A stretch of DNA of 64,000 nucleotides from a bacterium (lineage in GTDB: Bacteria; NPL-UPA2; JAUVJM01). Of the stretch, positions 1 through 64,000 are shown piece after piece. Made by a program: the position numbers and the translations under genes. Position 1 is the first letter of the stretch, and each line of letters starts with the position of its first letter. Where the stretch lies: contig JAUWGW010000003.1 in assembly GCA_030606215.1 (NCBI GenBank), positions 4,407 through 68,406 on the forward strand. The letters run 5' to 3'. Below the pieces are notes generated by a model that was not told the origin of the DNA, searched no databases, and was given only the letters and a program-made list of their open reading frames with translations.

Positions 1-54
1 AAATAGCTTGCAAAATAACCAATAAAAGGTTAAAAGACAAGGTATTGGAAAATT

Positions 55-891
55 ATGATTACATTATCCTTTTATAATATTGATGAATTCTGTTCAAAAA
101 TAGATTTAAGTGTAGGGAGACCTGTTATTGACTTATCAGATGTTTCATTCGTTGAGCCTTATGCTATAATTTATCTTGGATTGTTTATGAGATATTACAA
201 CTCACTTGGAAAATATTTTGATTGGCGAGATTCAAGTGATACAAAGGTTAGAAAATATTTATCTCGTATGAACTTTTATGAGAGGTTTAATTTTAGTAAA
301 GATGTGATAAAAGAAACAAAGCTAATACGATTTACATCTAATACATCGTTTAATGACATTATTGATATAGAGAAAGATGTTTGCATGCCAGATTCTATTG
401 CCAATGAATTGAGAGAATTGTTGATTCGGCAGTATGAAATAAATAATGTTAAATTTGATATTCCCGTTGTGTGCGAGATTACTGCTGAAATAATTGATAA
501 TTTTATTCAGCACTCTGATGAAAACTTGGCGGTAATGACAGTTCAATATTTTCCTAAAAAGCACACTTTATCTATTGCAATTGGAGATTGTGGGATTGGC
601 ATTAAGAAAAGCTTATCGTCTGTGTCAAGATATTCTCATGTCAGGAATTTGTCGGATGAGGATGCAATTGAGAAAGCTTTTGATTACTTAGTATCAAGAA
701 AAATGGAGGGAGGCACAGGATTAAGTGATATAAGAGATACCATCTTAGAGAAAAATGGAAGTCTATATTTTTCCTCTAATGAGGGCTTCTATATAATAAA
801 GGATAGGAAGATACAAAAAGGAAGCATGTTTTTTGAGTTACCTGGTGTTCAGATTGAATATATTTTCAAAGAGGAGGTAAATGGGCTATGA
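55..891 (+). CDS. GHKL-type (histidine kinase/SpoIIAB-like) ATPase with an N-terminal STAS-like region
   Basis: 278-aa ORF. N-box-like EIIDNFIQHS, G1 box GDCGIGI and G2 box GGTGL. The N-terminus IDLSDVSFVEPYAIIYLG resembles an anti-sigma-antagonist/STAS segment. The stop overlaps the next start (ATGA at 888-891). Confidence 0.6.
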   Translation: MITLSFYNIDEFCSKIDLSVGRPVIDLSDVSFVEPYAIIYLGLFMRYYNSLGKYFDWRDSSDTKVRKYLSRMNFYERFNFSKDVIKETKLIRFTSNTSFNDIIDIEKDVCMPDSIANELRELLIRQYEINNVKFDIPVVCEITAEIIDNFIQHSDENLAVMTVQYFPKKHTLSIAIGDCGIGIKKSLSSVSRYSHVRNLSDEDAIEKAFDYLVSRKMEGGTGLSDIRDTILEKNGSLYFSSNEGFYIIKDRKIQKGSMFFELPGVQIEYIFKEEVNGL

Positions 892-1292
892 ATAAAGATA
901 TCACAATAGACGTGGCAAAACTTGCAAAGTCTACAATTACGAGAAACCGTGGAAATGAGGCATTTGGTAATTTAGAAAGCATTATCAAAAATAATCCACC
1001 CGACGTAGTAACTATTGACCTGACAAAATCTGGTATGGTTTCTTTATCATTTCTTGATGGCATGATTGTTAATATGCAGAAAAAATTAGAATTACGAAGA
1101 GTAAAACTTTGCTTTATTGTCAAACTTGAAGATGTGCTCAAGAAGTTAAGAAAAGTAGTAACACTCAGAAATTTCAAGGGATATTACAAATACGCTAATG
1201 AAGATGATGTCAAGGAAATTGAAAAAGTTGAGATGAATTCGAATATGCGTCCAGAAGTGGTTAAAAATAAAGAGAGCCTAATAAAACTGTGA
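888..1292 (+). CDS. STAS-like (DUF4325-type) protein, translationally coupled partner of the upstream ATPase
   Basis: 134-aa ORF. TRNRGNEAFGNLESII...VVTIDLTKSGMVSLSFLDGMI matches my recollection of the DUF4325/STAS-like pattern. 4-nt overlap with the upstream gene. Confidence 0.5.
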   Translation: MNKDITIDVAKLAKSTITRNRGNEAFGNLESIIKNNPPDVVTIDLTKSGMVSLSFLDGMIVNMQKKLELRRVKLCFIVKLEDVLKKLRKVVTLRNFKGYYKYANEDDVKEIEKVEMNSNMRPEVVKNKESLIKL

Positions 1293-1459
1293 TAGGTGAT
1301 AATTATGCCAGCGCATGACATAATTGATAATCGCAAAGAAAATTGCAGGAATGCAACGAAGTCTATTGGGCAGCCTGCGAGTTGGTAAAGAATAGGCTAG
1401 AAAAAGCAAAGAGTGTATGAAAAAAATAATTAGAGGCAAAAACGCAGGTAGTCATTAAA

Positions 1460-2557
1460 ATGGGGAAATTACATATATTCCTTTGTGCGCTAATTACCAT
1501 TATTTCTATATCATTTACTCTATATAGCGTCCGTTCGAGTCAAAAAAGACATTTCATCATAATTGGAATTGCATTGATTGTTACATTATGGGCGGCACTA
1601 GGATATTTGATGAATAAAAGACAGAGAGAAGAAATAGTCGAAGAAGTGAAAGAAGTTAAGAGAGAGATAGAAAATCTACCTCAAAGGTTGAGTATTTTAC
1701 TAAATCCAATAATTGAAGCAAAAATTGAGCGGAAAGAGGAGTTTAATAAACCTACTATGGGGTTTGAAGAAATGTTATTCTCAGAAGCACGAGAAAATCA
1801 AGTGTTCATTCATAAAAATTTAGGAATCTATTACTATAAAAGGAACGATTTTGGTATTGCTGAAAAGGAATTACAGAGAGCAATTCAATTCGACCGAAAG
1901 GACATAGATAGTCATAGGTATTTGGGCATCATTTATAGCAAGAAACAAGATTTTAACAGGGCAATTTCTATATATCAAAAAATAGTGAACTTGAAACCCG
2001 ATGTTTCCACTCTTGAAGAACAATTACAGCTTGCTGTTTTGTACGAATATATTGGTCGTGATGCTTCAGCTTTACAGTCAGCTTTGAAACTCTATAATCG
2101 TATTATTGGATTTAATGATGCTTATGTTAAGCTTGCAAAAGACAGGATAGAATATATTAGGCCACAAATAGAATATGAATTCGAACGAAAGAGAAGAAGT
2201 GGAACTATGCCTGTAGGTTTGATCCCACCGATTGTGGTAATTAGTTTGCCTTCTCCGGGATCCAAATTTGCTCTTGGGAGAGAAATCATTCTAAAAGGAA
2301 CAATTGCAAACCCCAGATATGGTAATATCATTGATTACTATGTTGTAGAATATAGAAATCTTAGTAAGGAGGACGATTCTTGGCAGATAATTAAAAGTGT
2401 TGACTTTCAGGGAGCAAAGGATGAAATCATTGGTGGGGTAATATGCAAATGGACACCTATAAGCCTTGGGAGATATCTTGTTAAGGTTATTGCTAAGGAT
2501 TTAAATGGGCATGAGGCTTCTCATCAAATTCAAATAATGGTTCAACCAAAAGAATAA
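1460..2557 (+). CDS. Membrane-anchored TPR-repeat protein with a C-terminal Ig-like beta domain
   Basis: 365-aa ORF. Two N-terminal hydrophobic helices, a charged coiled segment, TPR-like repeats (LGIYYYKRNDFGIAEKELQRAIQFD, RYLGIIYSKKQDFNRAISIYQKIV) and a beta-rich C-terminus (YLVKVIAKDLNGHEASHQIQIMV). Confidence 0.5.
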   Translation: MGKLHIFLCALITIISISFTLYSVRSSQKRHFIIIGIALIVTLWAALGYLMNKRQREEIVEEVKEVKREIENLPQRLSILLNPIIEAKIERKEEFNKPTMGFEEMLFSEARENQVFIHKNLGIYYYKRNDFGIAEKELQRAIQFDRKDIDSHRYLGIIYSKKQDFNRAISIYQKIVNLKPDVSTLEEQLQLAVLYEYIGRDASALQSALKLYNRIIGFNDAYVKLAKDRIEYIRPQIEYEFERKRRSGTMPVGLIPPIVVISLPSPGSKFALGREIILKGTIANPRYGNIIDYYVVEYRNLSKEDDSWQIIKSVDFQGAKDEIIGGVICKWTPISLGRYLVKVIAKDLNGHEASHQIQIMVQPKE

Positions 2558-2640
2558 ATATTTAATCAACAGTGTTCAGAAACTATAGGATGCTGGAGCA
2601 GGTGTTAAGCTAGCAAAAAGTTAAGATGATGGAGTGGAAT

Positions 2641-3624
2641 ATGGCTACAAAGGTATTTATAAGTTGTGGGCAGGCAACAGATAGAGAAATTGAAACAGCT
2701 AAGAAAATTAAAGAATGGTTAGAAAATAAAGAGATTGGTTTTGAAAAAGCATACGTGGCAATTAGAGAACAGGAGATGCAAGATCTCAATAGTGCCATTA
2801 TCAATAACCTGGCAGATTCGGATTATTTCTTGTTCATAGATTTCAAGAGAGAAACCATCAATGGGGGAAACCTCTTCAAGAAAGTGGTTAACTGGTTGCT
2901 TGGTAAAAAAAGCTATAGAGGCTCCCTCTTTGCTCATCAAGAATTAGCGTTGGCTTATTATCTTGGTTTTGAGGATGTGATTTTTCTTCATCAAGAAGGT
3001 GTAATTTCGGAAGGTTTTTTGAAGAGTATTCAAGGGAATTCCATTCCGTTTAGAGGCTATGATGAGATATTAGAGATAGTAAAGGAGCAGGTTGGAAAAA
3101 GATGGGATAAAAATTATTCAAGGCACCTTGTTGTTGGAGATATTACAAAATCAGAGGGTTCTTACGGTGACCATTCAAGCGATGGGCAAAAACGTCAACA
3201 AATCTGGCATTGTAGAATAGATAACAGGAGGAAACGAGAAGCGGCGCAAAATGTTGTGGCAAGATTGAAAGAAATAAGGGATGAAAAAGGGGAAGTGAAA
3301 AGCTCGCCGGATAAACAAGCGCTCAAATGGGCTGGCGCTTATACGAGTTATTCTTATGTAATTCCTCCACAGTCTGATGGAACTTTTGATCTTTTTTGCA
3401 CTTTCCCTTACAAGCTCACAGAGATCTATCTGCACAGTCTTTTAGACGTTAAACCCCGGGAACCCATTATTAGAAAAGCGGGAGAATTTTATCTCATATA
3501 TCAAATATCCGCTATAAATTTTCCTCGGCTTGAGTTTTCTGTGAAACTAAATTCAGGGAAAATACCGCTTGAAGTTAATATCGTTAAGAGTTCCGATGGA
3601 TCAGGGATTTCTCTTATTATGTAA
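2641..3624 (+). CDS. TIR-like / nucleoside 2-deoxyribosyltransferase-like domain protein with an uncharacterised C-terminal domain
   Basis: The ORF track starts at 2626. ATG 2641 follows GGAG (2632-2635) and gives MATKVFISCGQ, a TIR/NDT-type first strand. SLFAHQELALAYYLGFEDVIFL resembles the NDT-family catalytic-Glu helix. The C-terminal ~150 aa has no motif I recognise. Confidence 0.45.
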   Translation: MATKVFISCGQATDREIETAKKIKEWLENKEIGFEKAYVAIREQEMQDLNSAIINNLADSDYFLFIDFKRETINGGNLFKKVVNWLLGKKSYRGSLFAHQELALAYYLGFEDVIFLHQEGVISEGFLKSIQGNSIPFRGYDEILEIVKEQVGKRWDKNYSRHLVVGDITKSEGSYGDHSSDGQKRQQIWHCRIDNRRKREAAQNVVARLKEIRDEKGEVKSSPDKQALKWAGAYTSYSYVIPPQSDGTFDLFCTFPYKLTEIYLHSLLDVKPREPIIRKAGEFYLIYQISAINFPRLEFSVKLNSGKIPLEVNIVKSSDGSGISLIM

Positions 3625-3754
3625 CAATCTGATTCCTGTAGGGAGAAATTCATCATTTTAGAGATAAACATCGCACGGGGCTTGAGTGTTGACTACAATG
3701 TGTATGCGATTGACTACAAAATGTATATGGAGGTTGACCGTGTTAGAAAAAAGC

Positions 3755-3783
3755 TTGACGGCATGGATATATCTGAGTATAAT
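3755..3783 (+). promoter_or_regulatory. Sigma70-like promoter for the MNT-HEPN-helicase operon (TTGACG-17 nt-TATAAT)
   Basis: TTGACG at 3755-3760, a 17-nt spacer, TATAAT at 3778-3783, 39 nt upstream of ATG 3822. Confidence 0.5.
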
Positions 3784-3820
3784 GAATTTGAGTTCAAAAA
3801 AATGAATTTGAGTTCAAAAT
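3781..3820 (+). promoter_or_regulatory. Two tandem 20-bp operator-like repeats, each with a small inverted repeat (TTTGA-GT-TCAAA)
   Basis: AATGAATTTGAGTTCAAAAA (3781-3800) is followed by AATGAATTTGAGTTCAAAAT (3801-3820). They lie between the -10 box and the start codon of a gene that encodes an N-terminal wHTH. Confidence 0.5.
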
Positions 3821-3821
3821 T

Positions 3822-4355
3822 ATGAAATTAAGAGATTTCTTCTTTGGTACAAGCCAGCAAAAAATTCTAAAATTTTTAGCTGATTTTCCTAATAAGACCT
3901 TCTTTGAGCGGGAAATTTCTCAGAGGACAGGAGTAAGTCGGGGAGCAACCAATATCGCTTTAAAACAATTGGTTAAAGGAAATTTAATTATTTTAGAAAA
4001 GAGAGGAAGGATGTCTTTCTATTCTGTAAATTTGAGAAATCCTATCATAAGGGAATGGAAAGTTCTAAATAATGTTATTAAAATCCACTCATTAATAAAA
4101 AGAGTAGCAAAAATAAGTGATAAAATTATCTTATTTGGAAGTGCGGCAGATGGTATAAATATTAAAGGGAGCGATATTGACCTTTTCGTTCTGACCAACT
4201 TCTCTAAAGAGGTAAAAGAGATAATTTCTAAGGATAAGAAAAAAATTCAACTAATTGTCAAGAAACCTTTAGAATTTGTAGAGATGAAGTCAAAAGACTC
4301 TGTATTCTATGAGGAGATATTGAAAGGAGTTGTCTTATGGGAGAAGATGGAATAG
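3822..4355 (+). CDS. wHTH-fused minimal nucleotidyltransferase (MNT), antitoxin-type partner of HEPN
   Basis: 177 aa. N-terminal MarR-like wHTH (EISQRTGVSRGATNIALKQLV). NTase motif LFGSAADGINIKGSDIDLFVL (GSx10SDxDL). Overlaps the HEPN start by 19 nt. Confidence 0.75.
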   Translation: MKLRDFFFGTSQQKILKFLADFPNKTFFEREISQRTGVSRGATNIALKQLVKGNLIILEKRGRMSFYSVNLRNPIIREWKVLNNVIKIHSLIKRVAKISDKIILFGSAADGINIKGSDIDLFVLTNFSKEVKEIISKDKKKIQLIVKKPLEFVEMKSKDSVFYEEILKGVVLWEKME

Positions 4356-4783
4356 ACCATGAGTTTAAAAAGTGTCTGGCAAAAGGGAAATTAAGGGAAT
4401 TTCCTAAAGGCAAAGGTCTCTTTCCCAAAGAATTAGAAACGGCAGAGAGAGATTTGGAAGAAGCAAAGGATAATTACAAAAATAAGAAGTTTAAATGGGC
4501 TACTATTCAGGGATACTATGCAATGTTTCATACTGGAAGGGCATTAATTTATTTCAGGGGATACAGAGAAAGGAGTCATTATTGCTTAATTGTAGCGTTG
4601 AGAGCTCTATTTGTTTCTAAGCGAGCCTTGAGTGCTCAAATAGTGGAAATGTTGCAACAAGGAAAGAGATTGCGGGAAAGTGCCGATTACTACAACGAGT
4701 GGTCTCAAGAAGGAGCTCGCAGAATAATTGAGAGTGCTGAAGAATTTATCAAAAAGACAAAGGGGATTTTGCGTAGTGAGTGA
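4337..4783 (+). CDS. HEPN-domain protein (toxin-type RNase partner of MNT)
   Basis: 148 aa, all-helical. RGYRERSH fits the Rx4-6H HEPN motif, with a conserved-looking RESADY near the C-terminus. Gene order MNT-HEPN with overlapping junctions. Confidence 0.7.
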   Translation: MGEDGIDHEFKKCLAKGKLREFPKGKGLFPKELETAERDLEEAKDNYKNKKFKWATIQGYYAMFHTGRALIYFRGYRERSHYCLIVALRALFVSKRALSAQIVEMLQQGKRLRESADYYNEWSQEGARRIIESAEEFIKKTKGILRSE

Positions 4784-7700
4784 CGTAATTGATAATAGAA
4801 AAGTGAGACTTGGGGATGCGATAGGTAAAATTTTGCCAAATGCTGAGCGAGCAAAGTTTGCTGTAGGCTACTTCTTCCTATCCGGACTTGAGGCTATCCA
4901 AAAACATCTTGCTGGGGTATCGGAGCTAAGACTTCTTATTGGTAATACAACAAACCGGCAGACTTTAGAACAGATTAGCGAAGGGTATAAACGGTTGGAC
5001 TTAGCCCAGCAGGCTATGGATGACATTACCAAGTTCTCCAAGAGAAGCGAGAAGAAACACCGCATAAGTGAGACAGCAGAAAACTTAAAGGAAGCAGTGG
5101 CATTGATGGACCAGACCAATGAAGGCGAAGAACTAGTGAACATCTTAATCAGACTGATTGAGGAGAAGCGGTTAAAGGTGAAAGTGTATACAAAGGGCAG
5201 GCTCCATGCCAAAGCTTATATCTTTGACTACAAGCAGGATGGAAGATATGAAAAAGGAATTGCGGTTGTCGGTTCGTCTAACCTCACGCTTTCAGGGATA
5301 GAGCACAATACAGAATTAAATGTTGTAGTTCAGGGAAATGACAATCATAGAGAGCTAACTAAGTGGTTTGAAGAACTCTGGAGTGAGGCAGAGGATTTTG
5401 AAACTCATCTGATGAATGAATTGAAGCAGTCCTGGGCTGTTGTTCCAGCTACTCCTTATGACATCTATATGAAAACACTTTATGCTCTTGTAAGGGACCG
5501 TTTAGAAGAAGGAGAAGGAGCAGAGATTCTCTGGGATGATGAGATTACAAGAGATTTAGCAGATTTTCAAAAGGTGGCGGTTAGACAGTCCATTCAGATG
5601 ATTCGGGATAATGGCGGATGTTTTGTATCTGATGTTGTAGGTCTTGGCAAGAGCTATATCGGGTCAGCAATTCTCAAACATTTTGAGCGAACCGAACATG
5701 CCAGACCTCTGATCATTTGTCCTAAGACTTTGGAGGATATGTGGGAAGGATATAATGAAGTTTATCACTTGAACGCGAGAGTTCTTCCCATGAGTTTACT
5801 TAAAGCAAAGGATGAGGAAGATATCAATATGCTCCTTGAGGATGTCAAATACAGGGACCGAAATGTAGTTCTTGTTGACGAAAGTCATAATTTTCGCCAT
5901 CATACTATACAACGGTATCAGATTCTCCAGACATTCTTTTCAACTGGTAGAAAATGTTGTTTTCTAACTGCCACTCCACGGAATAAGACTGCGTGGGACC
6001 TCTATCACCAGATTAAGCTATTTCATCCCGATGATAAGACTGACTTACCCATTGAGCCTCCTGACCTGAAGCAATATTTCAAGGCAATTGAAAAAGGGGA
6101 AAGAAAGCTTCCTGATATTCTTGCTCACATTCTAATCAGAAGAACTCGGCGTCATATTCTTCGTTGGTATGGATATGCTGAAGATACCAGTCAGCCTTTA
6201 AGGGAACTCTCAGATACGGTTTGTCAGCCATATCTTGATGGCGAGAGAAGAGCTTATGTAATGGTTGGTGCAAAGCACCAATATTTCCCTAAGCGAGAAC
6301 TTGAAACCATGAGATATAGTATTGAGAAGACATATAGAGGTCTTTATCAACAGATTAGAGGATACCTGGGACGCCCGAGAGGAGAAAGGTATAAGCCTAA
6401 ACCGGGGGTAGAACTTACCTATGCTCGTTATGGACTGTGGCATTATGTTCATGAAGATAAAAGAAGGAAGAAACCTTATAGTGACCTTCATCGTGCAGGG
6501 ATTAATCTAAGAGGAATTATCCGGGTATTGCTTTTCAAACGATTTGAATCAAGTGTCGCTGCCTTCAGAGAGACTTTAAGACGGCTTATCAGAATTCACA
6601 GCGCTTTTCTGAAATCGCTTGAACAAGGGGTTATCCCGGCTGGAGACGACGCTCAGCAGCTTCTCTATGAATCAGATAAGATTAGTGAGGTTGACCTGTT
6701 AGAACAATTACGAGAACTGAGCGGGGCATATGAATCAAAGGACTTTTATGTGGATGAGTTGAAAAAACACATCAAGGCAGATAAAGAACTCTTAGAGACC
6801 ATGTTTTCCCTTGTTGAACCAATTACCCCCAAGAACGATGGCAAACTTCAGACACTGTTCTCAGGGATGCAAAACGAGCCTTTATGTAGGGGTAAATGCT
6901 TGATTTTCACCCAATATGCTGATACTGCAAGATACCTGTATGAAAATCTCAACCCGGGGGATAAACAACCAGATATAGATGTGATTTATGGAGCGGATAA
7001 AAGCAAAATTAGAATGGCAGGGCGCTTTGCTCCTGAGGCAAATCCTGAATATAAATTTCAGAAGGGAGAGCGTGAAGTCCGTATCCTGGTTGCCACAGAT
7101 GTGATGGCGGAAGGGCTCAACCTTCAAGACTGTGATAAGGTTATCAATTATGACCTCCATTGGAATCCTGTTCGGTTGATTCAACGTCTGGGGCGTATTG
7201 ATAGAATCGGCACTGAGCATGATATAGTGTGGGCATTTAATTTTCTGCCGGAGAGTGAATTAGATAAAGGCCTTAGAATAACTGAGGTTTTAGCCCGACG
7301 CATTGAAGAAATACACGATACTATAGGGGAAGATTCGGCAATTCTTGATAAAAGTGAACAACTGAACGAAGAGGCAATGTATGCGATCTATGAAAAAAAG
7401 GGAGGACAACTTACCTTCTTTGAGGAGGACGAGAAGGAATTTATTGATTTAAATGAAGCTGAAGAAATGCTCAGGCAGATGCGGAGAGAAAGACCTGAGG
7501 AGTTTGACAGAATAGCGCATCTGCATGATGGCATTCGGAGTGCAAGGGTATCTGATACAAAGGGGCATTATGTTTTCTGTCAAGCAGGGCGGTTTCAAAA
7601 GTTATATTTAGTGGATGCGAAAGGAAAAATCATCTCCCGTGATATCCCACGGGTTTTGGGGACTATTAGATGTTCGCCAGTTGAGCCAACGGAAAGCCTC

Positions 7701-8093
7701 CCGCATGGTTATAACGACAAAGTTATGAGAGTAAAACAATTATTTGAGGAGGAAATCAAACATCGTAGGGCTGAAAGAGAACATACTCTTTCACTAACTC
7801 AGGCTCAGCGGTATGTCCTCCGGGAACTGCGTATATTGTTCCAGCGTGTTGAAGATGAGGACACTAAAGCTCAAATCAATATACTTGATAAGGCATTTCG
7901 GGTGACACCGACGGTTGCTGTGAATAGAGAACTGAATTATCTAAGGAGGAATGGAATTGTCGGAGAAAGTCTTCTTAAGAATTTGACACGCATTTATCAT
8001 CAACATAGTTTGAAAGAGCGTGTGGACCAAAAAGCTATTACGAGTGACAGTGAGATAATTCCCAGGATAGTTTGTAGTGAATGCTTGGTCTAA
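4776..8093 (+). CDS. PLD-family nuclease (single HKD) fused to an SNF2/SF2 helicase
   Basis: HKD motif HAKAYIFD...GSSNLT (His codon at 5205). Helicase motifs GLGKS (~5640), DESH (~5877), LTATP and QRLGRIDRIG. The track ATG at 4728 lies inside the HEPN gene. GTG 4776 (VSDVIDNRK...) overlaps the HEPN stop within GTGAGTGA and is the more plausible start. Confidence 0.8.
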   Translation: MSDVIDNRKVRLGDAIGKILPNAERAKFAVGYFFLSGLEAIQKHLAGVSELRLLIGNTTNRQTLEQISEGYKRLDLAQQAMDDITKFSKRSEKKHRISETAENLKEAVALMDQTNEGEELVNILIRLIEEKRLKVKVYTKGRLHAKAYIFDYKQDGRYEKGIAVVGSSNLTLSGIEHNTELNVVVQGNDNHRELTKWFEELWSEAEDFETHLMNELKQSWAVVPATPYDIYMKTLYALVRDRLEEGEGAEILWDDEITRDLADFQKVAVRQSIQMIRDNGGCFVSDVVGLGKSYIGSAILKHFERTEHARPLIICPKTLEDMWEGYNEVYHLNARVLPMSLLKAKDEEDINMLLEDVKYRDRNVVLVDESHNFRHHTIQRYQILQTFFSTGRKCCFLTATPRNKTAWDLYHQIKLFHPDDKTDLPIEPPDLKQYFKAIEKGERKLPDILAHILIRRTRRHILRWYGYAEDTSQPLRELSDTVCQPYLDGERRAYVMVGAKHQYFPKRELETMRYSIEKTYRGLYQQIRGYLGRPRGERYKPKPGVELTYARYGLWHYVHEDKRRKKPYSDLHRAGINLRGIIRVLLFKRFESSVAAFRETLRRLIRIHSAFLKSLEQGVIPAGDDAQQLLYESDKISEVDLLEQLRELSGAYESKDFYVDELKKHIKADKELLETMFSLVEPITPKNDGKLQTLFSGMQNEPLCRGKCLIFTQYADTARYLYENLNPGDKQPDIDVIYGADKSKIRMAGRFAPEANPEYKFQKGEREVRILVATDVMAEGLNLQDCDKVINYDLHWNPVRLIQRLGRIDRIGTEHDIVWAFNFLPESELDKGLRITEVLARRIEEIHDTIGEDSAILDKSEQLNEEAMYAIYEKKGGQLTFFEEDEKEFIDLNEAEEMLRQMRRERPEEFDRIAHLHDGIRSARVSDTKGHYVFCQAGRFQKLYLVDAKGKIISRDIPRVLGTIRCSPVEPTESLPHGYNDKVMRVKQLFEEEIKHRRAEREHTLSLTQAQRYVLRELRILFQRVEDEDTKAQINILDKAFRVTPTVAVNRELNYLRRNGIVGESLLKNLTRIYHQHSLKERVDQKAITSDSEIIPRIVCSECLV

Positions 8094-8112
8094 AACTCAC
8101 AGTTTCCGTGTC

Positions 8113-8141
8113 TTGACAAATTAGATTTGGGGTGATAATAT
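8113..8141 (+). promoter_or_regulatory. Sigma70-like promoter upstream of grpE (TTGACA-17 nt-TAATAT)
   Basis: TTGACA at 8113-8118, a 17-nt spacer, TAATAT at 8136-8141, 40 nt upstream of the GTG start of grpE. Confidence 0.5.
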
Positions 8142-8180
8142 TTATCAAGTCAAAAGTCGTGGGATTGTGGAGGAGATTGA

Positions 8181-8804
8181 GTGACTGAGGAACATAAAAC
8201 TGAAGGGCATGAAGAGATAAAGGAAAATGTAGTTGAAAGTGAATCTACACCTGGGGAAAAGTTGGTTAAAGCATCTCAGGAAGGAGTGAAGAAGAAGACA
8301 GAGCGTAAGAGAACAGCGAAAATAAAAGTTTCGCGGGATGAATGGGGAAAGGTTCTCGAAAAAGCGCAGAAGGCAGATGAATATTTTGACCAGCTTCTCA
8401 GGTTGAAGGCTGAATTTGATAATTACCGCAAGCGGATGAACAGGGAAAGAGAAGAGTTTGCGAAATATGCCGCGGAGGAATTGATATGTGAAATTCTTAC
8501 TGTAGTTGACCATCTGGAAAATGCAATTTCGGCGTCCGGAAAGAGCGAAGATTATAAGGTATTAGTTGAAGGGGTAGAGATTACCAGAAAAGAAGCTCTG
8601 AGGATTCTCTGTCAGTGGGGATTAGAGGAAATCAAAGCGATTGGCGAAAAGTTTGATCCTGAGAAACATGAAGCAATTGAGTGTATTGATTGTGGAGAAG
8701 AAGAAGGTAAAATTGTGGAGGAGTTGAGAAAAGGATACTGTTTAAAAGGTAAACTTATACGGCCATCTATAGTTAAGGTGGCAGGGAGGAACAAGAATGG
8801 GTAA
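8181..8804 (+). CDS. grpE: Nucleotide exchange factor GrpE
   Basis: 207 aa. Long charged helix followed by a beta domain ([10 protein letters not shown]...[16 protein letters not shown]). GTG start preceded by GGAGGAG. grpE-dnaK-dnaJ order. Confidence 0.9.
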
Positions 8805-10737
8805 GGTAATAGGGATTGACTTGGGCACAACAAACTCGGTTGTTGCTATTATGGAAGCGGGTAAACCTACGGTGATTGTGAATCCTGAGGGCATCCGCAC
8901 TACACCCTCTGTTGTGGCTTTCACAAAGAGCGGTGAGAGGTTGGTAGGACTGACAGCAAAGAGGCAGGCTGTTACGAACCCGGAAAATACTGTGTTTTCC
9001 ATTAAACGATTTATGGGGCGGAAGTTTGATGACTCTGAGGTTGTCAGGGCAAAGAAAATAGTCCCATATCGAATGTCTGAGGCAGGCAATGGTGATGTTC
9101 AGGTAGAAGTTGGCGGTAAAGCTTACAGCCCGCCTGAAATTTCTGCAATGGTGCTTCAAAAGATGAAGCAGACTGCAGAAAATTACCTCGGTGAGAAAGT
9201 TACCCAGGCAATTGTTACAGTCCCTGCATATTTCAATGACAGCCAGCGCCAGGCAACAAAGGATGCCGGTAAGGTTGCAGGGCTTGAAGTCCTGCGGATA
9301 ATAAATGAGCCCACTGCGGCTTCCCTTGCTTATGGATTGGAGAAGAAAAAAGAAGAGAAAATTGCGGTATTTGATTTAGGGGGCGGAACTTTTGACATCT
9401 CAATCCTTGAACTTGGAGAAGGCGTTTTTGAAGTAAAGGCTACGAATGGGAATACTTTCCTTGGAGGGGATGATTTTGACCAGAGAATCATTGACTGGCT
9501 GGCAGATGAATTCAAGAAAGAGCAGGGGATTGATTTGAGAAATGACAGGATGGCCCTGCAGAGGTTGAGAGAAGGTGCGGAAAGGGCAAAATGCGAACTT
9601 TCCAGTTCACTCCAGACGGAGATAAACTTACCTTTTATCACTGCTGATGCGAGTGGTCCGAAACATCTCAGCAGGACTCTGACAAGAGCAAAACTTGAGC
9701 AGTTGACAGCTGACCTTGTGGAGAAGGTTGAGGAACCGTGTCGTCAGGCGCTTAATGATGCAAAACTTTCATCCGGTGATATTGATGAAGTTATTCTCGT
9801 TGGAGGTCAGACGAGGTCTCCTGCTGTTCAGGAAAAAGTGAAGGAGATTTTTGGCAAGGAGCCTCATAAAGGAGTAAATCCGGATGAGGTTGTAGCTGTT
9901 GGAGCGGCTATTCAAGTGGGTGTGCTTGGCGGCGAAGTGAAGGATGTGCTTCTCCTGGATGTAACTCCACTTTCCCTCGGCATAGAAACTCTTGGTGCAG
10001 TTTTCACAAAGCTAATTGAGCGTAATACAACAATCCCGACTAAGAAGAGTCAGATTTTTTCTACAGCGGCGGACAGTCAACCTGCCGTGACCATACATGT
10101 TCTCCAGGGAGAACGTGGAATGGCGGCTGACAACAGGAGTCTTGGGCGGTTTGACCTGGTTGGGATACCACCTGCGCCTCGTGGTGTTCCTCAGATAGAG
10201 GTTGCTTTTGACATTGACGCTAATGGTATTGTCCATGTTTCCGCAAAAGACCTTGGCACGGGAAAAGAACAGAAGATAAAGATTCAACCATCAAGCGGTT
10301 TGACAGAAGAGGAAATAGAGAAGATGAGGAAATCTGCTGACGCTCACGCTGAGGAGGACAGGAAGAAAAGAGAACTGGCTGAGGCGAAAAACCAGGCTGA
10401 TAATCTGATATATACTACGGAAAAATCTCTCAAGGATATTGGTGATAAAATAGAGCCTGCTGAGAAGGAGAAGATAAGCACAGCTCTTGATAAGGTGAAA
10501 GAAGTCGTTAAGGGTGAGGATGCAGGAGAGATCAAGAAAGCGTGTGAAGAGTTAACGCAGGCTTCCCATAAATTAGCTGAGGCTATATACCAGCAAGCGG
10601 CTGCACAGCGTGAGAAGGAGGGGAAAGAGGAACCGGGGAAAAAAGAAGAGCCCGGGAAAGAAGATAAAGGGAAGAAAGAAGATGTAGTAGATGCGGAATA
10701 TAAAGTTGAAGATGAGGAAGAAAAGAAGGGAAAATGA
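8797..10737 (+). CDS. dnaK: Molecular chaperone DnaK (Hsp70)
   Basis: 646 aa. [24 protein letters not shown] and VILVGGQTR signatures, with an acidic/lysine-rich tail. The start overlaps the grpE stop. Confidence 0.98.
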
Positions 10738-11882
10738 AGCGCGACTATTATGAAGTGCTTGGTGTGAGCAGGGATGTGAGTGAAGAAGAGATAAAAAAAG
10801 CTTACCGCAAGCTTGCGGTCAAGTACCATCCCGACAAGAATCAAGGCAGTAGAGAAGCAGAGGAGAAATTCAAAGAAGTTTCTGAGGCGTATGAGGTGCT
10901 TCGCGACCCTAAACTGCGTGCTCAGTATGACAGGTTCGGACATGAAGGTGTGCGCCAGGAATTCGCGCGAGCCGGGGCGGGCGGATTTGGTGGACTTGGT
11001 GATGCTTTCAGAACGTTTGAAGAAGTTTTAAGAGAGTTTGGCGGGGGATTTGGCGGGGTTGATGATTTTTTTGGCGGAACGCGCACAGGAGAATTTGTCG
11101 GTGAGAGAGGTGCTGACCTACAGTATGAACTTGGATTAACTCTTGAAGAGGCTGCGTATGGGACAGAGAAAAAAATCAGCATTCCAAGACTTGAGCAATG
11201 TCCTGAGTGTAAAGGTAGTGGTGCAAAGCCCGGGACAGGAAAAACTGTCTGCCCTGTGTGCCAAGGGCATGGGCAGGTGAGGAATCAAGTGGGTTTCTTC
11301 AGTCTGGCGCAGACCTGCAGTAATTGTAGAGGGGCTGGGGAGATAATAAAATCACCCTGTCAGAAGTGCCGTGGTCAGGGTAGAGTTCGGCACAGGCGCG
11401 ATATCAAGGTAAAGGTACCGCATGGTATTGATACCGGCTCCCGATTGAGGATTGTGGGTGAAGGTAATGCTGGTTTAAGAGGGGCTCGTCCTGGGGATTT
11501 ATATGTGGCGATACAGATTCTGCCCCATGAGATTTTCGAGCGGCATAATGATGACCTGTACTGCCGTGTGCCAATAAGTTTTTCTCAGGCGGCGCTTGGA
11601 ACAGAAGTTGTTGTGCCAACTCTGAATGGCAAATTGAGAATGACAGTTCCTGCCGGCACTCAGACTGGAAAGACTTTCAGGGTCAGGGGGAGAGGGATTC
11701 CCCACCTGCACGGCTATGGCAGGGGAGATGAATATGTTGAAGTAGTGGTTGAAACTCCGACTAAGTTGACTAAGAGACAAAAGGAATTGTTGAGAGAAAT
11801 GGCTGAATCTGAAGAAGAGGCATACCCGCTCAGAAAAAGTTTCATAAACAAAGTAAAGAAGCTGTGGGAAAAGAAAACTTAA
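10734..11882 (+). CDS. dnaJ: Co-chaperone DnaJ
   Basis: J-domain HPD (KYHPDKN), a G/F-rich linker, four CxxCxGxG repeats ([32 protein letters not shown]). ATGA overlap with dnaK. Confidence 0.97.
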
Positions 11883-11885
11883 AAA

Positions 11886-12075
11886 TCAAACCTTTGCATT
11901 TTTTCGCTTCCGCGTTATTTCACCCTGCCTTACAGCAGGGTCGGCAAAATCTGCACTTCGTCGGGGCAGAAATTAAACTCGTCGCAGAGCTCCTCAGACA
12001 TAATTTCTGCTATTTCCCGACTATGTTTGATTTTGCCTAAAATAACGAAAGTCGCTCAAAAATACAGAGGTTTGA
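11886..12075. mobile_element. MITE-like palindromic intergenic element, copy A (~190 bp)
   Basis: Terminal inverted repeats: TCAAACCTTTGCATTTTTT at the left, and the reverse complement of AAAAATACAGAGGTTTGA at the right. Internal hairpin CCCTGCC...GCAGGG. Alignable along its length with 19023-19233. Confidence 0.6.
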
Positions 12076-12089
12076 TTGAGAAAGTTCAA

Positions 12090-12830
12090 TTGATAAGATT
12101 TTATGTTCCATCTTCCAGCATTGCCGGGATTAAATTGAGGGTGACCGGTGAGAATTTTCATTATCTCAAGAATGTTTTGCGTATTGATAGGGGGGAGAGC
12201 GTAAAAGCTTTTGATGGAACAGGAAAAGAATATCTCTGCACTGTAGATGAAATTCGTTCTCGTCATATAGAGCTCAATATTATCCAGGTCTTCAAGTGTG
12301 AAACAGAACCAATTGTGGAAATACATCTTGTCCAGAGTTTAATCAAGATGGGACATTTTGAGCATGTTTTGCAGAAGTGCACTGAGCTTGGCGTGAAAAG
12401 GTTTATTCCTGCTGTTACAGAAAGAACGGTTGTAAAGTTGGAAGGGGAAAGAGAAGAAAATCGCAGGTTGAGATGGCAGAAACTCGCAAAGGAGGCGGCA
12501 AGACAGTGCGGCAGAGGAATCTGTCCGGATGTGGAGACTGTGATGGATTTTGAAGATGCGCTTAAATCCGCACAAGCCTGTGACGTCAGTATAATCCCGT
12601 GGGAGGAAGAAAGAGCTTCTCCTCTAAAAAAGATGTTAGGGCAGGTGAAAGGTAATCCGAAGAAAATTATGGTTTTCATTGGCCCGGAGGGTGGATTCAG
12701 TGAAAGAGAAATTTCATCTGCAAGAGAGTCTGGAGTTGTTCCTGTCACTCTCGGTCCACGCCTCCTGCGCTCTGAAACGGCAGCGATTGCTACTGTAGCA
12801 ATCCTTATCCATGAATTAGATGACCGCTAA
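12090..12830 (+). CDS. rsmE: 16S rRNA (uracil1498-N3)-methyltransferase RsmE
   Basis: IGPEGGFSEREI and LGPRLLRSETAAI motifs. The family normally begins M-x-RF(F/Y)V, here L-I-R-F-Y-V from TTG 12090. The track start 12027 lies inside the repeat element, so it is probably a false extension. Confidence 0.8.
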   Translation: MIRFYVPSSSIAGIKLRVTGENFHYLKNVLRIDRGESVKAFDGTGKEYLCTVDEIRSRHIELNIIQVFKCETEPIVEIHLVQSLIKMGHFEHVLQKCTELGVKRFIPAVTERTVVKLEGEREENRRLRWQKLAKEAARQCGRGICPDVETVMDFEDALKSAQACDVSIIPWEEERASPLKKMLGQVKGNPKKIMVFIGPEGGFSEREISSARESGVVPVTLGPRLLRSETAAIATVAILIHELDDR

Positions 12831-12837
12831 ATAGCAC

Positions 12838-13242
12838 TTGTATATGAAGTCAAAGTTTTACACTTATCTCTTGCTCAGTCTTCTCTGGACAGCGCTGATT
12901 TTTCTAGTATCCTCAATCCCTTCAATTGAACTTAAAATTATAGAAGAGAAACCGTGGATAGGAATTCTGCGGAAGGTTTTCACAGACCCTGTTATGCATT
13001 TCTGCGAATTTGCTATTTTAGCTTTTCTTATGATAAACACATTTGTAAATGTGGATAACCTGAGCAGAATCAGAATCCTGAAATTTGTCTTGATTCTTGG
13101 GGCATCCATTGCTGTCCTTAATGAGGTATATCAGTATTTCATCCCATTGAGAGGTTTTCAAATTCAGGATATTGTAATGAATAGTTCCGGTGTTATTTGC
13201 GCAAGTTATCTGCGGCTATTTCTGATGAAGATGTCCGCATAG
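12838..13242 (+). CDS. VanZ-like family membrane protein
   Basis: 134 aa with four hydrophobic segments. NEVYQYFIPLRGFQIQDIVMNSSGV matches the VanZ-like E..Q...P.R....D...N..G pattern. The start may be ATG 12844. Confidence 0.6.
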   Translation: MYMKSKFYTYLLLSLLWTALIFLVSSIPSIELKIIEEKPWIGILRKVFTDPVMHFCEFAILAFLMINTFVNVDNLSRIRILKFVLILGASIAVLNEVYQYFIPLRGFQIQDIVMNSSGVICASYLRLFLMKMSA

Positions 13243-13251
13243 CCTGCATCT

Positions 13252-13290
13252 TGTCATTCTGAGGAGCGTTAGCGACGAAGAATCTCCTGT
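13252..13290. repeat. Half-copy of the GTCATTCTGAG-type intergenic repeat
   Basis: TGTCATTCTGAGGAGCGTTAGCGACGAAGAATCTCC shares the TGTCATTCTGAG core with 35646-35657. Confidence 0.45.
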
Positions 13291-13328
13291 GTGGTTCTAC
13301 AAAAACTTCGGATGGAAAAGAAAGGAGC

Positions 13329-13979
13329 TTGATGGAACCGGTTGAAAAGAGAATAAGACAGATAATAAGAATTCTGCGGAAGATTTATCCAAAGAGTCAT
13401 ACATCTCTACATTATAAAACACCGGTTCAGTTGCTGATATCAACCATTCTTTCAGCACAGTGCACTGATGAAAGGGTTAATCAGATAACCCCATCTCTAT
13501 TCGGTAAGTATAAGAAAGCTTTTGATTTTGCAAATGCAGATGGAAGTGTGCTTGAGCAGGAAATTCGGTCTACAGGTTTTTACAGGAACAAGGCAAGAAA
13601 CATAATCTCTGCATGCAGGAAAATTGTTGCGGAATTCGGCGGGGAAGTTCCTGATAGTATGGAGAAATTAATTACTCTTCCAGGAGTGGCGCGCAAGACA
13701 GCAAATATTGTCCTATCATCCTGTTTCAGGAAAGCTGAAGGTATTGCGGTTGATACTCATGTGCGGCGGCTTGCCGAAAGGCTTGGCTTAAGCAAAAATG
13801 AGGGCCCTGATAAGATTGAACAGGATCTTATGAAGATTGTCCCGAAGAAAGACTGGCTGGATTTTAATTACATACTTGTAAACCATGGTCGCAGCATCTG
13901 TAAGGCGAGGAAACCCCGATGCCGAGAGTGCGTGATAATGGAACTCTGCCCTTCAGCGGAAAAGCAGAATGTGGTATAA
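13329..13979 (+). CDS. nth: Endonuclease III (DNA glycosylase/AP lyase)
   Basis: HhH-GPD motif LPGVARKTANIVL, catalytic-region D, and a C-terminal 4Fe-4S cluster CKARKPRCRECVIMELC. ATG 13332 is an alternative start. Confidence 0.92.
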   Translation: MMEPVEKRIRQIIRILRKIYPKSHTSLHYKTPVQLLISTILSAQCTDERVNQITPSLFGKYKKAFDFANADGSVLEQEIRSTGFYRNKARNIISACRKIVAEFGGEVPDSMEKLITLPGVARKTANIVLSSCFRKAEGIAVDTHVRRLAERLGLSKNEGPDKIEQDLMKIVPKKDWLDFNYILVNHGRSICKARKPRCRECVIMELCPSAEKQNVV

Positions 13980-13984
13980 TTTGG

Positions 13985-14013
13985 TTGACACAAGTATGGC
14001 TCTGTTGTATAAA
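13985..14013 (+). promoter_or_regulatory. Sigma70-like promoter (TTGACA-17 nt-TATAAA) upstream of the ABC ATPase gene
   Basis: TTGACA at 13985-13990 and TATAAA at 14008-14013, 30 nt upstream of ATG 14043. Confidence 0.45.
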
Positions 14014-14042
14014 ATCCAGTAGGATGATATTGGAGGCTGAAA

Positions 14043-15146
14043 ATGGCTAAGGTTACTTTAAAGGATGTCAGCAAGGTCTTTCCCGGGGGAGTTCAAGCAG
14101 TCAATAGTGTAGAGCTTGAGGTAGAGGATAAGGAGTTCCTTGTTCTCGTTGGTCCATCAGGTTGCGGGAAATCTACTACCCTCAGAATGGTTGCGGGTCT
14201 TGAAGAAATAACTGAAGGGGAGATATATATTGGAGGCACACTTGTCAATGACATTCCCCCGAAGGACAGAGATATAGCCATGGTCTTCCAGAATTATGCT
14301 CTCTACCCGCATATGTCTGTGTACAACAATATGGCTTTCGGGCTTAAACTTAGAAAATTCGCGCGGGCAGAGATTGACAGGCGTGTTAATGAAGCGAGTT
14401 CAATGCTTGGTATAAGGGATTTACTGCACAGAAAACCGAAAGAGTTGTCTGGCGGACAGAGGCAGCGGGTGGCAGTCGGTAGAGCAATTGTGCGTAAACC
14501 TAAGGTATTCCTTTTTGACGAACCTCTGAGTAATCTCGATGCGAAGTTGAGAGTTCAGATGCGAGCTGAACTCAGCAAATTGCATACAAGACTTCAGTCA
14601 ACCATGATATATGTAACTCATGACCAGACAGAAGCTATGACTATGGGGGACAGGATTATTGTAATGAAAGATGGGTTTATCCAGCAGATAGCAGATCCTC
14701 TGAATCTTTATGAGAAACCGTCTAACAGGTTTGTAGCCGGGTTCATAGGCAGCCCTCCGATGAATTTCGTTGATGGTAAGCTTGCGAAGAAGGACGGTCG
14801 TGTCTACTTCCAAGGAGGGAGATTTGAGGTAGGGGTAGTGGATGATATTGTGCAGAAACTCGGCGATTATATTGACCAGGAGGTTATTTTTGGTATAAGA
14901 CCAGAAGATATCTATGACAGATTATTTGTGGGTCAGTCCTCGCCAGACAATACGGTTAAGGCTACAGTGGAAGTAGTTGAGCCAATGGGTTCGGAGATAT
15001 TCCTCTACCTGAGTACGGGAGCGAATACTTTAACTGCCCGGGTAGATGTTCATACCCAAGCTTCTGTTGGGCAGGAGTTAGAATTTGTTTTTGATATGGC
15101 CAAGATCCATTTCTTTGATAAGGATTCTGAAGAAACAATCGTCTGA
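14043..15146 (+). CDS. Sugar-type ABC transporter ATP-binding protein (MalK/UgpC/MsmK family), with no adjacent permease genes
   Basis: Walker A GPSGCGKST, signature LSGGQRQR, Walker B LFDEPLS, and a C-terminal MalK-like regulatory/TOBE region. Confidence 0.9.
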   Translation: MAKVTLKDVSKVFPGGVQAVNSVELEVEDKEFLVLVGPSGCGKSTTLRMVAGLEEITEGEIYIGGTLVNDIPPKDRDIAMVFQNYALYPHMSVYNNMAFGLKLRKFARAEIDRRVNEASSMLGIRDLLHRKPKELSGGQRQRVAVGRAIVRKPKVFLFDEPLSNLDAKLRVQMRAELSKLHTRLQSTMIYVTHDQTEAMTMGDRIIVMKDGFIQQIADPLNLYEKPSNRFVAGFIGSPPMNFVDGKLAKKDGRVYFQGGRFEVGVVDDIVQKLGDYIDQEVIFGIRPEDIYDRLFVGQSSPDNTVKATVEVVEPMGSEIFLYLSTGANTLTARVDVHTQASVGQELEFVFDMAKIHFFDKDSEETIV

Positions 15147-15204
15147 GTTTTCTCTCCTGCTTGCCCCATTAGAAAGTTTCTTTCTAATAGGGATTGAGAA
15201 CTTA

Positions 15205-15236
15205 CCTGCTCATTGACGAGCAGGGTTTATTTTTTT
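15205..15236 (+). terminator. Rho-independent terminator after the ABC ATPase gene
   Basis: Stem CCTGCTC / GAGCAGG with loop ATTGAC, followed by GTTTATTTTTTT. A second near-perfect hairpin lies just upstream at 15165-15192 (CCCATTAGAAAG / CTTTCTAATAGGG). Confidence 0.7.
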
Positions 15237-15238
15237 AA

Positions 15239-16537
15239 GTGATGAGCGGAATTCTATTCTTCTTGAGTCTGGTTATAGTTGCCGCGTGGTTTTTCTGGGG
15301 TGTGGCAGGCGGTACAATCGTTACTACAATCTCCTCCGCTATATGTCTTATAATCTGCGCAGTTACGGGAAATGGTGTCTATATGAGGGAAGTTCTTCTT
15401 TTTGCAGGTATAGCGATTTTCTGTCATGTATTGCTGGAAAAAGAAAGGAAAGTGCGAAGGCGAGCTGAAACACGCCTGGAACGGATTCAAGGAAGCAAGA
15501 ATACTCTTCAGCTTGCGTACAGTAAGCACAGGTTGGCAGGTAAGTCTTTGCAGACCAGGATAAACAGGTATTTGATGCTCAGGGAAGTTGCGCAGATTCT
15601 TGCTTCAAGTCTTGATTTTGAAAAGACAGCCGCATTAATTGTCAGGAAAACACTTGAGGTGATGGGTAAAAGAGGGTTCTGTCTTCTTTATCTAACTGAT
15701 GTAGAAGGGCAGAAACTTGCTCTCAAAGCTTCATGGGAATCTAAAATAAAGTCAAAGACAGGGGATGAGTTTGATGATTGGGTTCTGAAACGGGGGCAGG
15801 TGCTATTAGTGGAAAATGTTGAGAAGGATTTCAGGTTTGGAGTGAGCGATGCGGCGAAAGAACGCCGCGTTGGTTCATTAATAAGTGCACCTCTGATTTC
15901 AGGTGAGAGAATAATCGGGATTTTGAGAGTAGATAGTGAGGAGCTAAACACTTTTCTTACCGATGATTTGAGATTGCTGAGTATTCTTGCAACGCTTGCG
16001 GCTGTCTCAATTGAAAATGCGCAGTTGTATTGCAGGACGGAGGAACTCGCAATTACAGATGGATTGACAGGACTGTATGTTCACAGGTATTTTCAGGAGC
16101 GTTTAGGAGAAGAATTGGAACGAGCGATGCGAAGCAACTCATTCTTATCATTCCTTATGATTGATATCGACCACTTCAAAGATTACAATGACCGTTATGG
16201 ACATAGTGTCGGGGACATTGTTCTGAAGAAGGTATCTAAGGTTCTCAAGGAGAAAGCTGGTGATGGCGCCATTGTGGCGAGGTATGGTGGGGAAGAATTT
16301 GCAGTTGTTCTCCCCAGAACAGAGAAGAAAGCTGCCATTAAGATAGCAGAGATAATTCGCAAAGCAATTGCTGATGAAGCCGTTACTGTTCGCAGAAAGA
16401 AGACAAACATTACTGTAAGTGCGGGGGTTGCAGCCTTCCCGGTAGATGCAATGATAAAGGGAGATATTATAAGAAAAGCAGATGAAGCGCTTCTTCGTGC
16501 AAAAACAGAAGGGAGAAACAGGGTCTGTGCCGCGTAG
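15239..16537 (+). CDS. Membrane-anchored GAF-GGDEF diguanylate cyclase
   Basis: 432 aa. N-terminal TM helices, a GAF-like middle region, and a GGDEF domain with RYGGEEF and upstream DHFKDYND. The start is uncertain (GTG 15239 or ATG 15242) because it lies directly after the terminator. Confidence 0.85.
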   Translation: MMSGILFFLSLVIVAAWFFWGVAGGTIVTTISSAICLIICAVTGNGVYMREVLLFAGIAIFCHVLLEKERKVRRRAETRLERIQGSKNTLQLAYSKHRLAGKSLQTRINRYLMLREVAQILASSLDFEKTAALIVRKTLEVMGKRGFCLLYLTDVEGQKLALKASWESKIKSKTGDEFDDWVLKRGQVLLVENVEKDFRFGVSDAAKERRVGSLISAPLISGERIIGILRVDSEELNTFLTDDLRLLSILATLAAVSIENAQLYCRTEELAITDGLTGLYVHRYFQERLGEELERAMRSNSFLSFLMIDIDHFKDYNDRYGHSVGDIVLKKVSKVLKEKAGDGAIVARYGGEEFAVVLPRTEKKAAIKIAEIIRKAIADEAVTVRRKKTNITVSAGVAAFPVDAMIKGDIIRKADEALLRAKTEGRNRVCAA

Positions 16538-17960
16538 ATTTATACCAGTGGTTTTATTGTTCTTAGCAATAATATTTGCACTTATTATGGTGGGTGGCGA
16601 AGAGTCCTCTTTATCTTTTGCCTTCCGTATATATTTTCTTCCTGTAGTGCTGGCTGCTTATTTAGGTGGAAAAAAAGGGGGTTATATTACAGCTTCAGTG
16701 GCTATTGTTCATGGGATAATGATGACTTTTACATCAGAGTATATTCTACCAAACATTTTATTTTTGCTTCTCTCATCGGGGATTTTCTTCTTTGCAATAA
16801 AGATTACTGTGGGATTTGATGAACGGTTGAGGAGAGTTTCAAGTTCCTGTAATGAAAAGTCTGAGAGTGCAAAAACTTCCTACGATGGTCTGATTGCGGA
16901 GGATGAGAAACTTCTGAAAAACAACAGGGAGCTTGAGAAGAGAGGTGTGCGGTTAGCTGAACTATATGAGGCAAGTAAAGCTATGGGAGCCTCTCTTGAT
17001 TTTGGGAAAATTCTTGAAATAGTGCGTGAGGCAGTTCGTGAAACTTTTGATTTTAGCAGAGGAGTTCTTCTTCTACAGCGGGGGAAGGGAAGTAAGAAGT
17101 TTGATTTCCAGTATCGTTTTGATAGTGGTGAAATAACAGAAGGGGATATTGAGAGCGGAAGAAATGAGGTTATTAATTGGATTATGAAGACTGCAAAACC
17201 GCTCATCATTCAGGAAGATGCGGAGAGAAGGAAATTTAACCTGCCTTCACAGGTCAGTTCAGTTTTGGGAGTACCACTCATATTGTCTGATAGAGTGATT
17301 GGTGTTTGCATACTTGAAAATTTTGCTCTTCGTGGTGTAGAGAGCAGGGAAGCAACGGGCGGTGGTCAAGTCTCTGGGGAGGAAATTACAGGCATTTTCT
17401 CCATTCTCACAACTCAGTTTGCTCTTCAGATGCAGAAAGTAGCGCTCTATGAGGAGGTTGAAAAACTCTCAATTACAGATGGATTGACGCAGGTGGCGCT
17501 CCGGAGGTACTTCTTGCGGAGATTTGAAGAGGAATTGAAACGTGCTCGTCATTATGGTTTATCTCTTTCATTCCTTATGGCTGATATAGACAATTTCAAG
17601 AGTTATAATGATAGATATGGGCATTTAGTTGGAGATGCTGTTTTGAGGGAGATAGCAAAAATCCTCCGCGAAGGAGTGCGTGAAGTTGACTTTGTAGGGC
17701 GTTATGGAGGGGAGGAATTCTGTGCCATGCTGCCTGAGACTGATAAAAAAGGCGCTTATGAAGTTGCAGAAAGAATTCGCTGGCTTGTGGGAAATAGCCA
17801 TTTCAAGGCGTATGATGAAAAAACTTCAGTTACTATAAGCGTAGGGGTGAGCAGTTTTCCTGTAGATGCTGATACAGGAGAGAAGTTGATGAATAAGGCT
17901 GATGCGGCATTGCTTCGAGCAAAAGAGTCTGGACGAAACCGAGTTTGCAAATATGAATAG
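16482..17960 (+). CDS. Membrane-anchored GAF-GGDEF diguanylate cyclase (tandem paralogue)
   Basis: 492 aa. TM helices, a GAF-like region, DNFKSYND and RYGGEEF. ATG 16482 overlaps the upstream gene by 56 nt. GTG 16527 is an alternative start. Confidence 0.85.
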   Translation: MKRFFVQKQKGETGSVPRRFIPVVLLFLAIIFALIMVGGEESSLSFAFRIYFLPVVLAAYLGGKKGGYITASVAIVHGIMMTFTSEYILPNILFLLLSSGIFFFAIKITVGFDERLRRVSSSCNEKSESAKTSYDGLIAEDEKLLKNNRELEKRGVRLAELYEASKAMGASLDFGKILEIVREAVRETFDFSRGVLLLQRGKGSKKFDFQYRFDSGEITEGDIESGRNEVINWIMKTAKPLIIQEDAERRKFNLPSQVSSVLGVPLILSDRVIGVCILENFALRGVESREATGGGQVSGEEITGIFSILTTQFALQMQKVALYEEVEKLSITDGLTQVALRRYFLRRFEEELKRARHYGLSLSFLMADIDNFKSYNDRYGHLVGDAVLREIAKILREGVREVDFVGRYGGEEFCAMLPETDKKGAYEVAERIRWLVGNSHFKAYDEKTSVTISVGVSSFPVDADTGEKLMNKADAALLRAKESGRNRVCKYE

Positions 17961-17992
17961 TGAACTAATGTTAGAGGAAGGGGTGATTGAGC

Positions 17993-18094
17993 ATGCCTTG
18001 TGGTAGAAAAAGGAAAAAAGCCAAGATGGGGACACATAAAAGGAAGAAGAGATTAAATAGGGACAGGCATAAGAAGAAAGGTAAGAAGCGGTGA
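17993..18094 (+). CDS. Unannotated 33-aa ultra-basic protein, bS22-like small ribosomal protein candidate
   Basis: MPCGRKRKKAKMGTHKRKKRLNRDRHKKKGKKR has 19 K/R in 33 residues. GAGGAAGGGG lies ~10 nt upstream of the ATG. The stop overlaps the GTG of the next gene (GTGA). It is too short for the ORF track. Confidence 0.5.
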   Translation: MPCGRKRKKAKMGTHKRKKRLNRDRHKKKGKKR

Positions 18095-19011
18095 CCCGCT
18101 ACAAGATGCAAATGTTCAGTAGAACAAACATAATAAGTGTTGGAATGGTTGCGTGCCTTCTGGGTTTTTTTATTGCATTTACTTGCGTTGTAGAAGGCAG
18201 CAGTGAAGAAAAAGCGGAGCAGGAATTCGCAGAAACCCAGAGGGCTCTTGATAAATGTGAGATTGGATTTTCAGATGGGATAAGAAGATACAGGAGGGTT
18301 ATCAAAAAATATCCTGAGAGTGAGGTATCTGCTCGCGCCTTTTATGCGATAGGGGACCTGTTTGAAAAACTTGGTGAAATGGAGAAAGCATCCACAGCTT
18401 ATATGAGTGTTATTGAAAGTTACCCTGACAGTGGGTGGTTCTCGCCTGCTGTTCAGGATTTATATCGTATAGGGTGTTATCTATTCAATCTAAAAGAAGA
18501 AAGATTCTTTAAAAATACTTATGAGCAGGCAGGGAAAATTTTCAGAAAGATTTTAGAAGTTGCTCCCTCTATTGAGAATGCAGGTGAAATCCAGTACAGG
18601 GTAGGCTATTGTTCCCTGGAACTTGGTGAGTATGAAGGGGCAGCTTCTGAATTTCAGAAGGTTATTGATAGCTATCCTGAAGAACCATGGCTTGAGAAAG
18701 CGGAGCATAAATTGGGGGTAAGTTTCTTCAAACAGTCCCTGCCAGCACAGCGCGACCAGACAATGACTGATAAGGCAATCGTTCAGTTTACTCGCTTCCT
18801 GAGAGAATATCCTGAAAGCCAGTTTGTTGAAAATGTGAAAGAGAAGTTATCTATCTTAAGGGAGAGAACAGCGGAGAAACTCTACTCTATTTGCTTGTTT
18901 TACCTGAAGCAGAAAGAAAAAAAGGCGTTTTTATTTTACTGTCAGGAACTAATACATCGTTTCCCTGATACTGAATGGGCAGAATTGGCAAGAGAACTTC
19001 TGGAGACATGA
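18091..19011 (+). CDS. TPR-repeat outer-membrane lipoprotein-like protein (BamD/YbgF family)
   Basis: 306 aa. Signal-like N-terminus ending FIAFTC. Repeated YP(E/D)S...A motifs (KKYPESEVSARAFYAIG, ESYPDSGW, DSYPEEPWLEKAEHKLG, REYPESQFVENV, HRFPDTEWAE), typical of BamD/YbgF. Confidence 0.55.
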   Translation: MTRYKMQMFSRTNIISVGMVACLLGFFIAFTCVVEGSSEEKAEQEFAETQRALDKCEIGFSDGIRRYRRVIKKYPESEVSARAFYAIGDLFEKLGEMEKASTAYMSVIESYPDSGWFSPAVQDLYRIGCYLFNLKEERFFKNTYEQAGKIFRKILEVAPSIENAGEIQYRVGYCSLELGEYEGAASEFQKVIDSYPEEPWLEKAEHKLGVSFFKQSLPAQRDQTMTDKAIVQFTRFLREYPESQFVENVKEKLSILRERTAEKLYSICLFYLKQKEKKAFLFYCQELIHRFPDTEWAELARELLET

Positions 19012-19022
19012 TACCGTTGTGA

Positions 19023-19233
19023 CTAAACTTTTGCATTTTTTTCGCTCCGCGTTATTTTCCCCTGCCTCTTTGGCAGGGTCGGCACAATCTTCACTTCGTC
19101 GGGGCAGAAATCAAACTCCTCCCCCACCACTGCACGCAGTGATGGGGTCGTCAAACATAATTTCTGCTTTATCCCGACTACGTTTGCTTCTGCCTAAAAT
19201 AACGAAAGTCGCTCAAAAAACGCAAAAGTTTAG
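19023..19233. mobile_element. MITE-like palindromic intergenic element, copy B (~211 bp)
   Basis: TIRs CTAAACTTTTGCATTTTTTT and the reverse complement of AAAAAACGCAAAAGTTTAG. Collinear with copy A, plus an extra internal segment CCCCCACCACTGCACGCAGTGATGGGG that is itself a hairpin. Confidence 0.6.
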
Positions 19234-19717
19234 TTTCTTTATTCTTGTGGTTTTTGCAGTTTTAATTTCAGGTTGCGGATATACAATCCATTCCGGGGTG
19301 AGAAGCGATATTGCAACAATTAATATCGCGACCTTTGAAAACAGAACATTTGAGCATGGGCTTGAAGCAGAGCTATCAAAAGTCCTTACGAAAGAGTTTA
19401 TTCTTGACGGGGCATTCTCTGTGGTGGATGTTTCCGAAGCTGATGTTCAGTTAAGTGGTGAGATTGTTGAGTATGTTCTGGAACCTTATACTTATGGTGT
19501 GGATGAATCAGAGGTTGAACAGTATAGAGTGCGTATCCAGGCAAGCGTCTCCCTCCGACAGGTTGGCGGAAAAGAAGCCATGTGGGAGGAATTAATGGAG
19601 GGGGATGCCACATATTACCTGAGCGGTGCTCTTGCCAGGACAGAAGAAGAAGCGTCCCGTCTCGCTCTTTATGAACTTGCGAAAAAGATTGTTTCAAGAA
19701 CTGTGAGAGCATGGTGA
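19142..19717 (+). CDS. lptE: LPS-assembly lipoprotein LptE-like
   Basis: Lipobox LISGCGY followed by an LptE-like pattern (INIATFENRTFEHGLEAEL...LSGEI). lptE-holA synteny as in proteobacteria. The start is unresolved: the track GTG 19019 and ATG 19142 both lie inside the repeat, and GTG ~19247 is another option. Confidence 0.55.
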   Translation: MGSSNIISALSRLRLLLPKITKVAQKTQKFSFFILVVFAVLISGCGYTIHSGVRSDIATINIATFENRTFEHGLEAELSKVLTKEFILDGAFSVVDVSEADVQLSGEIVEYVLEPYTYGVDESEVEQYRVRIQASVSLRQVGGKEAMWEELMEGDATYYLSGALARTEEEASRLALYELAKKIVSRTVRAW

Positions 19718-19720
19718 ATA

Positions 19721-20701
19721 ATGAAGCTCGGTTATAAAGAGCTATCGGGGCATATTGAGGAAAATCCTTCCCCCGTGTATCTTTTTTCAGGTCAGGAAAA
19801 TTTCTTGAAAGAAGAGTTGTTGAGAAAACTCATATCTAAATTCAGTCTCGGATTCAATTTAGATGTTCTCTATGGCGGGGAAAGTTCTGGTGAAGATATT
19901 GTGTCAAGAGCTCTTACTTTTCCATTTGGCACGTCTCGCAGATTGGTTGTTGTGAGGTCGGCAGAACAGCTGTTAGATGTGGACAGGGAAAGAATTCTCT
20001 CCTATATTGAGAATCCATCACCTGATACATTGCTTATATTAGTGGCTGAAGTTAAGAGTGGTAGTGACCGATTCTTTAGCAAAGTTGCTGAAGTTAGTGT
20101 AGAAATTGATTTCAGGACTATGTATGAGAATGAAGTTGTCCCATGGCTTGTGAGTAGAGCTCGCGCTCTGGGGAAGCGGTTAACTCCAAAAGCCGCCTAC
20201 GAGTTGAAGGAGCTCGCCGGGCGAGATTTGCGCCTTCTGGCAAATGAATTGGAAAAACTTTCTATAGAGGTGGGGGAGAGAAAAGAAATTAAACTTGAAG
20301 ATGTGCAAACCCTTGCGGGTGGAAGCAGGGTCAATACTACATTTGAACTTGTAGATGCAATTGGAAGGAAGAGAAGAAATCTTGCGTTGAGAATACTTTC
20401 ATCGCTAATTCAGCAAGGGAAAGCTGCTCCTGAGATAATAGGCCTTCTTGCCTGGCAATTCAGGCGGCTCTGGAGGGTAAAAATTTATGTAGAGAAAGGG
20501 ATGCAGTTACATGAGATTGCGAAGGTTTTAAAGATACCCGGTTTCCACACTCGCGGACTTATCGCCCAGGCAGGGAAGTTCTCTCATGAGAAACTGAGGG
20601 AAAGTTTTACTGCGCTTCTTGAAACAGATGTTAAAACAAAATCAGGAGAGGCTCCTGCAATTGCTCTGGAACTACTGATTGTCAGACTTTGCCAGGGATA
20701 A
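19721..20701 (+). CDS. holA: DNA polymerase III subunit delta
   Basis: 326 aa. N-terminal VYLFSGQENFLKEE, length and helical C-terminal domain typical of HolA. Lies downstream of lptE. Confidence 0.8.
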   Translation: MKLGYKELSGHIEENPSPVYLFSGQENFLKEELLRKLISKFSLGFNLDVLYGGESSGEDIVSRALTFPFGTSRRLVVVRSAEQLLDVDRERILSYIENPSPDTLLILVAEVKSGSDRFFSKVAEVSVEIDFRTMYENEVVPWLVSRARALGKRLTPKAAYELKELAGRDLRLLANELEKLSIEVGERKEIKLEDVQTLAGGSRVNTTFELVDAIGRKRRNLALRILSSLIQQGKAAPEIIGLLAWQFRRLWRVKIYVEKGMQLHEIAKVLKIPGFHTRGLIAQAGKFSHEKLRESFTALLETDVKTKSGEAPAIALELLIVRLCQG

Positions 20702-20929
20702 ATTTAGTTTCCGTGTGAGTCTGGATTTCTTGCGGGCGGCAGTATTCTTATGGAGCACTCCTTTACTTACTGCCTTATCAATCTGGCGAATAGCTTTCAG
20801 AAGAGTTGCCTTCACAGTATCAGCATCATTCCCCGAGATTGCCTCGTTCACTCCACCAATAGCAGTTTTGATGGAAGATTTCGTAACTCTATTCCGATAC
20901 CATCTTTTCAAATTCCTTTTCTTTCTCAT
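20672..20929 (-). CDS. rpsT: 30S ribosomal protein S20
   Basis: 85 aa, basic and helical. NRVTKSSIKTAIGGV...AVSKGVLHKNTAARKKSRL is a typical S20 sequence. Its 3' end overlaps the holA 3' end by 30 nt (convergent). Confidence 0.9.
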   Translation of the reverse strand: MRKKRNLKRWYRNRVTKSSIKTAIGGVNEAISGNDADTVKATLLKAIRQIDKAVSKGVLHKNTAARKKSRLTRKLNLSLAKSDNQ

Positions 20930-21113
20930 TTTATTCCTTTCACAGGTCCACCTTTACCTTAAGGCTACAAAACTACCGAGTCAACCCCAAAGTTTTCCAG
21001 TGCCGTAGCGCCAAGTAAAAAGAGAGAATTTTAAAGAATTAAATTTCTGCTAGCTATAAGCTCAACCTTTATTTGCTCTAAATAATCGTCAAGTATTTCC
21101 CCTCCCAAAAAGC

Positions 21114-21142
21114 AGTTTACGATACGGTTTACATTTTGTCAA
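21114..21142 (-). promoter_or_regulatory. Candidate sigma70-like promoter on the minus strand (TTGACA-17 nt-TAAACT) upstream of rpsT
   Basis: On the minus strand, TTGACA is at 21142-21137 and TAAACT at 21119-21114. This would give a ~185-nt leader before the rpsT start at 20929. Confidence 0.3.
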
Positions 21143-21266
21143 CACAAAATACAAAACTGGAAACCTAATTTTTATATAGATTTTTATATGAGGCAATGAT
21201 ACAATTTCACCCAGCTCTTTGCAAAGAGGCTGGAATAAATATTATGGCGATGCAGGAGGAGGATAA

Positions 21267-23330
21267 GTGAAAATCAGAAATGCGGCAATTGTAGGGCATA
21301 ATGGGGCAGGGAAGACTTCACTGACTGAGGCATTAGCTTTTAATGCCGGGTTGACAAGTAGACTTGGGCGGGTTCAGGATGGTACCACTATTAGTGATTA
21401 TAACTCTGATGAAATAAAAAGGCAGATGACAATTGATTCAAGCCTGCTTACCTCTGAGTGGAATGGACATAGAATTTATATGGTTGATACTCCGGGTTAT
21501 GCAGATTTTAGCTGTGATGTGAAACAGAGTATGCGGGCATTTGATTCTGCTATTTTTGTGATTGATGCTACCTCTGGCATTGGGGTTGGAACTGAGACAG
21601 CATGGGAATATGCTGATGAGTTTAAAATGCCGCGCTTAATTTTTGTGAATATGATGGATAAGGAGTCTGCTAATTGGAATTCCATCCTTCAGGAACTTCA
21701 GGAAAGGTGGGGTGGTGCTTTCAAGATAACTCCGATACAACTGCCAATCGGAAAGGAAGCAGATTTTAAAGGTGTGGTAGACCTTATCAGCATGAAAGTC
21801 CTAACCTATTCGGAGGGGAAGGAGACAGGAGGTGGGGAGATACCTGCTGAACTCTCAAAAGAAGTCTCAGAAGTTCGCGAGAAACTTATCGAAACATCAG
21901 CAGAAAATGATGATGCGCTTGTTGAGAAGTATCTTGAGGGCAAAGAACTTACCGTGGAGGAGTTAAAAAGAGGACTCAGAATAGGAATTATTCAGAGGAA
22001 AATAGTTCCCGTCTTCTGTGGTTGTGCATACCAGAACATTGCGGTCAGGCCGCTGTATGATGCAATTATTGATTATATGCCTTCACCGGTAGAGTGTGAG
22101 TCTCTCCCGGTGACTATTCCCGGAGCAGGGAAGGAGGAAACCAGGGAGCTTTCTCCTGATGCGCCTTTCACAGCATATGTTTTCAAGACGATTAATGAAC
22201 CGCATTTAGGAGATGTATTGCTTTTCAGAGTTTATTCTGGAAAGCTTACTGCAGGTTCTGAGGTCTATAATTCGACAAAGGGAAAAACAGAGAAAATCAG
22301 TCAGATTTATCTTATGCGTGGAAGAAATCGGGAGGAAACTTCAGAAGTAGCTGTAGGTGACATTGCCTCTATTGCTAAACTTAAGATAACCAGAACAGGG
22401 GATACTCTCTGCGATAAGAAACATCCGGTATTGGTGGAGCCTGTTAATCTTCCTGAAGGGGTAGCTTCAGTTGCTCTCAAACCAAAGACAAAGAAGGATC
22501 AGGAAAAACTCAGCACATCTCTCAGGAAACTGGCTGAAGAGGACCCTGTTTTACGGATACGACATGACCATGAACTCGGGCAGACAATTGTTACGGGGAT
22601 GGGAGATGTTCATCTTGATGTTGTTGTGGAGCGTCTCCAGGAGAGGTTTGGTGTTGAGGTAGTTGTTGAGAAGACAAGGGTTGCCTACCGGGAAACAATT
22701 CGTTCAACTGCAAAAGTGCAGGGTAAATACAAGAAACAATCTGGGGGCAGGGGACAATATGGAGATGTGTTTCTTGAGATAGAACCTCTTCCGAGGGATA
22801 AGGATTTCGAGTTTGTTAATAAGATTGTGGGAGGTGCCATTCCAAGCAAATATATACCGGCAATTGAAAAGGGTGTGAAGGATGCTATGTCAAAAGGTAT
22901 CCTGGCAAGCCATCCTGTGATTAATGTAAAAGCAACGGTTTATGATGGTTCATTTCATGATGTCGATTCTTCAGATATGGCTTTTCAGATTGCCGCATCG
23001 ATGGCTTTCAAGAAGGCTTTTGCCGAAGCGAACCCTGTATTGTTAGAGCCAATTGTTGAGGTTCAAATAGTTATACCAGAAACATATGTCGGCGATGTAA
23101 CTTCTGATTTAAACAGCAAGCGTGGACGGATTATGGGGATTGAAATGAAGGGAGAAAGGCAGGTAATAAAAGCGCATGTCCCTCTTGCGGAAATTAACAG
23201 GTATTCAACGGACTTAAAATCTATGACGCAGGGCAGGGGGAGTTATCAGGTGAAGTTCTCTCACTATGAGGAAGTCCCTGCCCGCGTAGGTGAAAAACTG
23301 ATTAGCGAAGCGAAGAAATCTGAAGGCTGA
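21267..23330 (+). CDS. fusA: Elongation factor G family GTPase (paralogue outside a str operon)
   Basis: 687 aa. G1 GHNGAGKTS, G3 DTPGYADF, G4 NMMD. Domains II-V are recognisable. GTG start after GGAGGAGG. Confidence 0.9.
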   Translation: MKIRNAAIVGHNGAGKTSLTEALAFNAGLTSRLGRVQDGTTISDYNSDEIKRQMTIDSSLLTSEWNGHRIYMVDTPGYADFSCDVKQSMRAFDSAIFVIDATSGIGVGTETAWEYADEFKMPRLIFVNMMDKESANWNSILQELQERWGGAFKITPIQLPIGKEADFKGVVDLISMKVLTYSEGKETGGGEIPAELSKEVSEVREKLIETSAENDDALVEKYLEGKELTVEELKRGLRIGIIQRKIVPVFCGCAYQNIAVRPLYDAIIDYMPSPVECESLPVTIPGAGKEETRELSPDAPFTAYVFKTINEPHLGDVLLFRVYSGKLTAGSEVYNSTKGKTEKISQIYLMRGRNREETSEVAVGDIASIAKLKITRTGDTLCDKKHPVLVEPVNLPEGVASVALKPKTKKDQEKLSTSLRKLAEEDPVLRIRHDHELGQTIVTGMGDVHLDVVVERLQERFGVEVVVEKTRVAYRETIRSTAKVQGKYKKQSGGRGQYGDVFLEIEPLPRDKDFEFVNKIVGGAIPSKYIPAIEKGVKDAMSKGILASHPVINVKATVYDGSFHDVDSSDMAFQIAASMAFKKAFAEANPVLLEPIVEVQIVIPETYVGDVTSDLNSKRGRIMGIEMKGERQVIKAHVPLAEINRYSTDLKSMTQGRGSYQVKFSHYEEVPARVGEKLISEAKKSEG

Positions 23331-23355
23331 CGGCTGAGAGCTGGGGGCTATATTT

Positions 23356-24108
23356 ATGTCCGGACATTCTAAGTGGAGTTCTATAAAGCATAAGAAGGCA
23401 AAGATGGATGCCCAGCGGGGCAAACTTTTCGGCCGTATGATAAGGGAGGTAACAGTAGCAGCGCGGCAGGGAGGCGGTAACCCGGATGCAAATCCGAGGT
23501 TGAGAGCGGTAATTCAAACTGCAAAAAGTGTAAATATGCCGTCCGAAAATATAACCAAAGCTATAAAGAAAGGGACAGGAGAACTTCCCGGAGTAAATTA
23601 TGAAGAGTGTGTTTACGAAGGTTACGCACCCGGTGGGGTTGCAATGATGGTAGAAGTTGTAACGGATAACAAGAATAGGACATCATCAGAACTCAGGAAG
23701 GTTTTCAGTAAATGTGGTGGACATTTAGGTGCAGGAGGGTGTGTTTCATGGCTCTTTCACAAGAAGGGGGTAGTAACTGTTGACAGGAAAAACGTTGGCG
23801 AAGATGAGTTGATGGAAATTGTGCTTGATGCCGGCGCAGAAGATTTGCGTCTTGACGGAGATACCTATGTGGTTACATCTCCTCCCGAAAATCTTGAAAA
23901 ACTTAAAGCAGCTCTTTCAGAAAAAGGCATTGAAATTAGCTATGCGGAACTAACTCTTGTGCCTGAGAGCACTGTAGGTGTTGAAGGCAAAGTTGCTGAG
24001 CAGGTTCTGCGACTTGCTGAAGCATTGGAGGAATGCGAGGATACACAGCATGTTTATGCCAATTTTGATGTGCCTGATGAAATAATGGAGGAATTGACCT
24101 CTCATTGA
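23356..24108 (+). CDS. yebC: YebC/PmpR family DNA-binding transcriptional regulator
   Basis: MSGHSKWSSIKHKKAKMDAQRGKLF is the canonical N-terminus. 250 aa, located upstream of ruvC. Confidence 0.95.
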   Translation: MSGHSKWSSIKHKKAKMDAQRGKLFGRMIREVTVAARQGGGNPDANPRLRAVIQTAKSVNMPSENITKAIKKGTGELPGVNYEECVYEGYAPGGVAMMVEVVTDNKNRTSSELRKVFSKCGGHLGAGGCVSWLFHKKGVVTVDRKNVGEDELMEIVLDAGAEDLRLDGDTYVVTSPPENLEKLKAALSEKGIEISYAELTLVPESTVGVEGKVAEQVLRLAEALEECEDTQHVYANFDVPDEIMEELTSH

Positions 24109-24109
24109 A

Positions 24110-24598
24110 ATGCGCATACTCGGGATTGACCCTGGCACCTCAACAGTTGGATGGGGCATAATAGATGGAACAGATTACAGGTTACATTTGGTAGCGTATG
24201 GGAAAGTTTCCACACCTTCCAAATTTTCTTTTCCTGAAAAGTTGAAGAGAATCTCTGAGGGGATTGAGAAAGTTATCCTTGAGCATAAACCGGAAGCCCT
24301 CTCTGTTGAGGAACCTTTTCTTGCAAAGAATCCGAAGGCATCCCTCAGAATTGGTCAGGTAGTTGGAGCGATAGAACTGACTGCGCTGAACAGCGGAATT
24401 GAGGTCGCAGGCTACAGTGTTCTTGAGATTAAACAGGCTGTGGTTGGTTACGGCAGGGCAGATAAAGGACAGGTGCAGGATATGGTCAAGGTTCTGCTCC
24501 ATCTGGATACAGTGCCTGAGCCGGAAGATGCGGCTGACGCTCTTGCGGCTGCAATCTGCCATCAGCATAGCAGAAATCCAAGGCTCAAGGAATTATGA
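24110..24598 (+). CDS. ruvC: Holliday junction resolvase RuvC
   Basis: MRILGIDPGTSTVGWGII, with a catalytic acidic residue near the C-terminus (PEDAADALAAAICH). Confidence 0.95.
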   Translation: MRILGIDPGTSTVGWGIIDGTDYRLHLVAYGKVSTPSKFSFPEKLKRISEGIEKVILEHKPEALSVEEPFLAKNPKASLRIGQVVGAIELTALNSGIEVAGYSVLEIKQAVVGYGRADKGQVQDMVKVLLHLDTVPEPEDAADALAAAICHQHSRNPRLKEL

Positions 24599-25188
24599 TT
24601 GACTATATTTGTGGGAAACTCATAACTAAACTGCCGACTTATATAATGATTGATGTAAACGGGGTGGGGTATGGTTTGCATATCCCTCTTTCCACATATG
24701 CTCGACTTGGTGAAGTTGAAGGCACTCAGGAAATTTATACATATCTCTACGTGCGTGATGATGCGATGCAGCTTTATGGTTTTGTGAGCAGGGAAGAGAA
24801 GGAACTTTTTGAATTGCTTCTTTCTGTTACAGGTGTGGGGCCAAGAATGGCTCTCGGAATTCTATCAACATTGTCTGTAGATGAATTCAGGCAGGCAGTG
24901 AACAGTGAAGATGTGTCTCTTTTAACAACGGTCCCTGGAATTGGAAGGAAAACGGGGGAGAGGTTGTTGCTTGAGCTGAGAGACAAGATAGGTGTGAGTA
25001 TACCTGAACCTGTGACTGGGAAAATAGCGAAAGTTGCCGCGGACAGTGCAAGAGATGCGATATCTGCGCTGATGTCTCTCGGCTGTAAACCACAGGAGGC
25101 AGCAAGAGCAATTAGAACTGCGAGGAAGCATCTCCCCGAAGGATGCAGTCTGGAAGAATTAATAAGGGAGGCTTTAAAACACCTTTAA
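24595..25188 (+). CDS. ruvA: Holliday junction branch migration protein RuvA
   Basis: MIDYICGKL..., HhH motifs (VTGVGPRMALGIL, VPGIGRKTGERL). 4-nt overlap with ruvC. Confidence 0.95.
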   Translation: MIDYICGKLITKLPTYIMIDVNGVGYGLHIPLSTYARLGEVEGTQEIYTYLYVRDDAMQLYGFVSREEKELFELLLSVTGVGPRMALGILSTLSVDEFRQAVNSEDVSLLTTVPGIGRKTGERLLLELRDKIGVSIPEPVTGKIAKVAADSARDAISALMSLGCKPQEAARAIRTARKHLPEGCSLEELIREALKHL

Positions 25189-26208
25189 ATGAAAAAAAGT
25201 ATAGTTACTCCGTCAAGGATGAAGGAAGATAGCGAACTTGATCTAAAACTTCGCCCGCAGTTTCTCAAAGATTTTGTTGGGCAGGAGAAAATCAAGGAAC
25301 AGTTGCAAATATTTATTAAGGCTGCGAAAAAGCGCGGGGATGCTTTAGACCATGTTCTTTTCTACGGACCGCCAGGTCTTGGTAAGACAACTCTTGCTAA
25401 TATAGTGGCGAGGGAGCTTGGGGTCAACATCAATGGCACCTCAGGTCCCGTCATTGAGCGTCCAATAGACCTCTCTGCAATTTTGAGTCATCTCAAGGAA
25501 AAAGATATTCTTTTCATAGATGAAGTGCATCGTCTAAACCATGTTGTCGAGGAAATCCTTTACCCCGCTATGGAAGATTTCAAACTGGACATAATGATAG
25601 GTAAAGGTCCAAGCGCTCGCAGTGTAAAACTTGAACTTCCTCAATATACTCTCATTGGAGCAACAACAAGGGCGGGACTTATTACCTCCCCTCTGCGAGC
25701 GAGGTTCGGCATTATAATACGGGTTGGTTATTACAACCATGAAGAGATGGAAAAAATTGTGAGAAGGTCAGCAACTATCCTTGATATTGAGATGGAGGAT
25801 AAGGGGGGAGTGGAAATAGCAAGAAGGTCGCGTGGCACTCCGAGGGTTGCCAACAGGCTGCTGAAAAGGGTAAGAGATTATGCGGAGGTTAAAGCTGATG
25901 GTAGAATTAGCGTGAATGTCGCAGGTAAAGCACTTGAAATGCTTGAGGTGGATGAATTTGGACTTGATGATATGGATAAATTTATATTGACAACCATAGT
26001 GGAAAAATTTAATGGCGGACCTGTGGGTTTAAGTACTATATCATCCGCGGTTGGTGAGGAAAGCGATACTATTGAGGAGGTATATGAACCATATCTTGTG
26101 CAGGAAGGTTATCTGGAAAGAACTCCCAGAGGACGTAAGGTTACCGAGCGAGGCTACGAATGTCTGAAACTTAAGAAAAGAAGCGGGAAACAGGGTAACC
26201 TATGGTAG
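25189..26208 (+). CDS. ruvB: Holliday junction DNA helicase RuvB
   Basis: [14 protein letters not shown], Walker [10 protein letters not shown], Walker [19 protein letters not shown]. Confidence 0.97.
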
Positions 26209-27233
26209 AAACAGTGGGTTTTGAATATGCGTTGCCGGAAGAACTAATTGCTCAGCAGCCTGCGAAAGTGCGCGATGAGTGTAATCTTTTGGTTCTTGAC
26301 AGGAAGAAAAAGTCAATTTGTCACAGCATTTTCAAAGGCCTTCCCTCTTTCCTTGAAGAAGGGGACATTCTTGTGATGAATGATACACTTGTAATCCCTG
26401 CCAGGCTCATTGGTGTTAAGGAAGAAACAGGTGCCAGAGTTGAGGTTTTTCTCCTCAGGGAAAGAGAGAATTCTTCCTGGGAAGTCCTTATGAGACCATC
26501 GAAGAGAGTAAGAATTGGTGGAAGTATCAACTTCTGCGGGGGGAAATTAAGGGCAATACCAAAAGAAAAAGTCAATGATGGGAAATGGATTGTCACCTTT
26601 GAGTATTCGGATGATTTCTACCGGATTCTTGAGGAAGTGGGCGAGGTTCCTCTTCCGCCGTATATCAGGAGAGAAGCCCGGATGGAGGATAGAGAAAGAT
26701 ATCAAACAGTTTATGCTGAAAAGCCCGGAGCAGTCGCGGCTCCTACTGCGGGATTACATTTTACAAAAGAGTTACTTAATCTACTCAGAGGGAAAGGAGT
26801 AAAAGTTGTAAATGTCACACTTTCCACAGGAGCGGGAACATTTAGACCGATTAAAGAAGAAAGGATTGAAGAGCACTTCATAGAACCTGAATTCTATGAG
26901 ATTGGGGAATCTGCCTGCGGCATCATAAATGAAAGGGAGCCGGGGAAGAAGGTAGTTTCGGTGGGGACAACCACAACGAGGGTTCTTGAGACGGTTAGCG
27001 GTGAAGATGGGAAACTCAAAGCTGGGAATGGTTGGACTGACCTTTTCATCTATCCGGGATATAAGTTTAAAACAGTTAACTCTTTAATCACGAATTTCCA
27101 CCCTCCCCGTTCAACAACTTTTGTTCTTACCTGCACTTTCTGCGGAAGGGATTTCCTGCTGAAAGCATATCAGTCTGCTATTGAGAAAAAATATCGTTTT
27201 TTTAGTTATGGGGATGCAATGCTTGTATTGTAG
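26202..27233 (+). CDS. queA: tRNA preQ1(34) S-adenosylmethionine ribosyltransferase-isomerase QueA
   Basis: [50 protein letters not shown]. Confidence 0.95.
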
Positions 27234-28352
<1,119 letters not shown>

Positions 28353-28374
28353 GGAATCAAAATAGGAGGATGAT

Positions 28375-28719
28375 ATGTTAGAAGAAGGCTATTGTTTAGC
28401 GGCAGCATCTGGTGGCGGGCTCCCTGGTGGCGGGCTTCCTCAAGCTCCAATGATTACATTATTATGGCCATGGATTGTTATCTTTGCCATATTCTACCTG
28501 CTTATCTTCCGCCCGCAGCGGTTGAAGCAAAGGGAGCTTGAGAAGACGGTCTCCGGATTGCAGAAGGGAGATAAAATTGTAACATCGGGTGGGCTTCTCG
28601 GGATTGTAGCAGGGCTTAAAGAGAAAACTGTTGTAGTGAAGATAGCGGACAATGTAAAAGTCGAGATTTTGCGAAGCTCCATCACGCATGTTGAGAAAAC
28701 AAAAACCAACAGTTCATAA
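28375..28719 (+). CDS. yajC: Preprotein translocase subunit YajC
   Basis: One TM helix followed by FRPQRLKQRE...LQKGDKIVTSGGLLGIV. tgt-yajC-secDF context. Confidence 0.9.
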   Translation: MLEEGYCLAAASGGGLPGGGLPQAPMITLLWPWIVIFAIFYLLIFRPQRLKQRELEKTVSGLQKGDKIVTSGGLLGIVAGLKEKTVVVKIADNVKVEILRSSITHVEKTKTNSS

Positions 28720-28745
28720 GCAATGTTAGGTTTTAAAACAATTGC

Positions 28746-28774
28746 TTGACAGATTATTTTACAAGCGGTATAAT
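28746..28774 (+). promoter_or_regulatory. Consensus sigma70 promoter (TTGACA-17 nt-TATAAT) for the inserted TA module
   Basis: TTGACA at 28746-28751, a 17-nt spacer, TATAAT at 28769-28774, 32 nt upstream of ATG 28806. Confidence 0.6.
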
Positions 28775-28805
28775 CAGATTGAAAGATAAATAGGGGGGTG
28801 AGAAT

Positions 28806-29597
28806 ATGGATACTTTTTATAAGAGATTGGGTATAAGAATAAAGAATTTTCGAGAGCAGTTGGCGCTGTCTCAAGAAAGGCTTGCAGATTTATTAGGATT
28901 AGGTCGGGTATCTATTTCTCAAATAGAGAATGGCGAGAGAAAAATAAGTGCGGAAGAAATGGCCAAGCTCTCTAAAATATTTAATATCCCCACAGATGTT
29001 CTTCTCGACTTAGAGCAAGATATAAAAGTGGTATTGGAAAGGGAAAAAGGAAAAATTCCAGTGGCAAAAACAAAAATACGAATAAGTGTTCCTCAGAAAG
29101 ATTTAGAGAAGTTTAAAGAGGTCTTAATCTATATTCTAAATAAGGTTGGATCAAAACCAAATATAGGGGAAACTGTCCTATATAAACTTCTTTATTTTAT
29201 TGATTTCAATTTCTATGAGAAATATGAAGAACAACTAATAGGAGCAACTTATTTAAAAAATCATTTTGGTCCCACTCCAAAGGAATTTAATAAAATTGTA
29301 AAGGAAATGGAGGGAAAAGATTTAGTGAAGATTAAAGACAAATACTTCCAATATCCACAAACAAAATATCTTCCTTTGCGAGAGCCTGATTTGACTAAGT
29401 TAAAGGCAAATGAAACAAAGATGATAGATGAAATTTTGGAAAAGTTTTCTAACATGAATGCTTCCGAAATAAGCGAATACTCTCATAATGATGTGCCCTG
29501 GCTAACTACAGAAAATGGCAAAATAATAGATTACGAATCAGTCTTTTACCGCACTGCTCAATATTCAGTAAGGTCTTATAGTGAAGAAGATATTTGA
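28806..29597 (+). CDS. XRE-family HTH fused to a Panacea (DUF4065/SocA-like) antitoxin domain
   Basis: HTH LSQERLADLLGLGRVSISQIENGER. Panacea-like TVLYKLLYFIDFNFYEKYEEQLIGATYLKNHFGPTP. Confidence 0.7.
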   Translation: MDTFYKRLGIRIKNFREQLALSQERLADLLGLGRVSISQIENGERKISAEEMAKLSKIFNIPTDVLLDLEQDIKVVLEREKGKIPVAKTKIRISVPQKDLEKFKEVLIYILNKVGSKPNIGETVLYKLLYFIDFNFYEKYEEQLIGATYLKNHFGPTPKEFNKIVKEMEGKDLVKIKDKYFQYPQTKYLPLREPDLTKLKANETKMIDEILEKFSNMNASEISEYSHNDVPWLTTENGKIIDYESVFYRTAQYSVRSYSEEDI

Positions 29598-29973
29598 TGA
29601 GGTTAAAAGACTTTCTGAATTTGAAAAAGATTTCAAAAAACTCTCCAGGAGATTCCGCACCCTTGAGAAAGATTTGGAAGTGTTTATAAAGACGCAACTT
29701 GAATTATTCCATAAGTTGAATATAGATAATAAAGGTATTGTTCAAATAGCCGATCTTGGCATAGACTATCCCAAAATATACAAAGCGAGAAAATTTGCTT
29801 GTAAGTCTTTGAAGGGCAAAGGAGTAGCAAGTGGTATAAGAATAACATATGCTTATTGTGAAAGTGAAGACAAGATAGAATTCATAGAGATTTATTATAA
29901 AGGTGATAAAAAGAATGAGGATAGGAGAAGGATAAAGAAATATTATGGGAAATGTAAAGTATACCATAAATAG
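29581..29973 (+). CDS. RelE/ParE-superfamily toxin (HigB/YafQ-like mRNA interferase candidate)
   Basis: 130 aa. FEKDFKKLSRRF...KARKFACKSLKGKGVASGIRITYAYCESEDKIEFIEIYYKGDKKNED fits the GKxgGyRviY...i.l..iY.K pattern. The GTG start overlaps the antitoxin by 17 nt. Confidence 0.6.
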   Translation: MKKIFDEVKRLSEFEKDFKKLSRRFRTLEKDLEVFIKTQLELFHKLNIDNKGIVQIADLGIDYPKIYKARKFACKSLKGKGVASGIRITYAYCESEDKIEFIEIYYKGDKKNEDRRRIKKYYGKCKVYHK

Positions 29974-30026
29974 TTTATTTGTCAGGACAATGTTGTTTAT
30001 CAAGGTTTAAGGAGGGAAGGGAAGAA

Positions 30027-32630
30027 ATGAAGAAGAATCTTAAAGGAAGGATAGTTTTAGTTTGTATTGTTGTATTCATCTCTCTGATTTACGCAATTCC
30101 CTCAACTCCGATTTATCGCCGCTTGCCAACCGGAGTTAAGAGATTTCTCCCGGGGAAGAAAATTAATCTTGGGCTTGACCTTCAGGGTGGCACACACCTT
30201 GTCCTTGAAATTGACACCGATGAGGCAATAGCGACTGCAGTCCGCCACTACATTACAGATATAAAACGGACATTGAACGGGAGGAAGATTAAATTAGCTT
30301 CTATAACGCCTGATAAACACAAGTTGAGTATTAAAATTCAAGAAGAAGCTGACATGTCCACTGCATATCAGATTCTAACAAAAGAGTATAAGAACTGGGA
30401 GGTTGAAACTGTGGGGGCAGATGAACTCTCCATGACTCTTCTTAGGAAAGAAGTGGAGGGGATTCAAGAGGCAGTCCAGCATCAGGCAGTGGAGACAATC
30501 AGAAATCGTGTAGATGAGTTTGGTGTTGCTGAACCGTCAATTCAGCCTCAGGGCAGAAACAGGATTGTTGTGCAACTACCGGGGTTGAAAGAGCCTGAGA
30601 GAGCTAAAGCACTTATCGGCAAAACAGCGAAATTGAGTTTTCACCTTACAAAGAAAACATCTCAACTCACGAGGATAATAACTGAGATTGATGAGAAAAA
30701 AGGTGCAGGTATCCGAACATATCTGAGAGATGTTGAGGGGGTTGGAGTTGGCTTTCGTGTCGAAGACGCAGAAGAAATATCCGCAATCCTTGAAAGAGAG
30801 GATGTTGCCGAATCCATTCCGACTGGTTTTCGGTTTGCATTCGGGAAAACTGTTGAAGATGAGTCGGGAAGAAAATGTCAGGGGCTTTATCTGATAAAAA
30901 AGAAACCTGAGCTTGGTGGAGAACTTCTTAAGAATGCCTATATTGGTTACGAGCGGATGCAGCCAATAGTTCATATAGAGTTCAAGAGGAGGGGAGCGCT
31001 CCTTTTTGAAAGAGTTACCGGAGCTAATGTTGGGGAACCTCTGGCTGTTGTTCTTGATGGGATAGTTCAGTCAGCGCCGATAATTCAAGATAAAATAGAG
31101 CGGACAAAGACTGGATACATAAGTGGTCGTTTTACACCTGATGAAGCAAAAGACCTCTCAAATATGTTGAAGGCAGGTGCACTTCCTGCATCAATCAGGA
31201 TTGAGTTTGAGAGTACAGTTGGCCCTTCTCTCGGTCAGGATTCAATCCAGAAGGGTGTGAAGGCGGCTATGATAGGTGCTATATTTGTTCTGGTATTCAT
31301 GGCTGTGTATTATCTCCTGTGCGGTTTAATTGCTGATTTTGCCTTAAGTTTAAATTTAATCATAGTGCTTGCAGTTCTTGCCGGACTCGGAGGGACTCTA
31401 ACGCTTCCGGGTATTGCAGGAATAATCCTGACCATTGGAATGTCTGTTGACGCAAATGTTCTCATATTTGAAAGGATGCGTGAAGAAATAAGGAGCGGGA
31501 AAAGTATCCGTGTAAGTATTGCAAGTGGTTATAAAAAAGCTCTTCTCACAATCCTTGATTCAAATATAACCACATTAATTGCGGCAATAGTCCTCTTCCA
31601 GTTTGGAACGGGACCAATACGCGGTTTCGCTGTTACTCTGAGCATAGGTATTATAGCCAGTATGTTTACAGCACTGGTGGTAACGAGGCTTATTCTTGAC
31701 ATTCTGGCAAGCAGGCGAAGATTCACAAGGATTTTGATGCTTGAGCTGGTCCGCAGGTCAAACATACATTTTGTTGGGCGGAGGCGCGTTGCTTTTGTCC
31801 TCTCTACTCTCGTAATCATTACAGGTGTTATCTCCACAACCAGTAGAGGAGCTGATAATCTCGGAATTGATTTTAGAGGGGGGACACTTCTCCTCCGCAC
31901 ATTCACTGAACCTGTTGATATAGAACGCGTCAGAGAATGTCTTGGTAGAGTTGGTCTTGAGAAAAGTATCCTCCAGCAATTTGAGGGCGGCAAGGGGATA
32001 ATTATCAGAACTGAAGTGGAAAGTGAAGTAGCTGCGCAGATTGATGATAGTCTCAGGGAGGAATTTGCGGGGATTCTTCAGGACCCGGGGAAATTTGGTC
32101 AAACGAGTTTTGTCGGTCCGGTTGTAGGGAAGGATCTGAGGAAGCAAGCGCTCCTTGCAATCGTCTTTGCCCTGTTAGGGATTGTTATCTATATATCGTG
32201 GCGGTTTCAGTTCAAATTTGCAATTGCCGCAATAGCCGCGCTTGTGCATGATGTTCTTATAACAATCGGCATTTTCTCATTTACCGGCAGGGAAATTACT
32301 CTTCCTGTAGTTGCGGCGCTTCTGATGATTATTGGTTACTCACTGAATGATACAATTGTTGTGTTTGACCGCATCAGAGAAAACATGCGTCTCCTCCGGA
32401 GGGAAAACTTCGCGCGAATCGTTGACAGGAGCATAAATCAGACGCTGAGCAGGACTATCCTCACTTCACTTACAACTTTCATAGTGGTTGTTTCTCTCTT
32501 CATTCTTGGTGGAGAGGTTATTAACGATTTTGCTTTCGCAATACTCATCGGGATAGTTGTTGGAACCTACTCCTCAATTTTCGTTGCAAGTCCTATCCTC
32601 GTTGAATGGTATAAAAAAGGTGGAAGATAA
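30027..32630 (+). CDS. secDF: Protein translocase subunit SecDF (fused)
   Basis: ATG 30027 follows AAGGAGGG and gives MKKNLKGRIVLVCIVVF. SecD periplasmic domain plus 6 TM, then SecF plus 6 TM (GYSLNDTIVVFDRIRE). The track start 29979 is probably a false extension. Confidence 0.93.
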   Translation: MKKNLKGRIVLVCIVVFISLIYAIPSTPIYRRLPTGVKRFLPGKKINLGLDLQGGTHLVLEIDTDEAIATAVRHYITDIKRTLNGRKIKLASITPDKHKLSIKIQEEADMSTAYQILTKEYKNWEVETVGADELSMTLLRKEVEGIQEAVQHQAVETIRNRVDEFGVAEPSIQPQGRNRIVVQLPGLKEPERAKALIGKTAKLSFHLTKKTSQLTRIITEIDEKKGAGIRTYLRDVEGVGVGFRVEDAEEISAILEREDVAESIPTGFRFAFGKTVEDESGRKCQGLYLIKKKPELGGELLKNAYIGYERMQPIVHIEFKRRGALLFERVTGANVGEPLAVVLDGIVQSAPIIQDKIERTKTGYISGRFTPDEAKDLSNMLKAGALPASIRIEFESTVGPSLGQDSIQKGVKAAMIGAIFVLVFMAVYYLLCGLIADFALSLNLIIVLAVLAGLGGTLTLPGIAGIILTIGMSVDANVLIFERMREEIRSGKSIRVSIASGYKKALLTILDSNITTLIAAIVLFQFGTGPIRGFAVTLSIGIIASMFTALVVTRLILDILASRRRFTRILMLELVRRSNIHFVGRRRVAFVLSTLVIITGVISTTSRGADNLGIDFRGGTLLLRTFTEPVDIERVRECLGRVGLEKSILQQFEGGKGIIIRTEVESEVAAQIDDSLREEFAGILQDPGKFGQTSFVGPVVGKDLRKQALLAIVFALLGIVIYISWRFQFKFAIAAIAALVHDVLITIGIFSFTGREITLPVVAALLMIIGYSLNDTIVVFDRIRENMRLLRRENFARIVDRSINQTLSRTILTSLTTFIVVVSLFILGGEVINDFAFAILIGIVVGTYSSIFVASPILVEWYKKGGR

Positions 32631-32801
32631 GGGGCAGGGGCAACTCCCCTTGCTCCGGGGAGCCCCCTTTTTGCTTGCCGGAGACAAGCAAAAAGCATTT
32701 CCCTAAGTCGCTGCGGTGGAGTCGCCCCTGCCCCTGTAGCTAATGGGTGTGGATAATTTAAGTGAAAATAGCGAAAGTCGCTTACAAATGTAAAAGTTTG
32801 G
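32631..32801. repeat. Composite structured intergenic region: a long palindrome plus a right-end fragment of the MITE-like element
   Basis: GGGGCAGGGGC (32631-32641) pairs with GCCCCTGCCCC (32724-32734). Inner hairpins are CTCCCC/GGGGAG and TTTTTGCTTG/CAAGCAAAAA. 32762-32801 (GTGAAAATAGCGAAAGTCGCTTACAAATGTAAAAGTTTGG) matches the right ends of copies A and B. Confidence 0.5.
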
Positions 32802-32833
32802 TATAGCTAATTGTAATAGATGAGTTCATTTTA

Positions 32834-34534
32834 ATGTCTGGTGTTTCATTTAAGAATATGGTCTGGGAAGTTTTAGCTCCTGATGCTCAATTGAGACAGA
32901 CGTTGTCTCGGCAGTTGGGGGTATCAGAGTTACTTGCCGGATTATTGATAAATCGCGGGATAAGCACTGTAGAGGAAGCAAAAGTTTTCCTCAGACCAGA
33001 ATTCAAGAATTTGCATGACCCTTTTCTACTGAATGGTATGGAGGAAGCCGTCAATCGTATTAGAGAAGCGCTCTCTAAGAGAGAAAAAATACTCATATAT
33101 GGAGATTATGATGTTGATGGATTAACAGCTACAGCTCTTCTCACATCAGTTTTGAAGGAGATGGGCGGAAGTGTGTATTCATACATACCTCACAGGACGA
33201 AAGAAGGCTATGGGCTAAACGAAGAGGCAGTTCACCTTGCGTATAAGGATGGCGTGAATCTGATTCTAACGGTTGACTGCGGGACAAATTCTCTCCGTGA
33301 GGTAATCCTTGCGCGCAAATTAGGGATAGACACGATAATTACCGACCATCATGAAGTTGAGTCCGTTGCGCTGCCACCGGCGGTAGCTGTCATAAACCCG
33401 CATCAGTTGGATTGTTCTTATCCCTGTAAAGACCTTTCGGGTGTTGGGGTAGCATTCAAGTTAGCTCAGGGGCTCTCGGGACTTCAGAATGTGGAGGAGT
33501 ATCTTGACTTAGTAGCACTCGGAACAGTTGCTGATATTGTTCCACTGAATGGAGAAAACCGTATCCTCGTAAGATATGGACTTGAGAAGCTGGCAAGGAC
33601 TAAAAAAGTAGGATTAAGAGCGCTGATGCAAACGTCAGGAATTTCAAAGGACAAACTGACAGCCCGGGAAATATCTTTCATCCTGGCTCCGCGCCTGAAC
33701 GCACCCGGAAGATTGGATTCGGCAGAGAAGAGTTTAAGGCTGCTATTGACCGAATCGGAGGAAGAAGCACTTTGCCTGGTGCGTGAGCTGGAAGAGAATA
33801 ACCGCAGGAGGCAGGTGATTCAGGAGAAGATCCTAAGAGGGGCGCAGGAGAAAATAGAAAAAGAACCGGAGAAGAAACTATGCCCGGTGATTGTTCTTGC
33901 GGATGAGTCCTGGCACCCGGGACTTGTCGGTATTGTTGCATCCAAACTCGTGGAGAGTTACTGTCGTCCGGCAATTCTTATAGCGATGGACAAGGAAAAG
34001 GGCAAGGGGTCTTGCCGCAGTATAGAGGAATTTCACATTCTCTATGCGCTCAGGGAATGCAGTCGATTACTCACCAGGTTCGGTGGACATAGCCGGGCCG
34101 CAGGACTGACTATACCAAAGAGGAACCTTGAAAAGTTTTGTGAGCAGATGCAGGAAGTCGGGAGAGAAAAGCTTGCGGGTAAGGATTTGCTGCCGAGATT
34201 AAGAATTGATATGGAATTGGATTTATCTGATGTCACAGAAGAGCTGGTTAAGGATATTATCTGCCTTAAGCCATACGGTTCCGGAAATAGTGAACCGGTG
34301 TTCATCTCACATAATGTGCAGGCAATACGTCCCCGCACTGTGTCCAACAGACATTTAAAAATGCAAGTTTTAAGAAATCGGAAAAGCATAGATGCAATTG
34401 GATTTGGTATGGGTGACTGCGCTGCAAATTTAAACAGGGGCGGGAGTATGGACATTGTTTATAACCCGCAGATGAATACCTGGGAAGGAAAGAGCGAACT
34501 CCAGTTGCAGATTAGAGATATCAGGGCTGGATAA
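32834..34534 (+). CDS. recJ: Single-stranded-DNA-specific exonuclease RecJ
   Basis: DHH motifs (IYGDYDVDG, VDCG, ITDHHE), DHHA1 (GGHSRAAG) and a C-terminal OB-like region. Confidence 0.93.
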   Translation: MSGVSFKNMVWEVLAPDAQLRQTLSRQLGVSELLAGLLINRGISTVEEAKVFLRPEFKNLHDPFLLNGMEEAVNRIREALSKREKILIYGDYDVDGLTATALLTSVLKEMGGSVYSYIPHRTKEGYGLNEEAVHLAYKDGVNLILTVDCGTNSLREVILARKLGIDTIITDHHEVESVALPPAVAVINPHQLDCSYPCKDLSGVGVAFKLAQGLSGLQNVEEYLDLVALGTVADIVPLNGENRILVRYGLEKLARTKKVGLRALMQTSGISKDKLTAREISFILAPRLNAPGRLDSAEKSLRLLLTESEEEALCLVRELEENNRRRQVIQEKILRGAQEKIEKEPEKKLCPVIVLADESWHPGLVGIVASKLVESYCRPAILIAMDKEKGKGSCRSIEEFHILYALRECSRLLTRFGGHSRAAGLTIPKRNLEKFCEQMQEVGREKLAGKDLLPRLRIDMELDLSDVTEELVKDIICLKPYGSGNSEPVFISHNVQAIRPRTVSNRHLKMQVLRNRKSIDAIGFGMGDCAANLNRGGSMDIVYNPQMNTWEGKSELQLQIRDIRAG

Positions 34535-34542
34535 GGAAAAGG

Positions 34543-35538
34543 ATGAGATTTAAGAAAATTGTAGAAAAGGAGATTTTAGATGATATAAGGAAACTTTTTT
34601 ATGAAGGGACCGGGCTCACAATCTCATTATGTGATATCGGGGAGACCGGGGCAGTTGATTTCTACCCGGAAAGAGAAAGAAACAAGTTCTGCAGGATTAT
34701 CCAGTCAGATAGTGAGGGAATAAGAAGGTGTCTTGAATCGGATTCCGCAGCAGTCAAGGAAGCATCAAGAAAAGGTGAACCGGAGATTTACATATGCCAT
34801 GCCGGCCTGACAAATGTGGCAATGTGTCTCAAGGTTAAAGGAAAGCGTGTTGGTTCAATACTTGCGGGGCAGTTTCTATCTGAGCCTCCGTCTGATAATG
34901 ATTTCAAAGAAATAAAGAAAAGGGTGAAAGAGCTTGGAATAAACATGCTTGAACTGAAGAAGGCTTACATGAAAATTAAAGTTTTTCAGAGAGATGAGCT
35001 TAACCTTGCTGTAAGATTGATATCGCTTATCTCCTCTTATATAATTGAGAAGGAACTATCTTATGCTTTGGAAAGACAACTTCTTAGGGAGCAGAAAAAA
35101 CTCGTGGAAAAGATGAGGGAAGAGGAAAAGCTCAAAATGCAGTTAAAAAAAGCAATGCCGTTCCTCACTTTTGACAACCTGTCATCTGACTCGAAAATGA
35201 GAGATAGGCGAATAGTGAAAGCCGCAAAGGAGTTTATAGAGACAAATTACAATGAGTCAATAAACCTTGATATGATATCACAAACTGTTTTCTTAAGCCC
35301 TAATTACTTCAGCACTTTCTTTAAGGAGAATACAGGATATAATGTTAGCGAATATCTCATTAAGGTTAGAATTGAGAAGGCGAAAGAGCTTCTTAAAGAT
35401 TTTAAGCTAACAGTAAGCAAGATATCTGAAATGGTTGGGTATGAAGACCCTAACTACTTCAATCAATTATTCAAGAGATTAGAAGGTATCCCGCCGGGAG
35501 AATACCGAAAAAAGGTTTCCCCACCGGAAAAATCCTAA
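34543..35538 (+). CDS. AraC-family transcriptional regulator with an N-terminal PocR-type sensor domain
   Basis: PocR-like FCRIIQSDSEGIRRCLESD...YICHAGL. C-terminal AraC double HTH (FLSPNYFSTFFKENTG, ISEMVGYEDPNYFNQLFKR). Confidence 0.8.
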   Translation: MRFKKIVEKEILDDIRKLFYEGTGLTISLCDIGETGAVDFYPERERNKFCRIIQSDSEGIRRCLESDSAAVKEASRKGEPEIYICHAGLTNVAMCLKVKGKRVGSILAGQFLSEPPSDNDFKEIKKRVKELGINMLELKKAYMKIKVFQRDELNLAVRLISLISSYIIEKELSYALERQLLREQKKLVEKMREEEKLKMQLKKAMPFLTFDNLSSDSKMRDRRIVKAAKEFIETNYNESINLDMISQTVFLSPNYFSTFFKENTGYNVSEYLIKVRIEKAKELLKDFKLTVSKISEMVGYEDPNYFNQLFKRLEGIPPGEYRKKVSPPEKS

Positions 35539-35645
35539 AAAAACAAAGAAAAGATTAATATATTCTATTGTCAAACTTCTCTCGAAATGGGATAATTTGT
35601 GCGAGGGCAAATGTTCTACCATGTCATTGCAAACACTTCGCAGGG

Positions 35646-35730
35646 TGTCATTCTGAGCCTGTCCTGAGTGAAACGAAGGATCTCCAGTTCCTTCACTTCG
35701 TTCAGGACCGCTTTGCTCCTCAGAATGACA
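35646..35730. repeat. GTCATTCTGAG-type palindromic intergenic repeat (full hairpin copy)
   Basis: TGTCATTCTGAG (35646-35657) is the reverse complement of CTCAGAATGACA (35719-35730). The interior is also imperfectly self-complementary (CCTGAGTGAAACGAAGG / CCTTCACTTCGTTCAGG). Confidence 0.6.
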
Positions 35731-35750
35731 GGCTAACAGGAGGGGGAGAT

Positions 35751-36791
35751 ATGACGGTTAGATTTGGTGTATTAGGGGCGTGTGGGATAGCTGAAAGAAG
35801 GACTATCCCTGAGGGAATACTGAAGGCAAAGAATGCAGAACTTGTAGCTGTCATGGATATTCAAAGGGAGAAGGTAGAAAAACTGGCTGAGGAATATGGC
35901 GTGATGTACTTTACCAAAGAAGAGGATTTACTAAGTGATAGTAATATAGATGCAGTCTACATCGCTACACCGGTATATTTACACTACCAGCATGTGATAA
36001 CTGCCGCTGCTAAGGGGAAACACATCCTCTGTGAAAAATCAATGGCGAAGACGGTTGAGGAATGTGAGGAGATGATTTCCACTTGCAAGAGGAATGGAGT
36101 GAAGTTATCTGTAGGATTTATGATGAGGCATAACGTATATCATGAAAGAATCAAAGAGATGCTTGATAATGGTGAATTTGGCAAGCCGGTCATGGGAAGG
36201 GCACAGTTATCCTGTTGGTATCCTGAGATTAAAGGAGCATGGAGGCAGAACCCCGAATTAGGCGGAGGGGGTTCCCTTATTGATATGGGGAGTCACTGCA
36301 TTGACTTGCTTGAGATGTTTTTTGGTAGAGCAGTTAAAGTATCTGCTTTTACGAAGACAAATGCATTTAGCTATAAGGTGGAAGATACAGCAGTTGTAAT
36401 ACTTGAGTTTGAGAATGGTGCCTATGGGATAGTTGATACCTGTTTCAGCATCCCGGATAATTCCTCAAAGAATATGCTTGAGGTATATGGGACAAAAGGA
36501 AGTGTCATCGCGAGGGGGACGATAGGACAACTTCCCGGAGGTGAGGTTACTGCGTATGTTGAGAGGAGGACTAAGGGATATGAAGCAGAACAGGCACGAG
36601 CAGCGGGAGAGGGAGAGAAAATTGTTCTTGCTCCAAAGAATACTTATCAGAAGGAGATAGAAGACTTTTGCGAGATGATAGAGAATGGTGAAGAGTCTTC
36701 ATCTACAGGAGAAGATGGGCTGTGGAATCAGAAAGTAGTTTTAGCGGCATATGAATCAAGTAATAGCGGGAGGAGTGTGAGGTTAATATGA
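35751..36791 (+). CDS. Gfo/Idh/MocA family NAD(P)-dependent oxidoreductase
   Basis: ATG 35751 follows AGGAGGGGGA and gives MTVRFGVLGACGIAERR (Rossmann). ILCEKSMA motif. The track start 35568 reads through the palindromic repeat. Confidence 0.85.
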   Translation: MTVRFGVLGACGIAERRTIPEGILKAKNAELVAVMDIQREKVEKLAEEYGVMYFTKEEDLLSDSNIDAVYIATPVYLHYQHVITAAAKGKHILCEKSMAKTVEECEEMISTCKRNGVKLSVGFMMRHNVYHERIKEMLDNGEFGKPVMGRAQLSCWYPEIKGAWRQNPELGGGGSLIDMGSHCIDLLEMFFGRAVKVSAFTKTNAFSYKVEDTAVVILEFENGAYGIVDTCFSIPDNSSKNMLEVYGTKGSVIARGTIGQLPGGEVTAYVERRTKGYEAEQARAAGEGEKIVLAPKNTYQKEIEDFCEMIENGEESSSTGEDGLWNQKVVLAAYESSNSGRSVRLI

Positions 36792-37567
36792 AAGTTAATC
36801 TTATGGAAAATATGACGGTAAAGGATGTGCGGGCTGCGTTGAGAAAAGTGAAGACAGTTTTGGTTCCACTTGGTGTAGTTGAACAGCATGGATATCATTT
36901 GCCTTTAAGTACTGATATTCACAATGCATATGAGGTATGCAAGAGACTATCAGAGAAGACAGGTTGTGTTGTTGCCCCTCCCTTGAATTACAGCTTTTCA
37001 GGCGGAGAATTGCCGGGGACAATAAACATAAGCCCGCAGGTCATGTCACTGGTTGTTATGGATATTATAAGGTCCCTCACTCAGCAGGGATTCAGGAATG
37101 TAATACTGGTTCTTGGTCACGGTGGGACGGAAAATCTAAATGCTCTTGGGGAATGCACAAGGCTATTTCTCAGACAGACCCCGCATTCTGATATAGTCCT
37201 TGTTGTTGCGCCGGTGTGGGAGTTTTCAAGAACATGGATGAGAGCAGTCAAGAAGCATGATTTCCATGCCGCATTAATTGAGACCTCACTTATGATGTAC
37301 TGGAAGCCTGAACTTGTGAGGGAAGACATTCAGGTCGATAAAGGGAAAATATATGAAGACATGAAGCTTAATCAGGATAATTATTTACAGGTGGAGAAAC
37401 CTTTTGATAATAAATATGTTATTCCAAAACTGAGGCAGAAACCGGAAATTAAGGTTGGTGTCATGGGTGACCCAAGGGGAGCTAATGCAGAATTAGGGAA
37501 AAAAGTTTGTGAAGAAATAGTGAAAGGATTGTCAAAACTAATCAGGGATATAGAAGGGAGGAAGTAG
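36788..37567 (+). CDS. Creatininase-family amidohydrolase
   Basis: LVPLGVVEQHGYHLPLSTD and VLGHGGTEN resemble the creatininase/MftE/ArfB family metal-binding motifs. ATGA overlap with the upstream gene. Confidence 0.7.
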   Translation: MKVNLMENMTVKDVRAALRKVKTVLVPLGVVEQHGYHLPLSTDIHNAYEVCKRLSEKTGCVVAPPLNYSFSGGELPGTINISPQVMSLVVMDIIRSLTQQGFRNVILVLGHGGTENLNALGECTRLFLRQTPHSDIVLVVAPVWEFSRTWMRAVKKHDFHAALIETSLMMYWKPELVREDIQVDKGKIYEDMKLNQDNYLQVEKPFDNKYVIPKLRQKPEIKVGVMGDPRGANAELGKKVCEEIVKGLSKLIRDIEGRK

Positions 37568-37569
37568 TC

Positions 37570-38880
37570 ATGGGAGAAAAAAGAGAAGAGAAGATGTACA
37601 CGGGGAGTGATACTGAAGGGGGGATAACCTCAGGTTATCAGATGAATGATGGGGTAAAATTAAAAGTCCCTTACTCCTTTTCCGGTTCTATTTTTGACGA
37701 AGAGGAAGAGAAAGCGGTCCTTTCTGCAATGAAACAGGATTCTCTTACCATGGGACCACAGGTTCAGTTATTCCAGGAAGAATTTGCAAAGGTTCACAAC
37801 GTACCGCATGCGTTTGCCACGACAAATTGCACAACTGCAATGCATGTAGCAGCTCAGGTCTTTGACCTCAGGGAAGGGGATGAGGTAATCGTTACACCAA
37901 ATACGTTTATTGCGACGACACTTGTTCTTCTTAAAGAGAAGGTAAAACCTGTATATGCTGATATTGACCCCCGGACATTTAATATTGACCCGTCAAAGAT
38001 AGAGGAGAAAGTTACCCCTCGCACAAAGGCGATTTATGTTGTTCATTATGGCGGACAGATATGCGATATGGACCCGATTATGGAGATTGCAAAGAAACAC
38101 AGCCTTTTTGTTATGGAAGACTGCGCACATACAGTGGGAGCGGAGTATAAGGGAAAGAAAGCGGGTTCCATTGGAGACATTGGTTGTTTTAGTTTTCACT
38201 CACTCAAAAATATTACCACGCTTGGAGAAGGTGGTATGATAACAACAAACAGAGATGATTTTGTTGATGCGATTGGGAAAATGCGGTGTATGTCTATCGG
38301 GCAATGGCCGGAAGAACAGAAGACATTTAAGTTTGGGGATTATACCCTTACGAAGGAAGCAGTTACCGATTACTGGATTCCTTCTCATTTTGACGTTATT
38401 TCCACAAAAGGGCATTTTGGCAATAACTACAGAATGAACGAGCCTCAGGCCGCCTGTGGACGTGCACAGCTCAAGAAAGTAGATATGCTCATTCAGAAAA
38501 GGAGAGAAAATAGCCGGTATCTGAGCGAAGGGTTGAAAGGAGTGAAAGGGTTAACTGTACCATATGAAGATGAGAATTGTTTCCATGTCTACCACCTTTA
38601 TACTCTCTGTGTAGAGGAAGAGAAATTGGGTGCTGGTAGAGATGAATTTATGAGGATTCTCTATAAAGAAGAGGGAATACAGGGGATTCTTCATTATCAG
38701 CCAAATTACCATTTCACTGCATTGAAAGAGCTTGGGTATGGAGACCAGCACTGTCCAAATGCTGAGAAGTTTTTCTACAAAAGGGAATTAAATCTCCCAA
38801 TGCATCCAAGATTGACAAAGAAAGAGCTAAATATGATAATAGAAGGTGTGAAAAAAGCTGCAGATAAGGTAAGGAAATGA
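37570..38880 (+). CDS. DegT/DnrJ/EryC1/StrS-family PLP-dependent aminotransferase
   Basis: EFAKVHNVPHAFATTNCTTAMHVA, MEDCAHTVGAEYKGKKAGS, and SFHSLKNITTLGEGGMI (PLP Lys in SLKN). Confidence 0.85.
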   Translation: MGEKREEKMYTGSDTEGGITSGYQMNDGVKLKVPYSFSGSIFDEEEEKAVLSAMKQDSLTMGPQVQLFQEEFAKVHNVPHAFATTNCTTAMHVAAQVFDLREGDEVIVTPNTFIATTLVLLKEKVKPVYADIDPRTFNIDPSKIEEKVTPRTKAIYVVHYGGQICDMDPIMEIAKKHSLFVMEDCAHTVGAEYKGKKAGSIGDIGCFSFHSLKNITTLGEGGMITTNRDDFVDAIGKMRCMSIGQWPEEQKTFKFGDYTLTKEAVTDYWIPSHFDVISTKGHFGNNYRMNEPQAACGRAQLKKVDMLIQKRRENSRYLSEGLKGVKGLTVPYEDENCFHVYHLYTLCVEEEKLGAGRDEFMRILYKEEGIQGILHYQPNYHFTALKELGYGDQHCPNAEKFFYKRELNLPMHPRLTKKELNMIIEGVKKAADKVRK

Positions 38881-38898
38881 AATCAGAAAATTTCTATT

Positions 38899-40035
38899 AT
38901 GACTGAAAGAGAAAGGTTTCTGGAGACTTTATTATTTGGGAAGCCGGATAAGATACCTTTTGATCCTGGTTGGCCGAGAGAATCCACTTTAGCCGCCTGG
39001 CACAAACAGGGGCTTCCTGAATGGAAAAGCTTTGATGAAAATTATGAAGTTCTTCTTGAAATCTTAGAGATAGAACCTGAACCAACGAATCCTAAAATAA
39101 GTTTGGATGTCTCTTTCCAGATGATGCCTGCATTTAAGGAGGAGGTATTAGAACATAAAGATGGCCATTTCATAGTTAGAGATTGGATGGGAGCAATCAC
39201 AGAAATTTCGGATGAGTATGATTATACTTATATCCGCTCAGCAAAAGATTTTGTTACCAGGAAATGGCATAAGTTTCCGGTAGAAAATGAAAAAGATTGG
39301 GAAGAGATGAAGAAGAAGTACAACCCGGATACAGAAGGTCGTTTTCCGGAAGACTTTGAAGAACGTTGCAAAAAATTGGAAAAGAGAGATTATATTCTCA
39401 GCATTAATATCAACGGTCTTTTCTGGCAGCTGCGGGAATGGTGTGGTTTTGAAAATCTCTGTATATTAATGGTTGAAAAACCTGATTTTGTTCAGGAAAT
39501 GGTTAATTTCTGGACAGAATTTGTATCAAAAGTAATGGAACGGATATTAGAAAGAGTTCAAATGGATAGTGTGTGGATTTCAGAAGATATGGCCTATAAA
39601 GGATATAGTATGATTTCCCCCAAGATGGTACGAAAGTTTTTGCTGCCTACTTGGAAACGCTGGGCTTCAGAGGTTAAAGAAGGTAGCTGCCCGATATTTG
39701 ATATGGATTCAGATGGCTATATTGGAGAGTTAATCCCTATCTGGATTGAGGCAGGAATCAATTGCTGCGACCCAATGGAAGTTGCAGCAGGAAATGATAT
39801 TGTAAAATACAGGGAAATTTATGGAAACAAAATGGCTTACCAGGGAGGGATTGATAAACGGGCTATTGCTAAAGGCGGTAAGGTAATGGAGAAAGAAGTG
39901 CTGCGGGTAGTTCATCCATTGTTGAAAGATGGAGGTTTTATCCCTGGCTGTGATCACGGTGTTCCATCTGATATTTCCTGGCAGAATTATGTTGAATATT
40001 CACGTCTATTAGCAAAATTGACAGGCTGGCTGTAA
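38899..40035 (+). CDS. Uroporphyrinogen decarboxylase (URO-D) family protein, MtaA/CmuA-like methyltransferase candidate
   Basis: 378 aa. MTERERFLETLLFGKPDKIPF N-terminus, C-terminal FIPGCDHGVPSDISWQNY, and a TIM-barrel-sized protein typical of this family. Confidence 0.6.
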   Translation: MTERERFLETLLFGKPDKIPFDPGWPRESTLAAWHKQGLPEWKSFDENYEVLLEILEIEPEPTNPKISLDVSFQMMPAFKEEVLEHKDGHFIVRDWMGAITEISDEYDYTYIRSAKDFVTRKWHKFPVENEKDWEEMKKKYNPDTEGRFPEDFEERCKKLEKRDYILSININGLFWQLREWCGFENLCILMVEKPDFVQEMVNFWTEFVSKVMERILERVQMDSVWISEDMAYKGYSMISPKMVRKFLLPTWKRWASEVKEGSCPIFDMDSDGYIGELIPIWIEAGINCCDPMEVAAGNDIVKYREIYGNKMAYQGGIDKRAIAKGGKVMEKEVLRVVHPLLKDGGFIPGCDHGVPSDISWQNYVEYSRLLAKLTGWL

Positions 40036-40068
40036 AAAAAAGAAGGGTATTTAACCTGATACAAATTT

Positions 40069-40863
40069 TTAAAACCTATTAACTTTTATCTTCCACCTAA
40101 AAGCTAATATGCCTAATAACCCACTTCCCAGAAGTAGTAACGCAGATGGTTCAGGAACAATCTGGCCCGGGTGGTCATTTTGCCACTCAATTTCTCCCTT
40201 TGTCAGTGCCCGGTCCCAAATCCTGACCTCGTCGATTGTGCCGTTGAAAGGGTAAGAAGAGGCATCTCCATAATACCTTCCAATAACACAATCTACATCA
40301 GCATTGGCTATTCCTGCTTTAATAGTTTGTGTTTGTTTTACACCATCTACATACAAATATCCCGTTGTCCCATCGTGAACTCCTACTATATAATGCCAAT
40401 TTGAATCAGTATACGCAGAATTTGAAAAAACGTAATTCCGAGTAACATTAGAAAACTGAAATACAAACATATCGTTGCTCCATTTTGAGAGACTAAATCC
40501 GGAGTATGCTAATGGGTCAGCAGTCTCAATCCCACCTATTCCTTGATAGACTCCAGTTTTACTCGTCCTCGCCCATGCCTCAATCGTAACCGCATCAGTA
40601 AAATCCAAACTACTATCACTCCCGCAATTAACATAATCACCATCTCCACCAAAAGAACCGCAGCGACCTAGACCTTCTTTGCCACTATCGGCAAATGTTG
40701 CGCCATATGACGTTCCATCATTTTCGTTACCGCTAGAATCGCTCCAGTTGTCTTCCATCTTCCACGAACCGAGAAGCCCTGCGTCCGCGTTAGAGTTGAA
40801 TGCAAATAGCAGTATAACAATAATAGTTGCTATTATACCTAATTCTTTCCTTATCATTTTCAT
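40069..40863 (-). CDS. Secreted LamG (concanavalin A-like lectin) domain protein with a PEP-CTERM sorting signal
   Basis: Start ATG 40863 follows GGGAGG and gives MKMIRKELGIIATIIVILLFA. LamG pattern (NWHYIVGVHDGTTGYLYVDG...GTIDEVRIWDRALT). C-terminus VPEPSALLLLGSGLLGILAFRWK is PEP-CTERM. Confidence 0.8.
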   Translation of the reverse strand: MKMIRKELGIIATIIVILLFAFNSNADAGLLGSWKMEDNWSDSSGNENDGTSYGATFADSGKEGLGRCGSFGGDGDYVNCGSDSSLDFTDAVTIEAWARTSKTGVYQGIGGIETADPLAYSGFSLSKWSNDMFVFQFSNVTRNYVFSNSAYTDSNWHYIVGVHDGTTGYLYVDGVKQTQTIKAGIANADVDCVIGRYYGDASSYPFNGTIDEVRIWDRALTKGEIEWQNDHPGQIVPEPSALLLLGSGLLGILAFRWKIKVNRF

Positions 40864-41185
40864 TGCCTCCCTTTTTATCTTAACCATTAACATCATTGTG
40901 AATTTTAACATACCGCCAAAACTTTGTCAAGTAAAAAATTAACAGGAAATATAAACGCTTAATAAAACAAATAACATTACCAATAAACACTTGCCATTAA
41001 ATCCGCTCACTTCTTTACCACGTCTTCGCCACTTTCCTACTTCTTCGTATATTATTTGTTTTTATTTCTTTTTTTCACTGTGTCCGTATTCTTCTAACCT
41101 CAAAATAATTTTTCTCTTGACAGAGAGGGGGTTCTTGAGCCATTATATTAATAGGAAATATAAACAGCCAATCTGGAGAATTTAA

Positions 41186-42193
41186 ATGAAGGAAGAGGGA
41201 GTAAGTTTGAGGACAATTGCAAAAGCAACAGGTGTATCCCGAGCTGTGGTCTCTGCGGTAATAAACAAAAAAGAAAACCAGAGAATTTTCGTCAGTCAGA
41301 AAAAGAGGGAAGAAATTCTCAAACTAGTTGAAGAATATGGATACGTTCCGAAGAAAAGCGCCCGAGACCTTGGTTCCCAACGAACTAACACAATCGCACT
41401 TCTTTTTCACTGGCTAACTCCCTATTTCTCTTCCCTTTTGGAGGAAATACACAGGCAGGCATTCAAAAAAGGACTTGAAGTAATTCCTTATATTACCGAA
41501 GGATATCCGGACAAAGAAGAAGAATATTTGAATCTGATGAGGGATGGAAGGGTTGATGTAATTCTAGCAGCTGCTTTCACGGAAGGTAGTCCTGATCGTT
41601 ACATGAAATTTTCGTCCCCACCATATAATTTGAAAATCGTGACAATAAATCCTCCTGTAGGAAATATTCCGTCTGTTCATTTTGATGAAGAAGATGCCGG
41701 GAGACTTGCCGCACAACACCTGATTGAAATCGGCTGTAAGAACTTGTGTTTCATAGATGGAGGAGGAATAGTAGAAAAGAGAATGGAGGGATTTGCGCAC
41801 TATATTAGAGAAAGAAAACTCCCGGTTGCCTCAGTAATTCAACCTATGGGTCTTTTTCCCGATGGGGTAGCGCTTGCAAAAAAGGTTTTTAACCTGGAAA
41901 AACTTCCGGATGGGATTTTTGCTTATAACGACCCGCTTGCAATAGCTGTGCTAACGGAAGTTTTAAGAAGAGGTCTGAAAGTGCCGGATGATATTGCGAT
42001 AGTAGGATGCGATAATACAGAGGTCTGCCTTTACTGTTACCCCGCTTTAACGAGTATTGATACAAACGTCTCTCAGGTTGTGAAAATCGCTCTTCAAAAA
42101 GTGGTTGATTTAACGAACGGAATGGAGGCAGAACCCCGCCATACAAAAGTTCCGGTAAAGCTGGTTATCAGAGAGTCAACAAACCGAGTTTAA
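41186..42193 (+). CDS. LacI-family transcriptional regulator
   Basis: N-terminal HTH LRTIAKATGVSRAVVSAVIN and a periplasmic-binding-protein-like core (FAYNDPLAIAVL, DDIAIVGCDN). Confidence 0.88.
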   Translation: MKEEGVSLRTIAKATGVSRAVVSAVINKKENQRIFVSQKKREEILKLVEEYGYVPKKSARDLGSQRTNTIALLFHWLTPYFSSLLEEIHRQAFKKGLEVIPYITEGYPDKEEEYLNLMRDGRVDVILAAAFTEGSPDRYMKFSSPPYNLKIVTINPPVGNIPSVHFDEEDAGRLAAQHLIEIGCKNLCFIDGGGIVEKRMEGFAHYIRERKLPVASVIQPMGLFPDGVALAKKVFNLEKLPDGIFAYNDPLAIAVLTEVLRRGLKVPDDIAIVGCDNTEVCLYCYPALTSIDTNVSQVVKIALQKVVDLTNGMEAEPRHTKVPVKLVIRESTNRV

Positions 42194-42212
42194 ATGAAGG
42201 GGGGAGGTTAAT

Positions 42213-42884
42213 ATGAGAACAAAGCGTAAGAGAAGATTGGGCGTTTTACCGTCGACAAACGGATTTACTTTAATTGAGCTTTTGGTGGTCATCGCTATCA
42301 TCGCTATACTGGCGGCGATGTTGCTTCCGGCTCTTCAGCAAGCCAGAGAGAAGGCACGGCAGGCGGTATGTATGAATAATCTTAAGCAGGTTGGATTGGC
42401 TTTGATAATGTATTGTGATGATTATGATGGCTGGTATCCAACAATATACTATAGTGGATCTTATCCATATGCCGACCAATGTGAACCTTTCCATTGGTAT
42501 GCAAATGGTGGCTTCTTGGAATACCTGAACCTGGAGCCATTTGTTCATAAGAAAGGAACGGTGATGAATTGCCCTAGCCATCCTGGCGGTAACTGGGGAG
42601 GAGCCTTCTCGACTATATACATAAGTTATGCTGGCAACAAATTCCTTGGCTCTGACCAGGATGGACGGAGAAAAGAGGCTAGTTTCAGAAAGTCTTCTCT
42701 CACTCTGGGTTTTGCTGACGGGTCAGATTATCGTGCCCGGGCAGGGCTGCTCAACTTTGACTACCGCCACGGCAGTCGTATAAACGTGCTCTATTTAGAT
42801 GGACATGTCAGCACAAGGACGCCGGAAAGCATACCACCAGACTGGGCTGATAGATTTGACCCTTTTTGGGATTCCCAGAATTAA
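42213..42884 (+). CDS. Prepilin-type N-terminal cleavage/methylation domain protein, DUF1559 (H-X9-DG) pseudopilin-like
   Basis: [43 protein letters not shown], and C-terminal [14 protein letters not shown]. Confidence 0.88.
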
Positions 42885-42902
42885 TTAAGGAGAACTTTCA
42901 TA

Positions 42903-45900
42903 ATGATGCAAGAAAAAAATTATTGGGTATTGGGAGTAGTATCTTTTATTTTATGTTTGTTCATTCCGCTGGAAGCTGCTGAGATGAGTTTAACTAAGTT
43001 TGAATATCAAGGACAGAAATGTCTTTTGGTGGAAAGTGATTTCTACTATGCAGTAATCAATCCATCTGAAGGTGGAAGTATATCCTCACTTACACTAAAA
43101 CCTTGTGGGACTCAGCTCACTACGCGGACCGGATTTTGCAATGATATGGGGCACACAGGTTCGCCTCAATTTGGAAAAGCACCTTTCAGTTACCAGGTAA
43201 TCAAGGAGACTTCTTTTGAGGTAAGTATTGCTTTAACCAGCCTGCCTATTGAGGATATCCAGATATGTAAGACCTATAGCTTTTTCTCAAATTCTCCCAT
43301 AATAGGTGTTAAGGTAAGTGTCGCTAACTTTGGGAATAAACGAGATTTTGGCTACAGAACACATAACTTTGTCAAGGCATCTAAGAAGGGAATAAAAGGA
43401 GGGGATTCATATTTCGTGCCGGTATCTACTGGATGCAGGCAACTTACGGTTAATAAGATGAAGGATGGCAATTACTTCACAGATGTGGTTCCTGGATGGG
43501 GTGGTTGTATTAACAAAAGTAGCAAGAAAGGCATTGCAGTGAGGATTCCGAAAACTGAATCACTGAAGCAAGTTTTAATCTGGAAGTGTTCAGACTCTGC
43601 TACATTTGAGTTATATTTTCCCAGTTACCTTTTTGCCCGTGGGGAGAAGAAAAATTTCACTTTTGAAATATTTCCTTTTCACGGGATAGGAGAACCGAAT
43701 TTGGTCAGCCAATCAGCAAAAAGTGCGGTTAATAGAAAACAGGGTTCTCTACGCGTGTTGTTCTGCCATGGTTTAGTTAGTGCTGAACCGAGAACTTACC
43801 CGGGACTCTATGGAATTGAAAAAGCACTAAGGGAACTACCCGGTGGGGTAAGTATTGTCAGTTTGGATTATATCTACAATTATACGCAGTACAACGTTGG
43901 CTATGTAAAGGGATTCCCTATGGAAACTGCTGACATGGCTAATTATAATGTAGTAGTGCTGGCTGATATTCCTGGGTATGCATTGAACCCCGCACAGCAA
44001 AAAGCTTTAAGAGAATATATCAAGAAAGGGGGCATCGTACTCTTTTTGGGAGAGCAAGCAGTCGGATTTGCCGGCACAGAACTGGAGAAAATGTTACCAA
44101 TTGAAGTTGACAGATCAGAGAAAGTCAGGAGTGCAGCAAAACACCGGGACCAGTATGATAATATTTTATCCGACCTCCCAATAAGTTTCTCTTCGCATCC
44201 AGCTTTGCATTTTGTTCCACAAAATAAGACGACCAATTGCAATGTTTACAAAAGTAAAGCAAAGAAAGGTTCTCAAGTCCTGGCGTCCTGCGAGAGTACA
44301 CCGCTTCTGGTAGTTTCTCAATTTGGCGAGGGCAAGATTATATCCTTCCCTATAAGTCTTATACCCAAAGTTAATCCTGCCTCTTGCGACGAAATAAGAG
44401 GGCTAAGTTGGAAACAATGGAATGGGAAACTTCCTGTATGGGACTATTATGACGAATTGCTCCGTGGATTGGTTATGTGGGCAATTAACTCGGAACCTGA
44501 ACCAAAGGTCGTTTATCTGGTAACACCAAAGGATGTTTCCTATAAACCACCGGCCACACTTGAAGTAAGTGTCTGCCTCAGAAATGACAGTACCGTAGAC
44601 CAAAAAGGCAAATTAATACTCACGGTAGCTGATAATTTTCAGCGTGTAGTTAAACAAGATGAGAAAACGTTTGTGCTGAGGCAAGAGGAAGAAAAGGAAT
44701 TCAAGCTACAGGTCGAACATCTGCTCTCAGGGAGATATAAATTCCGAATTGAGATGTCACGTGAAGAAAGTCAGTCTTTGCTGATTGCTAACGCAGAATT
44801 TATGGTAAGACCGTCGACTTATCTAAACGTCCAAGTAGAAAAACCGGGTGTCCAGACAGTCTTTGGCCGCAATGGTAATATTCAATTTCAGGCCTCTCTG
44901 GGTGGAGAACCCCCAGACGAACGGGATTATTTTGTTAAAGCCGAGATTTCTTCAAAAAAGAGTGGCCAGATGCTCCGGAGTAAGCAAGTAAAATTTGAAT
45001 CGGCGTCAGTAGTCAAAGATACGATAGCTATAGGCAACCTGGCTTATGGTGAATATCGATTAGTCTTTCATCTCTTAGATTCAGCTGGAAAAGTACTTGA
45101 CCAATTCCATAAACCTATTTACATCGTCCCTGCAGTTGATAAGGAAGATTTTTTCCCTCTGGCAAGCTATGGGCTGGGTCTTTACGGTTTCAGGGATGAA
45201 GATTTTAGAAAATCATTGAGCCAGGCCAGGGATGTAGGAATAAATGCATGCTGTACCTGGCTGACAGGTGATTTCCCCGTTGGGAGTGCCCGCTTGAGAC
45301 AGATTGATTTTATGATGCGACACGGCTTTGCTCTTATTCCAAAATGGTCGTTGGGGCGTTTTTTTCACTATGATTTTGCACAATATTCTAAATCTCCAGT
45401 GGGTAAACCTGATTTTGAGGGTGTGAACAAGAGCAAAGAGACTCTCCTCGATGGGATTTTTCGAAGTAATCCGCGTATATTGAATTTTTACGTTGTTGAT
45501 GAACCAAACTTGGAACGGCAGCGAGTTACCCAGAAACATCGCCAGCTTTTCGAAGAACGTTTCGGCACTCCAGTGCCGACAAACCATTCCAGCCGCTACT
45601 GGTGGCAATGGTGGCGTTTCCGCTGCAATCTGGCTTCAGAAGGAGGTCGCCAGATGCATAGGTGGGCAAGCAATAATGGAATTAGATTATCGGGTACTTT
45701 CAATGCTCTGATGAATGGAGACATGGAACCGGTTGGCATGGCGGAAGCGATTGATGACCTGGCAGTTGATATCTATACTCATGGTTGGCGGGAGAATATG
45801 TATCTGGATATGCTTCGCAGTGCGGCAGGATTTCGGCGGATATGGTTTATAGCTGTAGCTGGAGAGTATGGAGCAACACCATGTTATCCTGAGAGCGCTG

Positions 45901-47210
45901 GTCAGTCAGTTTATTCCGCTTTGGCTCATAACTGTGAGGGAATATATTGGTATGAGTGGAACTGGCCAGGGCATGGAGGATTAGCCGATCCTCAAGGAGG
46001 AAAACGAGGTATTGAATGTTTGGCCCAAGCAAATAATGAGATGAAAGTTATTGGACCTGCTTTTAAACATCTTAATAAGGTTCGTTCCAGGATTGCATTA
46101 CTTACACCATGGACCAGCCGTGTTCTTCAAAACATAAATCCGTATGCGGACGCAGACCTTGTAAGCCTTTACTCTTTACTTCGGAATACCTACGGTCAAA
46201 TAGATATTCTCCATGAAGCCCAGTTAGAAAAAGAAAAGTATCTTAAAGATTATAAAGTACTTGTCATTCATAATTGTCCGTATCTTCCCAAGAAGGTGAT
46301 GCAAGAAATATCTTCCTGGGTGAAGTCAGGGGGGATATTGATGTGTCCAATAGGTAATGCTTTAAAGAACGAATTTCAGGAAGCAGATACTACACTATCA
46401 TCTCTCTTTGGGGTGTCAGCTGGTACAGAGATTGTTTCGCAGGTCTCTGGTGTTTCCGAGATACTGCCTCTTGCAGGAGTTGAGTTAAAAGCAACTACCG
46501 CTATTCCAATAAACTACTATCAATCCGGAGAAGTAGCCAGTACAAGAAATTCATACGGGAAGGGTCAAATCTATGTCTGGGGATTTGAGCCAAATATGAA
46601 AAAAGCTCTTACTGGCTTTGTTCAAGCGTCTGATGTGCTGGTTTGTTCCGGGGAAAAAAGAGATATTGATGAAGGGTTATTTACCGATAGCTTTGGCAGT
46701 AGCTTCTATCTGGCGGCTGTCAACTTTGAGCATAGGGAAAGAGTCGACAGAATCCGCATGCAGCTTCCCCAAAAAAGGTTCTATGCTTTTGATATGTTAT
46801 CCGGTGAGGAGATACCAATTTTACAGAAGGATAACTTTACGGAGGTTTCGCTTGAGTTTAGGCCCAATTGGGGTAGAACAGTCGCTTTTCTACCAACCAA
46901 ACCCGAACATCTGCGGGTTAGTGTACATCCTGAAAATGTACCACAGGGAGAAATGGTTTCGCTCAGGATAGATATGCTGTCAGGAGATAACAAACTTGTT
47001 CAGGCAACCTTACCGGTAGAGATAATCGTCTACGATCCTAGCAACAAGATAGCTGAAGGATATTCAGCGAAGCGGTCGGTAAAAGGAGGAACCATGATGG
47101 TTAAATTGAGAGTAGCTGACAACGACCCCGTAGGAATGTGGCAGATAAAGGTAAGTTCTCCGATGGTTGCACGTTCTGTGACAGCCGGGTTAAAAGTCAT
47201 AGGAGGGTAA
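42903..47210 (+). CDS. Giant secreted multidomain protein: putative TIM-barrel glycoside-hydrolase-like core flanked by two GATase1-like (GH42 trimerisation-type) modules
   Basis: 1435 aa with a signal peptide. YNVVVLADIPGYALNPAQQKALREYIKKGGIVLFLGE and YKVLVIHNCPYLPKKVMQEISSWVKSGGILMC resemble GH42-M/ThuA-like modules. The central region (ARDVGINACCTW...YVVDEPN...) looks like a TIM barrel. No exact family assigned. Confidence 0.45.
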   Translation: MMQEKNYWVLGVVSFILCLFIPLEAAEMSLTKFEYQGQKCLLVESDFYYAVINPSEGGSISSLTLKPCGTQLTTRTGFCNDMGHTGSPQFGKAPFSYQVIKETSFEVSIALTSLPIEDIQICKTYSFFSNSPIIGVKVSVANFGNKRDFGYRTHNFVKASKKGIKGGDSYFVPVSTGCRQLTVNKMKDGNYFTDVVPGWGGCINKSSKKGIAVRIPKTESLKQVLIWKCSDSATFELYFPSYLFARGEKKNFTFEIFPFHGIGEPNLVSQSAKSAVNRKQGSLRVLFCHGLVSAEPRTYPGLYGIEKALRELPGGVSIVSLDYIYNYTQYNVGYVKGFPMETADMANYNVVVLADIPGYALNPAQQKALREYIKKGGIVLFLGEQAVGFAGTELEKMLPIEVDRSEKVRSAAKHRDQYDNILSDLPISFSSHPALHFVPQNKTTNCNVYKSKAKKGSQVLASCESTPLLVVSQFGEGKIISFPISLIPKVNPASCDEIRGLSWKQWNGKLPVWDYYDELLRGLVMWAINSEPEPKVVYLVTPKDVSYKPPATLEVSVCLRNDSTVDQKGKLILTVADNFQRVVKQDEKTFVLRQEEEKEFKLQVEHLLSGRYKFRIEMSREESQSLLIANAEFMVRPSTYLNVQVEKPGVQTVFGRNGNIQFQASLGGEPPDERDYFVKAEISSKKSGQMLRSKQVKFESASVVKDTIAIGNLAYGEYRLVFHLLDSAGKVLDQFHKPIYIVPAVDKEDFFPLASYGLGLYGFRDEDFRKSLSQARDVGINACCTWLTGDFPVGSARLRQIDFMMRHGFALIPKWSLGRFFHYDFAQYSKSPVGKPDFEGVNKSKETLLDGIFRSNPRILNFYVVDEPNLERQRVTQKHRQLFEERFGTPVPTNHSSRYWWQWWRFRCNLASEGGRQMHRWASNNGIRLSGTFNALMNGDMEPVGMAEAIDDLAVDIYTHGWRENMYLDMLRSAAGFRRIWFIAVAGEYGATPCYPESAGQSVYSALAHNCEGIYWYEWNWPGHGGLADPQGGKRGIECLAQANNEMKVIGPAFKHLNKVRSRIALLTPWTSRVLQNINPYADADLVSLYSLLRNTYGQIDILHEAQLEKEKYLKDYKVLVIHNCPYLPKKVMQEISSWVKSGGILMCPIGNALKNEFQEADTTLSSLFGVSAGTEIVSQVSGVSEILPLAGVELKATTAIPINYYQSGEVASTRNSYGKGQIYVWGFEPNMKKALTGFVQASDVLVCSGEKRDIDEGLFTDSFGSSFYLAAVNFEHRERVDRIRMQLPQKRFYAFDMLSGEEIPILQKDNFTEVSLEFRPNWGRTVAFLPTKPEHLRVSVHPENVPQGEMVSLRIDMLSGDNKLVQATLPVEIIVYDPSNKIAEGYSAKRSVKGGTMMVKLRVADNDPVGMWQIKVSSPMVARSVTAGLKVIGG

Positions 47211-47211
47211 A

Positions 47212-48105
47212 ATGAGGAAGATCTATTATGCGATGGTTTTGGTCAATTGTTTAATGCTGACTGTTTTGGTAAAACCAGGGAACAGTGAAGAGTTTACTAT
47301 CCTGGACTCCGGCTTTAAAGATTGGGAAGGAATGAGATGGATGAAAAAAAGAGGAGATAATACCCACGTACTCAGTAGAACTTTCCGGTTTGTTATCGAC
47401 TCATCAGCCGAGAGTGATTCGCCAGGTTTGAAGTACTGGGCAACTTTGGAGAATGGAAATATACGTGCGCAGAAGCGGTCTCAGCCAGGAAAACCCGGTG
47501 AACCGCCAAGTTCAATGCTGGGCATAGGGCTTATGCCTGGTTACGGATGGTACCGGCAGGGTTTCATTAACATTACTGTCAACGGCAAGGTAGTGCCACG
47601 AACTTTGCCAGAAGCGAGAGTGAACAGTCCAGAAGGTTCGGTAATTCTTGTCTATCCCGGGCCACCAAAGGTAGAACTGGACTTTATGCATGACCAGGTC
47701 CAAAAGCATGGCGTAATGATGCGTGTACGTGTCCCTGATGAAAGTGACGGTAGGATAGAATTGCGACTTATATGTCACCCGGGTCACTATAAGAAGCCGG
47801 AGATGGCACGTTTTACTAAATCTATCGGCGGCCTTGTAGTTAAGGCTTCTAATGAGGAACATAAGATTCCTGTTCAGGATAACCGTTTGTTCTATTTCGA
47901 TGCACGATATCATCTAATAAATGGCTCCTGTGGTTTAGAGTGGAAGTCTGAGGAAATGGATGCAGTTAAGGTACGAGGTATCTACCCAATATCTACTATC
48001 CTGCAGGCAAAGTCGAACCAAAGGGAAATACATATCCGGCTCTGGCAATTCTCTGGTAAGATCAGCAACGAAGAAGCATACGAGGCAGCCACCGAGTATA
48101 AATAA
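47212..48105 (+). CDS. Secreted hypothetical protein
   Basis: 297-aa ORF starting 1 nt after the upstream stop. Signal-like N-terminus. No motif recognised. Confidence 0.5.
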   Translation: MRKIYYAMVLVNCLMLTVLVKPGNSEEFTILDSGFKDWEGMRWMKKRGDNTHVLSRTFRFVIDSSAESDSPGLKYWATLENGNIRAQKRSQPGKPGEPPSSMLGIGLMPGYGWYRQGFINITVNGKVVPRTLPEARVNSPEGSVILVYPGPPKVELDFMHDQVQKHGVMMRVRVPDESDGRIELRLICHPGHYKKPEMARFTKSIGGLVVKASNEEHKIPVQDNRLFYFDARYHLINGSCGLEWKSEEMDAVKVRGIYPISTILQAKSNQREIHIRLWQFSGKISNEEAYEAATEYK

Positions 48106-48147
48106 TGGGTATTACGCGGTTATATAGGGGGAAAAGGGAGGAATAAC

Positions 48148-49314
48148 ATGTTGAGGGTCGGTGTCATTGGATATGGGAACCGGATACAACACATGGTTCC
48201 ACGCATGAGAAAGTTCAATATACCGTTTCGGGTAGCTGCCGTGGCTGATCCCCTATCGGAAAAAATCCGTGCTGCCAATGACTACGCGTTGACCAAAACC
48301 CATTTTTATTCCACTGCTGAGGAGATGCTTGAAAATGAAAACCTTAACGGCGTCATGATTGGCACCCGATGTCGTCTTCACGCTGAGATGGCATGCAAGG
48401 TTGCCCCATATAATCTTCCCCTTTTTGTTGAAAAACCCGTTGCGATCACATTCGAACAGTTGAAGTTACTTGATAAAACTTTCGCCAAGGTTACTGCGCC
48501 AACCGTGGTGAGTTTTTCTCTTCGTGTGAGCCCGCTCCTTACCACAGTCAAGGAAATCGTTGATTCCGGGCAAATCGGTACAATCGAGCAGATGGTAGCT
48601 TTCAATGACGTTGCATATGGCGAAGTTTACTTTAGCCTCTGGTATCGCAATCATGAGGAGACTGGTGGACTGTTCCTTCAGAAAGCTACACACGATCTTG
48701 ACTATCTGTATTATCTTGTAGGCGCTAAGCCTAAGTCGATTTGTGCCATGAAAGCACAGCGGTTTTATGGCGGCGACAAGCCGTTTGATCTACGATGTGA
48801 GGACTGCGATGAATACGAACAGTGTATGGAAAGCCCGTTTAACTGGTTCTACAAACGGAAGTTTTACTCTTTTGTGGGAGAGGACGAACATCTAAAAAAG
48901 CGAATGTGTGTTTACAGCAAAGGAATCGAAAATCAGGATATAGGTGAGTGCATCATTGAGTATGAAAACGGTGTGCAGGCCGCATACACGCAAAATTTCT
49001 TTGTGCGGAACCAAGCTGGGCGCCGCGGTGCACGGATCTACGGTCGCAAAGGGACAATTGCTTTTGACTGGAGAAAGAGCCAGATAAAGGTCTTCTCACA
49101 TGTGACTCCAAAAGTGGACACTATTGATTTTCCAACGCCGGGTGAACATTTTGGCGGCGATTTAGAGCTATCATACGATTTTCTCACAGCTATGCGAGAT
49201 GGTAAGACTTCGAGAGTATCGATTCAAGACGGTATTTTGAGTGCCTTGACCTGTCTCTGGGCACGTGTCTCAGCAGAGAATCGCACCTTCTGTGAAGTCA
49301 AAATGCCGGAGTAA
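48148..49314 (+). CDS. Gfo/Idh/MocA family oxidoreductase
   Basis: MLRVGVIGYGNRIQ Rossmann start, LFVEKPVA motif, 388 aa. Confidence 0.8.
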   Translation: MLRVGVIGYGNRIQHMVPRMRKFNIPFRVAAVADPLSEKIRAANDYALTKTHFYSTAEEMLENENLNGVMIGTRCRLHAEMACKVAPYNLPLFVEKPVAITFEQLKLLDKTFAKVTAPTVVSFSLRVSPLLTTVKEIVDSGQIGTIEQMVAFNDVAYGEVYFSLWYRNHEETGGLFLQKATHDLDYLYYLVGAKPKSICAMKAQRFYGGDKPFDLRCEDCDEYEQCMESPFNWFYKRKFYSFVGEDEHLKKRMCVYSKGIENQDIGECIIEYENGVQAAYTQNFFVRNQAGRRGARIYGRKGTIAFDWRKSQIKVFSHVTPKVDTIDFPTPGEHFGGDLELSYDFLTAMRDGKTSRVSIQDGILSALTCLWARVSAENRTFCEVKMPE

Positions 49315-49425
49315 AGAGAAAATATTAACACATCCAGGAATTCAATGCTTCCCTTGAGAATATTTCCGGCTGTCAGTGCATAAACTGTGGTTGGGGAGAG
49401 AGCAATTTCCTAAAGGAGAGAAATT

Positions 49426-50787
49426 TTGGATATAAAGTTTGTATTAGTAGGCGGAGGCAGCTACGGCTGGACCTATAAACTTATTACAGATATTTGCTGT
49501 ATCCCTTTTTTAAAAGGTATGCATGTAGTCCTTTATGATATTGACCCGGAAACACTGCATTTGGTTGTTCCTCTTTGTGAGAAGATATCCAGTATGGCCG
49601 GAGCGGATATTAGAATAGAAGGCTCGACAAATTTAGAGTCATCTTTAAAAGGAGCTGATTTTGTAGGACTTACCATAAGCACTGCTGGAGATGAAGGTAC
49701 CGAGTTAGATCATTCCATCCCGGAAAGATACGGAATATTGCAAACAGTCGGGGATACTGTAGGCCCGGGAGGCTGGAGCAGGGGCTTGAGGAATATTCCC
49801 GTGGTTGTTGATATTGTAAGAAAAGTCGAGCATATTTGTCCCAATGCATGGTTCATGAATTACTCTAATCCAATGACGGTTCTTACCAGGACATTACAAC
49901 GGGTCAGCAAAGTGAAGTCCATGGGGATTTGTCACGAACTACAGGGTTTGCTTTTACATATGGCGTATTTTTTGGGAGTAGACTGGCAGAAAGATATACA
50001 GGTGAGGATGGCAGGGATTAATCATCTGATTTGGATTTTAGAGGCGGATGTATGCGGCAGAGATGGGTTGGAACTTTTCAAAGAATATTTTAAAGACCCG
50101 GAAAAGTTTAAGCCGATAAAAAGGAGAAAAATACCTGAAGAACTTATTGAATCCGGCGGAGTGTATTTACACCATGAGATTAAACTGGACTTATTAAAGC
50201 GCACTGGCAGCCTTCCTGCTGCCGGGGATGCCCACACAGCTGAATTTTTCAGCCATTATATAAAAGAAGGCGTGGAAAAATGGGGTCCCTCAGTCAGTAG
50301 AGAAGCCCATACATTTGCGCATGTGAGAGATCGTGATAAGAGGAAACAGAAGGTTCAAGCCCTTCTAAACGGGAAGGAGAAAATATGGTTGAAGCGCTCC
50401 CACGAACATGCTAGCAAAATAATAGCTGCTCTCTCAGGCGGTTTAAAGAATCTGCTTACACCTTTAAACCTGGCTAATACCGGGCAGATAAGCAATCTTC
50501 CTCAAGAATCGGTGGTAGAAACCCTGGCTATTGTCAATAAAGAAGATATACAGCCTGTAGCCGTAGGTGAGCTTTCACAGATATTGACCCTTTATATCAT
50601 GAGGCATATTCCTATTCAGGAAATGATTGTTGAAGCCGGTTTGAAAGGCGATAAGGACCTTGCTGTCTTAGCATTGAGCTGTGACCCTTTGATTCCAAGC
50701 CCCGATATTGCTAAAAAAATAGCGGATGATGTTTTTAACGAATTCAAGGACTGGCTGCCGCAATTTAACGGCAAATGGTCTTATTAA
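49426..50787 (+). CDS. Glycoside hydrolase family 4 (NAD+/Mn2+-dependent glycosidase)
   Basis: IKFVLVGGGSYGW, NYSNPM, GICHE and GINH motifs typical of GH4. TTG start after AAAGGAGAG. Confidence 0.8.
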   Translation: MDIKFVLVGGGSYGWTYKLITDICCIPFLKGMHVVLYDIDPETLHLVVPLCEKISSMAGADIRIEGSTNLESSLKGADFVGLTISTAGDEGTELDHSIPERYGILQTVGDTVGPGGWSRGLRNIPVVVDIVRKVEHICPNAWFMNYSNPMTVLTRTLQRVSKVKSMGICHELQGLLLHMAYFLGVDWQKDIQVRMAGINHLIWILEADVCGRDGLELFKEYFKDPEKFKPIKRRKIPEELIESGGVYLHHEIKLDLLKRTGSLPAAGDAHTAEFFSHYIKEGVEKWGPSVSREAHTFAHVRDRDKRKQKVQALLNGKEKIWLKRSHEHASKIIAALSGGLKNLLTPLNLANTGQISNLPQESVVETLAIVNKEDIQPVAVGELSQILTLYIMRHIPIQEMIVEAGLKGDKDLAVLALSCDPLIPSPDIAKKIADDVFNEFKDWLPQFNGKWSY

Positions 50788-50868
50788 TTCCTGTGTTTTT
50801 TATACCTTGCTGGTTATCTTAGCTGCAAGGATGTGTTAGGAACTATAATGAAGGGGGGAGGTAGTATC

Positions 50869-51501
50869 ATGAGAAAATTGATGAGAGGGAATACAAGAGT
50901 AATACCGTCGACAAACGGATTTACTTTAATTGAGCTTTTGGTGGTCATCGCTATCATCGCCATACTGGCGGCGATGTTACTCCCGGCTCTACAGCAAGCC
51001 AGAGAGAAGGCACGACAGGCGGTATGTATGAATAATCTTAAGCAGACAGGATTAGCGTTCATGCTGTATGCCCAGGATTACGATGAACAGTTGCCTGCGG
51101 CATACATGGCGGATGATGACTACAAGGCGTGGACTTACAAGCTTTACAAATATGGTTATCTAAACGATCCGCCGGGGGTTCTTATATGTCCCAGTTTCTA
51201 TCCCTATCGCTGGGGTGCTGAGGCAACAGCTTACAGAACGTATGGGATGCGTCTGGTAGACGACACGTACCATTATTCATTCAAAACTACGCAAAACCCG
51301 AGTGGTCAATGGGTACTTGCTGATAGCGTGTATACTGGCGGCAGTCCCCCCACACAGAATTACATCATAGTCTCAACCAGTAGCACACAATGTGCTCATA
51401 CAAGACATACGGGCAAAGCTGATGTCCTTTTTATGGATGGCCATGTCGAAGGCAAGCACAGACAATTCTTTCTTGACGATGGTTACCCCGTTTATCCCTG
51501 A
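50869..51501 (+). CDS. Prepilin-type N-terminal cleavage/methylation domain protein, DUF1559 pseudopilin-like (paralogue of 42213-42884)
   Basis: ATG 50869 follows [52 protein letters not shown] is identical to the paralogue. C-terminal [14 protein letters not shown]. Confidence 0.88.
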
Positions 51502-51562
51502 TTGAAATTAGCTTAAACGTGCAGTGGGGGAAGAGCAAATAGAGACACAGGAGCGAACGATT

Positions 51563-54500
51563 ATGTCAAAAAAGCAGGTTATCGTGATAATGATGTTTGC
51601 TATATGCGTATGTATTTCAACCTCTGTTTTCTCTGCTGAGGAGAATATGATTTTCTGTGCTTCTTTTGATACTGGTGTGAAGGCAGACTACGCAGGGGGC
51701 TCAGCCGGAGGCACAGCAGAGCTTGAGCTGCAGGAAGGGGTTTCTGGAAATGCAGTGGTGGTTGGAGTAGAGAAAAAAGAAGGAGAAGAAAAAAGGGGTT
51801 ACTATTGTGGATATCAAGGATTAAATAATGTAAATTTAGAAGAAGGAACGATAACATTTTGGGTAAAATCCCTGGACTGGTATGGAAAAGATGGACATGT
51901 CCATCTTTTCTTTGAAGCCTTTGGACAAGATAGCCGGCTTACCATTTATAAATATGATGTTCGTGATAATCCCATAGGGTTTATATTCGGCCCTCCGAAG
52001 CAGAAAGATGATACATTTATATGGACACTGACTAGATGTTCTGTCATGGATTGGGAACCGGGAGAATGGCACCATATCGCCTGTAGCTGGGATTTTGCAA
52101 CAGCAAAGCTCTACATAGATGGTGAACTGAAACACTCAAACAAGATAAAGAACTTTCCTACTACGCCCTTTACGTCTTTCTATGTCGGTGGTAGAAATCC
52201 TAAAAATTGGAGCAACACTGGTCCAGGTAAATCTCTAATTGATGAGCTCAAGATTTACAACATTGCCATAGATACTGAAGAAATCCAAGAACAATGGAGA
52301 AAATTCAGCCCTTCTGGCTCGAAAAAAGAAAGCAATACCCCTCTTATTGAACAACGGAGGAAATTAAACACTTCTGCGAAGAAAAAACGCATTACTCCTC
52401 TGATTTCAGTTGGTAGGATACAGCAGGCCCCAAAAATAGACGGAAATATTCATGATAATGAATACAGTTTTAAAACTACAGGTTTTATGGGAATCTGGGA
52501 TCAAAAGTATAGTGCTGAACAAAGCGATGTTCATTTCGCCTATGATTCTGACAATCTCTACATAGGAATAGTTTCTCCAGTCTCAGGTAAGCTTTCCTCT
52601 CAAGTAGAAGGAAGGGATGATGTCAATATTTGGCAGGATGATGCTGTTGAGGTGTATCTTAACCTGGATCCTGAGACCGATGGATTCTTCCAGTTTATTT
52701 TTAACTCAGCCGGTACGCTCTATGACAGCAAGAACAATGATATTAAGTGGAGCATAGACTTTCCCTATAGCAACCAAGTGAGCCCGGATATATGGACATT
52801 AGAGATGGCTATCCCTTTTGAGAAGCTGGGGATTAGGGTCCCAGAAGAAAAAGAGCATTGGCGTATTAATATCTGTCGTTCTTTTTCTTCGTCAGGTACG
52901 TACACTTCTATATCTCCGGTGAGAAGAAATTACTGTGATATTCCCAGATTTGCCGACCTTAAATTTCTGAAGGAATCTCCTGTAGTAAAACTTACTTCTA
53001 TCGGGGACCTAGTTTCCGGCGATCTGAGTTTTGAGCTTTTTCTGATTAATTCCGGCCTAAACCCACAGGATGTAGAAGTATCAGTGAACTTAGAAACAGG
53101 TAAGAAGACATTTTTAGATTATAACAAAAAATTGGTATTGGAAAAAGGGGCGGAGATAAGAATCCCTCTTTCCAGGAAAAGCATTGAAGGCGAGGGTAGA
53201 TTTAAGGTTGAGATATCCTCTTCTCAAAAAGGAGAGTTGTACTCGGCTATATTGCCCTTTTCGACAGTTACTGAAAATCCTTTAAAATTATCTTATCTGT
53301 ACACTATCCCCAGGCAAAATGTAATTAAACTAGGGCTATTGCAATCTGAACTTTCACGCTTTGGGAAACCACTTGCTGTGAGAGTTCGGTTCTTGGATGA
53401 TAAGAAAAAGGTAGCATTGGAGAAATCTTTTCAAAAATCAATCCGCAGGTACGAACTGGAAATGGATATAAGACAGTTGCCTCCAGCCAATTATGAAATG
53501 GAAATATCTCTTACAAGTCCTGATGGAAGGGAGATCTCCACGCTCCGAGAGGCCTATACCAGATATTCCTCTCCAACACCCTGGGAAGGAAACCAAATTG
53601 GAATAACTGATAAGGTGCCTTTGCCCTGGACTCCTCTGAAAATGTCAAAGGATTCCGTCATATGCTGGGGGAGAGAATATTGCTTTGAGAACAGTTTGCT
53701 GCCTTCCCAGATAGTATCCCAGAAAAAAGAATTGCTTGTTTCTCCAATCAGGTTAGTAGCTCTCAAGCACGGGAAAGAGATAGAACCAGTAAAGGCAGAA
53801 ATAAGCTGGAAAGAAAAAAGTGAGAGCAAAGTAAATCTTTTGACAGAAGGCAGCCTTGATTCTATTAAACTGTCCGCTGATATTGTAATTGAGTATGATG
53901 GTTTCATGTGGGTAACGTTACGTTTAACACCTTCTTCTCCCACAAAGATAGATAGACTTATTTTAGAGATTCCATTAAAGAAAAGGTATGCCACTCTTGT
54001 AAACTCCGGCCATGGTTATCTGGAACAAACCGGAGCATTCCCTATGCAAGGCTGGCACAAGAACTTAAAAACAGAAAGTCCTATTTTTTGGGTGGGCAAT
54101 GAAGAAATGGGCCTTCAGTGGTTTGCCGAGGATCTGAGCGGTTGGTATGTCAAAGACCCTGGCCACAGTGCTGAAATAGTTTCTCAAGGAGATAAAGTCA
54201 TAGCTCAGCTTAGTATTATTGATACACCACTCATTTTGAAGGAAACGAGAACTGTATCGTTTGGGTTTATGGCTACGCCCGTAAGGCCAAAACCGGAGGG
54301 ATGGAGGAAATGGAGAATATCCGGTACAGGAGTGAAAAGGAATATTTCTTTTATGGACTTATCGGTCACATATCTTATTACTCCGTTATTCAATTACCCG
54401 GAGCTCCAGGACAGAGAAAACCTTGTAAATATATTTAATGATCATAAAACTCGTGGCATAAAAACATGTGCATATTTTTCTCTTGCTGTTTCATCACCTT

Positions 54501-55534
54501 TTTCTCCGGAGTTCAAATATGAAGGGCAATGGTGGAGAAGGCTACCCGGAGCAGGAGCAGTCCAATGGGACAGCAAAATGAAAGATAGACGGGATCTTTT
54601 TGTGAACATCTGTCCGGAATCAAGTTCTTACCGGGACTTTTACCTCTGGAAACTAAGTAAGGTCGTGCGGGATTTAGATTTAGAGGGTTTGTACTTTGAT
54701 TTTGGAGAATCTCACACCTGTCAGAACAAGTTGCATGGCTGCGGGTGGCGTGATGAAGAGGGAACAATATGCCCTACGTTTAATATCTTGGGAACGCGAG
54801 AATTGACTAAAAGAATCTATGTGATGATGAAAGAGCATGACCCAAATTCTCTTATAGTCTATCATATGTCAGGAAAAGTGGAAATGCCGGTACACTCTTT
54901 CGCAGATATCATGTACGATGGAGAACAGCTCACCCGGAAAGTAGGAAAAGAAGAATCTTATTATAATATTTTACCTCTAGATAAATTCCGGGCGGAATAC
55001 ATGCCTCATCAATGGGGGCCTATCACAACCTTTTTGCCTGAGTTTACTCGTTCCGCGCAACTTTTTAATCCGGAACGGCTTAAATTTTGGTGGACCAAAG
55101 AAGCTGCAAAGCCAATTAATCACCTTATAGGTCTTGTTCTGGTGCATGACTCAAAATGCTTCAGTGGCAATATTGCTCCATACCTGGGTAAAGTCCGCGA
55201 AATACAGGATGAATTTGGCTGGGATGAACAGGTTGAATTTATCCCTTACTGGAATAATTCCCAGTATGTAAAGATGCTTTCTCCCGAATCGACAGACATA
55301 GTGGTATCGCTCTTTAAAAGGCCGGGGGCAGTCATGTTAATCCCTTTCAATAATACCGATAAGAATATTAAGTTGAAGCTTCGGGTTGACTTCGACAAAT
55401 TAAACGTCTCTGGAGGCGATGTGATACACTTAATAGATAAACTAACCAACGAAAAATTCAGTATCGGAGAGGGTAATACGTTGGAAATACCCGTGGACAG
55501 CCGCGCTTTCAGAATGCTTGTTATTAGAAGATAA
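51563..55534 (+). CDS. Giant secreted protein: LamG domain, CBM9-like domain and a C-terminal DUF4091/GH123-like putative glycoside hydrolase region
   Basis: ATG 51563 follows AGGAG and gives a signal peptide (MSKKQVIVIMMFAICVCISTSVFSA). LamG (WHHIACSWDFATAKLYIDGE...LIDELKIYNIAI). CBM9-like (APKIDGNIHDNEY...DDAVEVYLN...WTLEMAIPFEKLG). The GH123-like call for the C-terminal half is a recollection only. Confidence 0.5.
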   Translation: MSKKQVIVIMMFAICVCISTSVFSAEENMIFCASFDTGVKADYAGGSAGGTAELELQEGVSGNAVVVGVEKKEGEEKRGYYCGYQGLNNVNLEEGTITFWVKSLDWYGKDGHVHLFFEAFGQDSRLTIYKYDVRDNPIGFIFGPPKQKDDTFIWTLTRCSVMDWEPGEWHHIACSWDFATAKLYIDGELKHSNKIKNFPTTPFTSFYVGGRNPKNWSNTGPGKSLIDELKIYNIAIDTEEIQEQWRKFSPSGSKKESNTPLIEQRRKLNTSAKKKRITPLISVGRIQQAPKIDGNIHDNEYSFKTTGFMGIWDQKYSAEQSDVHFAYDSDNLYIGIVSPVSGKLSSQVEGRDDVNIWQDDAVEVYLNLDPETDGFFQFIFNSAGTLYDSKNNDIKWSIDFPYSNQVSPDIWTLEMAIPFEKLGIRVPEEKEHWRINICRSFSSSGTYTSISPVRRNYCDIPRFADLKFLKESPVVKLTSIGDLVSGDLSFELFLINSGLNPQDVEVSVNLETGKKTFLDYNKKLVLEKGAEIRIPLSRKSIEGEGRFKVEISSSQKGELYSAILPFSTVTENPLKLSYLYTIPRQNVIKLGLLQSELSRFGKPLAVRVRFLDDKKKVALEKSFQKSIRRYELEMDIRQLPPANYEMEISLTSPDGREISTLREAYTRYSSPTPWEGNQIGITDKVPLPWTPLKMSKDSVICWGREYCFENSLLPSQIVSQKKELLVSPIRLVALKHGKEIEPVKAEISWKEKSESKVNLLTEGSLDSIKLSADIVIEYDGFMWVTLRLTPSSPTKIDRLILEIPLKKRYATLVNSGHGYLEQTGAFPMQGWHKNLKTESPIFWVGNEEMGLQWFAEDLSGWYVKDPGHSAEIVSQGDKVIAQLSIIDTPLILKETRTVSFGFMATPVRPKPEGWRKWRISGTGVKRNISFMDLSVTYLITPLFNYPELQDRENLVNIFNDHKTRGIKTCAYFSLAVSSPFSPEFKYEGQWWRRLPGAGAVQWDSKMKDRRDLFVNICPESSSYRDFYLWKLSKVVRDLDLEGLYFDFGESHTCQNKLHGCGWRDEEGTICPTFNILGTRELTKRIYVMMKEHDPNSLIVYHMSGKVEMPVHSFADIMYDGEQLTRKVGKEESYYNILPLDKFRAEYMPHQWGPITTFLPEFTRSAQLFNPERLKFWWTKEAAKPINHLIGLVLVHDSKCFSGNIAPYLGKVREIQDEFGWDEQVEFIPYWNNSQYVKMLSPESTDIVVSLFKRPGAVMLIPFNNTDKNIKLKLRVDFDKLNVSGGDVIHLIDKLTNEKFSIGEGNTLEIPVDSRAFRMLVIRR

Positions 55535-55594
55535 ATCTGTTCATTCATCATTGACGACTATTTATGGGAAAATATCCCGGGTTTAATTTAAGGT

Positions 55595-56617
55595 ATGTAT
55601 ATGGAAAAAATTCGAACAGTGGTGGTTGGTCTTAACCATGGAGCTGAATATATCCCAATCATCCTGAAACACCCTCACATGGAACTTGTAGGATTGGTTG
55701 ATATGGATTCAAGCTGTTTACAGAGACTGGTTTCTCAGCATAATGTTTCGGGCTTTGGTAATGTTAAAGAAATGGTTAAGTCTGAAATTGCAGACGCAGT
55801 CATTATTGCTGTGCCGACGCGTTTTCATGCTGATATAAGCATTATCTGTCTGGAGGCAGGGCTTCATGTGCTTCAGGAAAAGCCGCTCTGCTGCACAGGT
55901 GAAGAGGCGTCCGCCATCGGGAAAGCTGTCAGCCGGAGCGGAAAGATATTTCAGGTGGGCTATGAGGTTCGTTCTTCACCGTTACACATTTCCATAATGC
56001 GGCATATTAGAGACGGAGATTTGGGAATAGTAACTAATGTTTGGTATAACCAGCATACATTGGAGTCCAGAACGGCTGGCTGGTGCAGTGAACGGAGCGG
56101 TATGGGGGGCAAATTGTTTGATTGTGCAGTACACTATCTGGACCTATTGCAACAGTGGGCTGGTGCGCCGGTATGCCGAATTGCCGCACTTGGCAATCGC
56201 TTGGAAATGACGGGTCCCTGTGAAAAGGACATCCCCGATAGTGCTGCTATTTCAATTGAATATCAGAACGGGGTGCGTGGCACTTTTAATTTTGGCTCAA
56301 AGAACGATTTTCACAATGATTCCTCCTTTGGTGTGGCAGGGACGACAGGACAGATTATGGGTGACCCCTGGTATCCGGAAGGCGCAGGTTCTTATGACCT
56401 GCGAATGGATAAAGGATTGTATAAATGCCGGATAGTTTTTGATGGAAAACTAACATCACCTGGCCACTTAGGTTTTAAGGAACAACTGGACAATTTTGTG
56501 AATACCGTTTTGCATGGGTCCGCCAATATTTGTTCTTTTGAAGATGCCCTGGCGGTTCACCGGCAGATGAAAAGTATAGACCAGTCACTTTCTTCAGGTC
56601 AGGTTATAACGATTTAA
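55595..56617 (+). CDS. Gfo/Idh/MocA family oxidoreductase
   Basis: IRTVVVGLNHGAEY Rossmann start, VLQEKPLC motif, 340 aa. Confidence 0.8.
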   Translation: MYMEKIRTVVVGLNHGAEYIPIILKHPHMELVGLVDMDSSCLQRLVSQHNVSGFGNVKEMVKSEIADAVIIAVPTRFHADISIICLEAGLHVLQEKPLCCTGEEASAIGKAVSRSGKIFQVGYEVRSSPLHISIMRHIRDGDLGIVTNVWYNQHTLESRTAGWCSERSGMGGKLFDCAVHYLDLLQQWAGAPVCRIAALGNRLEMTGPCEKDIPDSAAISIEYQNGVRGTFNFGSKNDFHNDSSFGVAGTTGQIMGDPWYPEGAGSYDLRMDKGLYKCRIVFDGKLTSPGHLGFKEQLDNFVNTVLHGSANICSFEDALAVHRQMKSIDQSLSSGQVITI

Positions 56618-56666
56618 CAGCCAGAGCATAAGTTTGTCAGCGCGGCCAATATTGCAGGAGGTATCC

Positions 56667-57347
56667 ATGAGTGACACGGAAGACACGGGCAAAGGTCTTT
56701 CGCCCGGGTTGATAGCTGAGCAGAAGCGTCGCATGGATGAAGGCGTTTACGACAACAGTTGGTGGAGCCCCGGACGGGGCTGGTGGTGGCAGGCGCTGTG
56801 GAAGGTGATCGGCATGCCCATCTTCAGGTGCAGCACGGACGAACTGTTCAGTTTCTATTGGTCGTCGCGATTTCGTGGGTGGCTCTTGCGGTTGTTTGGA
56901 GCCAGGACCGGCAAGAACGTCTACATTCGTCCGACTGTGCGCATTACCTACCCGTGGAATCTGGAGATCGGCGACAATTCGTCAATCGGGGATTGCACGT
57001 GGATCTATAACCTGGTTCCAGTCAGGATCGGCAGCCGCGTGTGCGTGTCCCAGAATACGTTTCTTTGTACCGGGGGACATGACCCTTATGACATGACAAT
57101 GGAGCTGATTGCCGGCACCATTGTCATCAGCGACTATGCGTGGGTCTGCGCGGATTGTTATATCAACCACGGGGTGACGATCGGCGAAGGAACCGTGGTG
57201 GGTGCACGCAGCGTTGTAATGAAGGACATGCCGCCTTGGAAAATCTGCGTTGGCAATCCGTGCAAGCCGGTGAAGGACCGGGTGCTGAGGAGTGAGGAGG
57301 AAGTTTTTTTTGACAATAACGGGGGTGATTTTAGGAGGGAAAGATGA
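56667..57347 (+). CDS. WcaF-like hexapeptide-repeat (LbH) O-acetyltransferase
   Basis: ATG 56667 follows GCAGGAGG. LLRLFGARTGKNVYIRPTVRITYPWNLEIGDNSSIGDCTWIYNLVPVRIGSRVCVSQNTFLCTGGHD closely follows the WcaF pattern as I recall it. Visibly GC-rich compared with its neighbours. Confidence 0.75.
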   Translation: MSDTEDTGKGLSPGLIAEQKRRMDEGVYDNSWWSPGRGWWWQALWKVIGMPIFRCSTDELFSFYWSSRFRGWLLRLFGARTGKNVYIRPTVRITYPWNLEIGDNSSIGDCTWIYNLVPVRIGSRVCVSQNTFLCTGGHDPYDMTMELIAGTIVISDYAWVCADCYINHGVTIGEGTVVGARSVVMKDMPPWKICVGNPCKPVKDRVLRSEEEVFFDNNGGDFRRER

Positions 57348-58801
57348 AAGAGCGGAGTAGTGTAGATATTCTCAAAAGAGAAGATATAGACTTGATCTTT
57401 AACAATGCTGTGAGGATTCTTTCTGAAGTCGGGATTGTGGTGGAAAACGATAAACTTTTGCAACTCTTAGCTTCTGAAGGAGCCGATGTGAATTTTGTTG
57501 AAGAAAGAGTTAAATTCTCTAAAAAATTCATAGAAAAGTTTATTTCTGAATCAAGTGAAGAATATGATGACGTGGATGGACTTGAGGTTTCTTGCCTTTT
57601 CCCTTATGGTAAGAGGGGAGAATATGCTAATGGGCTTGAAGTAACAGCAGGTACTTATCCTCAGTACTATCTCACTCTGGAAGGAGAAATTGTCCCTCAT
57701 AATTTGGAAAGTGCAGCAGGTATGACGAGATTAGCTGACAAATTGGAAAATATTGACAGGCTTGGTGCTATGGGTGTTCCTTCTGATGTCCCTCCAATAT
57801 TAGGCCCTCTTTACATGCGTCTTATTGCCTGGAGACATGCCCAGAATAAGTTGAGCAGTTGTGGTGAGGTGCGTACTGCAGAACTTATTCCCTATATTTG
57901 GGAGATGGGACAGGTAATGGCTGAATACAGAAATGTACCCGTAAGAAAATATACTTTTGCGGAGGTAGAGTTAATCTCTCCTTTAAAATTTACTCGGGTG
58001 GAGGCTGATATATTTGTACAATTCTGGAAAAAGGGATTACTCGCCGGTATTGGATTTATGCATTCTGCAGGCGGCTCCTCACCGGTAACCTTAGCCGCTA
58101 CTGTCTCTCTGGCCGTTGCAGAATCACTATTTATAAATTTTCTGTATAGATTCTGTTATGGGTTTAAAAAACTATGGTTTCAATGTAATTCTTCTATTAT
58201 GGATATGAAAGCCGGCATGTTTCCTTTCGGCAGGCCTGAAAGGGGTTTGATCGCTCTGGCAATGGGACAGTTAGCAAGACATTTTAAAGCTGGCCTCTGG
58301 GCGAGTGCAATATATGCCGATGCTAAACTGCCTGGAATTGAGGCCGGGATGCAGAGTGCTTTTAATACCATACCAACAATTTTGGCAGGTAGTTTAGGGA
58401 TAGAATGTTTTGGTATTCTCTCCGGAGCTGAGACGGGCTCTCCTGTACAACTGGTTATGGATAATGAATATGCTGGTGCTTTGAAAAGATTTGCCAGGGG
58501 GTTTGAAGTAAATGAAGATACACTTGCTTTTGAGCTTATCAAAGAAGCTGGTCCTGGAGGATTTTTTGCTGGAACCGAACATACTGCTCTTCATTACAGA
58601 AAGGAACACTGGCAGCCGGAGATATTTTCAAGAGAAGGACTAAATAGCTGGCTTGCAGCAGGCAAAACTGTAGATGTTGACATAGCGCGGAATATTTGCG
58701 AACATATCTTTCAGGAATACCATCCAAGGGGCATTGATGAGAGCACAGAAAAACAATTAGTAAAAATTATTGAAAGTGCCGGAAAGATGCTGGTTAGGTG
58801 A
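57344..58801 (+). CDS. MttB-superfamily (trimethylamine methyltransferase-like) protein, non-pyrrolysine type
   Basis: 485 aa. N-terminus ILKREDIDLIFNNAVRILSEVGIVVENDKLLQLLASEGADV matches the MttB-family opening. No in-frame stop. ATGA overlap with the acetyltransferase gene. Confidence 0.65.
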   Translation: MKERSSVDILKREDIDLIFNNAVRILSEVGIVVENDKLLQLLASEGADVNFVEERVKFSKKFIEKFISESSEEYDDVDGLEVSCLFPYGKRGEYANGLEVTAGTYPQYYLTLEGEIVPHNLESAAGMTRLADKLENIDRLGAMGVPSDVPPILGPLYMRLIAWRHAQNKLSSCGEVRTAELIPYIWEMGQVMAEYRNVPVRKYTFAEVELISPLKFTRVEADIFVQFWKKGLLAGIGFMHSAGGSSPVTLAATVSLAVAESLFINFLYRFCYGFKKLWFQCNSSIMDMKAGMFPFGRPERGLIALAMGQLARHFKAGLWASAIYADAKLPGIEAGMQSAFNTIPTILAGSLGIECFGILSGAETGSPVQLVMDNEYAGALKRFARGFEVNEDTLAFELIKEAGPGGFFAGTEHTALHYRKEHWQPEIFSREGLNSWLAAGKTVDVDIARNICEHIFQEYHPRGIDESTEKQLVKIIESAGKMLVR

Positions 58802-59004
58802 AAATAAAAGAGCTTATCGTTGCCGAAGCCTGGGGCAGGAACATCACGAATAGATTACTGCCGTAAATATTAGCACTTTAAATCTTATTTCGGTAACATT
58901 TAATATGACGCAATTCGTAATTTGATATTTTGCATCTTTATGATATAGTATATAGGAAAACAAAAAACGGCTTTACTTTAACACTATTTAAAGGAGGAGC
59001 ACAA

Positions 59005-60201
59005 ATGGCGTTTGATGTCAGAAAAGTGTTAGATGCAGCGGCGTACCATCCGGTTGAAATTGATAGGATTCTGGATCCGGAACATCCATCGTTCATCGAG
59101 TTCGACCCTGAACTGGGATATGTCCTGAAAGATTATATATTCAGGGACGGTATGCGGAAGACCCTGTCTACATATACCTACGAGAAACACGGTGGTCACC
59201 GAAAGATGATAAACTGTGCAGACCAACCCTGCCGTATCAACACATACGGTAACAGCTTTACACAGTGCGCGCAGGTCAGCGACGGTGAGACCTGGCAGGA
59301 GATTTTGGCGGCCCATATCAGAGAGCCCATCCGCAATTTCGGTGTAGGCGGATACGGAGTATATCAGGCTTACCGCTGCGCTATGAGAACAGAAGTAATC
59401 AATGACCTGGCTGCCGAATATATCATTCTGAACGTCTGGGACGATGACCACATGCGCAATATTGATGCGGCCCGTTGGAACCGGGTCGGCTGGATGTGCC
59501 GCGACCTGCCCAGAGGAACCAAAGATGGTTATCCTGTGCATGGTTTTCCCTGGGCGCATGTCCGTTACGACCTCAGTAAAGGAAGTTTTGTGGAACTACC
59601 CGGTCTTTGTGAGAAGGCGGAGGATTTGCGAAAATTAGTCGGCAAAGATGCCTATTATGAAATATTCAAAGATGATATCGTTGTTCACCTTTACACATTA
59701 AGGGAAGGCGGAGATGCGCCGGTTGAAGAATTGGAAAAACTTGCCGAGGCATTCGGTGTGAAGGTTGACCTGAGAGATCCCCAGAGACGTGCGGTTGATG
59801 CGCGCAGGCTTCATTATGCCTATGGTATTAGATCCACTGAATATATCGTTGACAAATTGCAGGCCTGGGCGCAGGAGCAAAACAGGAAGCTTATGATTCT
59901 ATTGAGTTATGACGCTCCAACGGTCATGGATTTCTTAGAGAAAGGAGAACGTTTTGACCAGGAATTTGTTGACTACCTTGGAAAGAATAATTTTATCTAT
60001 GTAGATTTTCTGAAGGAGGTAGCTGAGGAGCATAAGTCCTTCAACCTTGACCTGGAAAAGTTCCTGGAGCGCTTCTACATTGAACGTGCCGGCGCACAGG
60101 TATTCGGTCATTATAACCCCTACGGCAATTTCTGGTTTGCTTTTGTCCTCAGAGAGAAGCTTGTTAACTGGCTGAACCCGAAACCGCCTGCTTACCGCTG
60201 A
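59005..60201 (+). CDS. Hypothetical protein, possible SGNH/GDSL-like hydrolase
   Basis: ATG 59005 follows AAAGGAGGAG. INTYGNSFTQC (block I-like) and NFGVGGYG (block II-like). The track start 58930 lies in an AT-rich promoter-like region. Confidence 0.4.
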   Translation: MAFDVRKVLDAAAYHPVEIDRILDPEHPSFIEFDPELGYVLKDYIFRDGMRKTLSTYTYEKHGGHRKMINCADQPCRINTYGNSFTQCAQVSDGETWQEILAAHIREPIRNFGVGGYGVYQAYRCAMRTEVINDLAAEYIILNVWDDDHMRNIDAARWNRVGWMCRDLPRGTKDGYPVHGFPWAHVRYDLSKGSFVELPGLCEKAEDLRKLVGKDAYYEIFKDDIVVHLYTLREGGDAPVEELEKLAEAFGVKVDLRDPQRRAVDARRLHYAYGIRSTEYIVDKLQAWAQEQNRKLMILLSYDAPTVMDFLEKGERFDQEFVDYLGKNNFIYVDFLKEVAEEHKSFNLDLEKFLERFYIERAGAQVFGHYNPYGNFWFAFVLREKLVNWLNPKPPAYR

Positions 60202-60228
60202 GGAGCAGGGCTGAAAAGTTTTTTAGCT

Positions 60229-61215
60229 ATGGCGCAAAATAAAGTACATATTAAATCTGAAGTAAAAGAAGGCTCGGTGGCTCTAGTTGCCTTTGGCGGA
60301 AACGCATTTTTCAAAGCAGAACAGAAAGGCAGTATCGAAGAGCAAAGACAAGCCGCCAACCAGATGTGTTGTAGATTACTGACTATTATTGATAGAGGCT
60401 ACGAGTTAGTCATTACTCATGGTAACGGCCCACAGGTCGGCAATTTGCTCATTCAGAGAGACATGACCAAACATGAGATACCGGAGATGCCGCTTGATGT
60501 TCTGGTAGCCCAGACTGAAGGCTCGCTGGGCTACATCCTGCAACAGGAACTGTTAAACCATCTGCGTGCTTATCGCACAGGCAAATATGTGGTAACACTT
60601 GTAACACAGGTTCTGGTGGATAAGGACGACCCCGCGTTTGAGAAACCTACCAAACCGGTTGGACCATTTTATACACGGGAAGAAGTTAATCAAATGCTTT
60701 TGGAGCACCCGGACTGGAAAATGGTCGAAGATGCAGGACGCGGTTATCGGCGGACAGTCCCCAGTCCACAGCCCGAACGCATCATCCAGAGCCATATGAT
60801 TCGCGCTTTGTGTTACAGCGGCAACGTGGTGATTGCTTTGGGCGGCGGGGGAATTCCCATGATTAAGGGGGAAGATGAAAAATACGTCGGCATTGAGGCT
60901 GTAATCGATAAAGACCTTTCCAGCGCTGTTTTAGCCACTGATATCAAGGCAGACCTTTTCGTTATTTTAACCGGTGTTGATAAAGTCTGTCTGAATTACG
61001 GCAAAGAGGACGAGCAGCCGCTTGAGCATTTGACCTGCAGCCAGGCCAAGCAATATATGCAAGAGGGACATTTCCCTGCCGGGAGTATGGGCCCGAAGGT
61101 CTCTGCGGCACTGCACTATTTGGAAAACGGGGGACGTAAGGCCATCATCACCAATGCGGAAAGTCTGGAAAACGCACTGGATGGCAAGGGCGGAACCCAT
61201 ATGGTGTGGGTATAA
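60229..61215 (+). CDS. arcC: Carbamate kinase
   Basis: ALVAFGGNAF, THGNGPQVGNLL, GGGGIPM and amino-acid-kinase fold length (328 aa). Confidence 0.88.
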   Translation: MAQNKVHIKSEVKEGSVALVAFGGNAFFKAEQKGSIEEQRQAANQMCCRLLTIIDRGYELVITHGNGPQVGNLLIQRDMTKHEIPEMPLDVLVAQTEGSLGYILQQELLNHLRAYRTGKYVVTLVTQVLVDKDDPAFEKPTKPVGPFYTREEVNQMLLEHPDWKMVEDAGRGYRRTVPSPQPERIIQSHMIRALCYSGNVVIALGGGGIPMIKGEDEKYVGIEAVIDKDLSSAVLATDIKADLFVILTGVDKVCLNYGKEDEQPLEHLTCSQAKQYMQEGHFPAGSMGPKVSAALHYLENGGRKAIITNAESLENALDGKGGTHMVWV

Positions 61216-61222
61216 AAAAACT

Positions 61223-61252
61223 TTGACATAATCAGAATTGGTGGTGTATAAT
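61223..61252 (+). promoter_or_regulatory. Sigma70-like promoter (TTGACA-18 nt-TATAAT) upstream of rpmB
   Basis: TTGACA at 61223-61228 and TATAAT at 61247-61252, 43 nt upstream of ATG 61295. Confidence 0.5.
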
Positions 61253-61294
61253 TTGTCTCGTTTACAACCTGTAAAATAAAATTGGAGATTGCAT

Positions 61295-61483
61295 ATGTCA
61301 AGAGTTTGTGAAATATGCGGGAAAAGGTCTAATGTTGGCAACAGGATAAGTCATTCTCACCGGAAAACGAGGCGGAAATGGTTTCCAAATCTACAGAAGG
61401 TGAGAGCGGTAATCGACGGTAGCAGAAAGAAGCTGACTGTCTGTACAAGTTGTATCAAGGCAGGGAAGATAACCAAAAAATAG
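61295..61483 (+). CDS. rpmB: 50S ribosomal protein L28
   Basis: MSRVCEICGKRSNVGNRISHSHRKTRRKWFPNLQ is the canonical L28 sequence. ATG 61295 follows GGAG. Confidence 0.93.
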   Translation: MSRVCEICGKRSNVGNRISHSHRKTRRKWFPNLQKVRAVIDGSRKKLTVCTSCIKAGKITKK

Positions 61484-61496
61484 GGGAGGAATAAGT

Positions 61497-62573
61497 ATGG
61501 CAGTGTGGGCGAAATTTAGTGACGGAGTTGAGGTTGATGAAAAGGTATTCAAACTGCTGGCAAAGTATGCAGGTGAAGGAAACCTTGATGTTTTTGCTTC
61601 TGACCAGCACAACTCATACCTGAAATTGACTTCAGCGTATCTCAAGCATGTTGGGGAGTCAAGAAAGGCAAATGAAGATGATGTGAGAGAAGTTTGCAGG
61701 AGATTTGCGAAAGGACTTCAGCAGATGCCGACCGCAGCTCTCTTCAACAAACTTGCATTTGAGAGTCCGGGCTTCAGAGAATTGCTGGGAGAAAAGGTTC
61801 TTCTCATCGGGAGGCTTGAAGACACAAATACAGTTGCAGTTGATGGTGGGAGAGGGCAGCTTGCTCAGTTAGCAGTTAATCCTGAAGATTGCGCTGATAA
61901 AGTAGATGCGTTTAAAACTCTGGCGAAAGTTGACCCTGACCACAAAGAAAGCTGGGAGAAGAATCTTGAATGGCTCAAGGATGTTTTTGAGAGATGCCAG
62001 AAACTCGGCAAAGCTCTTTTCAATGAAACGTTGTTGTTCCAGAGACCGGGTGAGTCAAAAGCTGATATGGCAAAGAGACTTCCTGAAGGGTTGGTTAAAG
62101 TTGCGAAAGATTTTGGTCCATATGGGCATTTCTACAAGACTCAGGTTCCGGTTTTCTGGGCGACGGATGATGGGGAAATTACAAGAATCAGCAACCCTGA
62201 TACTATCAGGAAAACAGCAGAAGCAATGGCTGGAGTTGTTGACAGGCCAATGCTTCTTTTGAGTGCAGCGGTTGACTTTGAGCAATACGCGGCTCAGTTC
62301 GGTATAGTTGCTGACATATTCACGGGTCCAATGTGCGGTAGGGCATATTTCAAAGAATCCTTTACAGTGCCGGAAACAAAGGATTGGGACAGCCTGGAAG
62401 CGAGTTTCAAGAGGATTGCCCTGCCCAGAATTCAGCAGATAAAGAATCTGACCAGGATAGTGAGCAAGCCCTGGTGGCATAAGTTCTCGTGGATGGCTGA
62501 TGATGCGAAAGCCGCTGTGAAACTTGATGCCAAACCTCAGGGTTCAGGTGTTAAAGCCGATTACGGTTATTAA
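61497..62573 (+). CDS. Class I aldolase of the LacD/tagatose-1,6-bisphosphate aldolase family
   Basis: By-eye alignment to LacD: FASDQHNS ~ AFDQRGAL, VDAFKTL ~ ADAVKFL, HFYKTQVPV ~ DVLKVEVPV (Schiff-base Lys region), LSAAVDFEQY...GPMCGRAYF ~ LSAGVSAELF...GVLCGRATW. Confidence 0.6.
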   Translation: MAVWAKFSDGVEVDEKVFKLLAKYAGEGNLDVFASDQHNSYLKLTSAYLKHVGESRKANEDDVREVCRRFAKGLQQMPTAALFNKLAFESPGFRELLGEKVLLIGRLEDTNTVAVDGGRGQLAQLAVNPEDCADKVDAFKTLAKVDPDHKESWEKNLEWLKDVFERCQKLGKALFNETLLFQRPGESKADMAKRLPEGLVKVAKDFGPYGHFYKTQVPVFWATDDGEITRISNPDTIRKTAEAMAGVVDRPMLLLSAAVDFEQYAAQFGIVADIFTGPMCGRAYFKESFTVPETKDWDSLEASFKRIALPRIQQIKNLTRIVSKPWWHKFSWMADDAKAAVKLDAKPQGSGVKADYGY

Positions 62574-62598
62574 TTTTTGGCTGGTTTGGGTATAAGGT

Positions 62599-62630
62599 CT
62601 GGGGTGGGATTTTCTCACCCCGGCTTTATT
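62599..62630 (+). terminator. Candidate Rho-independent terminator after the aldolase gene
   Basis: Stem GGGGTG (62601-62606) / CACCCC (62616-62621) with flanking pairs, followed by GGCTTTATT. The T-tract is weak. Confidence 0.35.
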
Positions 62631-62645
62631 GTGGAGCACAGTAAG

Positions 62646-63413
62646 ATGGGAGAGTCGTTCAAAAGCGGGAATATTTCTTCTGCCATAAAAGGGGTAGGGA
62701 AGAGTTTCTGGAACGCGTGGGAAGGATTGCTTTATTCTCTCTACACCCAACAGCACATGAGGTTCCATTTCTTTGTGGCGCTCCTTGTTGTAAGTTCAGC
62801 AGTTGTTCTGGAGCTTCCGCCGGTTGAAATGGCTATTCTCTCTGTGCTGATTATTCTCGTCATCAGCCTTGAAATCGTCAATACGTCTGTTGAATCTGCG
62901 ATGGACCACGTGTCGGCGGAGATGAGACCGCTTGTGAAGCGTGCGAAAGATTCGGCTGCCGGTGCGGTTCTCGTATGCTCTTTTGGGAGCGTAATTATCG
63001 CCGGCTATCTCATTCTGCCGAAGCTTGCAGCTATGCTTCAGACCGGAGTGGGGCTGGCTAAATACAGAAGCGATCTTTTATCACTCGCTGCAATAGTAGG
63101 AGCAATGGTTCTTTTTGTTGCGGTTCGCTGCGGGAAAAGAATCTCAATTGCAGTGATGTTGCTGTGCTCATGCTGCTGTGGGTTTGCCTTCTCGCACATT
63201 TGCGGAACCAGATGGCACATTCCGTCGTTCCTTGTGCTGGTTTCCGGGTCCATTATGCTCCTGACCGGGGTGGTGCGGAGCAGGGAAGAGAAAATTGCAA
63301 AAGAGCATATCAACCTGCATCCGCGTTACGATTTGCCGGTGCTCAAGTACATAGTAACTGGCGAGTTCTTGGGATTCGTTCTGTGGGTTCTACTGCTGAC
63401 CGCTAAACACTGA
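62646..63413 (+). CDS. dgkA: DgkA-family (diacylglycerol/undecaprenol kinase) domain protein with a ~140-aa extra C-terminal membrane extension
   Basis: ATG 62646 follows GGAG. HMRFHFFVA...LEIVNTSVESAMD...AKDSAAGAVL are DgkA motifs. The C-terminal half adds several hydrophobic helices and a CSCCCGF cluster. Confidence 0.65.
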   Translation: MGESFKSGNISSAIKGVGKSFWNAWEGLLYSLYTQQHMRFHFFVALLVVSSAVVLELPPVEMAILSVLIILVISLEIVNTSVESAMDHVSAEMRPLVKRAKDSAAGAVLVCSFGSVIIAGYLILPKLAAMLQTGVGLAKYRSDLLSLAAIVGAMVLFVAVRCGKRISIAVMLLCSCCCGFAFSHICGTRWHIPSFLVLVSGSIMLLTGVVRSREEKIAKEHINLHPRYDLPVLKYIVTGEFLGFVLWVLLLTAKH

Positions 63414-63438
63414 CCACTATTTCAGAGAGGGCAGGGAA

Positions 63439-64000
63439 GTGTCGAAGAAGAAATATATCCCCGTTATTGTGGCAACCTTCATCTGGATATGGCCCACGAT
63501 ACTCATCAAATTCCTGAGCCCCTATTTTGACGGTCACACTCAGAATTTCTACAGGTATCTCGCGGCTGTGGCTGTGCTTGTGCCGCTAAATTTAGCCTGT
63601 TATAGAGAGGAATTCGTACGCTCTCTGAGAAACATAAGGCAATTTTTCCTGCCAGTATTTCTCGTATTCGTATTTCAGACACTGTGGGTTAAAGGAATAT
63701 ATTTGCTCGAGCCGGCAATGGCTGCTCTGATTGCCAGGTCAAGTGTCCTGTTCGTAGCGATTTTCTCGTTCATATTCTTTGCTGATGAGAGGCGAGTTAT
63801 GCGCTCCAGAGCTTTCATAAGTGGTTCGCTTATGGCTATTGCGGGTGTTGCCGGGGTTATTGTGGGAAAAAGCGGCCTGCGGCTTGGCAGTCTTGGTCCC
63901 GGTGTTCTGATTATTCTTCTGGGGGCTATCGCCTGGGCACTATATCTGACGGCTGTCAAAAGAATCGTGAGAAACACTGACACTCTGGTGGCCGTCACTA
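63439..64000 (+). CDS. EamA/DMT-family transporter (3' partial, runs off the window)
   Basis: GTG 63439 opens an uninterrupted frame to the window end (VSKKKYIPVIVATFIWIWPTILIKF...). Repeated TM helices with an EamA-like pattern. Not in the ORF track because no stop is reached. Confidence 0.6.
   Translation, partial: MSKKKYIPVIVATFIWIWPTILIKFLSPYFDGHTQNFYRYLAAVAVLVPLNLACYREEFVRSLRNIRQFFLPVFLVFVFQTLWVKGIYLLEPAMAALIARSSVLFVAIFSFIFFADERRVMRSRAFISGSLMAIAGVAGVIVGKSGLRLGSLGPGVLIILLGAIAWALYLTAVKRIVRNTDTLVAVT

Follow-up and report, generated by a model that had tools for sequence, protein, structure and literature searches.

A HEPN/MNT cassette probably embedded directly upstream of the HKD-SNF2 gene of a methyltransferase-linked, restriction-like system

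Embedding of defence cassettes has been described for Hma, BREX, DISARM and type I restriction-modification (R-M) loci, and the PADLOC candidate (PDC) set goes back to cassettes that lay inside BREX, DISARM and type I R-M systems (bioRxiv 10.1101/2024.01.29.577857). A representative of one such candidate, PDC-M05, conferred protection in E. coli against at least one phage (PMC12881386), and HEPN genes of the PF05168 type cluster with R-M operons (PMC3710099). In MANTIS, a dimer of a PLD-helicase protein makes one active site and requires methyltransferase partners (bioRxiv 10.64898/2026.09.23.753747).

Here we describe a locus in a 64-kb stretch of bacterial DNA (the window) in which wHTH-MNT, HEPN and HKD-SNF2 genes follow one another (Table 1). 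We consider it likely that this is a mobile HEPN/MNT cassette of the PDC-M05 kind, embedded directly 5' of the restriction gene in a restriction-like system that relies on modification and has two components. The locus would thus belong to the documented "embedded" kind of defence locus rather than represent a new three-gene system, and the trio is probably co-transcribed.

Table 1. Positions of the features discussed, in window numbering
Feature	Position	Strand	Remarks
Overlapping ORF pair (278 aa, 134 aa) ahead of the helicase stub	55-1292	+	Interpreted as embedded cargo from an earlier unit
Stub of a second HKD-SNF2 helicase gene, ATG + 12 codons, MPAHDIIDNRKEN	1305-1343	+	34/39 nt identical to the helicase start of relative L056
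Methyltransferase-end relic, last 24 codons + stop, QECNEVYWAACELVKNRLEKAKSV*	1346-1420	+	Eco57I/IIG-like; fused to the stub
TPR protein (365 aa) and 332-aa protein without assigned family	1460-3624	+	Between scar and TA pair; interpreted as embedded cargo
Second direct repeat pair, TTGACTACAA..TGTAT	3689-3726	+	17 nt, 21-nt spacing; upstream of promoter
Sigma-70-like promoter, TTGACG-17-TATAAT	3755-3783	+	Predicted; 11/12 positions matched; 5' of TA pair
Tandem 20-nt repeat, AATGAATTTGAGTTCAAAA[A/T], two copies	3781-3820	+	Copies 3781-3800 and 3801-3820; 95% identical
wHTH-MNT nucleotidyltransferase, 177 aa	3822-4355	+	Antitoxin-type; Pfam Polbeta 1.2e-10, NTP_transf_2 4e-9
HEPN protein, 148 aa	4337-4783	+	Toxin-type, PF05168 type; Pfam HEPN 1.5e-16
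HKD(PLD)-nuclease/SNF2-type ATPase fusion, 1105 aa	4776-8093	+	Pfam PLDc_2, SNF2-rel_dom, Helicase_C
Single HKD motif, HAKAYIFD (His144, nt 5205) ... GSSNLT (166-171)	5205-5288	+	Invariant across 23 family members
ATPase core, Walker A GLGKS (289; Lys292) to DESH box (368-371)	5640-5888	+	Residues numbered from GTG 4776

Layout and parts of the three genes

The initial annotation had described three open reading frames whose junctions all overlap, and every sequence feature that it listed was found again. The MNT stop codon (TAG, 4353-4355) lies past the HEPN ATG, giving the 19-nt overlap already noted there, and GTGAGTGA indeed holds both the HEPN stop (TGA, 4781-4783) and the GTG at 4776 that opens the helicase frame. 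This GTG is a better start than the in-frame TTG at 4728, since the resulting M-SDVIDNR fits the MPxHDIIDNR N-terminus of relatives. Motifs are numbered from it here; the annotation counted from the TTG, and its His160 and Lys308 are our His144 and Lys292. The + strand between 3755 and 8093 contains no predicted terminator-like site. The earlier view of a defence locus transcribed as one unit is upheld, and a single unit for the three genes is very likely.

The promoter and the two 20-nt repeats reported upstream are both present. The promoter score ties for the best within positions 1-9000; as promoter-like matches are not enriched as a class (31 found vs 25 +/- 3.6 in shuffles), the element is plausible and only predicted. 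The tandem repeat overlaps the -10 hexamer and extends to the MNT start codon, with TTTGA-N2-TCAAA inside each copy, and we regard it as a putative operator for the wHTH of MNT.

Pfam searches, which the annotation had proposed together with PADLOC, found the NTP_transf_2, HEPN, PLDc_2, SNF2 and Helicase_C domains. The MNT protein has weak MarR/HTH matches (MarR_2/HTH_24 in Pfam), an intact GS(106)...DID(118) motif and a match to PADLOC PDC-M05A at 1e-20, while the HEPN protein matches PDC-M05B at 4e-5, making the pair a PDC-M05 match. As NCBIfam MntA the former scored 34.8 bits, under the cut-off of 60. The Rx6H motif earlier ascribed to HEPN is absent: alignment and motif scan found no canonical Rx4-6H, and the protein instead has the PF05168-type variant R113-ESAD-Y (R113-x3-D-Y) and, upstream, a conserved His at 81 (RSHY, 79-82). 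Because the canonical motif is missing, RNase or toxin activity of this HEPN protein is not assured.

The helicase matches PADLOC C3a139 'HKD+Snf2' at 5e-85, and its best solved-structure matches are SsoRad54, RapA and ISWI. As first annotated, a single HKD motif lies N-terminal to GLGKS, DESH, LTATP and QRLGRIDRIG; counted from the GTG, TATP stands at 398 and QRLGRIDRIG at 803. The family is very large and horizontally spread (2881 homologues, the best 120 of them at 63-88% identity).

The methyltransferase partner and its relic

A methyltransferase gene lies upstream of the helicase, on the same strand, in 27 of the 28 relatives whose upstream sequence extends to 3 kb or more (L044 is the exception). 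This partner is a ~1200-aa Eco57I/type-IIG-like N6-adenine methyltransferase (Pfam Eco57I, TaqI_C, N6_Mtase), with REase_MTase_IIG as its best PADLOC match and weaker matches to DrmMI and PglX; where the two genes are adjacent, the junctions measure +16, +1, 0 and -14 nt. In our reading the helicase supplies the restriction subunit of a two-gene, methyltransferase-linked system.

The initial annotation stated that no methyltransferase is adjacent. This holds for intact genes, of which there is none in the 64-kb window or the 575 bp preceding it; it does not hold for the 24-codon 3'-end relic, which is fused to a helicase stub. The stub begins 12 nt past the stop of ORF 888-1292, and in the six-frame translation of the window D[IV]IDNR occurs only there and at the real helicase start. 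The relic matches the methyltransferase end of L059 by blastn (81% over 68 nt, E 2e-9) and that of L056 at 85% nucleotide identity, with a tblastn match of 75% over 24 aa (E 1e-5) and a methyltransferase C-terminal HMM match at E 5e-8. Comparable helicase stubs occur in L001 and L025, and comparable relics in L056, L009 and L046. The 278-aa and 134-aa ORFs before the scar have no Pfam or NCBIfam matches and no solved-structure match; one PADLOC DrmA model matches the 278-aa protein over the model's N-terminal part (4.6e-11).

A full-length methyltransferase (P0121) whose identity to the closest relative's enzyme is 72%, where 39-48% is normal for the family, comes from sample SRR14876848, which is also the source of window pieces L055 and L058. 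It lies on another contig, which resembles the window in GC content (43.7% vs 43.5%, housekeeping parts) and in tetranucleotide use (r = 0.96). We infer that this same-sample contig (L059) is linked to the window locus, to which it is not joined in the assembly, and the functional methyltransferase gene is most likely situated 5' of the window. With the partner near-universal in relatives, a relic in the window and, in the same sample, the full-length allele that comes closest, the annotation's statement that this is not a classical R-M arrangement is not supported.

An orphan helicase that has lost its methyltransferase, and is now an inert remnant or a lone, modification-dependent type IV enzyme like SauUSI, would account for the missing gene and for a scar in which at least one methyltransferase body was deleted; SauUSI has the same PLD-then-helicase order and needs no methyltransferase. 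We think this quite improbable: the ORF is intact and keeps all family-invariant residues, its closest relative (88% identical over its full length) is methyltransferase-linked, and a closely matching methyltransferase is present in the sample. Moreover, Pfam found no DUF3427/SRA-type reader domain in the helicase, whose sequence matches are SNF2/RapA proteins and not SauUSI.

Cargo of the slot and independence of the TA pair

The annotation had suggested examining the neighbours of the helicase family, and HEPN/MNT pairs do recur there: a HEPN or HepT gene stands immediately 5' of the helicase, on the same strand, in 13 of 54 relative loci; the two genes overlap by up to 14 nt or lie up to 6 nt apart. 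Among helicases of the 70-75% identity clade such pairs are the most frequent cargo by a wide margin and invariably abut the helicase start, a dominance that counts against mere embedding and would also fit a selected functional link.

The slot between methyltransferase and helicase also holds OLD/GajA-like ATPase, Fic, SocA/Panacea, DDE transposase, HEPN_Swt1-Mrr_N, HNH and Bro-N genes, in addition to MNT-HEPN and MNT-HepT pairs, in which two toxin families (PF05168 and PF01934) occupy the same place. In the closest relative it contains KAP NTPase, DUF1016 and DUF5677 genes, and many helicase loci have no TA pair or carry unrelated cargo.

The TA pair has its own distribution. Its six closest long-contig MNT homologues (51-67% identical) all have a HEPN gene (141-150 aa) or a remnant of one downstream, five retaining the 19-nt overlap, and none of the six has an HKD-SNF2 helicase neighbour. 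One lies within a wzm-wzt transporter operon and shows a 4-nt stop/start overlap of the same kind, and another adjoins Fic and type I hsdR/hsdS. The window MNT is only 24-27% identical to MNTs at loci whose helicases are 71-74% identical, and pair and helicase do not co-diverge.

These data bear on the initial reading of the trio as a composite, unrecognised system of wHTH-MNT, HEPN and HKD-SNF2, co-regulated and acting without DNA modification. The genes are contiguous and overlapping, the window lacks a methyltransferase gene and MNT/HEPN is a recurrent neighbour of the family. Nevertheless the synteny data largely refute such a system, which we hold to be very improbable given the near-universal methyltransferase, the relic and same-sample allele, the varied TA and non-TA cassettes sharing one place, the low TA identity, the PDC-M05 match and a TA subfamily without the helicase in all six contexts examined.

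A TA pair that is embedded yet functionally coupled is also unlikely, if less so. It might act as a PrrC/EcoprrI-like second line of abortive infection, kept silent as long as the restriction complex is intact and set free once a phage disables it, or its wHTH-MNT might time restriction-gene expression after transfer to a new host. The same-strand, tight junctions in relatives and the apparent dependence of the window helicase on the TA promoter are in its favour; earlier work has put forward PrrC-like coupling both for HEPN genes linked to R-M (PMC3710099) and for embedded systems generally (bioRxiv 10.1101/2024.01.29.577857). The many loci with other cargo or none argue against it, as do a TA subfamily found mostly outside such loci and coupled equally tightly to the unrelated wzt, and the lack of co-divergence. 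Helicase-start stubs further show that recombination moves the cassette together with its tight junction, which thus needs no functional selection.

In the embedded-cassette reading that we favour, the host system would consist of an Eco57I/type-IIG-like methyltransferase with a TaqI_C-type specificity domain and the 1105-aa HKD-SNF2 protein. If type III R-M and MANTIS are a guide, the methyltransferase would read and mark host sites and, on unmodified DNA, license the HKD-SNF2 protein, which would move on DNA with ATP and pair up for cutting; pairing would be needed because a single HKD motif is half an active site. The TA cassette would bring its own promoter and tandem-repeat operator, to which the wHTH of MNT presumably binds, and MNT would presumably neutralise the HEPN RNase through adenylylation or binding. 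The helicase gene, with no promoter of its own, would be read through by stop/start coupling. The methyltransferase-helicase gap would be a cargo slot, enlarged here by the fusion of two tandem methyltransferase-cargo-helicase units, which dropped the inner helicase and methyltransferase bodies and left the scar at 1305-1420. If the methyltransferase lies more than 5.3 kb upstream, the helicase would run from the TA promoter, decoupled from the methyltransferase, which counts against embedding.

Comparison with known systems

Class 1 DISARM comprises the SNF2 helicase DrmD, the PLD nuclease DrmC, the adenine methyltransferase DrmMI and DrmA/DrmB. The helicase resembles a DrmC-DrmD fusion (PADLOC DrmD 1.8e-39, DrmC 3.8e-9) and its partner methyltransferase gives DrmMI matches, but neither the defining DrmA helicase nor DrmB (DUF1998) is present here; as DrmD the helicase scored 154 bits, under the cut-off of 610. 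Membership tests rejected DISARM, MANTIS/Gao_RL and SauUSI, and as NCBIfam phospholipase D-like anti-phage protein (NF042964) the helicase scored 163 bits against a cut-off of 1100.

MANTIS/Gao_RL/BREX-related type 2 (PMC12839542; bioRxiv 10.64898/2026.09.23.753747) shares an N-terminal HKD/PLD plus SF2/SNF2 effector with an N6-adenine methyltransferase, and a dimer is expected to form one PLD active site. The methyltransferase of the window's relatives, however, is closest to IIG-type models, and the analogy may fail, as MANTIS needs two further proteins, a DUF499 AAA+ ATPase and a DUF3780 protein, found neither in the window nor in the relative loci examined. Type III R-M (Mod + Res) likewise pairs a specificity-bearing methyltransferase with a dependent, ATP-driven SF2 motor-nuclease; here the nuclease is an N-terminal HKD/PLD rather than PD-(D/E)xK, the motor is SNF2-like and the methyltransferase large and Eco57I/IIG-like. 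SauUSI (type IV) also has a PLD followed by an SF2 ATPase, its single HKD implying a dimeric active site, but it is autonomous and cuts modified DNA via a C-terminal SRA-like reader, whereas the window family is methyltransferase-linked with no reader detected.

As in HepT/MntA type VII TA, an MNT nucleotidyltransferase adjoins a HEPN gene and the two overlap; the window HEPN differs in being of PF05168 type, with R-x3-D-Y in place of Rx4-6H, and the window MNT in its N-terminal wHTH and a score under the MntA cut-off. HEPN genes nested in R-M operons, as in PrrC-EcoprrI, are a described theme (PMC3710099), although the window locus gives no sign of PrrC-like control.

The helicase-start and methyltransferase-end scars suggest unit fusion as a route to embedding, one that the accessible part of the preprint on embedded cassettes does not describe (bioRxiv 10.1101/2024.01.29.577857). 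The host here is also outside the four systems surveyed there (Hma, BREX, DISARM, type I R-M). The cassette itself agrees with PDC-M05 as presented there, being likewise a wHTH-nucleotidyltransferase plus HEPN that lies within a modification-based defence operon and shares its orientation, and OLD/Gabija-like ATPases and Fic, which are among the known embedded systems, also occur in the relatives' slot.

The helicase family and its methyltransferase partner

According to the initial annotation, the wHTH-MNT gene, the HEPN gene and the gene for a 1105-aa HKD-SNF2 protein (the helicase) would have formed a new, modification-free defence system of three proteins. Our analysis does not support this proposal: the helicase belongs to a methyltransferase-linked family, the space between methyltransferase and helicase genes (the slot) is variable, and the toxin-antitoxin (TA) pair appears to be independent.

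The domain calls made for the three proteins agree with Pfam, which finds a nucleotidyltransferase domain and, weakly, a winged helix at the N-terminus of the first protein, HEPN in the second and, in the large one, PLDc_2 (50.9 bits), SNF2-rel_dom (27.4 bits, cut-off 24.9) and Helicase_C (61.8 bits). The best PADLOC model for the large protein is C3a139 "HKD+Snf2" (5e-85, residues 1-863), followed by partial matches to DrmD, PLD_Helicase, BrxH, HmaA, PbeA and DrmC. A profile search of solved structures placed the SNF2 proteins SsoRad54, RapA and ISWI at the top, and the matches from sequence and profile searches of solved structures were all of a generic kind (SNF2 and DEAD-box C-lobe). By its Pfam domains and its best solved matches the protein is classed with the SNF2 family ATPases. 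Its HKD motif, HxK(x)4D...GSxN, reads H144-A-K-AYIF-D and G166-SSN and is invariant in the family. As annotated there is a single copy, implying that an active site would require a dimer, as has been demonstrated for MtsD and SauUSI (bioRxiv 10.64898/2026.09.23.753747). An AlphaFold2 model, built from an alignment of 23 sequences that is shallow because all of them are at least 63% identical, was too poor for use (mean pLDDT 55.8, pTM 0.36).

Among the scored candidates, 2881 proteins belong to the helicase family at E below 1e-10. The best 120 of these 2881 show 63-88% identity along the whole protein, and their sources include Chloroflexota, Planctomycetota, Bacteroidota and Thermodesulfobacteriota, a phylum range that, at such identity, points to horizontal spread.

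We surveyed relatives at 17 genome loci and 37 metagenome loci, classing the flanks with purpose-built HMMs and checking them with Pfam. Upstream of the helicase, on the same strand, all loci whose upstream sequence extends for 3 kb or more (L044 excepted) encode a 1080-1250-aa protein with Eco57I, N6_Mtase and TaqI_C domains; this includes L056, whose helicase is the closest relative (88% identical to that of the window). PADLOC places these methyltransferases nearest to type IIG models, with weaker matches to DrmMI and PglX. No conserved D...(D/E)xK was found among residues conserved at 85% or more in the first 260 aa of 60 full-length methyltransferases, which is weak evidence against a type IIG nuclease. 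The methyltransferases are far more divergent than the helicases (39-48% versus 63-73% identical), as expected if the methyltransferase carries specificity. The flanks of 12 tabulated relative loci contained no third gene of about 1000 aa, the size of a DUF499 ATPase, and neither DUF499 nor DUF3780 was matched in the Pfam scans of slot and flank proteins, so that, judged from gene content, the core is a two-gene system of a predicted methyltransferase and a predicted nuclease/motor. By analogy with type III restriction-modification (R-M) and MANTIS, the HKD-SNF2 protein would act on unmodified sites that the methyltransferase recognises.

The toxin-antitoxin-type pair and its predicted control region

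The three ORFs lie where they had been placed, and both the 19-nt MNT/HEPN overlap and the junction of HEPN stop and helicase start (GTGAGTGA) can be read directly in the sequence. The GTG is the likely helicase start codon, because helicase relatives begin MPxHDIIDNR and the window reads M-SDVIDNR from this codon. The promoter proposed for the operon is also present, matching at 11 of 12 positions and sharing the top score within the first 9 kb. Taken together, promoter-like sites do not exceed their frequency in shuffled sequence, and we therefore treat it as a good single match and a predicted site, not as proven. The operator-like repeats form a tandem repeat of 20 nt in perfect register, stretching from the -10 hexamer as far as the start codon, and each copy has a TTTGA-N2-TCAAA half-palindrome. 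No terminator is predicted on the forward strand before 8093. The TA pair would be transcribed from a promoter of its own, with the tandem repeats probably mediating autorepression, MNT neutralising HEPN and helicase translation coupled to HEPN termination. In characterised HepT/MntA systems the toxin is neutralised by adenylylation.

The PADLOC models of PDC-M05, a candidate system of wHTH-nucleotidyltransferase and HEPN, match the MNT (PDC-M05A, 1e-20, residues 2-172) and the adjacent HEPN (PDC-M05B, 4e-5, residues 9-141). A PDC-M05 representative gave E. coli protection from one or more phages (PMC12881386). The pair shares with type VII HepT/MntA the catalytic GSx(n)DxD motif of the MNT (GS 106-107, DID 118-120), which is conserved in the alignment, but differs in two respects: the MNT scores 34.8 bits against the curated MntA family NF047752, below the cut-off of 60, and the Rx6H motif originally assigned to the HEPN is absent, as is any Rx4-6H. 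The HEPN instead has R113-ESAD-Y, a motif type noted as a PF05168 variant by Anantharaman et al. (PMC3710099), and a conserved upstream His81 within RSHY (79-82).

Is the pair tied to the helicase? Wherever a HEPN or HepT gene directly precedes the helicase, the junction is tight, the extremes being an overlap of 14 nt and a gap of 6 nt. Junctions between methyltransferase and helicase genes are no looser, so the helicase would simply be the last gene of an operon, lacking a promoter of its own. The MNT of the window shares just 24-27% identity with those from loci whose helicases are 71-74% identical. A search with it gave 73 homologues, and we looked up the contexts of six on long contigs, 51-67% identical to it. 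Each is followed by a HEPN gene of 141-150 aa, except that two of the three contexts of P0266 (one close homologue) have its broken remnant instead, and the same 19-nt overlap is kept in five of the six. No HKD-SNF2 gene lies near any of these six. Their contexts are a queuosine/FTHFS neighbourhood, a polysaccharide exporter (L062, where the pair sits between wzm (ABC2_membrane) and wzt (ABC_tran) and the HEPN and wzt genes share 4 nt at their stop/start junction), unannotated genes and an S-layer/cobalamin region; one homologue stands beside Fic and type I hsdR/hsdS. The expectation that HEPN/MNT genes recur beside the helicase holds, in that such pairs occupy the slot in a number of relative loci. 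Of the homologues of the window's own MNT that were looked up, six of six are without an HKD-SNF2 neighbour.

These unrelated contexts point to the TA pair being an autonomous mobile module without a tie to the helicase, and suggest that tight coupling to the downstream gene is a habit of the pair rather than a sign of partnership. A PrrC-like functional coupling of the embedded pair to the restriction system would, by analogy, be a reasonable minority reading (PMC3710099; Payne et al.). The embedded pair might provide backup abortive infection, addiction to the locus, or control over expression of the restriction gene.

The slot and its probable recombination scars

In some loci the methyltransferase and helicase genes abut, meeting at +16 (L040), +1 (L012), 0 (L034) or -14 nt (L022). 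In others a gap of 0.8-4.9 kb holds very different genes. Pairs of MNT with HEPN or HepT, in places two in a row, occur in L001, L004, L009, L010, L013, L018, L025, L036, L038, L039 and L046, and fragments of this type in L002/L003. L013 also holds an OLD/GajA-like ATPase-nuclease, and ORFs of similar size and with a similar start are found in L024 and L036. KAP NTPase, DUF1016 and DUF5677 occupy the slot of L056, and various loci have Fic, SocA/Panacea, DDE transposase, HEPN_Swt1-Mrr_N, HNH, Bro-N, AbiH-like and other genes. Payne et al. (bioRxiv 10.1101/2024.01.29.577857) describe such "embedding" of defence cassettes in Hma, BREX, DISARM and type I R-M, and the PADLOC PDC candidates were derived from this pattern. 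Judged by gene content, the slots described here show the embedding pattern.

The earlier statement that no methyltransferase is adjacent is correct for an intact gene: the family HMM had no match in six-frame pieces of at least 25 aa across the 64-kb window, and none was found in the 575 bp upstream of it on the same-sample contig. It does not extend to remnants, since a methyltransferase relic of 24 codons lies upstream of the TA pair (see table); this came to light only when the methyltransferase contig of the same sample was aligned to the window by blastn. The closest homologue of the L056 methyltransferase, with 72% identity where 39-48% is usual in the family, is encoded in the same sample, SRR14876848, on the 12.4-kb contig L059, directly after smc and ftsY. 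That contig resembles the window in GC and in tetranucleotide use (r = 0.96), and this methyltransferase is the likely cognate partner of the window locus, with a physical linkage that we infer.

The relic is immediately preceded by a stub of the helicase gene start. We read the two as marking a deletion across two tandem units, each of methyltransferase, cargo and helicase: loss of the inner helicase and methyltransferase bodies would leave the start of a helicase gene joined to the end of a methyltransferase gene. We accordingly read the ORFs before the junction as cargo of the first unit, and those from the TPR protein to the HEPN as cargo of the second, whose helicase survives. Comparable stubs, lying either between TA pairs or upstream of them, are found in relatives, as are comparable relics and fusions.

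Coordinates of features in the window and in comparison loci
Locus	Coordinates	Feature	Observation
Window	55-891	ORF, 278 aa	GGTGLSD-type motif
Window	888-1292	ORF, 134 aa	4-nt overlap with preceding ORF
Window	1305-1343	Helicase-start stub	ATG + 12 codons reading MPAHDIIDNRKEN; starts 12 nt past preceding stop; 34/39 nt identical to L056 helicase gene start
Window	1346-1420	Eco57I/IIG-like methyltransferase relic	Last 24 codons + stop; blastn E 2e-9, tblastn E 1e-5, HMM E 5e-8
Window	1460-2557	TPR protein, 365 aa	N-terminal hydrophobic segment; between scar and TA pair
Window	2626-3624	332-aa protein	Between scar and TA pair
Window	3755-3783	Predicted promoter	TTGACG-17-TATAAT
Window	3781-3820	Tandem repeat	
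Window	3822-4355	wHTH-MNT	
Window	4337-4783	HEPN	
Window	4776-8093	Helicase	GTG start (or TTG 4728)
Window	8113-8141	Promoter-like site	TTGACA-17-TAATAT with extended TG; before grpE
Window	8181-11882	grpE-dnaK-dnaJ	Directly after helicase
L058 (same-sample piece upstream of window)	1-466	C-terminal end of SF1-type helicase (…YVAVTRARRKVVIY…) + 78-aa HNH-motif protein	
L059 (same-sample contig)	8623-12363	Eco57I-type methyltransferase, 1246 aa	Full length, at contig end
L056 (closest helicase relative)	4545-4616	Second methyltransferase-end relic	Inside slot
L001 (relative)	~131-170	Helicase-start stub (MPTHDIIDNRSEKL...)	
L025 (relative)	~1055-1100	Helicase-start stub (MPTHDIIDNRSEKL...)	Between two TA pairs
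L009 (relative)	5470-5736	ORF fusing MNT wHTH N-terminus to methyltransferase C-terminus	Same as L046 4470-4736
L014 (relative)	6297-7980	DDE_5 transposase	Inserted in 3' end of methyltransferase gene
L014 (relative)	7732-7980	Displaced methyltransferase C-terminus	Still readable, just before helicase
L062 (TA homologue context)	4740-5695	MNT-HEPN homologue	

The first two ORFs match no Pfam or NCBIfam family. The sole match of the 278-aa protein is with the N-terminal portion of a single PADLOC DrmA model (4.6e-11), and the solved-structure searches gave it none. Since the two ORFs directly abut the helicase stub, we read them as a putative embedded cassette. The 332-aa protein likewise had no family match and no solved-structure match. 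The 278- and 134-aa ORFs, together with the 365- and 332-aa proteins, are candidate defence genes by position alone.

GC content is 37.6% over the more AT-rich island (1-8100) and 43.5% over 8100-64000, with 34.5% in the TA pair and 42.1% in the helicase gene. The island abuts core chaperone genes, as grpE-dnaK-dnaJ directly follows the helicase, and continues beyond the window start, as the SF1-type helicase end and the HNH-motif protein lie upstream.

We tentatively suggest, at somewhat less than even confidence, that the slot is a recombination-driven cargo slot in which the conserved methyltransferase 3' end and helicase 5' end serve as anchors and cassettes are swapped or stacked. Entire cassettes, often carrying along the first ~13 codons of the helicase gene, would be exchanged, and stacking would proceed by fusion of tandem units and deletion of the inner restriction and modification genes. 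If true, this would provide a concrete mechanism for the embedding of defence systems, and the restriction gene here would be controlled by the autoregulated promoter of the embedded TA pair. In the helicase-start and methyltransferase-end scars the build-up of embedded cargo is recorded directly in the sequence.

Comparison with named systems

Several named systems were considered and rejected. DISARM class 1 was set aside because its DrmA and DrmB (DUF1998) core turned up neither in the window nor in the relative loci: DrmA matches are limited to generic ones of the helicase C-lobe and the N-terminal domain match of the 278-aa ORF, and the helicase scores 154.5 bits against the DISARM DrmD family NF038317 (cut-off 610). 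A SauUSI-type IV assignment was rejected at the sequence level, as Pfam gives no match in residues 860-1105, where a DUF3427/SRA-like reader would lie; SauUSI is also absent among the sequence matches of the helicase to solved structures. In NgoAVII/CglI the PLD nuclease, with a B3-like domain, is on a protein separate from the ATPase, whereas here nuclease and ATPase are fused, no B3 domain was found, and RE_NgoFVII matches only the PLD part (5.9e-7, residues 126-202). Type III R-M was rejected because the nuclease here is an N-terminal HKD and not a Res-type PD-(D/E)xK, and Hma was rejected on membership.

MANTIS/Gao_RL/BR type 2 is a four-gene system that also has an HKD-helicase effector (PMC12839542; bioRxiv 10.64898/2026.09.23.753747). 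It too was rejected on membership, as its DUF499 (MtsA) and DUF3780 (MtsB) proteins did not appear among the slot and flank proteins scanned; in the window, none of the four upstream ORFs matched DUF499 in Pfam. The window helicase has the PLD + SF2 domain order of MtsD but falls outside the family: NF042964 (phospholipase D-like anti-phage protein) scores 163 bits against a cut-off of 1100, aligned only to residues 570-857, and PADLOC PLD_Helicase (1.9e-31) covers the C-terminal lobe only. As for the N6-adenine methyltransferase of MANTIS, one is present in nearly all helicase relatives, whereas the window holds only the relic and a probable partner is encoded on L059.

The locus is best explained as a small TA-type defence cassette lodged within a restriction-like operon that relies on methylation, an arrangement already documented, of which it is a new example. 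The parts of main interest are the recombination scars and the host, an unnamed two-gene system of a IIG-like methyltransferase and an HKD-SNF2 nuclease-motor with thousands of homologues in many phyla. Since this host does without the extra ATPase and co-regulator that MANTIS needs, it offers a simpler test bed for the licensing of a PLD-motor nuclease by a methyltransferase.
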